A DNA stretch of 63,106 nucleotides, the filler included, from Reticulomyxa filosa (taxonomy: Eukaryota > Protista > Foraminifera), in the NCBI GenBank assembly GCA_000512085.1. It is 16 parts of 16 records of this genome, joined end to end, with 100 filler letters (N's around TTAATTAATTAA, not from the genome) between each part and the next. Parts side by side here need not be neighbours in the genome. Positions count along the whole stretch, not along the records: positions 30,264 to 43,288 come from ASPP01005298.1; 15 more parts are not named here. One strand, given 5' to 3'. The position numbers and the translations under genes are program-made. Numbering within the stretch: the first letter of the stretch is position 1; each line of letters begins with the position of its first letter. Positions 1 through 63,106 of the stretch are shown here, one piece after another. Below the pieces are notes generated by a model. The model ran no database searches. It was not told where the DNA came from and worked only from the letters and a program-made list of their open reading frames with translations.

Positions 1-111
1 AAAAGTTTATTTATTTTGTCTATTTTTTTTTTTTTTTTTTTTTTTTTTGTATATATTATTTCGTGAATATCACATTAAAACTGTGCATGTTCCATACAAA
101 TAAAAAACAAG

Positions 112-393
112 ACATGGGTCGAAAACAAATTCAAGTGCTGTGGATTGAATGAAAATTATCCGGACGAGGAATGCGTGTCATCGAAAGGATACGATAAGTA
201 TTGCTACAATTCATTGAAGGACTACTTTAACCAAATGGAAGAAACTCTTTTGGGTGTCAGCATTGCACTACTGACAGTTCAAATGTTCGGGCTAATCTGT
301 GCCATCGCTTTGACCAGAGCCGAGAAAGGAGAACGCGTACGTGAGGACAGCTATTTGGGGGACCCATACGAGCCCGCTTATTTTCAAATGTGA
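112..393 (+). CDS. Tetraspanin, final exon (EC2 CCG motif, TM4, cytoplasmic tail); 5' part outside the window
   Basis: After the AG at 110-111 the frame reads TWVENKFKCCGLNENYPDEECVSSKGYDKYCY...LLGVSIALLTVQMFGLICAIAL: CCG plus two further Cys, then a TM helix with a polar Gln, as in tetraspanins. Confidence 0.8.
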   Translation, partial: TWVENKFKCCGLNENYPDEECVSSKGYDKYCYNSLKDYFNQMEETLLGVSIALLTVQMFGLICAIALTRAEKGERVREDSYLGDPYEPAYFQM

Positions 394-1056
394 AAATTTA
401 CTGATACTTGTTTTATTTCATTATATTATTGCTAATATGTCCATAGCATTTTTTTTTTTTAATGTATACTATAATATTTTTTTTTTTTAATGTTTTGTTG
501 TGATGAGAAAAAAAAAAGAAGCAAAAAAAAAAAATAAATAAATTTGGATTTTCACAAACTATGTTTGATAACCTTGTTTTATCACCAATCATTTGCCTGT
601 TTTCTTCTCACCCACTTCACGTGGTTAAAAAATGCAGAGGGTAAAAGGGGGAGGAGCTAGAAACAACGATTGATTTTGTGCATGTTTGTCAATCGAGATA
701 CTTCAAAATTGAAAGTATGTCCACGACACAGCACGCTCTATTCTTTTTTTTTTTTTTTTTAAGAAGACTTTGGCAGCTGTTTCAACTTTGAAAGAAGTGT
801 CACGTGATAACAGAATAACAAAAGAAACACAAAAAGTAAGAGGAACTAGATCACATAGTGATTCTCCCGCATGTCGCTTTGAATGAGAGACTCAAAACAG
901 AAGTTGCATTGTGCCAAAACGGCAAAATGAAAACAAAGCCACACACAAAATAAAAAGGTAATGGTAATGGTAAATAAAAAAAAAAATATAAAAAAAAAAA
1001 CAAATCAAAACAATTTAATCAAAACATTTGAACAAAAAAATAATAAAAAATAATAT

Positions 1057-1915
<859 letters not shown>

Positions 1916-2309
1916 GTTTTTATACTTTGGTTTGTGATGGAGGCCACAGATACAGGAATATGCAGTAAATCTCAATAAAAAAAACTATTTCCTCAAGAAA
2001 AAAACTAGATCCTACTTTATGTTTATAAAAAACAAGTGCTATATCTTTAGAACAATGTTTTCTACGATCAAAATCCTCTAAAAAAAAGTGAAACATGCTT
2101 GAGTCTTAAACAAAACCATGTAACATGCTGTTGAAACCACTATCACCAAATTAAGAAAATATAGAATAGCTTCAAATTCTTTTATGATGGAAGTTTGAAA
2201 TGAATGAAATAATTTTTTGGCAATGAAAAACTAAAGAGTATCGAGTTAAAAAAACTTTTAAAAAAAGGTGTTTGAGTTCTATTGCAATAATAATCTCGAA
2301 TCTTAAAAA

Positions 2310-3377
2310 ATGGTTAAGATAGAATGGGATATAAAGCTCGATTTTCAAGATGTGTTGATTCGTCCAAAGCGAAGTAAGTTAAAATCTCGAAAAGACGTTG
2401 ATCTGCGAAGGGAATACGTGTTTGTGAACTCAAAGCAAAAATGGAACGGAATTCCAGTAATCGCAGCGAACATGGACACAACCGGGACATTTGAGATGGC
2501 AAAGGTGTTTGCACAATACGGATGTATAGTAGCAATTCACAAGCATTACAGCCTGGAGCAATGGAAAGAGTTTGCAACGGAAGAAAAGAATAACGAGATG
2601 ATTCAATCGTGCGTGGCAGTGAGTAGCGGAACAAGCGACGAGGACTTTGAAAAAATGAAAGCAATTTTAGGCGAATGCAAAACTGTGCGAATGATATGTT
2701 TGGACGTTGCAAACGGATACAGCGAGCATTTTGCAGATTACGTGAAAAAAGTTCGACAAACGTTTCCAACGCATATAATAATGGCAGGCAACGTAGTAAC
2801 CGGAGAAATGACTGAGCAATTGATCTTAAGTGGTGCAGATATTGTCAAAGTCGGAATTGGTCCTGGCAGTGTGTGCACGACCCGTAAGAAAACAGGTGTT
2901 GGCTATCCTCAATTGTCCGCCGTCTTGGAATGCGCAGATGCTGCCCATGGCTTGGGGGGACATATCATCAGTGATGGTGGCTGCACTATGCCCGGAGACT
3001 TTAGCAAGGCCTTTGGTGCTGGCGCCGACTTTGTCATGGCTGGTGGCATGTTTAGCGGACACGACGAGTCCGGTGGCGAAACCAAGGAAATTGGCGGCAA
3101 AAAATTTAAAGAGTTTTATGGTATGAGTAGTGCTGTTGCCATGGATAAATACAGCAAAGGAGTTGCGGACTATCGCGCGTCGGAGGGAAAATATGTCTTA
3201 GTCCCTTATCGTGGACCTGCTGCTGAAACTTTAAAAACTATTCTTGGTGGTGTCAGGTCTACTTGTACGTATGTTGGAGCTTCCCACTTGAAGGAACTTT
3301 CAAAACGCACTACCTTCATACGAATTCAACCATCTTCTCATCACAATACTGTCTTTGGTGACGAAAAAAAAGATTGA
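2310..3377 (+). CDS. GMPR: GMP reductase (type 1, IMPDH/GMPR family), intronless
   Basis: [71 protein letters not shown] and [14 protein letters not shown] are GMPR/GuaC signatures. Confidence 0.96.
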
Positions 3378-3815
3378 TTTTCGTTTGTTTGTTCTTTTTT
3401 TTTGGAGAGTTGTGTTTTTAGTTTTATAAACGTTTTTTGTGCCAAAGGCAACAACCTGCAATTGTCATTTATTGCGGCTTTTCGCATCGTGACACCTCTT
3501 TTTGTTTGTTATTAGTTGAAAATACAACAATCATTTCGATACAAATTCATTTGTGGCGAATCTAAATTAACTTGATTTGATCATAAAAGTATCAGCCCTT
3601 ATGACAATTTTGCATTCTCTAAACAAATGAAATTTTACTCTTATACAGAATGCTGTTAACTATTTGACAGATATAAGGAGTATCTATCTTGTTTTTTCTA
3701 GTAAAATAAAATTTGCAAAACAATTGCTTAAGAAGCCACAAAAGTTTGGGTCACTAAGTTCGAACACAGTTAAAATTTATCAATTTGAAAATCAAGTTAG
3801 CAAAAGTTTATTAAG

Positions 3816-4283
3816 ATGGCAGAAGATCCTCAACAAGAATTACCAGATAATAAAAGAGGTTTATCGAAAGTTGAACAAGCTCAATTTACTCAGTACATGC
3901 AAGGCGAAGCTTTGCGAATTATAGGACAAGCAAGTTTCGAGAAAAATGGAAACGACTTGGACGGAACTTTGACCAAACTTTCACAATTGGCACAAGATAA
4001 ACTTACATCTATCAAGAAAAGGTTAGCATTTGTCTCTACATATCCTCTTGTGTTTTCATCTTTCTTAATCTCCTAGTTTTCCAATCCACATGATGTTTTT
4101 TAATGTTACACACCTCTACACAGCCATCGTTACATAGTAAATGTATTATTGGTTCCAATAAAAGGAAATTTCAAAACAATGAATCGTGTTTATTGGAAGC
4201 CAGAAACAGATACATCAATTACTGTACAAGTTGAGGCTCAAAATATAAAGTGTATTATTACAGCTTACTGTGTGGGACTGTAG
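3816..4283 (+). CDS. Tctex-1 family dynein light chain (exons 3816-4021 and 4124-4283)
   Basis: A phase-2 intron GTTAG...CAG joins in frame to SHRYIVNVLLVPIKGNFKTMNRVYWKPETDTSITVQVEAQNIKCIITAYCVGL*, matching the Tctex-1 pattern Y-I-V-x-V...W-x-x-x-T-D followed by terminal beta strands. Confidence 0.75.
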
Positions 4284-5522
4284 TAACACACTAAATTTGA
4301 GAGAAAAACAAATGCTAAAATACAAATAAATGTAATTTTTTGTTCAATGTTATATATTTTTTTTTGCTACACGTTAATACAACCATTTCTGTTGCCTGTT
4401 TTTCAAAAAGACAAAATATTAACTACAATCACGAATCTCTTTCTAGTGATAATGACTATTGAATCGAACAACAAAAATGAACAATCATAAAGTTCATTGT
4501 AAGAGATGTCATCATTGAAAATATTTTCTCCTTTGATTGTTGTAATCTCAAACAAGGGAATACTACAACTTTGTTACAAGGAGTACTATCAGATAACAAA
4601 AAATTAACATAAGTCATATTTGAACAATATTTCGTGAATGCACGCTCATTATAGTATCTAAATGAATTTTAAGACTTTTTACTAAAATGGAAACGGTTAA
4701 AATAAATTAACTGTGGTAATATTTTTTAATTAACAAAATTTAATGCAAACAAAAAGTATTGTCACAGTTGACATGTAATTTCATACTTTGCAAACTGTTA
4801 ATACTTGCATTGTATATATAATAGTAGTTTGCGAAACTCAAATAGAAGTGATTGTAAGTCAGCTGCAACGTATGACAAGGTAACTCTTAAGAAAGAGCAA
4901 TATATTACTGGAAAGTAGAATTTTCCGAAACATACAATAACAGTAGCGAACTAGTAAATGCGGAGCTATTACATTATATCGTGAATAGATCAAAATAGTT
5001 TTGACTGGTATATTGAAGCAAGACTTATTCTTTATTTCATTAAGATATTATCACGACATCTCAGCCCAAAAAGAATGTTAACATAAACTAAAGAAATGTT
5101 ATACTGGTATGCAATGTACAAATATTTGAAAAAATTTTGTAAACAATTTTTTTTTTGTCAAATTTCGAAAATAAAAGTTATAAAATTTTGTATGTTCAAC
5201 ATGTTTATAACCTAGTATGTCCAATCAAGAAAGTATTAACGAATATGATAATGAAGAAAAATACACATGAATTGATTTATGTAAATATATTCAAACAAAA
5301 TGCATATGTTAAATAAAAATCAGTATATATACATTTAAGAAAATTTTAAAAGTGAAATTAGTTAATGTAAAAAAATATAAGTAGTTATATGATATTGAAC
5401 ATATAAGTTTTGAAAACAAAGATATACATTATAATTCATTTTAAATTAATGATAAAATGTCACTATATGTGATTATGGCAAAGACAAATTGACGGCAGAG
5501 TTTGGATGTATTATTTGAGATA

Positions 5523-6864
5523 AAGTAGTTTGCAAAAAAAATAGGACACATAAAATGCTACTTTATGAAGATATTAATTTTCTCCATGAAAAACAATTAA
5601 TACTATTTTAAAAAATATCTACGAATCTTGTAATTTTTAAATATGATTTTTGCTTTTTAAAAAAATTTTTCGTAATTGTTTGAAAAATTTAAATACTTTT
5701 TTCTACAGAATTTTTGCCTTTATAAAGAATTGCTTAGATTTTAAATATTTTTGAAAATTTTTTGAAATTTTTGTCATTTTGTTGTTGCCTGATTGCCTCA
5801 GCGCATTTTATCTGTATCATTAGATTTTCTTTTTGTCTTTGTAGCGTTTATTAAATTTATTGTTTATGTTCTTTGTTATCCTCTAAAACGGTTACAATAA
5901 CCAAAATGATTTTTATTTTGGAAAAAGAATCTGTTGAAATTTTTGCTTGTTTTATTTTCATACAACATTAATTTCTTTATTATTGCCAGTAGCGCTTGAA
6001 CAATGATAGATTATGCAAAAAAATAAGTAATTTTAAATTACAAGCTGAAAAATTGACACGTAATGGCAAAAAAAAACAAAAAATCAAAAAAAATAATTAA
6101 AAAACTTCACTAAAATTATAACATTCTTAACATATACATTGCTTTACGTCATTTGTTTTATTTTTTTCAACTCTATTTATGATTTTTGTTTTAACGCATT
6201 TTTTCAACAAATTTTTTTTATTTGTTCAATGCGAAATCTTGTTATTTTTAAAAAATTGGTGCAAGTTTATGATGGAACATTTTTTGCAACTGCTTAAAAA
6301 AAAGTTGGCAAATTTGATTGTTACGATACAGGCACGATTGTCAACTTTGAATATTTTATTGATTTTTCAAAATTTTGAGACAATTTTTGAAACAATTATT
6401 ATCAACACCAAAGAAAAGCTAGCAAAGTGGTAAAAAATATATTTTAAAAATAATTTTCAAATTGTAAAAGAAAAAATGTTGAACCTAGTGTAGGGCAAGC
6501 CCTACTGTAGACGACCGAACTCTAAAGGGCCTGAGGAGTCCCCAGTAGGTTAAACTCCTTCAAAACTCTTTTCACTTCTTTTGTTGCTTTCTTTCGTTTT
6601 CTTGTTGTTAATTATTCTTTATTTAACTCATTTTTGTTTTATTGGAAACTACTCTCAAAAGAAGCATCTGTCGTATTACACTTACAACTTCTGTACCTGA
6701 GCTTCCTACACCAGAATGGTTTTATTTAAAAGCCAGTATCATATTTAAAAAATTCAATATTTGCAGATTTTTTAAAAAAATTTATGATTAATTGTTTGTT
6801 TTCATGTAGAAAATTAATTATCTTCATAAAGTAGCACTTTAGGTGTAATTTTTTGCAACTACTG
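5523..6864. mobile_element. Non-autonomous Tc1/mariner-type TIR element with both ends, TA-flanked, containing a nested solo LTR
   Basis: Left end TA|AAGTAGTTTGCAAAAAAAA...TGCTACTTTATGAAGATATTAATTT is the inverted counterpart of the right end AAAATTAATTATCTTCATAAAGTAGCA...TTGCAACTACTG|TA over roughly 135 bp. No transposase ORF inside. Confidence 0.8.
6489..6710 (+). mobile_element. Solo LTR, copy 1
   Basis: Termini TGTAGG...CCTACA; flanks CTAG/CCAG (4-bp TSD with one mismatch); colinear similarity to 10127-10337 and 24124-24350. Confidence 0.8.
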
Positions 6865-6939
6865 TACAACTTGAAATGGAATTTTTTTAAAAAACAAAAA
6901 GTTTACCATGTAATTTTTGCTAATAATCAACAGGAACTT

Positions 6940-9827
6940 TTAAAACTTGGTTAATTTATACAGTTTTTGGTGACAAATGTCAATGTCTTCTAATTCTTGG
7001 ATTGTGCGTCTCCTTTCTGCTGTTCTAGAGCTTTCTTCTGTCATGAGTTCCATCACGTCCGATATTTCAAATACTTTGTCATATAACTTACTCTATTCAA
7101 CAGAAGTCGACAAATAATGTTTTTTTTTTTTTTTGTAATATTTAAAAAAAAACTTTGTTCTCAGGCTGCACCAACGCTTGTACCAAGTGATAAATTACAA
7201 TTTTGCACACCAAATCGACGAAACGCTTTTTCAATAGATGCCAATAGGCAAACATCCTGGTGCTCTCTTTGACTATTTCCTTTTGATCGTTCGAGAAATG
7301 TTCGAGTTCATTTGGCCCAATGTTGATATCAAACAAAATTGATTTATCTCGCCAGCCATGTAACGATGCAAAAGAAATCTATCATTATGAAAAACAATAA
7401 AAATAAAAGTTGCCAAAGTAAAAAAAAAAAGTAACAAAACTGGGAAAATTTCGGTTTCCTTCATTATTTGATATGAATGCCCTACTGTTTTAATTTTAAG
7501 CTGATTGGTTGATGCACTGAGATCAGCAGTAGTGTTGTCGCAACTGACAATCATTCCACTACCTTCCGCATTTGGTTTGTTTGGATCTCGTGTGATATAC
7601 CAATGTTGTTGTGCGTGTACAATAAACTTATTTTGTGACGATGTACCATCAACGGACAATTTGTAATACTGTGGGGGTTCGGCATTTGTCTCCGATACGT
7701 ATACACCACCGAAGTCACACTTACATTCTTCTGTGCAACGTATTTTTATAACAGATGGATAGGATTGATTATCTTTATCATCTGGTAAAAGCAGCTGTCC
7801 AATTTCTCTACCAAGAATATGAAATTCGTTGTTTGCAGTGTATTTTGCCGACAGTTCAATGTTAATCATTTGTCTGACCTGCAGCAAACAAGCGCTTTCA
7901 CATTCTTTCAAGTACGTTTCGAATGTTCCGCATACTGCCAGACACAGGTTTGGAAAATGTTCCAATACTTTTTGAATGATATGGTTCGTTTCGGATTTCA
8001 CTATTCGTGCAACTTTTTGAACGATTTCTTTTTTTTGTTTGTTTGTACATACAGTTTATTAAAGAAAAGGAGGGGACCCGGTTACAGAGCAAAACTGGAA
8101 GAAGGTGCATCAAATCTTGAAATTAAATCATCCAATTTTTTGTTCATTACAAAAGGGCTTGCCAATGACGGTATATACCTAAAATTCTGGAACTTTTGGT
8201 TTGTTTCGATAAGTTCGTCAAACCATTGTTTTTCAAAAAATGAGCTATCACAATGACATTCAATAATGTCTTTTTTGAAATTGCGAAGCTTTTGACCAGT
8301 ATTTGAAGCAATAGTTTCCATGCTTTTTTTGTTTGTGCTTTGCCTATCATCGATTAAATAATTGTTTATTTAATTGATTGATTTTTTTTGATTCATGTAC
8401 CTTTTTTTTTAAAAAAAATCTTATACGTGGGAGCCAAGGTGAAATCATTAGATTCTGTATTAATGGATCTATTCAATCGATCGAATATCTCTTCTAAAAA
8501 ACGGCGCAATTGGCTTTGCTTGTCCTTTTCTTCCAGTTCGTCGCCAAGCTCTTTTTTTCTTTTTTGCAATTGCTTTTCCTTTGTTTCCAAACGTTGAGTG
8601 ATATCTGGTAGCAATTTCTTCAATGCACCTTTTAACAATTGATGTAACCTTCCTGCCAAATTCACAGAGCCTAGACACTGGTTTGGAATCTCTTCCAACT
8701 GTGTCTTATTTTTTTCGAAATACCAACTTTCCTGGTCTTGCGCTTTTCTCAGTGTCATTTTCGCTTTGTGCAAGTCATCATGAGACCTGTTTCTAACAAA
8801 AAAAATGTTTTCAGTGGGGACCTGATAGCTCGTAATTAACCCTTTATATTTGCTTATCACACTGCTTATCTCCTCTTTGTCTATCTTTGTGTAAACCAAT
8901 AGTGTACGAGCCCATGCTTTGTCCAACTGATAAGAAATTCGCATAGATTCACAGGTTTGAGGGTCATCACCACATTGGAGGACATTCAGGATAATCACTT
9001 CTTCTCTTGAAACGTAATGATTGATCATTTTTTTAATTAGCTTTATTTTTTATTTAATTAATTTTTTATTTTTTTTTTGTAAGGAAGAAGACAAAAGACT
9101 CAATCAGTCTTTCGAACTTAAAAAATTAGTCCGTCAATTTTTTTTTTTGAGCAAGAAGGAGGAAAGAAGAGGGAGATGACGTATACGTAGATTAACATCA
9201 GGCGCTGATGGGTCGTCAAATACTCCAGGATTCCTAATTATACCCGGCAAGTCAATCAACGTTAAATCCAAAGTATTTTTCTTGAACACTGTCATAATAA
9301 TTGGCTTTTCTGCGACACTTCGTTTGTCGTCTTCATCAATGGCCTTTTGTGTATACTCTTTTACGGCTTTTTCGGTTTCATTCAGCAAAAATTTTTTCTT
9401 TTTTTCGCCTGATTCGAGCCAAGATGCTTCAATCTCCACATATTCATCTACGGACATTTCATCTTCTGTCTGTATCTGCTCTTCGCTTTTTTTTTCATCA
9501 ATATTGCGCAACCGTAATTCCAATGGAACGCGTGTAACCATTCCTACAAATAATGTACAGTTCATTGCTTATCATTTTTTAAAGAAATAGGGAAGAGAAT
9601 AAAAAAAAACCTTCTCCCTTGGGCAACTCGATTCCAGATATAAGCTCCAATAGTGATGACTTTCCATGTGACTGATCCCCAATTACCACTATCGACGGTA
9701 TTTTCAGATCTTTGTCTAAGGGAAATTTGGAGCGAATTTCGTCAAACAAATTAATCATTTTTTGTGCACCTTTTTTACCACTGAATATCTCTTCCAAAAC
9801 GGTTTTTTGGAGATCATTGTTGGTCAT
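6940..9827 (-). CDS. Dynamin-superfamily (Mx-like) GTPase, multi-exon
   Basis: G1 IVVIGDQSHGKSSLLE, G2 GEG/MVTRVPLELRL, G3 LTLIDLPGI, G4 TKID; GED-like AYWHLLKKRFVDLV...HLV and last exon ELMTEESSRTAERRRTIQEL...KF* (stop 6940-6942). Confidence 0.9.
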
Positions 9828-10126
9828 TTTGATCACTGTGAGTAGCTAACAGAACGTACAACAAAAAAAGTGCTACTTTTTTAGAAAGAGAACAAAGAAA
9901 AAAAGGGAGGGCCAAGTGCAGTAAGTTGAAAAAGTCAACTTATCATTACGAACATGAATTGACTGTCACAAGTAATAAATACAAAGCTGGATTTTAATTA
10001 AGCTTACAACACTTGTGAAATGTTGTCCAAAAATTTTGAATGCGATTGGTTGGAGCCATATATTTGTTGAATGAAGATGGATAATGAAAATTAAAAGCTA
10101 AATTGTTTTAATTAAATTGAACAGTT

Positions 10127-10337
10127 TGTAGGTAAGTCCCTATTATAACCTTCAAGGAATCTTAGAGCCCTCAATTGGTTAAACTCTGACAATAACACTT
10201 TCTCTTCTCTTGCCTTCGTTGTATTCTTTATCTTTTGTGAATTGTTTTTATTTAATTAATTTCATTTTACTGAAATTTTATTTCTTGGAATAAAGTCCCT
10301 TTTTGATTACACTCAGTGGTAACTCACTGTTCTTACA
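10127..10337 (+). mobile_element. Solo LTR, copy 2
   Basis: TGTAGG...CTTACA flanked by a perfect AGTT/AGTT duplication; TATA-like TATTATAA near the 5' end and AATAAA near the 3' end. Confidence 0.85.
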
Positions 10338-11078
10338 AGTTGATGACACCGATGCACTTTGAAGTGTATGTGTCTCATTCTTTGCCAGACATTAAAAAAT
10401 TGGACAAATAAAATTTTCCCCAGTTTTTTATTATTTGTAATCACTATAATCATTTTTTTTCTCTTTCAATTGTCACTGTCTCCGAAGTATTTTAGTGGCA
10501 AAAAGCGACAGTAGGACCGAACAAAGACTCCAAAATTTTGGAATTGAAACAGAAAGCTTACTCATTTATCACAAATTCCTAATAAAAGAATGACAAACAG
10601 CCTTTGTAAAGAAAGCGAAGAGTGATGGGGGTCAAGTTTTAGGGAACGTCCGTTAGATCTTGTGTTCCAGTGTACTGATATAAGATTGTGTACCCTCTTT
10701 TCAAAAAATGTAATGAGTGTTGCAGATTGCTGGATCTCGAAACTTTTATTGGGGAAAGTAAAGTTGAGAAAAAACTTGCTTGCTGAGAAAAAGACAAAGT
10801 AGTATCACCACAACCAAAAGTACAGTGCTATATTGCCAACACCAAGTTTGTCAGTATCAGCAAAAAAAAAAGTGCAACACCAAGAACATGAAGAATACGA
10901 ACCCCTCTCTGCCCTAGTTTTTTGTAATAAAAGATATACATGTAAGTGTAGGAACAAGGAGAGGAGTGGACACGGGAAAAAAGCCTGAAAACAAAAGTTA
11001 GAACACCGTCCCGAGAAAAAAAAAGAAAGTTTTTTTTTGGTGTTTCCAAAAACCATAAACTCAAACCAAAAAAAAGAT

Positions 11079-11430
11079 TTATTCACTGTCAGTTTTTGTA
11101 TCAATATCAATATCTTTTATGCTAATTGGTTTGGTGGTTGTTGTCTGTTTTGTATCCGTTTGATCACTTTCCTTTTCTTCTTCAATATTCTCCACATTTT
11201 CGACTCCCCCAGTATGTCCACTGTCTCGATCTGGTATTGTTTCGTTGGAAGCAAGCAACTGGATGGTCGTAGTGCAGAAAGTATTCCAATTTCTTGAAAT
11301 CTGTCGAACGACCCAGGCATGGATCGAATCAAACAAATCCATCGGGTATTCTTTTTTCAATGCATCTGCGGTGGACATTTGACGGGTAATTTCGGCATTT
11401 GTGCAGGGAGCCCCTTTCAGGTACAGTCTT
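11079..11430 (-). CDS. Final exon of an unknown protein, possibly the end of an RGS-like domain
   Basis: Open frame LYLKGAPCTNAEITRQMSTADALKKEYPMDLFDSIHAWVVRQISRNWNTF followed by an acidic tail; resembles the RGS 'FD..Q..V...M....F' helices only weakly; truncated by the contig end. Confidence 0.35.
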
Positions 11431-11457
11431 TGTTCATGTTTTTTTTTTTTTTTTTTT

Positions 11458-11557
11458 NNNNNNNNNNNNNNNNNNNNNNNNNNNNNNNNNNNNNNNNNNN
11501 NTTAATTAATTAANNNNNNNNNNNNNNNNNNNNNNNNNNNNNNNNNNNNNNNNNNNN
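11458..11557. other. Artificial contig spacer, first of 15. Others: 12733-12832, 20189-20288, 27964-28063, 30164-30263, 43289-43388, 46479-46578, 47914-48013, 50238-50337, 51704-51803, 53620-53719, 55069-55168, 57340-57439, 59130-59229, 60442-60541
   Basis: Identical 100-bp N44-TTAATTAATTAA-N44 blocks; the core has stops in all six frames. Confidence 0.99.
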
Positions 11558-12732
11558 CGAAAATTGAACAGTTGTAATGTTATTCATATAATCTTCAATA
11601 AGTTGAAATTTTTGCTTCGGAGCTATATCCCACAATCGAATAGTTGTATCCACTGAACCAGACACAATTGTCATACCATCAGATGAGAAGTGAGCATCCA
11701 CGACAGTTCCTAAATGTCCCTGTAAACATTGAAGCTGTTTTCCAGACGATACATCCCATAATCGAATAGTTGCATCGGCAGAAGCTGAAACTATTTTGGT
11801 ACCATCTGCTGAGAATTCCACACAAGCAACAGCATCTAAGTGGCCTTCGAAGCATTGCATTTGCTCACCAGAAAGCACACTCCATATTCGGATAGTATTG
11901 TCCGATAACCCAGATGCAATTGTAGCACCGTCAGGTGAAAAGTGGATACGATAGGGATTACCGGGAAGATCTTCGATAGGATAAAGCTGTTTACCAGATA
12001 ATGCATCCCACAATTGAATAGTTTTATCAAATGAACATGACGCAATTATCGTATTATCAGGTGAGAATTGAGCAGAACAAACTTCTTGTGTATGACCTAC
12101 AAAACGTCGAATTAACTTGCCTAATGTTGCGTTCCACAAACGGATTGTACTATCTTGTGAAGTTGATAAAAGTTTAGAGCCATCAGATGAAAATTGAAGA
12201 AAAGTAATAAAATCGGTATGACCTTCTAAAGTGTCAATTCGTTCTCCAGACGTTATATCCCATAATCCAATGGTATTATCACGTGAACCAGATGCAAGTT
12301 TAGTACCATCTGGTGAAAATGCAATGCATGAAACGCCTTCTGAATGACCCACTAATATTTGAATTTTTTCACCAGATGATGCATCCCACAATTGAATAGT
12401 GTTATCCATTGAGCCAGATGCAATTATATTTCCAGCAGGTGAAAATTGAACAGAAGTAACAGCATCTTCATGTCCTTTCAGAAAACCATATTCACCAAAG
12501 TTAACTTGATTTACTGATGCTTTTGTGAAATTGGTAAAATTAAGACAAGTATTGATAAAACTGACTCCATCCAAAATAGCCTCTTTGAAACTTGTTCCTT
12601 CAAGGAAAGCATGATCCAAAATGGCGTGTGATATATTTATCTTATCCCAGTTTTGATCACGCATGATAACTCTTGCTACATTGAGTACCGTTGCTGCATT
12701 TGCTGCTGCAATTGATACATTGTGATTATTTT
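11558..12732 (-). CDS. Pentapeptide-repeat + WD40-repeat region of a NACHT/WD40 (NWD-like) protein; internal fragment
   Basis: Open across the whole contig: SIAAANAATVLN, pentapeptide-like AILDHAFLEGTSFKEAILDGVSF, then about seven GH...SGS.D.TI.LWD repeats. Confidence 0.9.
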
Positions 12733-13328
12733 NNNNNNNNNNNNNNNNNNNNNNNNNNNNNNNNNNNNNNNNNNNNTTAATTAATTAANNNNNNNNNNNN
12801 NNNNNNNNNNNNNNNNNNNNNNNNNNNNNNNNTTTTGACGAATCAACTCGACAAGACCTCAAAATTGATATTTGTAGCGAAATGGAACAGATTTTAATCT
12901 TCTAAACTCCTTTAAGGCAAATGAAAATAAAAGTAAAGCGAAATAAGACCTCAAACAACACTTATCTAAAATTATATCAGATTAGATTGTTTTTTTCTAC
13001 ATTATATTTCATACGAAAAGATTCTGCATGTAAGCTGACCTACACAGAACAAAGAAGACAAAGGAGAGGAGAAAAGACTGTTTAAATCTAATTATATGGA
13101 TAACGTCTGTTGTGCATACATAAGAAGGTAAGTGTGAACAATAGAATGCGTCTGACAATAATTGAACTCACACAACAATATATATACTTTTTTTGGTTTT
13201 TTTCTGTCTCCCTCCAAAAAAAAAAAAGCCGAAAGTGTTTGCAAAGAATTACTGAAATTGCTTTTTTTTTTTTTTGCAACTTCAGTATTGAAATAATGGA
13301 TTATAAGCATAGAAAAAGAAAAAAGAGT

Positions 13329-13933
13329 CTATGGCAAAATAGTGGCATTGGTATTAGCTTTGGTATTGTTATTGGTATTATTATTACTATTGTTAGCAGT
13401 ATTGTGATTGTGAAGTGAAATGGAAGAGCTATTTTTGGGGTTTTTAAGTTTTGCCAAAACAAGTTTGTATTGATCCTCCAAAGTTTCGACTCGAGATTGA
13501 AACTTTTTGGTTTCGTCTTCGCGTTTGGCAATTTCTTCGCGTATTTGCATGAGCGCCTTGACCAACCGTTTTTTCTGAGTTTTGACTTTGTTGAGTTCGT
13601 TTTCCAACCCCAAGTCCTGACTGCCACGCTTGACGGCCACCAAATCGCTTTGCACTTTGAACTTGCGTTGTCGTTGCAGCTCTTGCTCCTTTAAAGTTTG
13701 CTTCATGTCCTCAATTATCGCATTGCGCTGTTTCAGTTCGTTTTCGCATTGTCTTATCTTCCCATTCAACGTCTTCTTCTCTTGCGCGCCTTCATACAGC
13801 TTATGTTCCACTTGCCACTTTCGAACTCGCAACTGGCTCAATTCGTGAATACGATCGAATAATGACGTTTGCATGAATTTCAAAAGATTTTGTCCTATTT
13901 ATTATCATTATTATTACATATGTTAATATAATG

Positions 13934-13970
<37 letters not shown>

Positions 13971-14355
13971 CATGCCTGCTTTGACACGCTCTTCCAATTC
14001 GTCCCGATCTTGCTCAGCTTGCGCAATGAAAATTTGTAATTGTTGCATGCAACGTTGGTAGATGTCATCGGCCTTGGGCTGCACTCTGCGTGGAACCAGC
14101 GAGCTAGTGTTCATTTCGTTGAATTTGAGCGTCATGACAGCGCGCTTGACTTGTTTTGGATATGTTCGCAAGGGCATCTTTGGCTCGTAGCAGTAATGCC
14201 GTAGTTTGCCCTTGGCCAGTCTCATGACAAACTCGGGTTTGTACAGATTGTAATACCAAGCCTTGCAGCTCAAGCACATCTCATACCAATCCTTTGTCGT
14301 CAAAAAGCTTATATGTGTATGTATATTAACATTAAAAAATATTATGATAATATGT

Positions 14356-14390
<35 letters not shown>

Positions 14391-15359
14391 CAATATTTTT
14401 CACAAAAAAAATTTATATGATTCATATACATACATACATACATACATATATTTATATATGTATATATATATGTATATATATGTGTATGTGTACCTTAAGA
14501 TGCGATTTTTGCTTGCATTGGACAACTGTGACACATCTTTGAGTAGCGCGAATTTACGTCTTTGTAACTTGAGTTGGTCCAACGTATTTCCACAAGTGAT
14601 GACATTGCTGTCCAAAGCGATTTTGGTAAGTAGATAATTTTCTTGATATTTCTTTTCGCTGGCAATTTGCTGTTGCAGTGAGTCAATATGCAGTTGTAAG
14701 GCTTGCAAATCTTGATTGTATTGACTTTCAAACTTCAATTGGTTTCTTTGTATTTCCAACTTCTCTTTTAACAATTCATTCAAATGACTCGTCTCTACTT
14801 TTTCCGTTATCGCTTTGATCATCTCATTCATCACACTCTCGCATTGGATACGTACCCCTAAGGTCTCCATTTCCTCTTTAAACTGTTTTATTTCACTGCT
14901 GAATTGTCTTATTGAATAACTACTTTCTATCATATTGTCGTTGTCGTCGTCATCTTCACTGTTCATTTGTTCTGTGTTTTGCCTTTTCGAGCCATTTGTC
15001 GTCCCTGTGCTCATTGCTGTCGCTGTCGCTGTCGCTGTCGTTGTCATTGTCATTGGCGCTCTTTTCGAAAACGAGTTGCTTCTGCTATTGCCTTTGCTTG
15101 CACGGATGCTGCTGCTACTGTTCCTTTCCATCCGTTCTCGGGTTATTCCTATCACTTCTTGCAATTTGTGCGCGTTGTTCAACTCTTGCAAACCATGGAT
15201 ACCCAACTCATTCAGTACTTGCAATAATACTCCTCGGTCCAGATCCGCCTCTTGCAACAATCGATCAAAACTCAATTTCTCTTGGATCTCATTGTACTTT
15301 TGCTGGATCGAATTGCTTTCTTTCGGGTTTGCTGTCACTGTTCTTCCTGATGAGGTCAT
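13329..15359 (-). CDS. F-box and coiled-coil protein (3 or more exons)
   Basis: Splicing 14494 to 14307 (GT...AG, phase 2) gives QLSNASKNRILSFLTTKDWYEMCLSCKAWY, an F-box-like motif, flanked by long E/K/Q-rich coiled-coil segments. Confidence 0.65.
14355..14490. repeat. Intronic (TA)n/(TACA)n/(TG)n microsatellites (also around 13935-13968)
   Basis: Directly visible dinucleotide and tetranucleotide runs inside introns. Confidence 0.9.
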
Positions 15360-17376
15360 AGAACTTGGAGAACTTTGTTTTATTTTCTGTTCGCTATCTT
15401 TGACAATAATGATGAATGATTATTATTCAATTTCTTTTTCTTATATATTACTTACAATCGATTACAAAAAAAACATCCCTTAAAATTGACTCTGGAAACA
15501 ATTGAAATCTTTCCACGTAAATCAACTTTTCTTTAAAAAAACTTTTAACTTTCATGGAGGAGCCAACTGTTTTCGTAAGTTTCAAGTTTATCTTTCAATG
15601 TTTACATTCTATACAAATAATAACAATATAAGTTTAATATAATGTTATATTTTACGTTCAAGAAAAGAAATGAGTTAAATACAGAAGTAGAACAATGCAA
15701 AGAAGAGTGTATCACACTATACATATTATTAATAGCTGTTGTCAACAACATCTTTAAACATAATTTTCCAAAATTCCTTGAATAAACAGTAAATGCATCA
15801 TAAAATGTTAATGCAATGACGTGTCTATAAATATTTAAACTAATAAACTTTTACGTGGCATGTCAAGGTGAAACATAAAAAAGTCGCTTTTTGAACAAAT
15901 TTTACTAAAAACAAAAGCTAAACTAGAAACAAAAACAAAGACGAAGGAGGTCAGCCGAGAAAGTTTTAGGAGAAAAAGAATCTCAATTTCCTTAGGCTTT
16001 ATAATCAGTAAGGCCTGCCCCGTCTTAAATTAAACCAAAAAACATGTTCTATAATGTGTGTAAAGTGTTTTGTTTTTTTTAGTTGATAATCACCAGTTTA
16101 CCCTTGGTTGCTGTAAGTGTTTTTTTTTGTTTGGACTGCATATGCTGGACTTAGCTTCTGGTTCCTCTTTTAATCCTACACGTTGATATACCAGACATGC
16201 TTAGCATGTCCATGGAAGTAAGATTATAGTCTGGCTAACTATTTATCTCAAAATATCAATTGACTAATCATTTGAGTTTTGTATTAATGACATTAGCATC
16301 TTTGGTATTTTTTTAATATGATTTTTATTATATCTTTTCAAAATTTAAATATTTTATTGATTTTTGTAAATTTTTGAAAGAAAGTTAACAATTTTGCTGT
16401 ATTGTAATAATGAAATTATTTATTTTTAACCATTTTCATAAGCTTCAAAGAATTTGTTTTTTGATGTGTGATTGCGTATATTAAAGTATAAGTCAACTGA
16501 TAGGGACATTACAAAAAAGGAGTTCTAAAGTTGTAAGACTTTTTGTTCTTTTCCGTTCTTTGGGTGTTTTTATTCCAAACATTAGATTTTGTTTGGAATA
16601 ATTGTATTTATTATTTTGTAAGTGTTCATTTATCTTTTAAATAGCCTTTTTTGTTTGATGACTTTGTTAGGTTGAGAAGCATTAGAATTGTAAGTCCGTT
16701 ATTCTGATAAAAAATGTAATAATAAACATTCTAAAATTTGTGAAAAAGAAAAAAGATTTTTGTTTTGTGTTGTGTACTGTAAACAGGTTGTTAAAAGACG
16801 GCGATTTTGCGAGCAAGAGAAATAATAAATCATTTGTTTTGTTTGTGTCCTTGTTCAATTTTTTCTCGGTTTGTTTTAACGTGTTTTTGGTATGCCTGTG
16901 CGCTGTTGTTTGCTCAAAGTGATAGTTTTTTGTTTTTTACTTTGATCTTTGAATAGAATAGAAAGAAAAAACTCAGTGTGTTGAAATATTACCAGAAAAA
17001 ATATGAGAAATTTTTTTTCTCCCAAGATTCCTTTCCACACGTCATTTGCTATATCCATATTCCATTACATAAAAATATTAATTACGCGCCATGTCTCTTC
17101 TCTCCCCTTTCTAAGTTTGCTTTGTATTAAAAAACTGGCAGCTTGCTTAATGTAAAAACTTGTGACAAAACGCTTCTAGTGAAAATAATTTAAAACAATA
17201 AAAATTACAAGTGTTATTCTTTTTTAAAACACAAACAGTTGCATTTTAAATTTTGCAAAAAGAACACTCAATTCTTTTAATAGGTGTGTAAACATAAATA
17301 AAACAACAGCAAACTGAGAGGAAACTCATCTACCAAAACTAAAAAAAAAAGATTAGTTTATTTATATAAATCCTAA

Positions 17377-17690
17377 TCATCCCCAAATTTGAATTTTACC
17401 ATCTTTACAACCTGCCACAATTATATGACCATTTTGAGAAACATCTACACACATCATAGAACAATAATAATGACAATGCATATTAGTTGTTTTTTTTGGA
17501 AAGAAAAAAACCTTGACAGTTTTTTTGTACAGATTGCAGTGTATAAAATTTCCAATAGAAGATACAAGAATCAAATTAAAATTTACATTTTTGCATGAGA
17601 ATGAACTATGATATTATTTCCAATTTTATGTGTTCCGTAGTGAAAGCAAAGAAAAAGATTGATACTATTGTGACATCAATCTAAACAAGA
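17377..17690 (-). pseudogene. WD40 gene fragment
   Basis: MMCVDVSQNGHIIVAGCKDGKIQIWG, with upstream DSCIFYWK; upstream frames are interrupted. Confidence 0.5.
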
Positions 17691-17765
17691 AAAGTAAAAG
17701 TATGTTTTTCGAAACGCTAAATTCCAATTGAGACAACTCCCCTCCAGGGAAAAAAAAGTAACATT

Positions 17766-18128
17766 TTACCACAACTTGATGGAATTGACGTACTGTAAAA
17801 TTTCCTTGGCAGTATCCAGTGGCGTGTTTTTATCAAAAGCGCACATCAATACCAATGGTTTGTGCAATGACTCTTCAATTTCTTCGATCAGACGTCTTGC
17901 TATGATATTGACTAAATCACTTTCAACTCCTAGGATTTGTTCAATTTTGTAATAATAATTTCCGTTTGTTGGGTTACGCTTTGCTGTGGCGCTCACAATT
18001 TGACCAATTCTGCCTTTTTCGGTGATAATTACACAAACTCGGTCACCAAAATTCCTCGTGAGAAATTCAAACTCAGAATTCTGGATAGTTGTGGTCAACT
18101 GCTTTGTTTGTGGAAAAAGGCGATCCAT
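17766..18128 (-). CDS. PSMG3: Proteasome assembly chaperone 3 (PAC3)
   Basis: 120 aa with FPQTKQ...FGDRVCVIITEKGRIG...ILG...IARRL...KPLVL, the PAC3 size and pattern. Confidence 0.8.
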   Translation of the reverse strand: MDRLFPQTKQLTTTIQNSEFEFLTRNFGDRVCVIITEKGRIGQIVSATAKRNPTNGNYYYKIEQILGVESDLVNIIARRLIEEIEESLHKPLVLMCAFDKNTPLDTAKEILQYVNSIKLW

Positions 18129-18470
18129 AGAAAATCAGCTTAAATAAAATATAATGGATTTCAAATTCAAACCCTTTTTGGATTTGTCAAACGTGCCCTT
18201 TTTATTCAGATATCCCCTTATATAAACGATTAAATATTTTTTAAGCTGTTAAAATGCCATAAATTAAATACTTGCCTCAGCTCATTAGTTTAAGAAGGCA
18301 AGGGGGGGAATATTCTTGCAATTTAAGTGAAAACCTTCGACAGTAAAACTTATTAGAAGACATATGTTGTTAAACATTGTCAAAAAAAAAAGTAAGCAAC
18401 TCAAACAAGGAATGGACTAAAAAAATAACGAATTTTGTGTTTTCTTTGAATAAAAATAAAATAGCTGTTT

Positions 18471-19943
18471 TCAACTTTTTGGAAATAATGAAACACTGGT
18501 AAATCCGACAGTAACAAAATCATTATTTCGTGGACTTCGGATCAAAACTTTGTTATACTCTTCTTCGTCGACCTCTTTTGTACTAAATCTTGGAGTCGTT
18601 AATTCTTCATGAATACTTTGCGGAACAATTTTTGATCTTGGAGAAGGAAATGTAAGTGAAAAAATGGAGCCATCAGATTCTGACTTCATAGTATTGAGCA
18701 AAATTTTAACATTTTTATTGGGTTCATTATCTGGAGGTTTTGGTTCCTCTTGAACATGATGACAATGAGCTAATTTAGTAGCTGCAAATTTACGAAGTCG
18801 TTGTGCAATGTATACCATCACTCTGTTTTGTTCCATAATTGCAAAAGTCTGAATAACACAAGCGTCTGAAACTATTGCCGAGAGAAAATATATAAATGCT
18901 GTGCCTTGAACTGCATTGTGTGAAGGGCTGGTATATTTGTCTGTACAGGATCAACAAGCGCAAAAGCAAAAGTTCAGACTACACTTTGGAGGACGTATAC
19001 TACAACAACAAAAAAATTAGTGGACCTTCTCGATTTTTTGTGTTGCAAGAACTCATCAAATAAACAACAAATATACCTAAAATTAGCATAAGGCATTGTA
19101 ATGTTAAGCAAAATGTAACGCTCCAAGTTGCTACACAGATGTCCGAATTATTTGGTGGATTAAACACTTGCTTGCCTTTACTCCAAAGATAAGTAAGAAA
19201 ACAGCTAAAAAAAAATTTGTGAGTCAATCTTATAGACATCATAAACGAGGACATTTGGCATGCAAATCGGTTGTCATCTGCTTTTGTTTCAGCGTTACTA
19301 GAAAGCAAAAAGCCAAATATCCCTGCACTATAACTTACTACAAATAAGTTACAAAACGCACGCATTCGTTCAAACTTGTTGTATATTTTTTGTTTCAATT
19401 TCAAAATATTGTCTGTCTTTACAAATTTGGTTTCCATTTCATTTTTTGCAAACATGATTTCTTTTGCATCCAACACAATTGCGACACAATAATATAATAT
19501 CATTGGCTCTAATGTACTGTAATAACTTAATCTAAATTTTTTACAAGAGTGAAAGTCATTCAGTACCTCCAAACACGGAAAACAGAGAAGGAGACACCAA
19601 CCGAAAAAATCCACATAGAAATGGGCTCACTGGCAAACGTTTGTCAGTGACAAATGAATTCCATGTAAACTGATCTTTCAAAAATGTTATTATTAAAAGT
19701 TCTGAAGTAATGAGCATAATCAGTGTTATTTTCCTCGTGTGTACAAGTTTTGGTAGGTAAACGTTTGATTCAACATCAGCTTGTTTTGCACTTTGAGCAT
19801 TGCAAACGGAGTGTAAAACAAAATCCACACCAAAACCAATGTTATTTGCAAGCCATTGAGAACAATTAGATCTGTCATATGAGAGGGTCAAGCCCGCTAC
19901 GAGTTTTATTTGATATTTGTGTTGTCGTTGGATTAGTGTTCAT
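18471..19943 (-). CDS. Multi-exon multipass membrane protein of unknown family
   Basis: Several hydrophobic helices over ORFs 19556-19891 and 19000-19614 plus a Ser/Pro-rich tail (18471-18836); exon structure not resolved. Confidence 0.45.
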
Positions 19944-20290
19944 AATTTGGTTGAGAGATAGAAGATCGTTTTTTTTGTATTCGTAATTGGCTTGTGCTTC
20001 TAGCTTAGTTTCTTTTTGTTTGTTGAAGATTGGTCTTGTAAGATAAGAAACTAAAACTTTAGCGCATGAAAAAACTTTTTTTGCGAAAAGGAGAATATTC
20101 AATTTGTGGTTTGTTATAACAAAATGTTTGGTTTTGCGTAAAATAACATTAAGTCAAAAAACAAAAATAATTGAGGTAATGTACAACTNNNNNNNNNNNN
20201 NNNNNNNNNNNNNNNNNNNNNNNNNNNNNNNNTTAATTAATTAANNNNNNNNNNNNNNNNNNNNNNNNNNNNNNNNNNNNNNNNNNNNCA

Positions 20291-23155
20291 CGGTATAACG
20301 ATGTATTGAAACTTGAATCTATCAAAGAAATTAACGACAGAAATGAGTTATTAAAGATTGTCGATGAAATCACGAACACGTTTATTGAAAACAATGAAAG
20401 GGGGAATACTAAACGAATAACCTGTAAAGAAAAAATTGAAGACATTATTCAAAGTGCTGAGAAGGATCCAACAAAGCACAGTGATGTGATCAAAAATATA
20501 GAAACTGAGAGTAGTGTTTGTTCCTCAAGTGTGCTTAGCGAGTTTAACAAACGAATAGAGTGTGCTTCCTATCCAGAGAATATCGAAGAAGAACATAAAA
20601 AAATGCTGAATACAAGGATAAGGTCAGCTGAAGAGCAAGGCATTGAAAAATGGAAATACAAGTCCAATGCTTTGAAAATAAAGAAAGAAAATACTGTTCA
20701 TGCAGATAAACTTAATGACTGGACACTTAAGAAAGTCAGAGAATTTGGAATGCATTCGAAAAACAAAACTTTACCACAAAACGATGCGATTGAAGCACTA
20801 ACTAAACAATTTAGTGAACAGTTTAAGAGAGAGCAGATTGACTTGAAAAGGGCATTGGAAGGATTGAAAAAAACTTCTGCGCAATGCATTAAAAACACAT
20901 TTGAGATATTGTTAAACATCTGCAAAGGACAAAGAATGACAGAAAGACTTTTGGATTCGAAAGTCTTGAACGAAATATATAATTCACCAAATCCCAGAGA
21001 TCGACACATATTTGAAATGAACGCAGATGGAAAAGAGCAAGAAACAATTGTGAACACAATGAAAGGGTTCGTGACACTTGATCCAGAACTTGCTCGAAAA
21101 AAAAAGGCAGAGTTTGAACAAAATCGAACATGCACAAAAAAAGGTGGATTTTTTCCCAGTATACTTGGTTATTCTGGGAAAAAAGGAGATTGTTCTGATA
21201 TGCCGAGTTTTGAGGAGGCTCTAGAGGCCGATATCATACAACATGTATTAAAATTATTTGGTAGATTACAACCGAAACTTCGCGAGGTGACAAACTTTGA
21301 CGGGAATAGATTAGATATCGATAAGATTAAGTCTGCAATACATGAAATTCAAGAATGTATCAATACAATTGATAAAGACCTAAATCGACCAAATAACTAC
21401 TCGTTTCGCCACGTGTGTTTAAAGGCTGAGATTAATAGATTTTTATTTAAACAAATTTGTATCAAAATCGAAAGAGACGACGTTGCGGCAATGGAAGACG
21501 AAGAAAAGTCATTTGCTGCTGAGGAAAAAAGTTTAACAGAAGTATTTTTATGCAAACTGAAGGCGACACTTGGTGATCAAGAAACAGCAAATGCAGTATT
21601 TACTATTATTGATAAAAGCTTACGTGATTTCCTGCAGGAAAAAGCAGTGAAAGACATAGCAGAAAAAGTGAAAAAAGAAACATGTTGGGATAATGGAACA
21701 CTTACTGACGAAACTAACAATGTTGTTTTTTTTGCAAACGACGATGATATCTTCAATTTTGCGACGAATACAATTAAATATATGGAAGATCATTACAAAA
21801 GAATGTTCAATAAAAAGAAGAAAAATATTTTGGAAACAGCTAGAGAGAATATAAGCAAGGACTATAAAAATAGATGCAACAAACTAAAAGAAAACATTAG
21901 TAAATGTCGATCTGATATATTTGAAAGAATAAAGACAAAAGATGCCCCAAGTGAAGAAGAGAAGACACAAATTGGTCAAATTTTTTATCAAGTATTTAAA
22001 GCATATATGATCAATAAAAATATAAATACAATGTTAAAACAAAATAGCCTCTTTGTACAAATACCAGATAATACTTATTTCAATAATCGCACTGCAATGG
22101 AAGAAGAGGCACTTTTTTCACGTAAATACGATACAACCGACAAAAGCAAAGATTCTTTCAATAAAATTGAGAACTCAAGCGCATTTTTTGACTTTCTACT
22201 GAAACGCTGTGAAGAAAATGTAGAAAAAATTAAAAAATTGGAAGATGAAAAGTCAGAAATAATTGAATTGGTGATTGACAAAGTAGAAAAAGAATTATCT
22301 GCTGTCATGCATGACAATTTAATACGTGCAATGGGTTGTAGGCATACTTGCCCATATTGTGGTGTAAAATGTTCACTGCCAAATGATGACCACGATAAGC
22401 ATAGTGCGAACAAACATAGACTAATGGGTTTTAATGGAACGTGGCAAGCAGATTTCAATGGAAATAAAGAATTCCTCACTGATTGTTGTGATTCAGGGAA
22501 CAATATAAATTCTTATTGGAAAATGACTACAGCAAGTGTTAACGAAAGAGATGGTAATTGTCAAAAAAAAGATGTTGAACTTAGGGAGAGACTTAGAAAA
22601 GAAAATGCCACATTTGGTGAACTTAATTTTAATTTACAATGGAAAGACCCAAATGATTTGGATTTGCATGTCACTTGTCCATGTAATTCTCATATTTATT
22701 TTAGTTCAAGGGAATGCAGTACATGCAAAGGTTATTTGGATGTTGATATGAATGTTGGTGATAAATGTGATGCAATAGCCCCAATTGAGCATGTTTATTT
22801 TAAAGATAATGCAAAAGAAGGACTTTATAAGATCCAAGTCCATTTATTCTCTTATGGAAAAAGTTACAATGGAAGGACTGGAGGAACCTCGAGTAAATTT
22901 ACATTAACTGTAACTAATAAAAATTCGGAACCCAAACAATTATTTACTGGAGAGGTCAGCGCAAACCAATGTCTTGTGGCTTATGAATACAATCATTCTC
23001 TATGTTTTAGTTTTGATAAACATTGCCGTGAAAATTATCCTTCGTGGAAGATAACAATGAGACCTGCATCTATTAGCAATCTCGAACACATGAACGCTTT
23101 GGGTATTGCTTTGAACAGAATCAGTGGTCGATTAAAGAAGCATTATAACATCTAA
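20291..23155 (+). CDS. Very large inducible GTPase (GVIN1/URGCP)-like protein, C-terminal two-thirds, with an inserted YfaP/DUF2135-like domain; 5' truncated, intronless
   Basis: Long helical region, then GCRHTCPYCGVKC...H...H...HRLMGFNG...C (GVIN-type Cys/His cluster), then LQWKDPNDLDLHVTCP...GYLDVD...IEHVYF...GLYKIQVHLF, then F..H....YPSWKI. The GTPase domain itself is not in the contig. Confidence 0.7.
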   Translation, partial: RYNDVLKLESIKEINDRNELLKIVDEITNTFIENNERGNTKRITCKEKIEDIIQSAEKDPTKHSDVIKNIETESSVCSSSVLSEFNKRIECASYPENIEEEHKKMLNTRIRSAEEQGIEKWKYKSNALKIKKENTVHADKLNDWTLKKVREFGMHSKNKTLPQNDAIEALTKQFSEQFKREQIDLKRALEGLKKTSAQCIKNTFEILLNICKGQRMTERLLDSKVLNEIYNSPNPRDRHIFEMNADGKEQETIVNTMKGFVTLDPELARKKKAEFEQNRTCTKKGGFFPSILGYSGKKGDCSDMPSFEEALEADIIQHVLKLFGRLQPKLREVTNFDGNRLDIDKIKSAIHEIQECINTIDKDLNRPNNYSFRHVCLKAEINRFLFKQICIKIERDDVAAMEDEEKSFAAEEKSLTEVFLCKLKATLGDQETANAVFTIIDKSLRDFLQEKAVKDIAEKVKKETCWDNGTLTDETNNVVFFANDDDIFNFATNTIKYMEDHYKRMFNKKKKNILETARENISKDYKNRCNKLKENISKCRSDIFERIKTKDAPSEEEKTQIGQIFYQVFKAYMINKNINTMLKQNSLFVQIPDNTYFNNRTAMEEEALFSRKYDTTDKSKDSFNKIENSSAFFDFLLKRCEENVEKIKKLEDEKSEIIELVIDKVEKELSAVMHDNLIRAMGCRHTCPYCGVKCSLPNDDHDKHSANKHRLMGFNGTWQADFNGNKEFLTDCCDSGNNINSYWKMTTASVNERDGNCQKKDVELRERLRKENATFGELNFNLQWKDPNDLDLHVTCPCNSHIYFSSRECSTCKGYLDVDMNVGDKCDAIAPIEHVYFKDNAKEGLYKIQVHLFSYGKSYNGRTGGTSSKFTLTVTNKNSEPKQLFTGEVSANQCLVAYEYNHSLCFSFDKHCRENYPSWKITMRPASISNLEHMNALGIALNRISGRLKKHYNI

Positions 23156-24123
23156 ACCAAAGTGAAAACTCTCATGTTAGCATTTTTACAAATTAGAATT
23201 ATTACTCCTCTTTCTATTTTTGCTGTTATTCACAGGCTAGAGGGGCAAGTCTGAATTTTTAAGAGATACTTTTTCTTTTTCTTGTTTCTTCTTTTTCTAA
23301 ATTTCTTCTATATTCAACTTCTACGGTTCATGCAAGCTGAAAAAATATTCAAGTTGCCAAAAGCGTAATATTATAGACTTTTTATTTTCGTTGAGTCTTT
23401 TAAAACACAAAACATTGAATTTTTGTAGAGCAAGAATTTGATAGAAAAATAAAATATTAATAGCATTATTCTAAAATCAAAAGTATTACTGGTGTAAATA
23501 TTACATTTTTGACTTGTTAAAAACAGAAATTATAAGCTGCACATGGTCTGCTTGAAACCAATTTTATTTTGTGGAAACATTCTCTTTTTAATCTGTAATA
23601 TTGAAAATGAAAAATAATTTCAGACCTACTTAATGCAACTGAACATAAAAATGGTTAAGTTTATTACTTTCATTCGTTTTTTCTCTTCGTCACCTTTTTT
23701 ACTTTTACTTCTGTCGTGACTCCTGTCCTTTTGGTTTTGAACGTGCAATCTGATACTTTTTTTCTACAAGTATCCATTAGCTTTTCCACAAAGCTTTTTT
23801 AATCAATGAAGGTGACTGCATTTGTCCAACTACTTTAAATTTTTGCCGAGTTTCACGTGAAACAGAGAAGTTTACTTTTTTTCTAATTCATTTAGAAAAA
23901 AATTTAGTAAAACGAAATTTATTAACTTTTAAATAAACTTAACATTTGCTGATTTTTCTGAAATGTGACTGTCGTATTTGTCCCCACTCAAAAGGGCTTA
24001 AAGAATTTTGGCCTTAGTCTTAAAAAAAATAACAAATCACATCAACTTGATCATTTTCAAATATTTTGACATCATTTGCATTATCACCACCAACAAATGA
24101 TTGTGATTCTGTGAAATTAGATG

Positions 24124-24350
24124 TGTAGGGCAAGGCCCTATAAATATCTGAACGTTGAAGGAACCTGGGACTCCCCAGTGGGCGAAAACTTCCTCAACCA
24201 ACTACTTCTTACTTCCTTGCTTTTCTTACTTTCCTTTTTGTCATTTTGATTTATTACTTAATTTACTTTGTTTTACTGAAATTCACTCTCATTCGAGTGA
24301 AACCTTTTCGTATTACATTTAGTGTAGCTCTTCACAGTAGACTTCCCACA
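24124..24350 (+). mobile_element. Solo LTR, copy 3
   Basis: TGTAGGG...CCCACA with a perfect GATG/GATG duplication; TATAAAT box; blocks shared with copies 1 and 2. Confidence 0.85.
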
Positions 24351-25909
24351 GATGGAAGTTTACGAAAGAATCAGTCGCTTGTGAAAAGCTTGTGAAGTAT
24401 TTGGAGCAGTGTTTGGTGAACAAAATAATAGTAGCAACCGAAGACAACAATAGCCACACTTTGGGAAATGATATCAAGAGTGTGAAGACTTAACAGTACA
24501 ATAGCACACTTGCTCAACAAATTTCTTCTATTCTATATTCACTCATATGGTTAATGTAAATTGTGAGAAAAATATATTCAAATTGCCAAAATGCAATGTT
24601 CTGTAGTCTTTTAAATACTTCATAAGAGTCCACAAAAAAGAATACATTTTGAAATTTAAAAATTTTGTTGTTTGTATTAATAACATTAAAGTATGACTAA
24701 TAATATAAGCATTTTTTGAAACAATATTTGTCAAATTGTTGACAGATATGTTGGTGGCAAAATATGCAGAAAAGAAAGACCTGTTTCAATTAAACTACAA
24801 TGAAAGTCTTGTAACACAAGGACCTCAATTTTTTTTGGTGAAATCTGTGTAACGACCTTTTTATTGCATTATGCATAAAAGTTGTATGTTTTGGACACAG
24901 AAAGTAAATTATTCAATACAAGACAAAGTGCACGCAATATTTGAGCGAAGAGCCACTATGGGAGCTAATAACAAAGCAAGCAGAGCAAACAAAAGGGATG
25001 TGATCATGGTACATAGAAATAAGGAAGACAGTGCACGAGTGGACAAGATGCGAATGCAGCGCGATGAAGGATAAAAACGAAAATGTGGCTTGTGTGACGA
25101 GAACATGCTATCCAACAATAGCAAAAGAAAGCCGGGCAGGCAATACGGACATTACACCTACATGTAAGGGTGAATATTGATAAGAACGGCGCTACTGGCG
25201 CCATTAGACAAGTCGTACGTGCATATGCTGTGTGAGTCGTATCTGCGATCTTCCGCAACGTCTTAAAGAGCATTAACACCAAGACCTTCCACAAAGCATT
25301 GCAAAAGGTGAATGGCCAAGTTCCTTGACCGTCATCAATAAGGCCTCCTTGACATCGATTATTTTCTCCATCACAATAATCAATGTCTGGCCTTTGTGAA
25401 ACAAGCTGACTATTTATACATACCACAAAACAAAGACAGATTGAAACATTTGTTTTAAACAAGAGTAAGTAATTGTATTTAATTTATTTCTTTAAAAAAA
25501 CAAAATATATTAACGCTAACAATTGGCCCAAAATCCAATTCAAAAGCAAAATTCGATTGACCACAACAGTATCTGGTTAAAAAAAGAAAATAGGAATTAA
25601 ACTTACAATTTCTGTTTTCGTTCGCTTGTATGAAGATTGATATTTGTCGTTACTTGCTTACTAAATTGTTTCGTTGTCCCATTTGAGCTTATTGGTATCA
25701 AATTTCATTACTTATTATTTCTTTCAATTTTTGATTAACAAATGAATATATTTCATTTAAGATTTTTGTTGTATTATTTTTTCTACTATTTCATCAAATC
25801 TTTTATTCAAGTCTTTTTTTTTCTGTCGCACTTTCTATCAAGTAATTCCTCCAATTTTTTCTTTTTTCTAATAATTTTTTATTTTATTCGAAAATTTTGT
25901 TCAATTGTA

Positions 25910-26060
25910 CAGTAGAATGCAAAGTAAAGTTGACACCTAAAACGACACATTATAGAAATAATTATTTTCTACATGAAAAACAACATTCAGACCTAATTTT
26001 TTTTTTATTTTAAAAAATACTACAAATCGTGTACTTTTTAAATATCATTTTTAGTTTAGT
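25910..26060. mobile_element. TIR-family end (diverged)
   Basis: TA|CAGTAGAATGCAAAG...CACCTAAAA...TTCTACATGAAAAACAACATTCAGACCTAATTTTT, homologous to 27811-27963 and to the ends of 5523-6864. Confidence 0.7.
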
Positions 26061-26212
26061 TTTTTATTACATCTTTCATAATTATTTCAATATTTTATCC
26101 TTTATTTTTCTTTTCTTTTTTTTTTTAGCTCAATGGAGTGATTTAACCAAATGGTAATTTTTATTAAAAACAATTTTACTACAAAAAAAATTTAGTTCTT
26201 ATGCTTTTGAAC

Positions 26213-27810
26213 TAGCTTGACTTGTTTGGCATTGAACAAAAAAAAAGAAAAAGAATGATAATGAAAAAATGACTCGTACGATTGTTATCAACATATAATC
26301 GATTCATTAAGAGAAGAAAAAGAAAAAGAAGAGAAAAAAGATGAAAAACAACAAGTGATAGTATTACAAGGAAAATCAGGATCAGGAAAAAGTCTATTTT
26401 GTCGTCGTTTAGAAGAAACATTGTGGGAATAATATAAAAATCATTCCACAACATCTATTCCTGTTTATATCTCATTACCAAATTGTTATAATGAATTAAA
26501 TGAAAAACAAATAATTTCTCATGCATTACAAATGAAACAAATCAATAAAGAAATAATGGACGTTGTTCGTGAAAATATTTCATTTATATTTATTTTTGAC
26601 AAATATGATAAAAGTAATAATAATGAAAGATATTTTCATAATAGATTGATATTCATGTTAAAAATATTTCAACTAAATTATCAGAATTAAGAGTTCAAAC
26701 AAATCCAAAAAAAATCAAATTGGCATTTCAACAATATTGTCAAAATCTAGAATTTGAAATGTTTATGCAAGGAAATCAAATTGCAACTGAAAATGATTAT
26801 AAAGATATGAAAATGATAATATTTGGAGCACTGGATCCATCAATGGAAATGGAGATTAAACATATGGATGAAAAATTAAAGTTAAAAACAAATGAGGACA
26901 AAACATCTGTTGAAAAAATACATGATATTTGGGAACAATATTTCAATGTGATAGTATTGCTGCAGCAAATGCAATTACTATACTCAATTCGGGTAATGTT
27001 GATATGGAATAATATAAAAATTCCTTACGCAATTTTAAATCATGCATTCTTGAAAGAACTGATTTTAGTAATGCCAATTTAAATCATGTATATTTTTATC
27101 AAACTTGCTTAGCCAAAGTCAATTTTACAAATGTATCAATGAATAATATTCTTTGGAAGGGCATCAGATGTAGTAAAGGGAATCAAATTCTTATCAGATG
27201 GAATAAAATAGTATCGTATTCAGATGATAAAACAATTCGCATATGGGATGCATCCTCAAGAAAACAACTTCATATACTAAAAGGACATTCAGATGAAATA
27301 AATGCGGTACAGTTTTCACATGACGGTTCGAAAATTGTGTCATGGAATACAACGATTATAATATGGGATACATTATTAGGTCAACAAATTCAACTGTTGG
27401 AAGGACATTCATGGCTTGTACATGCAGTAGAATTTTCATAGATGATTCTAAGATTGCATCTTGTCCATTCGATGGAACTATTCGAATATGGGATGTATTA
27501 TCAGGAAAACAACTTCAATTATTGAATAGACATTCCGATATTGTAATGGACTCACAATTTTTGTCAGATGGCATAAGATTATATCCTGTTCATGGGATAA
27601 TACAATTAGACTGTGGAATACGTTATCTGGTACACAAATTCAGATATTTGAAGGACATAAAAATACTGTATATGTGATACAACTTTCACCAGATGGTTCT
27701 AAATGTTTATCATATTCATCGGATAAAACAATTAGAGTATGGGACATAAAATCAGGAAATCAAATTTTTCGTTAGAGGGGCATGAAAATGAATTAACTGA
27801 AGCACAACTA
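26213..27810 (+). pseudogene. Degenerate NACHT + pentapeptide + WD40 (NLR-like) gene
   Basis: VIVLQGKSGSGKSLFCRRLEETLW* (Walker A) near 26350-26430, IAAANAITIL-like segment and WD40 repeats, with many stops and frameshifts; cut by a TIR element at 27811. Confidence 0.85.
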
Positions 27811-27963
27811 CAGTAGGTTGCAAAGAAAACTGAACGCCTAAAACATATCTTATGATGATAATTGATTTTCTCAATGAAAAATCAACATTTAGACCTAATT
27901 TTTTTTTTTTAAAATATGTACAAGTCTTGTAGTTTTTAAATATGATATTGATTTTTTAATAAC
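27811..27963. mobile_element. TIR-family end at a contig break
   Basis: TA|CAGTAGGTTGCAAAGAAAACTGAACGCCTAAAACATATCTTATG...; near-identical (inverted) to 30264-30361 and 60542-60623. Confidence 0.85.
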
Positions 27964-28137
27964 NNNNNNNNNNNNNNNNNNNNNNNNNNNNNNNNNNNNN
28001 NNNNNNNTTAATTAATTAANNNNNNNNNNNNNNNNNNNNNNNNNNNNNNNNNNNNNNNNNNNNTTTTTTTTTTAAAAATTGTTCGTTGGATGTGAACAAA
28101 AAAGGAAAGGGAGCAAAAACAAAAAAAATGGAGGGAT

Positions 28138-29234
28138 TTAGGAATGTGACTCCTGGATAGGGTCAGAGTCAATCTGTTGGTAGTTTCCACTACCAATATC
28201 TTGATAAGTGTGAGTACTACGAGAGTCATGAGCAGCATTGTCTTGCTTGGCGGGATCAGTACCTCCTTGATTGAACGATTCATTGTGGCCATTGGCAAAG
28301 CTACCTCCCCGAGTGTTCGTATGAAGCGAAGGCAATTTGCCAATTCCAAACCAAGCATATAAATAGTAGGCAGGTTCCAATTGGAGCACTGGTTGTTCGT
28401 TTTCATCGCCTTTCCATACTTTCAACACTGCCAACAAGAAATACAATAAGCCCAGCCATAAAATGCCCCAAAGTCCGACAAAGACCTTTTTTTTTTTTTT
28501 TTTTTTTTGTTCAAACAATGCAGAGATTAAATCATTTTGGAAAATTTTTTAATGTTTTTTTTTTTAATAATAATAATAAATTGTATGAAACGTGCACACA
28601 CGATACATCTCTATGTCACTTAATGTATATATGTATATGTATACAAAGTGATAGTGACAAAGACATAACTCCCCAGTTTGCAGCATATCCGATAACTCCA
28701 AATAAATGCCAAAACAAAATAAAGAAAAGAGTTCTCACCCAAGTGCCGGCGATGAGGTCCCATTTGAACCCGTGAAAGTTTTGACAGAATGACAAAAATG
28801 CAAATGCAAATGGCGTCCACACGTTCACGAAAATGTTCGGCTCCAATGAAAATACTGAACGCCAATACACTTCGTTGATGTCCGTTTCTTTTCATCATTT
28901 CATTTCAGGTTAATTGTCGTTTTTTTTTTTTTTTTGACCAGTCCCCACATTCACCACCAAAAAATGACGTTTAAAAAAACTAGTTTAAAATTCAACTAAA
29001 AAAGAGATGGACAAAACTGAGATCATTGCGGGTCAACCACGCTAAATTTCTGCCAACACAATCATACCCTGGACCTCCGTCTCCTTTGCAACTGTCCACT
29101 TCGAATTGGATGTTTAAATGAACGAACGCCCCCAAAATCGACAGAAACGAAAACACAAAGTACGACCAACGAGCAGCTGCTTTCAAACCATGAAATGTTT
29201 CCATGGAACCATTTTTATCTAATGATTCATACAT
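28138..29234 (-). CDS. Multi-exon membrane protein of unknown function
   Basis: Exonic ORFs with about 4-5 hydrophobic helices and a small Cys-containing loop (DSCKGDGGPGYDCVG), separated by poly-A/T introns. Confidence 0.55.
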
Positions 29235-29614
29235 TATCAGATGCAAGTCGTTTCAACTTTTTTTATTGAACGTTAATCTGAGGAAATGCCCTTTTTTCCT
29301 GTCCTTTTTCTCGTAAAGGACACGAACAATATGCTACAACTGAATTTTGGGCTACATAGAAACAGCCTTTGCAAATGCATGTTTTTCGAAGTGCAAAACC
29401 AAAAGATAACCTATTTCTCAGTAGTAGGATTGATATGATTGATCTTTCGTTAAGAAATTTGAAAACAAAATTAGCAAATCGCGATAGTCAAACAGAACAT
29501 TTGGAAGAGAACAACAGAAACGTTGCAAGTTGCTTGCACGTTCTTGGCATTTTTGTTTTACAAATGCTTGTGCCAACAATTTCGAAATCATAATGTTTCC
29601 AATTATCGATCAAG

Positions 29615-30114
29615 TTACACTAGCTCTAGTTCTGAATTTTGAGTATGTAGAGAGACAATCAATTGGTATCCACCAGTGGTACATTTATTCAAGTTGGTAA
29701 AAGCCACGCCGTAATTGGTGCCGCCTATCGTGTATGACAGTTCATATCTCTGTAAATCCAAGTCCATTGTTATCGTTTCTCCGACGTCTTTTATTATTTT
29801 TCCATAATTGCTTATGCTCCCATTGTGTAAATATGTGCCCGAAGTATGACTATAAAAGGCCTTTGCGAGTTGTAGATTACCAGAACCACAATGTGTGTTC
29901 AATTGACTCGATGTAATGGTTTGATTCTCAATCAAAAACACTCCAGCCATTACATATGGACATGGTTGAGTTAATTTCAATGTCCATTTGTATTTCATGC
30001 CGTTTTTGATCACTCTTTTTCCAATACAACTACGCCAGGTATTGACGAGATTATGTTTTATTTTGCGTTTATCAATAATTTGCATTGAGTCACCACAAAC
30101 GCTCCATTCATCGC
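29615..30114 (-). CDS. SPRY/B30.2-like domain, final exon
   Basis: YKWTLKL...VMAGV...YGK...GETITMDLDLQRYELSYTIGGTNYGVAF...YQLIVSL: SPRY-type beta-sandwich pattern. Confidence 0.7.
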
Positions 30115-30263
30115 CTAATTGTTACATTTATTCTTATAAGCATTGGAAAAAAAAAAGAAGTAANNNNNNNNNNNNNNNNNNNNNNNNNNNNNNNNNNNNN
30201 NNNNNNNTTAATTAATTAANNNNNNNNNNNNNNNNNNNNNNNNNNNNNNNNNNNNNNNNNNNN

Positions 30264-30361
30264 AAAAAAAATTAGGTCTAAATGTTGATTTTTTCATGGA
30301 GAAAATCAATTATCATTATAAGATATGTTTTATGCGTTCAGTTTTTTTTTGCAACCTACTG
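30264..30361. mobile_element. TIR-family end, adjoining the 3' end of the Gypsy integrase
   Basis: ...ATAAGATATGTTTTATGCGTTCAGTTTTTTTTTGCAACCTACTG|TA. Confidence 0.85.
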
Positions 30362-33295
30362 TAATAAAGGTGAAATTTTGTCCAGTGATTCCAATAATGT
30401 TCTTTTTGCTACTGTTGGAATTTAGTTTCTTCAGCTTTGACACATGCATAATTTTTTCAAATCCCTTGTCATTTTTTATTTTAAGATTTACTGGACTGGT
30501 GCGCTGAATGACGGCATAAGGTCCCAAATTTTGCATTAACTTTGCTTTATTACCAACTCTTTGATCTACAAACAATAATACTGAATCTCCAATTTCGAAA
30601 TTATCTTTATGTTTTTGTTTGTTTTCATATTTTATTCATTTTCTATTTAATTATCTTGTGCTCGCAACGTATCACTTCGCAACATTTGCAACTGCTTTTG
30701 CAAGGCGTTCTGGTACTCAAATATCGATTCATGTACATACTAATCTTTTTTTTCTAGCAATCTCAATTTAATGTCTGATATCAGTTGAAATTTTTGCCAT
30801 ACACCAATTCATGTGGACTTATCATAGTCATTTTGTTTGAAGTTATGTTGCATGATGTCACAATTGATGGCAAGAATGAATCCCAATAATCGCCGTTTGT
30901 GAAATCTAAATCGCGATCTACTGCAATGGTAACGAATGGTGCTGTGGATGAAAAATGTTGCAATTCGCCAATATTTTTCCAACGGACGATTTTGCAACTT
31001 GTCGTGTAAATCATGTTTTGATGTCATCCACCATTCCTGGCTAATATAGCCTTTCTTGAATAATCGCTGTCATTCGTTGTGTGCCTTGATGTTGAGCCAG
31101 TGCATGAGAATGAAAGTAATTAATTTTATCTTTGTGAAATTTTTTATTTTTATTTTTGATTTGAATAATATAGTCTTGGATAATGGATAATCTCTTGTCG
31201 TTTTGCTGTGCATTCAGTAAATTTTGTTTCTCGAACATTCCGTCATAATCACGAATCTCGCAGCTGGACGCAAATGCTTTTCTATTTGTTCTACCTTATC
31301 AATCATTTGATTATTGTTGTTGTTATGTGGTACCAACTTTTCCATGTTGTTTCGTTGAGATCTTGTCATTACCAACAACTTTTTGCTTAACTCCAACGAT
31401 TTTGGATGTTTCTACAAGAAATCTACGATAATATTTGGAAGGTTGCATGTGCATTAGTGAATCCAAGCTCATTCTGTTCCATTCATATAATCCTATTAGT
31501 GTAATGAAAGCGATTTTATGACAATCCTTTTCCCTAATATACATTTAAGTAATCGGATCTTAAGTCTAGTTTAGAAAAAATTCGTTTATGTGCTAATTTC
31601 TTCATCAGATCATTAATGTTTGTCAATAGCCATTGTTTCTTGTTGTTTACTGTATCTTTTAAATTCATTTCATTTATTCCCTTTGTCAACAGAAACATTT
31701 CGATTTTGAAGTTTTAAGCTAATATCTGTCGACTATTTACCTTTCCATGATATAGTACGCTTTTGTGGTTTCGTCATTATTTCTTAACTTTAAAACAAAA
31801 AATTTTTCTCTAGTTATAGTTTGTTTCATTGTATTTATTAATGCTATATCTATCAAGCACGTTCCAATTCTTTGAAGTTGTATCTCCGAAATGCATCTGA
31901 CTTGTAAAATTTTTGTTTCTAGATCTAATTTCTTCTTCTTATCGATATTATACGAATTCAAGGGTTTCATTGTTTCTTCCAATGTGATGGATTTCTATCT
32001 TATAACAACCTTCTCACGATACCACTCAAAGAGTCCAGCAACGCTTCCATTAATCTCTCGTCAGAAGGTTTCAACCTCTTTCTTGATTTGATATCGCATT
32101 CATAAGTTTAATCCAATTCTAATTTCAATGCAAACTTCTCTTGTCTCCAACGCAGCAAAATATCTACATATTCTTCACCAAGTCTTGTGGTAAACTGAAC
32201 TAAATCAGATTCTATATTTTACTTGATGTTTTCATCCAAACATCTTAAACATCAAATTAATCATTTCGTCAAATATCGTATGTTCTTCTGCATGTGCCAT
32301 TTCCTGCGCTTCAAGATACAAATACTATTACAACACACAACGCAAACAAAATTTATCATGTAATTGATATGTAGCTTTCCAAACCAAAAATTGTCGTTAG
32401 TAACGAGTAAAATCATTTCTATTTCCATCAAAAAGTTGTCGAAAGCGATTATGTGCATCCATTACCAACCTTAATGTATTATCGTTACCACATGCAATTT
32501 CCTGGTCTTCATTACTATTCATTGATCTGCCAATTAAGGTTTTTCACTTAATATTAGTATTCCATAAGGCGCATTAAGTTCCATACTTGAACTTACACCG
32601 ACATCCACTGCATGTTGATGTCTCATCAACGAAACCTTTTCTTTCAACGAATGCTCTAATTTTGTGACATGTTTTTGCAAAGTCGATAATTGCCTTCTCA
32701 ATGATATTTCCTCGACGATGTCAGCATTCAATACTGATACAAGATTCAAATTATCATTGACCTCGTTCTCCAAATTATTCACCTCCTGAGTCTCCATTAA
32801 CAGCCTCGTATTATCGTTTTCCACCTTGTTGCCATTTGCTTTCAATATTTTGCAATGTGCAAATAATCTCAATCTTGACTAGACCACCGATTCGTTATCC
32901 TTCACAACTTCTCCTAACTCAGCTAACTGTTGTCTCAAGGCTTCCTGACTCATAGCCATTATTTGTTCATTGGTGGATAACGTTGCATCATTATTCTGTG
33001 GTGCCGATGATTTTTTTTTTTTTGTTCGTTCGCTAAACAGTGGATGCCAAATGTAGGAAGATTGAGGTAACACCTTTTTATTGAATCTTTTATACTGTAT
33101 ATATTTTTTTAAAACTAACACATATTTCAAAAGGAAATTTCTTAAAATTTGCTAGTTTGAATTAATTCTCTTCATCCAACATATTTAAATTTTGATGAAA
33201 GATCTATAGTTCAAAGACGTTGATTGCTGCGATTAGATATTTGATTTGCTAATAAGATAACGAAAGTTTAAAAAATTCGAATTATTGTACCTGCA
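30362..33295 (-). mobile_element. Decayed Ty3/Gypsy LTR retrotransposon (LTR end, PBS, gag, RT and integrase remnants)
   Basis: RT fragment KIAFITLIGLYEWNRM; integrase FHSHALAQHQG...Y*PGM, PFVTIAVD, WDSFLP...SPHELVYG and GPY motif; RT-before-IN order; LTR end CTTCCTACA at 33052 followed by TT-TGGCATCCACTG. Outer LTR boundary at 33295 is tentative. Confidence 0.88.
33038..33049 (-). promoter_or_regulatory. Putative tRNA primer-binding site
   Basis: TGGCATCCACTG starts 2 nt after the LTR-terminal CA and is complementary to a tRNA ending ...GUGGAUGCCA. Confidence 0.7.
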
Positions 33296-33510
33296 TGTGA
33301 ACCGCAGTTTTTAGTTTTGTTCTCGCATCATCGTCTCACAATTTCAAAGTTTAATCAATTTTGATTTTGACAATAATCCATTGGAATAATTTCCAATCAA
33401 AATAAGGAGTGACACGACAAGAACAAAGAAAAACAAAAAAGAGATCCTCAAATGGTAGTTCAATGAAACTGTTTCGCTTTTCTCTTTTTGTTTTTTGTCT
33501 TTTACTTCTT

Positions 33511-34380
33511 TTAACGATATCTCCACAATTGTGTTCTTTGTCTTCGTTTCCAGTTGGATCGCACTGATGGTCTTTTTTTGTGTGCCAAATGACCTTTTCT
33601 GCGTAATCCTCTGTGCTTTCGTCCCGCAGATGTTAAACCACGGGCTTCTCTTCGTTTGTGTTGTGCACGACAGATCCAATTTATTTTTGGATCGGCTTGC
33701 ACTCGCTATTTTTAGCAGTATTTTTAAATGAGGACCACACCTTACAACTTTAGGAAAATATGCGAGTTTTCGTGCAATAAAAAAATTTTTTTGTCATAGA
33801 AATCAACTTTGTGTCTTGGATCAACCAATATGACTTCATACCACTTATATGAACCATCTTCTGTGACATGATAACTGTTTAATACACGCAAGTTCGCTGC
33901 TATTTTACCTACTCGCTCTTCTGCTATGCTTCGTAAGTTCTTCGTATTTTTCAATTGGTTGATACCCTAAAAATTATGTTGTGCTTTTTTTTCCCCTTTT
34001 GTACTACTGGTCTTTCTTACAACAAAACTTGGTTGGCTGGTTTTCCATAAACAACACCCTTGCGGTTAGGTCTACGCCGGCCACCTCTCTTCACTCGAAC
34101 ACGATACACAACAAATCCAGGAACTCGTTTGTATCCTAACATATGGGCTTTGTCTGGACGTGTCGGACGAGTAGTGCGATGGACTCTAGGCAATTGACGA
34201 TAGTTCCATGCTCGAATACGTTTCAAAAAACGCAACACATCACTTTGCTTTTTTTTCCACAGTTCACTGATATATTTATAGCCACCTGTTTGTTTGTCAC
34301 AAGTTTAAAGCAACCATACACTGTTTTCTTTCCTTTTCTCTTTTTCTTTTTTAATGCAATATCTCGTCTACTTAACCCAT
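33511..34380 (-). CDS. RPL15: 60S ribosomal protein L15 (eL15), 4 exons
   Basis: ATGG|intron|GT GGC TAT gives [21 protein letters not shown]...[14 protein letters not shown]...AEERVG...NLRVLNSY...[19 protein letters not shown]...LWRYR. Confidence 0.97.
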
Positions 34381-34521
34381 ATCTCTTTGAAAAACTTACA
34401 GATCAGGTTTTGATTGCACTGATATGAGTTCAAGTTAAAAAAATACTTGTTTTCTAGTTAAAGTTCCCACGCGGTAGAATTTTGTTTGCAACGACATAAG
34501 ATTTCATCGGTTTTAGCTGAA

Positions 34522-36690
34522 ATGGATTGGGTGCTAAGCGCGTTTCAATCTGTGGACAGATTGACAGTTATTTAATAGGAATTTTATCACGTGGAGTATT
34601 TTTAGTTCTTCGAGCACCTATCTACTTACTACTAGTTTCAACAAAAAGGACCCTTGCCGATTATGGATGCATCATCAGGGCCATCTTTTGAGCTTTTGGT
34701 TCAACCAAATGCCGTCTTTAAAGCAGTAGATCTTCCTCATGGACACTTACACACCCGGTACATAGGAGGAGGGGAGAAGGGGCGGCGTGTGAAACAAAAT
34801 GCAACAAACAAAAAGAAAAAAGCAGAAGATAATCCATCGATTGGACGAAATAATAACAATTCAACCTGAAAAATCTCCAAAACAAAAAGGAGAACAAGTC
34901 AATTGGAAATTAGAAGAAGTGTCAATTGCATCGTTACCAAACGTTTCCTGTCGAAGATGGATCCCCTCGAATAACGTAACAACGACAAAAGGAGCAAAAA
35001 ATCAATCAAACGTGTCAATTCTGCGTTATAACGTAAGTTTAATAGCCAAATAACATTACCATTGTTTGATGACCTGGCAAATCGAGTACACTCTACAGAA
35101 CAAATAAAAAAAGGACGAAGAATATCGTCAGCTCTGTTCGTCGCGAGATTGGATGCGAAATGAAACTGATATTTTGTTGAAATTGTGTGAAGAGTTTGAC
35201 TTACGTTGGGTCGTGATTGCGGACCGTTACAATGGACAATTGAGAGAATTGAACGAGCAGAAGGAAAGAAAAGAAAACGAACGAGAAAAGGAAGGAGGAG
35301 ACGATGATGGTGATGATACCAATGAGGATAACGATGATGATAGCGACGATGACGACAATAGTGACGATACAATAAACACGTTTGAAAGAGAAACCATAAA
35401 AAATAAAAAACAAAGCGCAAACAAAACACAGAAAATGCAATATGAATGAACCAGTGTGGAATCGGTCGAAGTCATTGGAGGATTTAAAAGAAAGATTTTA
35501 CTCTATCCAAAATGCTTTGTACAAACATCGAAAACTATCTTCACAAGGACAACAAGTGACTATTAAAAAAGAAGAGGACAACAATGTCGAGCACGATTCC
35601 AATGGTAATCTCACCTCCACTTCTACTTCCACTCTTTCTCAAAGCAATTCAGATCAAAGTGCTGTCTTTTTTGAATACAACCGAGAACGAGATCAACGGA
35701 GAAGACAAGAGTTGGAAAAAATACTCATGCGAAGCTATGAAGAGGTATGCATCATTTCTCTCACACTTTACTGTTCTCGTTGTATCTTTTTGTTTGCTCC
35801 ACATAAAGGAAATGGAATTATGCGATGCGATCGAGCATCAACGAAGAACGGAACTAAAGCTAAAACGGGAAATCGAGCAAACCAAAAAAAGGCATGACGA
35901 ACTGCTGGCACAAAAACAATGGATTGAAATGAGAGCAAATGATCCTAAAGTGAAAGCTGAATCGAATATTGGCTATGGAGGAATATTTGGCCAGAATATT
36001 GGATATGGTGTCATTGTCCAAGACAACACTAAGCCATCTGTTATATTCATATACATACATGTACACATACATATACGTACACACATATATGCCGTATTTG
36101 CTTGTTTTTTCGCACTTACTTTGCTTTTTCAATTACAGGTCGAATGCAATGGCGGTCCCTTGCATGATTTACCAAAAGGAGTTATTCCTACAGGTCCACA
36201 CTACGTCAAAAAATATTTAACGGCAACACACCTGGATGTAATGGACAAGAGAGTTTACACAGTTGAAATTGAAAATGAAAAATGTAATGTCAAATTTCCG
36301 TACAAAGAACCTAAATCAAGTAACAACTCTTCCTTTTCTCACAGCTCCACGCGAGAGACAAGTCCATCTCCTGACACCGTGGAAAATGATGACATTTCAA
36401 TGAAAGACAGAGACAAAGAGCGCTCTGCAGTTGAAGAAGAAAAGGACGAAAAGTTAGCCATCCCAGAGAGAATTGCGAAACATGTGCAAGAGCATTTGCT
36501 GAAATGGGACATTGTTCGAAAAGGCGAACTAACTCTCAACGGACCAGCCACATGTGTTACACACGCTATGTTTCACACTTTGAGAGGAGACTTGATTAAG
36601 TTTTATGCTTTGCAAGAAGCTTTAAAAAAACAAGAAGAATTGATAAAACAAAAGCTGCCTCCGAGTGTGTACAAACAACTGTTGAAGTAG
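34522..36690 (+). CDS. DMAP1: DNA methyltransferase 1-associated protein / SWC4 (SANT domain), multi-exon; start uncertain
   Basis: DEEYRQLCSSRDWMRNETDILLKLCEEFDLRWVVIADRY...KSLEDLKERFY...FEYNRERDQRRRQELE match DMAP1/Swc4 motifs; intron 35380-35431 restores the frame. Confidence 0.8.
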
Positions 36691-36833
36691 GTGCTATCCA
36701 AGGCTTTCTATTGTGCTATCATTTACGTTTTAAACTTTTCAATTCCATTTTTACACATTCTTTAAAAAGTTTTCACCTTCACACCACTATTACAGAAAAA
36801 AAACAAATTTCTCACTTTTATCAATTGTTTTTC

Positions 36834-38125
36834 CTAATCTGTTGCTTGTTCTTCCATATTTATGGATCTGGGTGTCTCACTTGAAACGTGCATAGGTTCT
36901 GGTTGCAATGCACTTGATGATCCCAATAGAGAAGTGTTTTTTGGTTTGTTGTCCGTGGTTGTCTCTTCATCTTCTTTGGGAGCAAGGTCAATTTCAATAG
37001 CTGATTTGATGGATCCACGTAACACAATTTTTTGCAGTATATAATGACATGCACAACATAACTTTTCATATGCCTTTTCGTGTGATTTGGCCATCAGTAC
37101 AATAGCCAAAGAATTGCTGATAAAGTCTAGTACGGTCAAAACGGCCATGCTTGTTGATACCAATATCAGGAATACTGATAACATAAAACATATTGAGCAC
37201 GATACCAACACACCACATTTGATCATTAAACGCGAAAGGTTCCTCTCACTCTTGTTAAGACCAACCCTTGAAACAAATAAACAAGCAGTTGTCAAAAGGC
37301 GGATGTTTCAAAAGAAAACAAAAAAGGGGATAATAACTCTCTGGCGTGTGCAATCAAAGCGAGCAAAGGCCGAATAAACAAACTCAGTGACATTAGTTGA
37401 ACCAAAAATTCTAATAACAGCATTACAAATAAAAATGCCTGATCGATTGGACGGTAATGATAGTTACAAAATCCCAAGTCTCCAACATACCACAGCATTA
37501 GCAATCTATCAAAGCTCCAAAACAAGGCAATCACAACCCATAAAAAACCTGCAACGTATACTACCCAAAAACTTAATACGTTAGCGTTTTCGAATTGCGA
37601 ACCTGAATAAGCGCTCTTTTGTGATTGAATATGTTCAAACACAAACAAAATCACTTTGTTTGAGTTATTTCAGGCACACAAAAATTTTTTTCATACTTTT
37701 ATTCGAAGAATAAATAGTGAGAACAGGAATACTTTACCCAGAATGAAACTCAGTTGTACCATTAGCAAATAGCCATCGCATCTGTTGTTTTTATGTAACT
37801 CAAATTGTTTAAAATCGCACTAGGATCAAGCATAGATTTTTTTCCTCTTCTCCTACGTTAGTTTTTTTCTTGCAACTCCGGTGACGTTCAACATGTAAGC
37901 AGTAGTCCATGACAGATATGCGATAAGCAAACAATAAGTCAGATACTTGGTCCAGTAAGAATAATTTACGAGTGCTTTGGGAGGCTGCTTAGAAGCCAAG
38001 GTTGTTGACTTTTGGCACTCGAAGTAACAATGCCAAATAATCAAAACGACGAAAAAAGAGAGAGCAATCGCCGCAATTACTATGGCAAAATCAGCATAAA
38101 AGCTTTCTTGGGTTGCGTCAACCAT
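36834..38125 (-). CDS. Putative 7TM GPCR-like protein
   Basis: About seven hydrophobic helices over four exons, last helix LDFISNSLAIVLM, then KLCCACH and a Ser/Thr-rich tail. Confidence 0.6.
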
Positions 38126-38333
38126 CTCATGTGAAAAGACAAGTAGTTATTTTCTAAAAAAGTGTCCCAGAGGTTGGACCACAATATTCTAAGGAGATCT
38201 TGTTCAAGTCGTCTCAATAAATTTCCTGAAGAAAACTAATTATTAATTTCAAGCTGATAACAAGCAAAAATACCATTTTTTTTAAATTTAAAAGGTGGAC
38301 CCAAAAAGTAAAAGAAAGAAACAAAGTATTTGA

Positions 38334-40026
38334 ATGTATGCACGTGGTGCAAGGCGTATTCAGGAGAAAGCGCGGAAGTCTTCATTATATTCTTGCCTTC
38401 GTTGTAATGTACCCTCAGTGAAGACGTTGTTATGCTTTCTAGCAGTACTGTTGGTTGTATTTTATTCGACCCTGGCAGTGGCAAATAAATGGTGTGATTA
38501 CCACACCAATTTGCTGCTGGGGCAATCGAAACAATCACTAGTCAATTTAATCTCGCAGACCCAAGTGAATGGAGAAGAAGCGGTAATGAACTTCCAACAA
38601 ACAGTAGAAAGTTTAAAACGAGAAAATGAGATATTGAAATCAACGAATAAAGACCTTCAAGCAAAAATTTTGGCATTGGAACAAGAAAAAAAGACTTCCG
38701 GAGGAGTAACGAAACAGTCACCAAACGACGAAACGCCATATCTTCGAAATCAGGTGACAATTGAAACAGCACCAAAAGGGACGCCTGTAGTGATATTTAC
38801 ATATAATCGAGCGGCATATCTCAAGCAAACATTGGCAAGTGTGCTTCTGTTGAGTTTGAATTGGAAGAATTGTTTGTCGAGTTTGAGAGCAATGGTTCCA
38901 AACATACTAAACACTTGCGTGTAGGTATACTCCACGTGATCGCTTTCCATTGTTTATATCCCAAGATGGATTTGACGACGGTGTGACAAAGACCATCAAT
39001 GATTTTGTTGCACAAAAGAGTGTTTTTCATTTGGGCTTTGATTACAGCAAAGTTATTTTTTAAAAAACAAAAAGGGAGCAATTAAGAGGAAAAAAAAAAA
39101 AAGGATCAAATATACAGACAGACAAACGAAGACATAAAGGATTCGAAGAGCAACGCTGGTTGGCATATCATAAAATCTCGGCCCATTACAAATGGCTATT
39201 TACGAAAATGTTTGACGAATTACAATACAAACAGTTAATAATTTTGGAAGATGATATGCAGATATCTCCCGATTTTTTCCGTTATTTTGAGCAACTGACG
39301 CCATTGCTCGTCAACGACCCCACTGTGTTATGCATCAGTGCGTGGAATGACAATGGACAAGCTTCTTTTGTTCAAAGTCCGACCGCGCTCTATCGTACTG
39401 ACGTCTTCCCCGGATTGGGGTGGATGTTTACCAATAAATTATGGCAGGAATTCAAATCCAACTGGCCATTGGCGTATGTCTTCGGTTTTTGTGTCCTTAC
39501 TTTGTCTTCCTTCTAAACGCTGATTACATACCTTGCAATATGCAGATTTTGGGACGATTGGCTGCGAGAAGAAAAGCAACGGAAAAACCGATCGTGCATT
39601 CGTCCAGAGATAAATCGCGTGTACACTTTTGGGGAACATGGAAGTAGTGAAGGACTATTCTTTCAAAAGTACTTGAAATCGATTCATTTGAACAAAGAAG
39701 ACATTAATTGGTCAGCACAGAATATCGACTATTTGTATCACAACAATTACGATAACTGGTTAAAAAGTATTTTGACGTCTGCAAACGTCATTGATATGAA
39801 ACAATTGAGGCAATTAAAAACTTTTTCTTTTTCTTCTACCGAATACTTAATTTGGTATGAGCATATACAACAATTCGCCACGTTTGCCCAAGAAATTGGT
39901 TTAATGAGTGACGAGAAATCTGGAAAAGCAAGAACTTCTTACAATGGCATTGTAACCGTCCGTTATCATGGACACAGAGTCCACTTTGCACATAAAAAGC
40001 TTTCAGCATTTTTTTTTCCATCTTAA
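38334..40026 (+). CDS. MGAT1: Alpha-1,3-mannosyl-glycoprotein beta-1,2-N-acetylglucosaminyltransferase (GnT-I, GT13)
   Basis: Type II anchor and coiled-coil stem; VIFTYNR, SQDG, YHKISAHYKW, IILEDD..ISPDFF.YF, CISAWNDNG, RTDVFPGLGWM, FWDDWLR, CIRPEI.R..TFGEHGSS. Confidence 0.93.
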
Positions 40027-42632
40027 TTCAACTTCAATGTCTCTTGAATGCTTTATTTGATGCAAATTTCGATGATAGAAAAACAATTCAACATCACGAC
40101 CAAAAAGCTACTTTTTTAACTTCATTTCACTTATCTTCAAGCAAATATCTTTATTTAAGATAAAATTTTCCTAGTTAATTTATTGTAATATCTACAAAAT
40201 GAAACATAAGTCGATCATACAGAAATCAAAATCTTTTTAAAATATTCAATACAAGTTATGTCTATTCAATAGCAAATGTAAACACGGCATTATAATACAT
40301 AATCCAAAGTCATGATACACTTATTGAAAATTTGTTAACAAAAAAGCACATAACAATCTTCAGAAAAAAAACACGTTAGTAACAAATTGACAAACGAGGC
40401 AATTTTAAAGCTTGTGATGATAAATAATGAGTAGAATTTCTGATAGCTTGTACAATTATTATATAAAAGAAGCTAGTCAAATGATAGATCGGCAAATGAT
40501 TGCAATACAAAAATTTGTCTAGATTTTACAATGCTTTCAGTTTTTTCAAAAAGAGAACAAGCTTTGAATAAAGAAGGAGTATATAAAAAGATGATAAATT
40601 CGCTGAATTTTTGGTAATTCATTCGTATTTGTCATTCTGACTGTCTCCAAGTTTCACTACTCATCATTATTTTAAAAAAGAAATAAATTTTTATTTGACA
40701 AAAAAAAACTTATTATACAATAAATGCATTCATTTGCTTATTTTTGCTTTTACACTCCCAACAAATTAAATTTGTACAAATATTTGTTCTAGTTCAAAAA
40801 TTTATTTTGGAAGCAGTTAAATAGATGTGTGAGTTTGCTTTGGTGTATATTTCAAGCAAATAGTCGTAACGTATTTGCAAAAGACCGTCGAACCAACAAA
40901 AAATCTTAGACTGTGACAAGACTTGAAAACGCTATCCGTAAATTAGGCAATTAGGAAGAGACGAGTAAACCAATCAAATTTTGATCTTTTTTGACTGTAT
41001 TGAGTTTTTTTTACGTAATCAATGTATAGCGAAATTTGCAAGCCAGATTTCACTTTGTGATGTTGTGTGCGAACAACTTACAATCCTAAATTTACATTTT
41101 TTATCATCATCAACGTTAAGCTAGACGACACAACAATAAAAAGTTTACTAGTTCTGGACCCCAAGTACTGTATATTTGCTTTTGGATTACTTACTCTTAT
41201 TTTGATTGCCATGCAGTGACATTATGGGTATGGATCATCTTTGATTTATTTTCCACAGTTTCTCACCACAGTGATTATTACTTTCATTGGATGTTGTCTC
41301 CTGAATATCATGATTATCATCACTTAGTATTCAATCAGAACTTTGAAGTTGTACCAAATAAATGATCCATTATACCAAGCACATCAAAGTTTCAGAAATT
41401 GTATCAATATCAATCGCATAAAAATTTTTTAACTACTGATTGTTTTGAGATAAAAAAATCAACTTGATCGCAACACATGGAAGGAAAATCAAAAATGAAT
41501 AAATGATTGTGTAATTTTGCTTTATTATGTTTTAATTAAAGTGTTTAAAAATATACTGACAGCTCTGTAATGCCAAATGTTATGTCTATATTTGAACATT
41601 TTTCAATAAGATCAAATTATAAAAGCTATCTTTACTTTTTGTTATTGTCATTAATATTAGTTGATGAATTAAAAAATGAGTTTTGTAAAAGAAATTTTGA
41701 AAATGATTCGTTAAATATGTTAATTTTTTTAAACATTAAAATATTTGTCAAAATTTTTATACAAAAAAACATTGACAAAGAAATGTTATATCTCTTGGCC
41801 TACTGTTTTTTATGAAAATATTTTTTTTCAAGAAAAATTAGGTGGTACATCACAAGTCCTTAGTTTTATTGTAGAAATAAGTTAAAACTAACACAAACAA
41901 ATTTGGGAACAAAATTGTTCAAATACTCTTTTTCTAAAACTAGTAGTGTACATCATTGGTTTGTTCATTTCAAGAGAAAAATTAATATTGTATTTCAAAG
42001 CAATACAACATATCTTTTCGTTAATAGTGAGCATCTTCAATATTTTTGTGATATTTTGCAATGAATAACACTTTCCTTGAAAAATGAAATATTTTTTAAA
42101 TAAATTTGTCAAATTGAAATATCAACTTGTGCATGCTACAAAAGTACTATTTTTTTGTTTATGATAAAAAAGTCTACATTTGCTAAATCTTGTATTATTT
42201 TCTATTTTATTAAATGATTTGCAATTAGTAAATGAAATTTATTTTTGAATGATTAATCTTAACAAAACAGTACAAGTTTTATTTAAAAAAAATTGTTAAT
42301 TATTGAAAACAATTTCTTTACGACAGTGGTCTTTGAAAAAAGTTGAGTATGAATAATAAACTCTTTCAAAACATGACAATAAAGTTTTTCTTTTGCGAAG
42401 ACGACTTGACCAATAAGACATTATACTGGACTTTATTCTTTGAAAACGACACGACAATGATTTGGACGACCATTTGCACCATACCAGCAATTACAACAGA
42501 TCAACACCGATCATCAATTATTGTTAATAGAACACTCGAAGCGACGACGAAACGAATTATTGCAATGGACACAACGACAAGGAAAAAACGAAGAAAGATT
42601 TGAATGATGGAAATGTGTGGTGACTTTTTTTT

Positions 42633-43046
42633 CTGCTGGAGACTCATAGTGTATTTGGATGACACCTTGTGTCAATACCAAACACACTACCTCTCGACAG
42701 CAGGGTCGGGAGAATCGTAGTATAAAATGACTACTTCTTACGGACTTATTGGCCGGAGACTAGTAAACAAATTTGAATATAATATAATTTAATTACCTCT
42801 CAACGGCATTGTCCGAAGATTAGTATCATTTATACTACCTCTCAACCGACACTTGATTAACTTGCGCTGGAGATTAAGTAATGTATGGCATGCAATTGTG
42901 CGGCCTGACAGTGAGACTCACAGTGATTTTCACTACATCTTAAACGGCCCTTTTATTATTTTTTTAAATTTATTATTAATGTGGTCGGAGACTCATACTG
43001 TATGTATTATCATCAATTTGCATCCATCACATTACCCATCCGCGCC
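42633..43046 (+). repeat. Tandem array of structurally conserved hairpins (putative structured RNA or ssDNA elements)
   Basis: Alternating motifs GGAGA(C/A)T(C/A)RTAG and CTACCTCTCRAC that base-pair, with different basal and apical stems in each unit (see findings). Confidence 0.75.
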
Positions 43047-43429
43047 TTTTGTCACTATCTTCCACTTCCGCATCCATATCAATCCACATTTCTTCTATCG
43101 TCATCACATCACTATGCGCCAAAACATTTCGATGATAACAACGATGACTATAACAATGATGATGATTATGATCATTATTATTGCGACAGGAACACATTGC
43201 GAACAGGAACGAGAATACCAACAATTGCAACATTTGATATCGACTCTGGTTTATCTATGTTTATATATGTTTATTTAGTTATTTATTTNNNNNNNNNNNN
43301 NNNNNNNNNNNNNNNNNNNNNNNNNNNNNNNNTTAATTAATTAANNNNNNNNNNNNNNNNNNNNNNNNNNNNNNNNNNNNNNNNNNNNATATATATATAT
43401 ATACATATACATATATGCGATATTTCTAG

Positions 43430-43737
43430 ATTTAAGTCACTCTGATTCCAACCCTATGTTCATGTCTCGATCGGTGAAAGTGACCGGTCTCTCCAAATCC
43501 TATGGCAAAAAACACACAGAAGACAATACCAGTATTGAAATGACAATTGACTTAAGCGATACTTCCAACTTAAAAATCTTTGTCAAATTCAATGGTGAAA
43601 TGCTGCTTGTAGTCGAAAACTTGGACGTAAAAATACCCGACAATCCTGAAGAGGATATCATGTTATACCCTGCCATGTATTTAGGCGCGTGCCAAACCAA
43701 TAAATTCAAAGTGCAATTTTTTGAAAATGATATGTGA
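43430..43737 (+). CDS. SPRY-like domain, final exon
   Basis: SYGK...SIEMTIDL...IFVKFNGE...LYPAMYL pattern following an AG acceptor. Confidence 0.55.
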
Positions 43738-44596
43738 CAATACAAATTAACTTAAAAAAAAAAATAAAAAAAATAGCTTGGTTTCGACCTAAAACAATAT
43801 TGAAAAATGTCATCTTTTAACAATAACAATAAAAAAATTCTTAGCTTTTAGTAGGTGTTCAATAGTTTATACAAAATATTTGATTGATAGCAAGATGTGT
43901 GTGACACTATTTACCATTGGTTTGGTATCAATTCGTTTTGTCCTCCCTTTCTCCTCTCTCTCTCATTACCTTACCAGACATAAACAAGACTCGATATGCT
44001 TACAACAAGCAAAAAAAAAATCATCACAACATACCTTTGGCAATGTTCGTTTCATTAAATTTTTCTTTTTTAGTGTGCTTAAGTGCATTTTTTTTGATCA
44101 TTACTTTTTTTTTTTACGTATTTAGTCAAACTGTCAAGTCTACATTAAAACGTAGAAAACTCTATCCATTTTCTTTTTTTGAAAACGCATTCGCATTGGA
44201 ATATTCTTATTCGTCCCTTTCCTATAGTCTGCATTGTCCACTATCAAATCTCAAAGTGACAAGCACGTGACAATACATTTGTCCGAATGGATACAAAAAA
44301 AAAAAAAAAAGGAAGAGCATGCATGTGCAGAATGTGAACTGTTTTTAGAAATGAGAAAAAGTCAAGTAATGCTCAATTCAATATCTGTGAGGTTTAAAAG
44401 AGATGATGAACACAAAACAAAAAAAAAAAAAGATAAAAAACAAAAGAAGGCAAATAACCATCAAAGGAAGCAAAACAAAACAATGGAATGCGTTGACATA
44501 GTATACAATTGGAGAAAAAGAAAGAAGTTTGGGAACGGTAAGAATTAAAAAAAAAAAAAATGAAAGACGTGAAGATAAATAATAAAAAGAGGAAAA

Positions 44597-45625
44597 TTAG
44601 AGATCGGCGATCTTGACACCGATGGAATTCCAACCAACAGGCCAAACACTGTAGCCAAAGCTAGTGAGCAAGGCTTCTGCAGATATTTGATCAGCCTCAG
44701 ATAAGTGAAGATTTTCATAAATGACGATCAAAGGTTTCAAAGATGGCATGTTCATAAAGCTCTTGAGAACGACGAAATCATAGCCTTCGGCGTCGATCAA
44801 GAGCACGTCAATGTTTCCATTGCGAACGGCCAGTCCGCTTTGAAAGAACTCACGCACGACAGTCCCAGGCGTGGCACTTCGTACGCCAATGGGTTGGATG
44901 TAATCCTCGACTTCCAGTTTCAATTCGTTTCGTCGACGCAATTTGATCAAATGTTTAACAATGTGATTTTTATTAAAAGACCCAATTTGATGTTTCAAGG
45001 CGTGCGTTTCGTCGGGTTTTTCCTGTGCGAATTTCTCATTCACGATATAGAAGGTCTGTTGTCCATCGTTATCGGACAGTGCCGCGTTCATCAAATAAAG
45101 TCGTTCTTTGTATTTAAACATTTGCGAGTCCACATTTTTTTTCAGCTTTTCAAACAAATATGGCACCGGCTCCATCAATACTCCATGCCAGTTCTCTTTT
45201 TGCAACAGTTTTTGGATTGGGTCATTCGAAGCCAAAAATTCCCCGTCGCAGGCTCCCACTTGAATAAAGTTCACTCCTTCGCCATAACTACTGTACACGT
45301 CACTTAACAGAGACAACGCTTGCATATCCGATGGCAGTTTCGCATCTGTCGTCCCAATCTTCTTTCGGATCACTTCTCCAAACTCAAACCGAAATTTCTC
45401 TTTCAGCTTGCTTTCTTTTTCTTTCATTGCTATCGACAATTGTCTCCTTGCTTCTTCTTCCTCTTCGTACTTGCTTTTTTTGCTCGCCGATCCTTTCATC
45501 CAACCCGCACTGTTCACTCCATAGTCCAGTCCTACAACTAGTAGAAAACAAAACAACACCACCAAGATCCAGATGAAACAATTCATCAATGTTTTGCTTC
45601 GTTGCTGTTCTTTGCGAAAACGCAT
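44597..45625 (-). CDS. FkbM-family (Methyltransf_21) SAM methyltransferase with N-terminal TM anchor, intronless
   Basis: FIQVGACDG, GVLMEPVP, NAALS, IDVLLIDAEGYD..VL and P.VIIYE motifs. Confidence 0.88.
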   Translation of the reverse strand: MRFRKEQQRSKTLMNCFIWILVVLFCFLLVVGLDYGVNSAGWMKGSASKKSKYEEEEEARRQLSIAMKEKESKLKEKFRFEFGEVIRKKIGTTDAKLPSDMQALSLLSDVYSSYGEGVNFIQVGACDGEFLASNDPIQKLLQKENWHGVLMEPVPYLFEKLKKNVDSQMFKYKERLYLMNAALSDNDGQQTFYIVNEKFAQEKPDETHALKHQIGSFNKNHIVKHLIKLRRRNELKLEVEDYIQPIGVRSATPGTVVREFFQSGLAVRNGNIDVLLIDAEGYDFVVLKSFMNMPSLKPLIVIYENLHLSEADQISAEALLTSFGYSVWPVGWNSIGVKIADL

Positions 45626-46192
45626 TTTTAGGCCTTCTCTATATTTTTTATTATATATTAAATCTAAACCGTTATGCCACGCTCAAACATTCACCCTTAC
45701 CGAACCCTTGATTATTTTGTTTTGATTCACGAAGTTTAAAGTTTTTTTAAAAAAAACTGTTTAAAGTAAGTTGATTTCAATAGATCAAGGCAAAAAAATA
45801 TTGCTGAAACAAAAATCTTGAATATTTCGTATGTTCTTTTCAAATCTTCTTTACTTAGTGTTGAAAATAGTACTAGCCCTCAGCTATTGAGGTATTATAT
45901 AATTTTCTTATAATGTATATGATTATGTCATAATCAGTAACAGAGATGGGAACGCCTTCAGTTGTTCCCTCCTTTCTTTTTTTTTTTGATATTGTTGAAA
46001 TGTGGATCCAATAAAACACCATACAAACAAAAGTACTTTTGAGTACCGTTGTACTCTTTATAAAAAAAAATCTCACTTCCTCTTAAAGATAAGGGAAGGG
46101 GAGAAGTAAAGAGCCTTTGACATACACAAATTCTGTTCATCTTAAAAGAAAAACACTTACTGTATCGTGTATTTGTTTAAATGCCCAACAGT

Positions 46193-46350
46193 TCAGGTGC
46201 TGTTAGTGTTATCAACTAGAGACTGGCTTTCGTTTTTGTTGGCTTCTGCGTCTTGACTCTTGGATGAGGTTTGGGCCGATTCCTCTTGTTCGACCTTTTC
46301 GGTCTCAGTTGCAGCAGGGGCGCTTTGATCCTGTTTGGGTTGGTCTTCTG
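46193..46350 (-). CDS. Final exon of a low-complexity acidic protein
   Basis: EVKAEDQPKQDQSAPAATETEKVEQEESAQ...ST* after an A-rich acceptor; truncated by the contig. Confidence 0.4.
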
Positions 46351-46640
46351 CTTTTACCTCCTTTTTTTTAAAAAAATTTGAAAAGGCCAGTCGAAGCATA
46401 CACACAAAACACAAAATAAGTATTAACAAAAAAATTGACAAATACACAAATTACAAATAATATACAAATACATATCAANNNNNNNNNNNNNNNNNNNNNN
46501 NNNNNNNNNNNNNNNNNNNNNNTTAATTAATTAANNNNNNNNNNNNNNNNNNNNNNNNNNNNNNNNNNNNNNNNNNNNCATTTGGAAGGCTTCATGGATT
46601 GGATTGTGAACGCGCTGTCGTCAAGCGGTGATTCGGATTA

Positions 46641-47770
46641 GTGGAACATGTCTTCAAGAAATACCCCAAAAAAATCTCTTTCGATTCATTGACTTGTATC
46701 AAGAAGAGGTATGCTTGTCGTATTTGCAAGTCTTCAATTTACAATTTCACTATCTTTTTTTTTCAATTCCTTTATTCGGAACTCTCTTTGTTGTTGTCGA
46801 TGAACTTTGTGAATGTGCGACGGGATAGTAGTAACGATTAAACTTTTTTTATTTTTTAAAAAAATAAATGGATTAATTTTTTTTTTTTAATGTACGTAAT
46901 TTTTTTTTTTTTTTAAGTGTATTGTAACGTATACGTGGGTTTATAGCAACATTTTTTTGGTATTGTATTGGATCAATAAATAGCAAATACACGAGTCCAC
47001 GTGCTGGTGACACATTTTGTCCAGGCCTTTGATGTGATATAAAAACTGAACGCACTGAATGCAGAGAATTTAAAATCGACGTTTTTGACTCAACCAAAGA
47101 TATGTGTATTGAAACAACCGCCATTGCGTGAGGAGTATCGGTACATTTTGGAGAGGCAAAAGGAACTGCATTTTGTTGGCAACAGTTTGCAACGGCCGTC
47201 GTTGTTGATAAAGCAGTTGAAAGTGAAATCCACCAGGACTGCGATCAAGCATGCCAAAGCAGGTGGTTCGGCTCAGCAACAGTCGCTACCATCGGGTTCA
47301 AAAGCGTTCGCGTCAACCAATTATGCGAATCGTTTCGGAAGTGCAAGAAATTTATCAGATAGGGACAGAGATTACAACTGCTTGGACTTTTTGATTGCAG
47401 AGGCAACAGTCTTGAGCAATTTGAAACAAAACGCAAGCGGAGTGGTTCAAATCGTCAAAAGTATTGACCTTCGACAATGTGGGCGATGCGTTCAATTATT
47501 ATGCTTCGTTGTCCTCGTCAACCAAAATCGAACTGAAGAAAAGCTGTAAGTTTTTAACAAACTGGAACAACTTGAAGATAGCAAACGATCATTTAAGTTA
47601 ATTCATATGATATTTCTAATAATCTTCACATTGGAAATGGTATTAAAACTATTTTGTTTGGGTTTGTGGTACCCAATTGATAAGGACTTTATTCCATTCT
47701 TCAAACACCCTTGGCATATACTAGACTTGCTCATTGTCATAATGTCATGGATTTTATTTTATATTCAGGC
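46641..47770 (+). CDS. Voltage-gated cation (Ca/Na-type) channel fragment, possibly degenerate
   Basis: IFLIIFTLEMVLKLFCLGL...FFKHPWHILDLLIVIMSWI is the S2-S3 signature of Ion_trans domains; upstream exons unresolved. Confidence 0.65.
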
Positions 47771-49079
47771 AAATACTTTGGTGTCATGTCGTTTGTTGTT
47801 AGTCTTGTATTTACTGCTGCTCACGAGTATGATTTTCTTTGTCCATATGTATATGTATATATTTCAACGATTATTGCAGTATTGGAGAGATTATAGCACA
47901 TTCATACATCTTGNNNNNNNNNNNNNNNNNNNNNNNNNNNNNNNNNNNNNNNNNNNNTTAATTAATTAANNNNNNNNNNNNNNNNNNNNNNNNNNNNNNN
48001 NNNNNNNNNNNNNGTCCATTTTATTGGGAAAAGACAGTTTGTTTTTTTTAAAAAAAAAGGGGCTACATACACATAATACATATATGAACATATATTAAAT
48101 GTGAACTTTTTTTTAAAAAAATAGAAATATTATCCGAATATGAACATTTGCGTCCAAAGAACTAGATCGAAATGGAATAACAAGTAGACAAATTCATGTT
48201 TGAGTTTGATCGACTGACGGCAAAGAAGCACACAGCGTCGCATGCGTGCCTGGATTCAAACGAAAGGGGGAAGACAGGTTCAAAGTGATTCATTATCCGT
48301 CCAAATTTCTGCGAGAGAATGTATCGCAGTGTCGATTTGCTTAACAGCAAAGAGCTGGCCGATACGTATAATAATCAACATGTTCCCAATATTTATGAAA
48401 GAGAAACACAAGGAATACTATCAATTGAATAATCTTAATGATATTTTTGCCATTGAAAAATCACGTGTGATGCGGCATAAAAGCACTTAGATAGCCAAAT
48501 TTGGCCAAGATTTCAAACCTATTTAATCCATTTTTGTGTTGATTTTTTGGAATTTGATTAAATTGTATCACATTATTTTATTGCATATTATCTTTGTGTC
48601 ATTGCAATCTTTCGGTGATATAAACAAAAAAAAAGTACATACTTTTATTCGTAAGTAATAATCTTCTAATACAGTTTTTGTCATCTTTCATTTCAAATTT
48701 TTAAAAAAAGCGTTTTAAATGCTATGCAGATAGTAACTTAAAAAGTAATTACAATTGTGGAGTGAATATGTTATTTCGAATTCAAAACATTCACTGTTTC
48801 TCTTTCATTAAAAACTAAATAAATCATTATAAAATCGTAAAATTTGCAACTGACAAAAAAAACAACAGTAAAACAAAAATTGATGTTTTAATTATCAATA
48901 GAACGTTACTGTAATATCCTCAAAGGTGCAAACAAAGATTTCGATTATTTGTGATTTCTACAGAGAATTTTTGCCTTGTTTTGTTGTAATTAAGCTGTTT
49001 TGTTGGTCAATGGCATTTTTACATAAATTGATCAACATTTGAATTATGTAATTGTTGGAAATCTTCGCCATGTTTTGCA

Positions 49080-49740
49080 AAGTTAGTTCATATATTGTCC
49101 CCATCTGCTTAAATATGTAATACTGCATAGCTTCTCATTACTTCGCACACATCTATTTGTACAACATATTCAAATGTGATATTGCATGCACTTTTGCACA
49201 ACACGATTTCAAATAAGTGTAAGAATGTGACAGTTAGTGTGTGTAATAAATGTATGTATACACATGTCCATTAAATAAATTTTTTTTTTGGATCAGTGTT
49301 AAATGAATTTGTCTAATACATGCTCCGTAGCGTCGATTTGCAAGAAGATAAGCAGTTTGATATCCAAGTATTTGGCGACTGTCATAGCGCGCACGTGTTG
49401 CACGATCATGAAGCTGTATTTGTTTATCAACATTTAATTTGCCGTGTTTATGAATATATAAATAAATGAATATTTTTGGATACACTCAAACTTGGAACAC
49501 TTAAAACTGACAAAATGTTTATATGAAAAGAAAAAAGCTGAGACTGAGTCGTGGTTTGTCTTTAAGCAAGACACAGTCACCCACTTCGAAGAAGACTTCT
49601 TCATTGTAGCTGCCATTCTCCAGTGGTTTGACAATTATTTCCCTTGCGACAAACAAGCCATGGCCTTCTTTGGAGATAAAGTAGTTGTTGATGTTGAATT
49701 CGTCCAATTGAATGCCGAACATGCCATCTTTCACCTGCAA
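49080..49740 (-). pseudogene. Degenerate gene, possibly BAH-domain-containing
   Basis: FFEVGDCVLLK resembles the start of a BAH domain; downstream frames contain stops. Confidence 0.3.
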
Positions 49741-50348
49741 AATGTCAACAGATGTTTTTTTTTGGAGCTGTCAAAAATCGATATACAATTCAACAAATTA
49801 AAAAGTGGAAAAAAGGCATGTGTATATGTAAATTATGTGTACATACGTATACATATATGTATGTACAAAATATGTAAGTATATTTGAAAAAATACCTTTT
49901 CTATTGTTATTAATTCAACTCAATTACCAACGACATAATCACGAGCTGAGTAGTATGTGTAATCATAGTGAGTTTTTGTACAATTTTGCACTTGCCAGAT
50001 CATCGACTGCTGGTTCACGATTTTGTTTTTTTTTTTGGATAGTCAAAGTATTGCAGTATTAGACTCTAAGTGTTTTGAAATGAGTTTCTAGCTTTTTTTA
50101 TTTAGTCACGAAACAGCGACAAAAAACCCATAAAAATATGATCGAGTATCTAATTAATTTATTTATGAATAATTTCACTTATTATCTTCTTTCAAACAAA
50201 CAAAAAATTAATATCCTCACTTTGATTGTGAAGATAGNNNNNNNNNNNNNNNNNNNNNNNNNNNNNNNNNNNNNNNNNNNNTTAATTAATTAANNNNNNN
50301 NNNNNNNNNNNNNNNNNNNNNNNNNNNNNNNNNNNNNAAAAATAATAA

Positions 50349-50384
<36 letters not shown>

Positions 50385-50389
50385 GACGA

Positions 50390-51625
50390 ACCTGTCAAGG
50401 ACAAACAGATCTTCTTTGTCACTACCATACAATGGGAGTTTGAAAAATCTGACCCACCAACCTGCTTCCAATAAATCACACTGCAAGATGGAGTCTTTTC
50501 TTTTGCGAGAATGAATAGTACTTTCTTGTCCAGTGAGAATAATACTGTTGCGATTGGAGCGCTGGTACTTTGTTTTCAAATGTTCGTACAAATAATAAGT
50601 GAGTGAGACACTCGTTTCAAAGCTGTGTTCTACCAACATTCGCACTACTGTTTTACTGTCCATCCATACTTCGTCCCAGTTGGCAACTTCTTCTGTTTTT
50701 TCCGGTTGTGACCCTTTCACCTTGGTTTGTCTCGGTTGTGGTTGCGTTTCAGTTTTCTCGTCAAAATCGTCGTTACTTGGCATTATTTTATTGAATTGCG
50801 TCATTCGACCCCGAACACTTGGTCTATCAAACAGCTGCGACTCAAACTCCTGATCGCTTGGATGGATACCTTACCTCAAACAACAAACCATTTAGATTAC
50901 GCCCTTACGCTAATTTCAAAAAAAAAAAAAGGGGGGGGGATTACAGTATCTTCCTGTCTCCATAAAATATATATATATATCGTACCTAGACACAACAGCA
51001 TTTCATAAACTTTGGAGCCAGAAAAACTGCTATTTTGAAGACTAATTTTGGTGGAACTTTGGAGCTGCTCTTGCGCGAAATAAGTCAAGACGTATTGCTC
51101 GTAAAACTCCTTTTCAATTTCTCTGCGCTCCAACAATTCAATTTCGACGAACAAAGTTCCAATCAATTCGGGCGATGTCTGTCCTTCTTGCTGTCGGTCG
51201 CTACCGTACCATCCCGGGTCGCTGTTTCTTCGTTGCGTTGACGTCTTTCCTTGCGAATCATGGATGGACGGAAAGGAGGTGGGAGTGGCATTACTGGGAT
51301 GGGGTAACAAGCTTATTGTTTCCAATGGAGATATTGGACTTGCCAATGGATTCGTGTTGTAGTTATCACAAGGGTTCATGAATCGCATTAGTGCAGATAC
51401 TGCTTTTTCCTCTGTTGTTATGTATATGTACATATATGTACATTATATACATTACACAATTTAAAAATGAGGTTGTTTTTACACAAAAACAAAAGATATT
51501 ATTGAAAAGACGTTGCATATAAGTATTACAAAAAAAAAATAAAATACCTTTTTCGACAAATCGCGGACTCACTGGTTCTGTAATCCACAATGGTGAAACC
51601 AAAGGCTTGCCGTAGACATTTAACT
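50390..51625 (-). CDS. Internal exons of a large protein, tentatively phosphatidylserine decarboxylase (PSD2-type) N-terminal region
   Basis: EIELLERREIEKEFY and EAGWWVRFFKLPLYG...LFVLDR resemble, from memory, segments that precede the catalytic domain of PSD2/3; catalytic motifs are not in the contig. Confidence 0.35.
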
Positions 51626-51658
51626 TGCTTGAGTTTTTATTTGTTTGTTTGTTTGTCC

Positions 51659-51694
<36 letters not shown>

Positions 51695-54639
51695 TTTGTA
51701 GTGNNNNNNNNNNNNNNNNNNNNNNNNNNNNNNNNNNNNNNNNNNNNTTAATTAATTAANNNNNNNNNNNNNNNNNNNNNNNNNNNNNNNNNNNNNNNNN
51801 NNNAGGCACTCCATTCGGAAGTTTACTGATCAAAAATACAAATGCACTCGAACTCAAGAAATAGCACGGAGAAATGTGTAATTCTATATTGTGTACCAGC
51901 TCAATATAAAAACTTAAAATAGCATATTCTGACATCTTCTTCAAAATATCTTTTTATCACATACATTTCTTCTTATTTAATCATCATTCTCGTTATTGGT
52001 TTGCAATCACGAAAAAGTCACACAAAACACAATATAAAATAATTTAAATGTTTTGATATCTCATATAAATATCGGTCTCATTAAATGTTGAGAGTTCAAT
52101 TCCAACAACACTTCTAGCGCCAATTGATGAAATTTGTATTTACTTTCGATATCCAAGAATGAATAATCGTATCGTGTAGTGAACAACAAATGATATTACG
52201 ACTGTCATTCTCATCATTGTTGGTATCTTTCTTTATTCTCATTCGTAACCAAAGAACTTGCACTTCCAATCACTAATACTACTGCCATTTTTGTTCCCCT
52301 TATTTGCTTAATTGGATTTAGGCTCTACTTTTTCTTTATCGTCTTCTTATTTCTTTCTGTTATACGTCTTTTTGCCATCTACTCCTACTGACGACAAGAA
52401 AACACTGCCTGAGGTCTTTTTTTGCCAGGAATAATGACAAGAATCAATTAATAATTTCGCATAGTTGACGCTTAAGCGTAGCTCTTTTGAGCACTTATTG
52501 TTTTTTTTCTTCATACAAGTTTGGACAATACAAAGTTATCATCTACAATTAATTCCAGTTATCAGTTTTTTCAAAGATAAAAGTGAAAACCAAATGGAAT
52601 CTTTTTACATATTTTCTACTTTCTTTTAGATTAAAATATTTATACTCAAAATTTTTGTACGATAAATATAATTTGAAAAAGATGTCAGGTGAGCTGGATG
52701 AAAGAATTGAAGTTATTATAAAAAAAATACAATTCACACAAAAGACAAACATTTTTCAAACCAAAAATTTGAGTCAAGTATTAAATACTTGCAATCGAAT
52801 ATGCACCAACTTCACTTTATCTTTTCTTACTGGTACCGCAACCACCACTTTCCAATTTCTCGATAAGACAAGTATTGTATTCTTTGGAGCCTATGTTATA
52901 TACGTGTGTATTGGTCATATGCGTTTTAATCATATCATTAAAAAAAAACACTATAACTTGGAATATAGGTTGCGCACAAATCGCCATAATCATCAGCTCA
53001 CCACTTTCAATTGTTTGATTTACTTTCGATCCTCATGATCCACATTACACGATATGGACATCCAATTTTTTTCCCAAATTATACGTCATTCAAAACGCAA
53101 TAATATTATCCATATTTGATGCACGCCACCATCAATAGGTTTCTTCAATGATAAACAAATAAATTTTACTGGAGAAATGAAAGGTGCGTGTGTTGTAGTG
53201 CGTGTCAGATTCAACGACATATCAGCAACAATCCGAGCAGTGTTTACTTTCATCTACTGCAATCAGCGATATTGCTACTGCCGATGTTGCTGTCACAATT
53301 GCCATTATCGCTGGGAACTCGCTGCAGCACCAATGACAATTTAAACAGCAAAAATGTTTCCATTCGCATTCCAATATTTCATTGATATACTTTGAAATAT
53401 CTATTAAAAAATTTCAAGTAACATATATCACATACATATAAAATAAATAATCAATATACGTATAAAGATGTTGTGTTTCCATTAGTTATTGAATATGTAC
53501 ATATAAAAAAAAGAGTGCATATAAAAAACTTTTTCAAGGAATGGATCCAAATACGGACTATAACGACAGGTATTTCAATGATCACTGTTCCCATCAAGTA
53601 TTCCGCTATTTTATGACGANNNNNNNNNNNNNNNNNNNNNNNNNNNNNNNNNNNNNNNNNNNNTTAATTAATTAANNNNNNNNNNNNNNNNNNNNNNNNN
53701 NNNNNNNNNNNNNNNNNNNATTTATTTTAAACCTCCCTTGTATAAAGATATAATGGCATGCTCAGTGGAGTGGCTGAGTGTCACGTTGTGCAAGAATATG
53801 AGACGCCTTATTCTTCATAAGGATAACATAAAAAAAATTTCTAACAAAAACAACCCCCAAATTAACTAAAACAAACCAAAACAAATTTGAAAAAAATGTC
53901 ATCGTTTAAAGTAATTTCATTGGAAAAAAAAATTTTTCCGTTACGCAAAATTTATTGCAAGCTTTCAGCGTCAACTTCGTATCTGTAAGTCGCATTTTTT
54001 TTTTTTTTTCACTTGAATTGGAAACATTACTTTGACAATTGGCATTTTATGGAATCGTTTCACCTCTTGTATTTGATATCCATAATCCTCCAATGTTTCT
54101 TTAATTTCATTTTCACTTCATGAATTGATACACCTCGAAGCAGGACATATCTATTAATTTCGTTTTATCTTTTGTTCAGCAGCAAATGTCTTAAGATAAA
54201 TATCACATCTTGGCTGCTTTACAATTCTTTGGTTGTCGTTGCTGTTCAATTTGCACATTTTTAGAATTATTGAAGTTATGAGCAAGCTGATCATTAATAT
54301 CAACTGCAAAATGAACAAATAATGTACTGAAATTTCCAGAAAATGTATGTGACAATACTTTTCTGGACAATACATTACTGTTCTTCAATCCAAGTAACTT
54401 AATTACTGCTGTAGCTGATTTGAGTTCTTTGGATTTGATATTTGTGACGACAATCGTTGGCCGTCGCACTTTCGTATTCTTTTTTCACACATTTTCAAAT
54501 GTCACTTCTTCAATCTTCTTTTCTTCATTTTTTTGCAAACTTGAACTGTGTACTGCAACTTGAAGCGTTGACGAAAGTGTATTTAACATGTCTGATTTAC
54601 CATTAGATCGGATGCTTGATCCAATTCGATGTACCAATA

Positions 54640-55068
54640 TGCAAACAGATCTATGATCAGTAGTCTATTGGTATTCCAGAATAATATCAACGGATTTTAT
54701 TCCAAGGCCCAGAACAGAATTTGCATTATAAGCACCATGTCTGTTTATTGCAAGAAGGATAATTCCAGCATTTATACGTTCATCACTGGAGTGAGATAGG
54801 AAGATCTGGAGTGTTATATCGAAGAGATTTACGCTCAATATCACGATTATTCAATAATGTGACTAATACATTTAATGATTTGTGGTCAAAAGAAATCGTT
54901 ATTGTTCTGCAGTTTCTATCGAAACCTGCAGTGTAGTCACTTTAATATTCAAGCACTCGAGCAAGAATTACAATATGTTCAGAAAATTACTAAATACATT
55001 ATCATTGGAGGAGATTGGAATGCAATTGAAGAAACATTGACAATTGGATGCAATCTATTGAGTAACAC
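54640..55068 (+). mobile_element. Non-LTR retrotransposon (LINE) AP-endonuclease fragment, degenerate
   Basis: LLVFQNNINGF...LLFCSFYR...IIIGGDWNA are APE/EEP-fold motifs; frameshifts and stops present. Confidence 0.75.
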
Positions 55069-58043
55069 NNNNNNNNNNNNNNNNNNNNNNNNNNNNNNNN
55101 NNNNNNNNNNNNTTAATTAATTAANNNNNNNNNNNNNNNNNNNNNNNNNNNNNNNNNNNNNNNNNNNNAAATTTTGAATCAGATAAAACCTTTTGTGAAA
55201 TTTTTGAAAAAAAAATTTGTTGAACAAAATAAAATTTACTTCAACAATTCCGCTAATTTATTCTAAAGAATTCCTTTTTCTCTAGTACATAGTACAAATT
55301 ATTTTTTGTGGATTTTTTTGTTTGTTCGATTTGGTCTCAAATTGACCGCAAACTGATCCAGCACCAGGATGCGTGTCGAATGATTTAACATTAGAATTAT
55401 TGTCAATTGGCTGCGCTTCAAAATATAAATCGATTGATCCAGTATCATACTGATTGTCATTGTCAACTTTATTTTCAATTAATATTTCTTTTAATTTTAA
55501 ATTGATTCAACAATTCTTCATTTGCTTTTTATATGTCTTTATTTTGTTTGACGTATCATCTTGATGTAAATACATTTTCTAAAAGATTGAACTTTCTTTT
55601 CAATTATTGCTTTATATTGCTAATCGTTCGTATTAGTGAAATATAAATTAACAATACATTTATTATCTAAATTAAGATCTCAAATATAGCTTTTCAATTT
55701 TATTTCTTACATTTTAGCCGTCGACGTTGTGTATTATACTGTTTTTCAATTGAGCATATGTTTTTCATTATTTTAATTTGCCAATACTACATCTTTCATT
55801 GTCAAAAATTTTCATATTGTTATTATCAATTTTCAATATAAATGACTGTATCGCTATTTGTCAATTATTCGAAACTGTTCTCATTAGCGTATGTCTGACC
55901 ATTAATTGAGATAGACTTACAATACTGACTTTGAACTTCCAACAAAGCCTTTTTTTTGTAGAAAGAGAAATTAACGTCTAAGATTGAATATTTAAAAAAG
56001 GACAAAATGACAACTTTCTTTATTTTAGCTAAGACGATGTTTAAATATTAATCAATTGTTAGCTTTTTGTTCTTTGTAAAAAAAATGTAAACAAATTTTT
56101 TTTATTCACCAGACTTTGAATCGCAACTATTGTTCGGCAACTTTTTCAAATTTTTTCGCTTGTCTAAATCAGCATCAAATTTTATTAGTTTTGCAATTCC
56201 AAATATATAAAAATTGCAAAATTGTAGAATTAGTATAAAAAAAAAAATTAACAATTGTAAACATACTTGCGATTCAAGTAATTTTCAATTTTTATGCATG
56301 TATGTTTGTGATTATTCTATCGACAGTTCGTTGTTTATTATTAAAACATCCGAATATTCAATAACTTATTTCCAAACATTTACAACAAAAAAAACTCAAG
56401 CAAAACGTTTCAACAGCAATTTGTATGGCACATGGTAAATTACTTAAATCAGAAAGAATTTGTACAATTGCATCATGAGTGAAATTACACATATAATGTT
56501 TTATGATTAAAAATAAACAAAGTAAATAAATGTTATTCAAAAACGATAATGTTGATTAAAAAACTAACAATATAAAAACTAATAATAAAAAAGCAAATAC
56601 ATTTATTAGAACAGCAAAAATTATAGCGAACATCAATTATCCTACTTGTATTTTCCACTGGAAAAACTCTAGTCATAACAGATCATTAAAAGTACTTTTC
56701 TTTTAATAGATTTCATTGCGAGAAAATAAAATTCAGGACTCAGGTAAAACTATTATATTATTTGTCGATGACAAATAAAAAATACATATTTAAAAAATTG
56801 TATATGATAATATTTATTTACAAAGTATAAATGTACTTGTTTATAAATGATAGATTATTGCAAATTTTGTTTTATTTGTTTTTACTTTTATCTTTTTAAC
56901 TTTTTTAAACGAATAATTTTCTTTACTTGTCGAATTTTATTGTTGTCGAATATTTTTTAGAAATTTTCTAAAGTATAAATATTAAAATCTTTGGTTAAAG
57001 ATTTATTTATTGGAGAAAATCAGTCACAAAAAATATTTATCAAATATTTGTTCAATAATTTGTATTTGTTTTGATTGTAGCGTGTTTAAAAGGTTCGATT
57101 CGTAATTGATAATTTATTTTCCGTAAGACTTCACAACAATTTTTTCATATTTTGGCTGCATTCATAATGAAAATAAATGAGAACAAATGATAGAAATGAC
57201 ATTTGTTACAATATTGATATGACAAAAGTTATAAAAGAACTTGTAAGACGAACAACGAAGAGTAACATCCATGCTTTCTTTTGGATCGACGAGTAAAAAT
57301 TTTTCTTTCAAAAATATGTAGAAATAAGAACCTTTGAAANNNNNNNNNNNNNNNNNNNNNNNNNNNNNNNNNNNNNNNNNNNNTTAATTAATTAANNNNN
57401 NNNNNNNNNNNNNNNNNNNNNNNNNNNNNNNNNNNNNNNGTATCAAATATGGATAATGTTATTATGTTTTGAAAAAAAAAATTAGATGTCCATATCATGT
57501 TATGTGGCTCATGACGGATTGAAAGCGGTGAGCTTGTTATTGTCGTGAATGTGCAATCAATATTCCAAGTTATAATGTTTTTTTGTAATGTGATTGAAAT
57601 ATGTATGACAATACACACGTATATAACATAGGTCTCCAAAGATACAATATCTGCCTATCAAGGAATTGGAAAGTCTTTGTGGTGGTTGCGTGTCAAGCAA
57701 GAGTGAAGCAAAGTGCAATCAACGCCAAATGTGGCATATTTGATCGCAAGTATTTAACGCTTGCCTAACATGTTGCTTGAAAAATTTGCCTTTTTGTGTG
57801 AATTGTACTTTTTTTTGGTTTTCTTTTAATAAAATTTTAATCTCTGGACCATCTGAAATCTTTTATTTAAAAAATTCTGAACTTTAATATTTAAAAAAAA
57901 GTGCATTAGACTGCGAAAGGAATTGATTTTTGCCACTGTTGGCAAAAAAGATCTCGGACATCATGTGGGAGAAATGAAAAAAAAAAATACGTATAACAAT
58001 AGTGTTCGTTATTTTCTAAAAAAAAGTCATAGTTGAGCCATCT

Positions 58044-59118
58044 CTAAAACAATGTTCCCCTTTTTCTTTGGCAAAAACGAGATTGTCCCGAATTTTTCAA
58101 ATATCTGTTCGATCTTTCATTCATGGTGACAGCGTTTTTGCCGAATGTTCCCTCGAAAATCAAATTTGGATTTACTGGTACATCTTTGATAAAAAAGTCG
58201 TGTCCCAGGAAGGGAATCCACAAACATGCCTTCCAATATCGTTGCATTGCTTTTTTTTGAAGTTCAAAAAAACCTATGGTGGGAACCCTTGTTCGACGAC
58301 CCACCAGTACCCACGATATTGGTATCCATTGTATGAAGTATCATCAACTTAGTAGTGCCCAAACAAATTGGGATGATGTGATATGTAATTTGAAAAACTG
58401 AAGTGACAGCAATCCGCCGTTTTCGTAACATACAATAAATGACTCCTTTTCAACAACCATCCAATGCTGAAGATTGTCCGTCATGTTGCATATGTAAAAC
58501 GTCTTGTGGTGATTCAAATGGTCCAAATTCTCCTTATCTATTGTTACTTCACGAGCCATTCGCAAGTATTCCTGGACACACTTCAGAGGGTGTTTGCTCT
58601 GGTTCATTCTCACTGAAGCTCTATGTATCGTCATCTTTACTTTTAGAAGGATCAAAGAGGAGATACAATCTTCCAATAAGCTTTTGAAAATGCTTCTTCA
58701 TCTGGGGTTGGGAAACTTAAACAATTGTATGGAGGACAGGTGCTTATGTATTATACGCACAATAATCTTTTTCGGCCAACAAAACAATGGACAGAAATAT
58801 TTTGGATAAGATTGGGACTGTGAAGAGCACTTTGACAAACAATTTGTCACCGTCATTCATTGTCAAACCATTGTTATTCCTTGCATTTTTTTTATGTTTG
58901 TATTTGTATTTATGTTTTGAAATGGTTTCGTCGTTTTCATCGTGGATTGTACTCCTGCGTTCAAAAGATAATTCAGGTCCAAATGCATGTATGTCGTTGT
59001 TGTCTACAGAATCCGTTATCATTATCATTGACTCTTCTGTTAGTTTTGAGATAATTCTCTCTTGGACTATGATACTGTCTTGACGCACACTCAATTGTCG
59101 CTGTAGCGTTTCCGCCAC
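58044..59118 (-). pseudogene. Unknown protein, 3' part, apparently frameshifted
   Basis: Three consecutive coding-like minus-strand ORFs in different frames with no clear introns between them. Confidence 0.4.
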
Positions 59119-59229
59119 TGGTCACAATTNNNNNNNNNNNNNNNNNNNNNNNNNNNNNNNNNNNNNNNNNNNNTTAATTAATTAANNNNNNNNNNNNNNN
59201 NNNNNNNNNNNNNNNNNNNNNNNNNNNNN

Positions 59230-59382
59230 CATTGGTATTTTGGAGAAGGAATGGAAGAAGGAGAGCTCACTGAGGCTCGTGAAGGCTTGGTGTGTCTAGA
59301 AAAAGATTATATGGATGTTTTGATCGAGCAAGTAAGTGATGACTATTTTAGTGATTGCACCGCTGATGATGATTGTTTTTGA
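59230..59382 (+). CDS. Divergent alpha-tubulin, C-terminal 50 aa
   Basis: [50 protein letters not shown] versus canonical [30 protein letters not shown]. Not in the ORF track. Confidence 0.9.
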
Positions 59383-59659
59383 CACTTTTTTTGTTCGACA
59401 TACTTTCACTTTTCCATAAAGCTGAAGTTATCTTTTTCAGAAAACAATCGATTTGATTCAGTTGTAGAATTGTGGTATATTATGTTATCCTTAATAACTG
59501 TTACGATTAGCGCTTTAACATTTTGTAGTTTATACAAAAATCTCTTTGTAAATTGGAAACATCACATCAAATAATTAAAAAATAAATCCAAGGATTGACT
59601 TGGATTCTTTGATTTTATATAAAAGTTTGAACATTTTTTCGTCCAAGACTACCTGAGCG

Positions 59660-60217
59660 AAAAAATAAAAAATGGAAAGAATGGATTCGAACACTATGTA
59701 TTAAATTTGGATACTCACGCCTTGACAAAATTGTTGTTAATATGTTTGTTTTCTATTTAACTGTAATCAATATATTAAGAAGTTTATTTGTTATTCATTA
59801 TTATAGGCAAGTAGAGTCTTCGTGCTTGACATGTTCCATTCATTATCTAAATTACTCAAAGCTTTCAAAGGACACACTTTTTGGGTGAATAGCATTGATT
59901 TTTTGATGTCCAATAATAATCAATACCTTTGTTCTGGATCGGCTGATAAAACAGTTCGTGTATGGATGTAGGAGCAAGCAAATAAATTCAGTTCTTCAAT
60001 GGACATTCACATTATGTTAGTTATGATAATGATACTACACAACAATCGTCGTAATGTCATTTGTTCTTCATCATGGGACAACATCATTCGTTTTTGGGAT
60101 TTCAAAGATAATCAACAATTGAACATATCAATGAACACGCTGATTCTATTTATGGAATTGAATTTTCATCATTTAACGGTAGTCGATATTTATGTTCTGG
60201 GTCTGGCAACAAAGCTA
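59660..60217 (+). pseudogene. WD40-repeat pseudogene cut by a TIR element
   Basis: KLLKAFKGHTFWVNSIDF...LCSGSADKTVRVW and VICSSSWDNIIRFWD with frameshifts. Confidence 0.8.
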
Positions 60218-60441
60218 CATTAGATTGCAAAAAAAACTGACATACCTAAATGGCACCATATGAATAGAATCGATTTTCTCAATGAAAAATAAAGATTTAA
60301 ACATAATTTTTTTTAAACATATCTACTAATCTTGTAGTTTTTAAATATGAAATTGGTTTTATGATAAGTTTTTCATATGTTGATCAAAAATATGATTTTT
60401 TAATGATTTTTAAAAATTTCGAAGGAGTTCATATAAATTGA
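60218..60441. mobile_element. TIR-family end (diverged) at a contig break
   Basis: TA|CATTAGATTGCAAAAAAAACTGA...ACCTAAA...GATTTTCTCAATGAAAAAT...TCTTGTAGTTTTTAAATATGA. Confidence 0.75.
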
Positions 60442-60541
60442 NNNNNNNNNNNNNNNNNNNNNNNNNNNNNNNNNNNNNNNNNNNNTTAATTAATTAANNN
60501 NNNNNNNNNNNNNNNNNNNNNNNNNNNNNNNNNNNNNNNNN

Positions 60542-60623
60542 CTAAATGTTGATTTTTCATTGAGAAAATCAATTATCATCATAAGATATGTTTTAGGCGT
60601 TCAGTTTTCTTTGCAACCTAATG
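60542..60623. mobile_element. TIR-family end at a contig start
   Basis: ...ATAAGATATGTTTTAGGCGTTCAGTTTTCTTTGCAACCTAATG|TA, an inverted near-identical match to 27811 onward. Confidence 0.85.
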
Positions 60624-61160
60624 TACGTTGTATTTATGCGTAGTATTTTTTTGTTGCTATTCATTGACGAATTGATTGACAGACTGACTACTTTTTTTTA
60701 TTGGTTAATTGACAGATTTTTTTTGTTTGTTTCTATTGATTGATTAACTGCTTTTTTGTTTCCAAAATGTTGTTGGATTGAGAGCCACATTTAAAAAAAA
60801 AGTTTGCACGAAAACATCTTTAAAAAATTATTTTAAAAAAAAAACAACAATGGATGAAATTAAAATTTAAAAATTAAAAAACAAATAAAAAAATGTTTTT
60901 TATTCCACACAATAAACTAACGAACAATAAATTGCTTATTGTAAGGACAGGAGAAATACTCTCCAAATCTTTAGATTCAATATTAAATCCAGCTGGCTTG
61001 TTCTCCTTTGACCCAACCAATCCAAGAAGGGCTACCAAACATTGCAACAGAGTGGATGGATCAATGCCACTTTGATGGCATAAAAAAAATTTGAGTTTGT
61101 CGATCAGAATTGAAAAAGAACATATTCCTAAAAATTAAAAAAATGAAACACAAGCACAAT

Positions 61161-62310
61161 TTATTCACAAAAATATAGTTTCCCATTTTTTGTTCCTAAA
61201 CATATCGTGTTTTTTCCTTTTTTTTTCATAAAATTAAAACTAGTGATTCTACCATCATTCTTATCCCCATAAAGAGTAAATAGTTGTTTTGCACACGAAC
61301 GAATATCCCAAAAACGAATTGTATTATCATATGATCCAGAACATATCACATCTGAATAATCACCCGATTCAATATTTTCTATTATATATGGAGAGAATTC
61401 AGCTGAATAAATACCACATTTATGTCCATATAATGATCCAACTACTTTATTGTATCGAATATCATACAAATGAATGTTATTATCCCATGATCAAGATAAA
61501 ATTAAATTTGAGCCACCTTTAGTTTCTAACTTATTCGAGCCATATTTTAAACTTATAATGCCGTTTTTGTGTGCATTAATGGTAAGTAATTGTTTGCACG
61601 TGTTTATATCCCACACACGAATGGTATTATCATATGATCCAGAACAAAAACTAAATCCATTTCCATCAATCACACCAAGATTACTGACATTTAATGGTGC
61701 GCAATCTAAGCATCTAACAGTACGTGTATGCTATCTGTAAATATGTAATAAGTTGGATACACTAATATAACATAAATAAATATTATTGTCACCACAGCCA
61801 GAAAATAAATATTGACTGACTTCAAGTGGTGAGAATTCAATACAAAAAACACAGTTTTTATATCCATGTAATAGATCAAACTGGTTCTTTTTTTCTATAT
61901 CCCAAAACCGAATAGTTTCGTCTAGTGATGCCGAACAAATGACATTCCACCACATATTTTTATAGAACAGTGGAAATTTCACGCAATACACCCAGTTTGA
62001 ATGTCCATCTAATGACAAAATTTGTTCATTTTCATTTATACTCCATACACGAACTGTTTTATCATTTGATCCTGAACAAATGAATAGGTTACCATCAAAT
62101 ATAGAATGACAATATCAGTGTGCCCAGTCAATGTTTTAAGTAATTTGGTTAACCCTCTGTAACAATTAGAATCAAAATTGTCGTTTTCTGTATTAAATTG
62201 ACAATGATCGTTATCATTATTATGTTAATAATAAAAAAACTTAACATTATTGACAACAACTATATCAAGGAAACAATACCATCATCTAAACAGCCAGTGT
62301 TCGAATCCAG
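61161..62310 (-). pseudogene. WD40-repeat gene with frameshifts (same family as 59660-60217)
   Basis: Repeats GHSNWVYCVKF...ICSASLDETIRFWD, FCSGSYDNTIRVWD and ICSGSYDNTIRFWD are spread over several frames. Confidence 0.8.
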
Positions 62311-63106
62311 TAATAAATAATTAGTTTAATCTCTTGTTTTGACTGTTTGTAGTTACAAGAATAAATATATAAGATAAAATGCATTTACCAAAATTATTTT
62401 ATACTCGTGCATCGTTAGGTTCTGTAGGCAAAGTATTTTTGGCAGTCCCTTTATTCGCAAAAAACGTCAAGTTTTAAGACCATGCACATTATAATTTTGA
62501 ACAAATTATTCTTCTATTGTTCTTTTCTCAGTGAAAAAAATACCGATATTCAATTTTACTTTTTTTAGTGATATTAGTTTAGATAAAAAAGAAATATTAA
62601 ACGACTCTATTCTTTGTGATTTAATGAATTCTGTATTAATTCGAATCGCGGATGAGAAATAAGGACTGTCGTGGTCGAAAATACCTTGTCTTTTGTCGAG
62701 TGCGGCATTGACAATTATATATCGCTTCAAAAATTCATTAAAAAGTAATACACCTGCGTACCTTGCGCCATCAGATATTTACGTCTTTTTTTTTTTGTTT
62801 CTCCATTTTGTCAATTAATCTTAGCTCTCTTCTCTTCCTGCTTTAGATATCGGCGATTGCATCATCAAGTGCTTCAATTCTTAATGACAGTTTGCTGTTA
62901 CCTTTCAACTGTCTTTGTGCTTTTCTTTTCTTTCATGTTGATTGCAATGGCATACATATGTGCAATGACCAATATATATCAAATACAGTACGATGACGTG
63001 ATTGACCAAATTGTGGCAATGCTGTCACAAGATATCCTAATGATGCGTGCCACAAAGCTTTGGCTCGGCGTATGGTATCAATTGTGTAATGGCCCAATTG
63101 TTGGTA

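Follow-up and report, generated by a model that had tools for sequence, protein, structure and literature searches.

The hairpin array described here lies at positions 42633-43046 of the window, the whole 63,106-nucleotide stretch of Reticulomyxa filosa DNA that was analysed, in contig ASPP01005298.1 (assembly GCA_000512085.1), and carries no annotation. The contig is 13,025 bp long and is contained as a whole record (window positions 30264-43288), and the array is located 240 nt from its end and 565 nt beyond the last called gene. Six genes were called on the contig (a 220-aa ORF, RPL15e, a SANT/DAMP1-like gene, a 207-aa ORF, GnT-I and a 119-aa ORF), an exon of GnT-I being 98% identical to ETO30811.1, a protein that maps to no other contig, and the contig is ordinary nuclear DNA. 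The GnT-I intron (Table 1) served as the local reference for splice sites in R. filosa. The G+C content of the array is 35%, compared to 23-30% in the 2.3 kb between GnT-I and the array, and on the left side an 8-T run (42625-42632) stops directly at the first hairpin. The array has no long ORF with a family match, protein searches gave no match for the ORF spanning the third hairpin (H3, see below) or for one GnT-I exon ORF, and two ORFs of the window had no exact protein on record. A tRNA scan of the 13-kb contig found zero tRNA, and no tRNA or rRNA genes were seen near the array.

At the contig end opposite the array, minus-strand ORFs of a called gene that we take to resemble the C-terminal part of a Ty3/gypsy-type integrase (pattern GPY..V......HVS.LK) are probably a decayed retroelement; Pfam gave no match for the one ORF tested from this region. 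This is the sole mobile remnant on the contig, approximately 12 kb from the array, and no Rep, transposase or integrase of an ssDNA-type element was found among the called genes and ORFs of the 13 kb. Elsewhere on the contig, the ORF that codes for the N-terminal part of GnT-I contains a stable hairpin of about 65-100 nt, which ranks second in structure among the 120-nt windows (z -5.2); folded as 171 nt it reaches only z -2.1, and it is without the core motif of the array. A TG/TA-rich, microsatellite-like palindrome had sub-threshold matches to mir-297, mir-1277 and mir-3149, which are low-complexity chance, as they score 27 bits where the gathering score is 90.

Table 1. Features of the array and its contig, in window positions (CM, covariance model score).
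Feature	Position	Strand	Description	Scores
Integrase-like ORFs (presumed)	30330-31014	-
TG/TA-rich palindrome	36042-36090	-
Hairpin in GnT-I ORF	38446-38545	+
GnT-I intron	39474-39545	+	72 nt, GTATGT...TGCAG, from protein-to-DNA alignment
Left border	42620-42632		GTGAC (42620-42624) can pair with GTCAC 43051-43055, outermost helix of the + fold
H1	42633-42703		self-contained 71-nt hairpin, about 29 bp	CM 59.3 bits
H2	42704-42851		148-nt rod, inverted repeat I1; arms U2 and U4
U2	42704-42746		arm of H2
U3	42751-42808		56-58 nt, nested at the tip of H2	CM 54.3 bits; z -2.9 (+), -3.3 (-)
U4	42810-42851		arm of H2
H3	42864-43046		degenerate 183-nt outer hairpin, inverted repeat I3 (18 nt, 78%)
U6	42901-42950		nested within H3	CM 35.3 bits; z -2.5 (+), -1.5 (-)
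Spacer	42951-42982		T/A-rich, in the loop of H3: TTTTATTATTTTTTTAAATTTATTATTAATGT
Orphan 5' arm	42983-43016		GGTCG GAGA CTCA TACTGTATG...	1 mismatch to 5' core

The array is a genuine and statistically solid cluster of related hairpins. All motifs quoted in the earlier note were found where it had placed them, and both motif enrichment and folding against shuffles bear out its view of a non-random hairpin cluster with a kept asymmetric core. With up to three mismatches, the 5' core GGAGACTCATAGTG occurs four times in the contig, always on the plus strand and always within the array, against 0.44 occurrences expected by shuffling (0/100 shuffles reached four), and the 3' core ACTACCTCTCRA, with up to two mismatches, occurs four times in the array with one stray match. 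The 441-nt block folds with z = -7.7 on plus and minus alike and the best two hairpins reach -6.5 to -7, confirming that both strands fold better than shuffled controls, while the 311 nt upstream of the array are no better than shuffles (z = +1.1). When the contig was scanned in 216 windows of 120 nt, the start of the array gave the most negative value (z = -5.7). A covariance model built from the units recovered six of them at 35-59 bits on the plus strand, compared to 6-10 bits for the same units read on the minus strand, and found no further copy in the 13 kb, the next match scoring 12.5 bits. This match (41930-42004) was considered as a seventh degenerate unit and rejected, as it does not fold (z about 0). 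The contig has no other mixed-composition inverted repeat, nor palindromes comparable to the array. TRF detected no tandem repeat in the array, which agrees with the suggestion that it is not a simple head-to-tail repeat, and long terminal inverted or direct repeats flanking it did not rise above shuffles. The linkers between the units are 0-12 nt.

The array had been described as about six or seven hairpins standing side by side, but refolding does not bear this out: the predicted layout is that of three composite hairpins, H1, H2 and H3, with nested units. As a family, the array comprises five paralogous hairpin modules (H1, H2, U3, H3 and U6) and one half-unit. H1 is the first unit of the earlier note, with the structure as it was written there (CTGCTG / GAGA / CTCA / TAGTGT..ACACTA / CC / TCTC / GA / CAGCAG). 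Its z is -6.5 (plus) and -7.0 (minus) as RNA and -5.1 and -5.5 as ssDNA, and its one A.C mismatch on the plus strand is a G.U pair on the minus strand.

U2 and U4 had been regarded as hairpins of their own. On their own they are weak (z -2.5 and -1.6), with G.G and C.C mismatches in their basal stems, whereas together they form the rod H2, in which both arms of U2 find their partners in U4, 5' with 3' and 3' with 5'. The rod has about 35 bp, all Watson-Crick on the plus strand and free of mismatches and wobbles, with small bulges remaining, and its base reads GTCGG / GAGA / ATCG / TAGTAT..ATACTA / CC / TCTC / AA / CCGAC. Its energy is -48.3 kcal/mol (z -7.0) on the plus strand and -51.4 (z -6.6) on the minus strand, against a sum of -28.5 kcal/mol for U2, U3 and U4 folded alone (-11.5, -11.2 and -5.8 kcal/mol). 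The loops of U2 and U4 are complementary as well, and thus the rod is what is kept. U3, at the tip, reads GGCCG / GAGA / CTAG / TAA..TTA / CC / TCTC / AA / CGGC and is AT-rich in its upper part. At the top of H2, 42727-42746 can pair with 42810-42828 in a second, mirrored foot (ACTAC-T-TCTT-A-CGGAC / GTCCG-AAGA-TT-AGTA), so that the rod looks alike from both ends.

H3 is degenerate (z -2.4 on plus, -3.0 on minus). Its 5' arm (42864-42895) reads GCGC-T-GGA-GATTAA-GTAATGTATGGCATGCAA and its 3' arm (43018-43046) TTGCATCCATCACATTAC-CCA-TCC-GCGC, the GAGA/TCTC helix being eroded to GGA/TCC. What had been taken as one combined fifth and sixth unit is two things, the 5' arm of H3 and the nested U6 (GGCC / [TGACAGT] / GAGA / CTCA / CAGTGA-TTT-TCACTA / CA / TCTT / AAAC / GGCC). 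The proposed seventh hairpin dissolves in the same region: its 3' arm belongs to H3, 43018-43035 fitting 42878-42895 far better than the orphan arm, and its 5' arm, with a core near the consensus, is left without a matching 3' arm. Three of the 5' arms carry GACTCAT or GACTCAC (42640-42648, 42914-42922 and 42989-42997), one base from the AP-1/GCN4 site TGACTCA, and in U6 this string forms the palindrome TGAGACTCA; as a shared feature it was rejected, because it is missing in the other units.

What the units share is the foot, in which a variable basal helix of 4-6 bp is followed by a purine bulge, GAGA/TCTC, a loop of about 4x2 nt and TAGT/ACTA. The basal helices are CTGCTG/CAGCAG, GTCGG/CCGAC, GCCG/CGGC, GGCC/GGCC and GCGC/GCGC. 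The bulge in the 3' strand has 1-3 nt, usually 2 (GA, A, AA, AA or AAA(C), and none in H3), and the loop above the GAGA helix sets 4 nt on the 5' side opposite 2 nt. The 4-bp helix GAGA/TCTC (or TCTT) is kept in five of the six units, with 87.5% of cells paired, and the bulge and the loop hold their position and orientation, again in 5/6. A comparison of all arms revealed a mosaic: the foot was side-specific, 5' arms resembling 5' arms and 3' arms resembling 3' arms, whereas the upper stem of each 5' arm came nearest to the reverse complement of the 3' arm in its own unit, and the two arms of a unit were more alike in their upper stems than the units were among themselves. Had the units been duplicated and then drifted neutrally, same-side arms would be the closest relatives over their whole length. 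With a side-specific foot and unit-specific upper stems, some process must maintain the complementarity within a unit and spare the bulge and the loop, although part of the complementarity is inherited, as the A.C mismatch is common to H1 and H3. The earlier description of basal stems that differ but still pair, apical stems that vary and a core that is kept is upheld.

In the alignable core, 6 of the 16 pairs change on both sides, a number reached by 28/500 shuffles, and the covariation score of the core was reached by 12/500. Four of the five outer pairs of the basal helix change on both sides yet pair, one position having three different Watson-Crick pairs. In register the core is 82% paired, versus 30-49% with the partners slid, and RNAalifold keeps the basal and GAGA helices. 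As seen in 5-6 linked paralogues of one locus, the core covariation is real but modest, and suggestive. The covariation claimed earlier is modest when set against the shuffles. Selection on structure, which had been proposed from the same pattern, agrees with arms that are kept complementary, but palindrome dynamics at the DNA level would do the same.

Folding quality is about the same for either strand and for RNA or DNA parameters. G-U pairs had been thought to favour the plus strand slightly; we observed the opposite lean, with 0/0/1 wobble pairs on plus and 2/4/8 on minus in the minimum-free-energy folds, and with seven transitions that wobble on minus and one on plus in the arm-against-arm alignment. 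This bias leans to the minus strand weakly, since several of the transitions are shared by descent or lie in a loop. On the plus strand the unpaired bases are 3' of the 4-bp helix on each strand. The foot of the minus strand is basal helix / YY / GAGA / G / GUAGU...ACUAU / GAG / UCUC / basal helix, with the unpaired bases 5' of the 4-bp helix.

The hairpin cluster with its kept asymmetric foot is undescribed. Rfam 15 gave no match in the array at E<=10, neither with the whole contig nor with 541 nt alone, and the earlier impression that this is not a described Rfam family stands. A resemblance to Y RNA/sbRNA and let-7 (GUCCGAAG.. and GAGGUAG strings) was dropped, as Rfam gave no match. Hammerhead, hairpin-ribozyme, K-turn, SECIS and IRE cores are absent from the array by sequence reading. 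Pattern scans gave 0 loci in prokaryote genomes, seven in metagenome contigs and five in viral contigs, all of them single, non-hairpin chance matches of at most 18.8 bits with the covariance model, and nothing relevant was found in the literature on small RNAs, hairpins or repeats of R. filosa or foraminifera. A MITE was rejected because the upper stems are unit-specific and because direct target-site duplications are missing, the sequences just beyond the core being inverted repeats (CTGCTG/CAGCAG, GTCGG/CCGAC, GCCG/CGGC); the 13 kb of this contig hold no further copy of the units.

Our preferred reading, to which we give somewhat less than even confidence, is that the array may be a transcribed, structured noncoding hairpin RNA with the foot as a repeated recognition or processing site. 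The modules would have arisen by local duplication, and the array would be transcribed as one noncoding RNA. In the RNA, the foot would consist of a basal helix, a purine bulge, a near-invariant GAGA/UCUC helix, a loop of about 4x2 nt and UAGU/ACUA, above which the upper stem would be free in sequence and length provided that pairing holds. The foot may be the recognition or cleavage site of one structure-specific RNA-binding protein or endonuclease, and the transcript could serve as a polycistronic precursor, with small RNAs cut from its hairpins, or as a platform for multivalent binding. The anatomy, its departure from chance, the side-specific base and the paired stems particular to each unit are shown, whereas transcription, the strand (with its weak minus lean), the protein partner and any cleavage are steps that we infer. 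Several observations point in this direction. Motif enrichment and folding go far beyond shuffles and are confined to the array, and all units have one orientation and one asymmetry, as the covariance scores on the two strands indicate. Basal pairs change on both sides and stay paired, and unit-specific upper stems combined with a side-specific foot are unlike the outcome of duplication with neutral drift. Mere equalising of the arms would erase the bulge and loop, which nevertheless persist in near-perfect helices. The short linkers, the raised G+C content beside intergenic DNA of 23-26% G+C and the lack of a long ORF with a family match, of tandem repeats and of flanking terminal repeats are in line with the same reading. 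Against it, the covariation is modest and comes from linked paralogues of a single locus, the fold is equally good on both strands and as DNA, and the inherited A.C mismatch makes the complementarity in part a matter of descent. The Watson-Crick pairing throughout H2, including the loops of U2 and U4, has the look of a recent inverted duplication or of arm homogenisation, and the nesting, the orphan arm and the eroded H3 resemble rearrangement and decay of DNA.

These objections lead to a cluster of palindromes at the DNA level without RNA function, in which a hairpin-prone seed would have been copied locally in direct and inverted orientation, and the likeness of the arms would be due to intrastrand template switching (quasi-palindrome correction) or to their recent origin. 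We hold this to be somewhat unlikely in itself, and it ranks nearly as likely as the transcribed hairpin RNA. The R. filosa assembly is very fragmented and repeat-rich. The absence of wobbles and mismatches in H2, where U2 is nearly the reverse complement of U4 with the loops included, would be expected from such copying, as would nested units, an orphan arm and a decayed H3. Equal folding of both strands and of ssDNA, the single locus close to a contig end, and the mismatch common to H1 and H3, which means that both arms were inherited together, also fit. However, neither the bulge nor the 4x2 loop should survive homogenisation, and both are kept in most of the units, and the basal helix outside the imperfections still has paired double changes. 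The want of comparable palindromes elsewhere in the contig likewise speaks against a purely DNA-level origin.

A further alternative, which we consider improbable, is that a mobile or replicating element uses the hairpins as ssDNA sites recognised by structure, an HUH or tyrosine enzyme reading one strand, as in IS200/IS605 ends, REP/BIME clusters, integron attC sites and parvoviral hairpin telomeres. Like attC and REP/BIME, the array has imperfect palindromes with a conserved base, fixed extrahelical bases marking one strand, a central part varying in length and sequence, and clustered copies; a conserved asymmetric base below a free upper stem is the logic of attC and REP sites. Small palindromes nested in a larger one, with an asymmetric stem bubble that is kept, recall parvoviral ends and foldback elements. 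The likeness to attC or REP hairpins put forward in the earlier note is retained in so far as ssDNA folding is significant and the base asymmetric, but the boxes, the alternating orientation and the enzyme gene are missing. R. filosa has been reported to carry Rep-like genes (bioRxiv 10.1101/2022.12.15.520654), and the array lies at the end of a contig, a place where assemblies are often interrupted by repeats, both of which would suit such sites. In contrast, no Rep, transposase or integrase is encoded in the 13 kb, the only mobile remnant being at the far end. Integron attC was rejected, as there is no RYYYAAC/GTTRRRY pair, there are no cassettes between the units and the contig is eukaryotic and nuclear; the closest attC-like box, TCTCAAC (6/7) in the 3' arm, has its AA bulged and not paired with GTT. 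REP/BIME and IS200/IS605 were rejected as well, since all six units score on the plus strand only, unlike the alternating orientation of BIMEs, and neither such a transposase gene nor an integrase or RAYT is nearby. Unlike parvoviral telomeres, the array has three structures in a row, is cellular, intergenic and not terminal, and is without viral or transposon genes. The lack of target-site duplications, interiors unlike those of copies of one miniature transposon, and prokaryotic, viral and metagenomic scans with single chance matches are further points against recognition sites of this kind.

Still less probable is a miRNA-like or mirtron-like cluster on the minus strand, where U[U/C]GAGAGGUAGU is common to the 5' arms before they diverge, as in a seed family, and where the unpaired bases give G^GUAGU...UGAG^, that is, hairpin ends with GU..AG and a 3-nt 3' overhang. 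H1 and H2 are precursor-like in size (71 and 148 nt) and stability, the minus-strand arms share their 5' part and diverge in their 3' part, and the wobble pairs lean to the minus strand. As in clusters of miRNA or hairpin RNA, a single intergenic locus holds closely packed, related hairpins of 50-180 nt, with arms that keep the same small bulges in every paralogue and apical parts that vary. The conserved part is, however, at the very base, with 0-12-nt linkers and neither a lower stem nor a single-stranded flank, and not in a 21-nt duplex that sits one turn higher than a lower stem; the units also abut or nest. U3 and U6 fall short of the required length, the sequences that would act as 5' splice sites (GUAGU/GUAAU) have U at +5 in contrast to GTATGT in the GnT-I intron, and no let-7 or other Rfam miRNA model matches at E<=10 despite the GAGGUAG string.

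Weakest is the idea of bulge-helix-bulge (BHB) substrates of a tRNA-splicing endonuclease, a precursor that would be cut at each foot, which is very improbable: the likeness noted earlier holds for the topology, judged from general pre-tRNA anatomy, as the plus strand has two outer helices, a 4-bp central helix kept in 5/6 units and unpaired bases 3' of it on opposite strands (hBHBh'), but a 4x2 loop with a bulge of 1-3 nt, mostly 2, takes the place of the two 3-nt bulges, tRNA and rRNA genes are missing from the surroundings, and the wobble bias leans weakly to the minus strand, where the unpaired bases are 5' of the helix. Readings other than those listed here share a similarly small probability.

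It is also conceivable, though we regard it as distinctly unlikely, that the array represents an undescribed class of foraminiferan RNA module, in which a structure-specific enzyme would cut or bind a fixed asymmetric foot of basal helix, 2-nt bulge, 4-bp helix and 4x2 loop, and hairpins of any sequence, even nested ones, could be released from one polycistronic transcript. Processing of this kind would be eukaryotic, independent of tRNA and related to the BHB or RNase III type. To our knowledge, almost nothing is known on noncoding RNA in Rhizaria. In case the array is a cluster of DNA palindromes only, it would be ordinary, yet it would show how nested quasi-palindromes originate in a very repeat-rich genome. 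In case it is transcribed and processed at the foot, it would be the first structured-RNA family of foraminifera and a compact natural case of recognition by shape and not by sequence.
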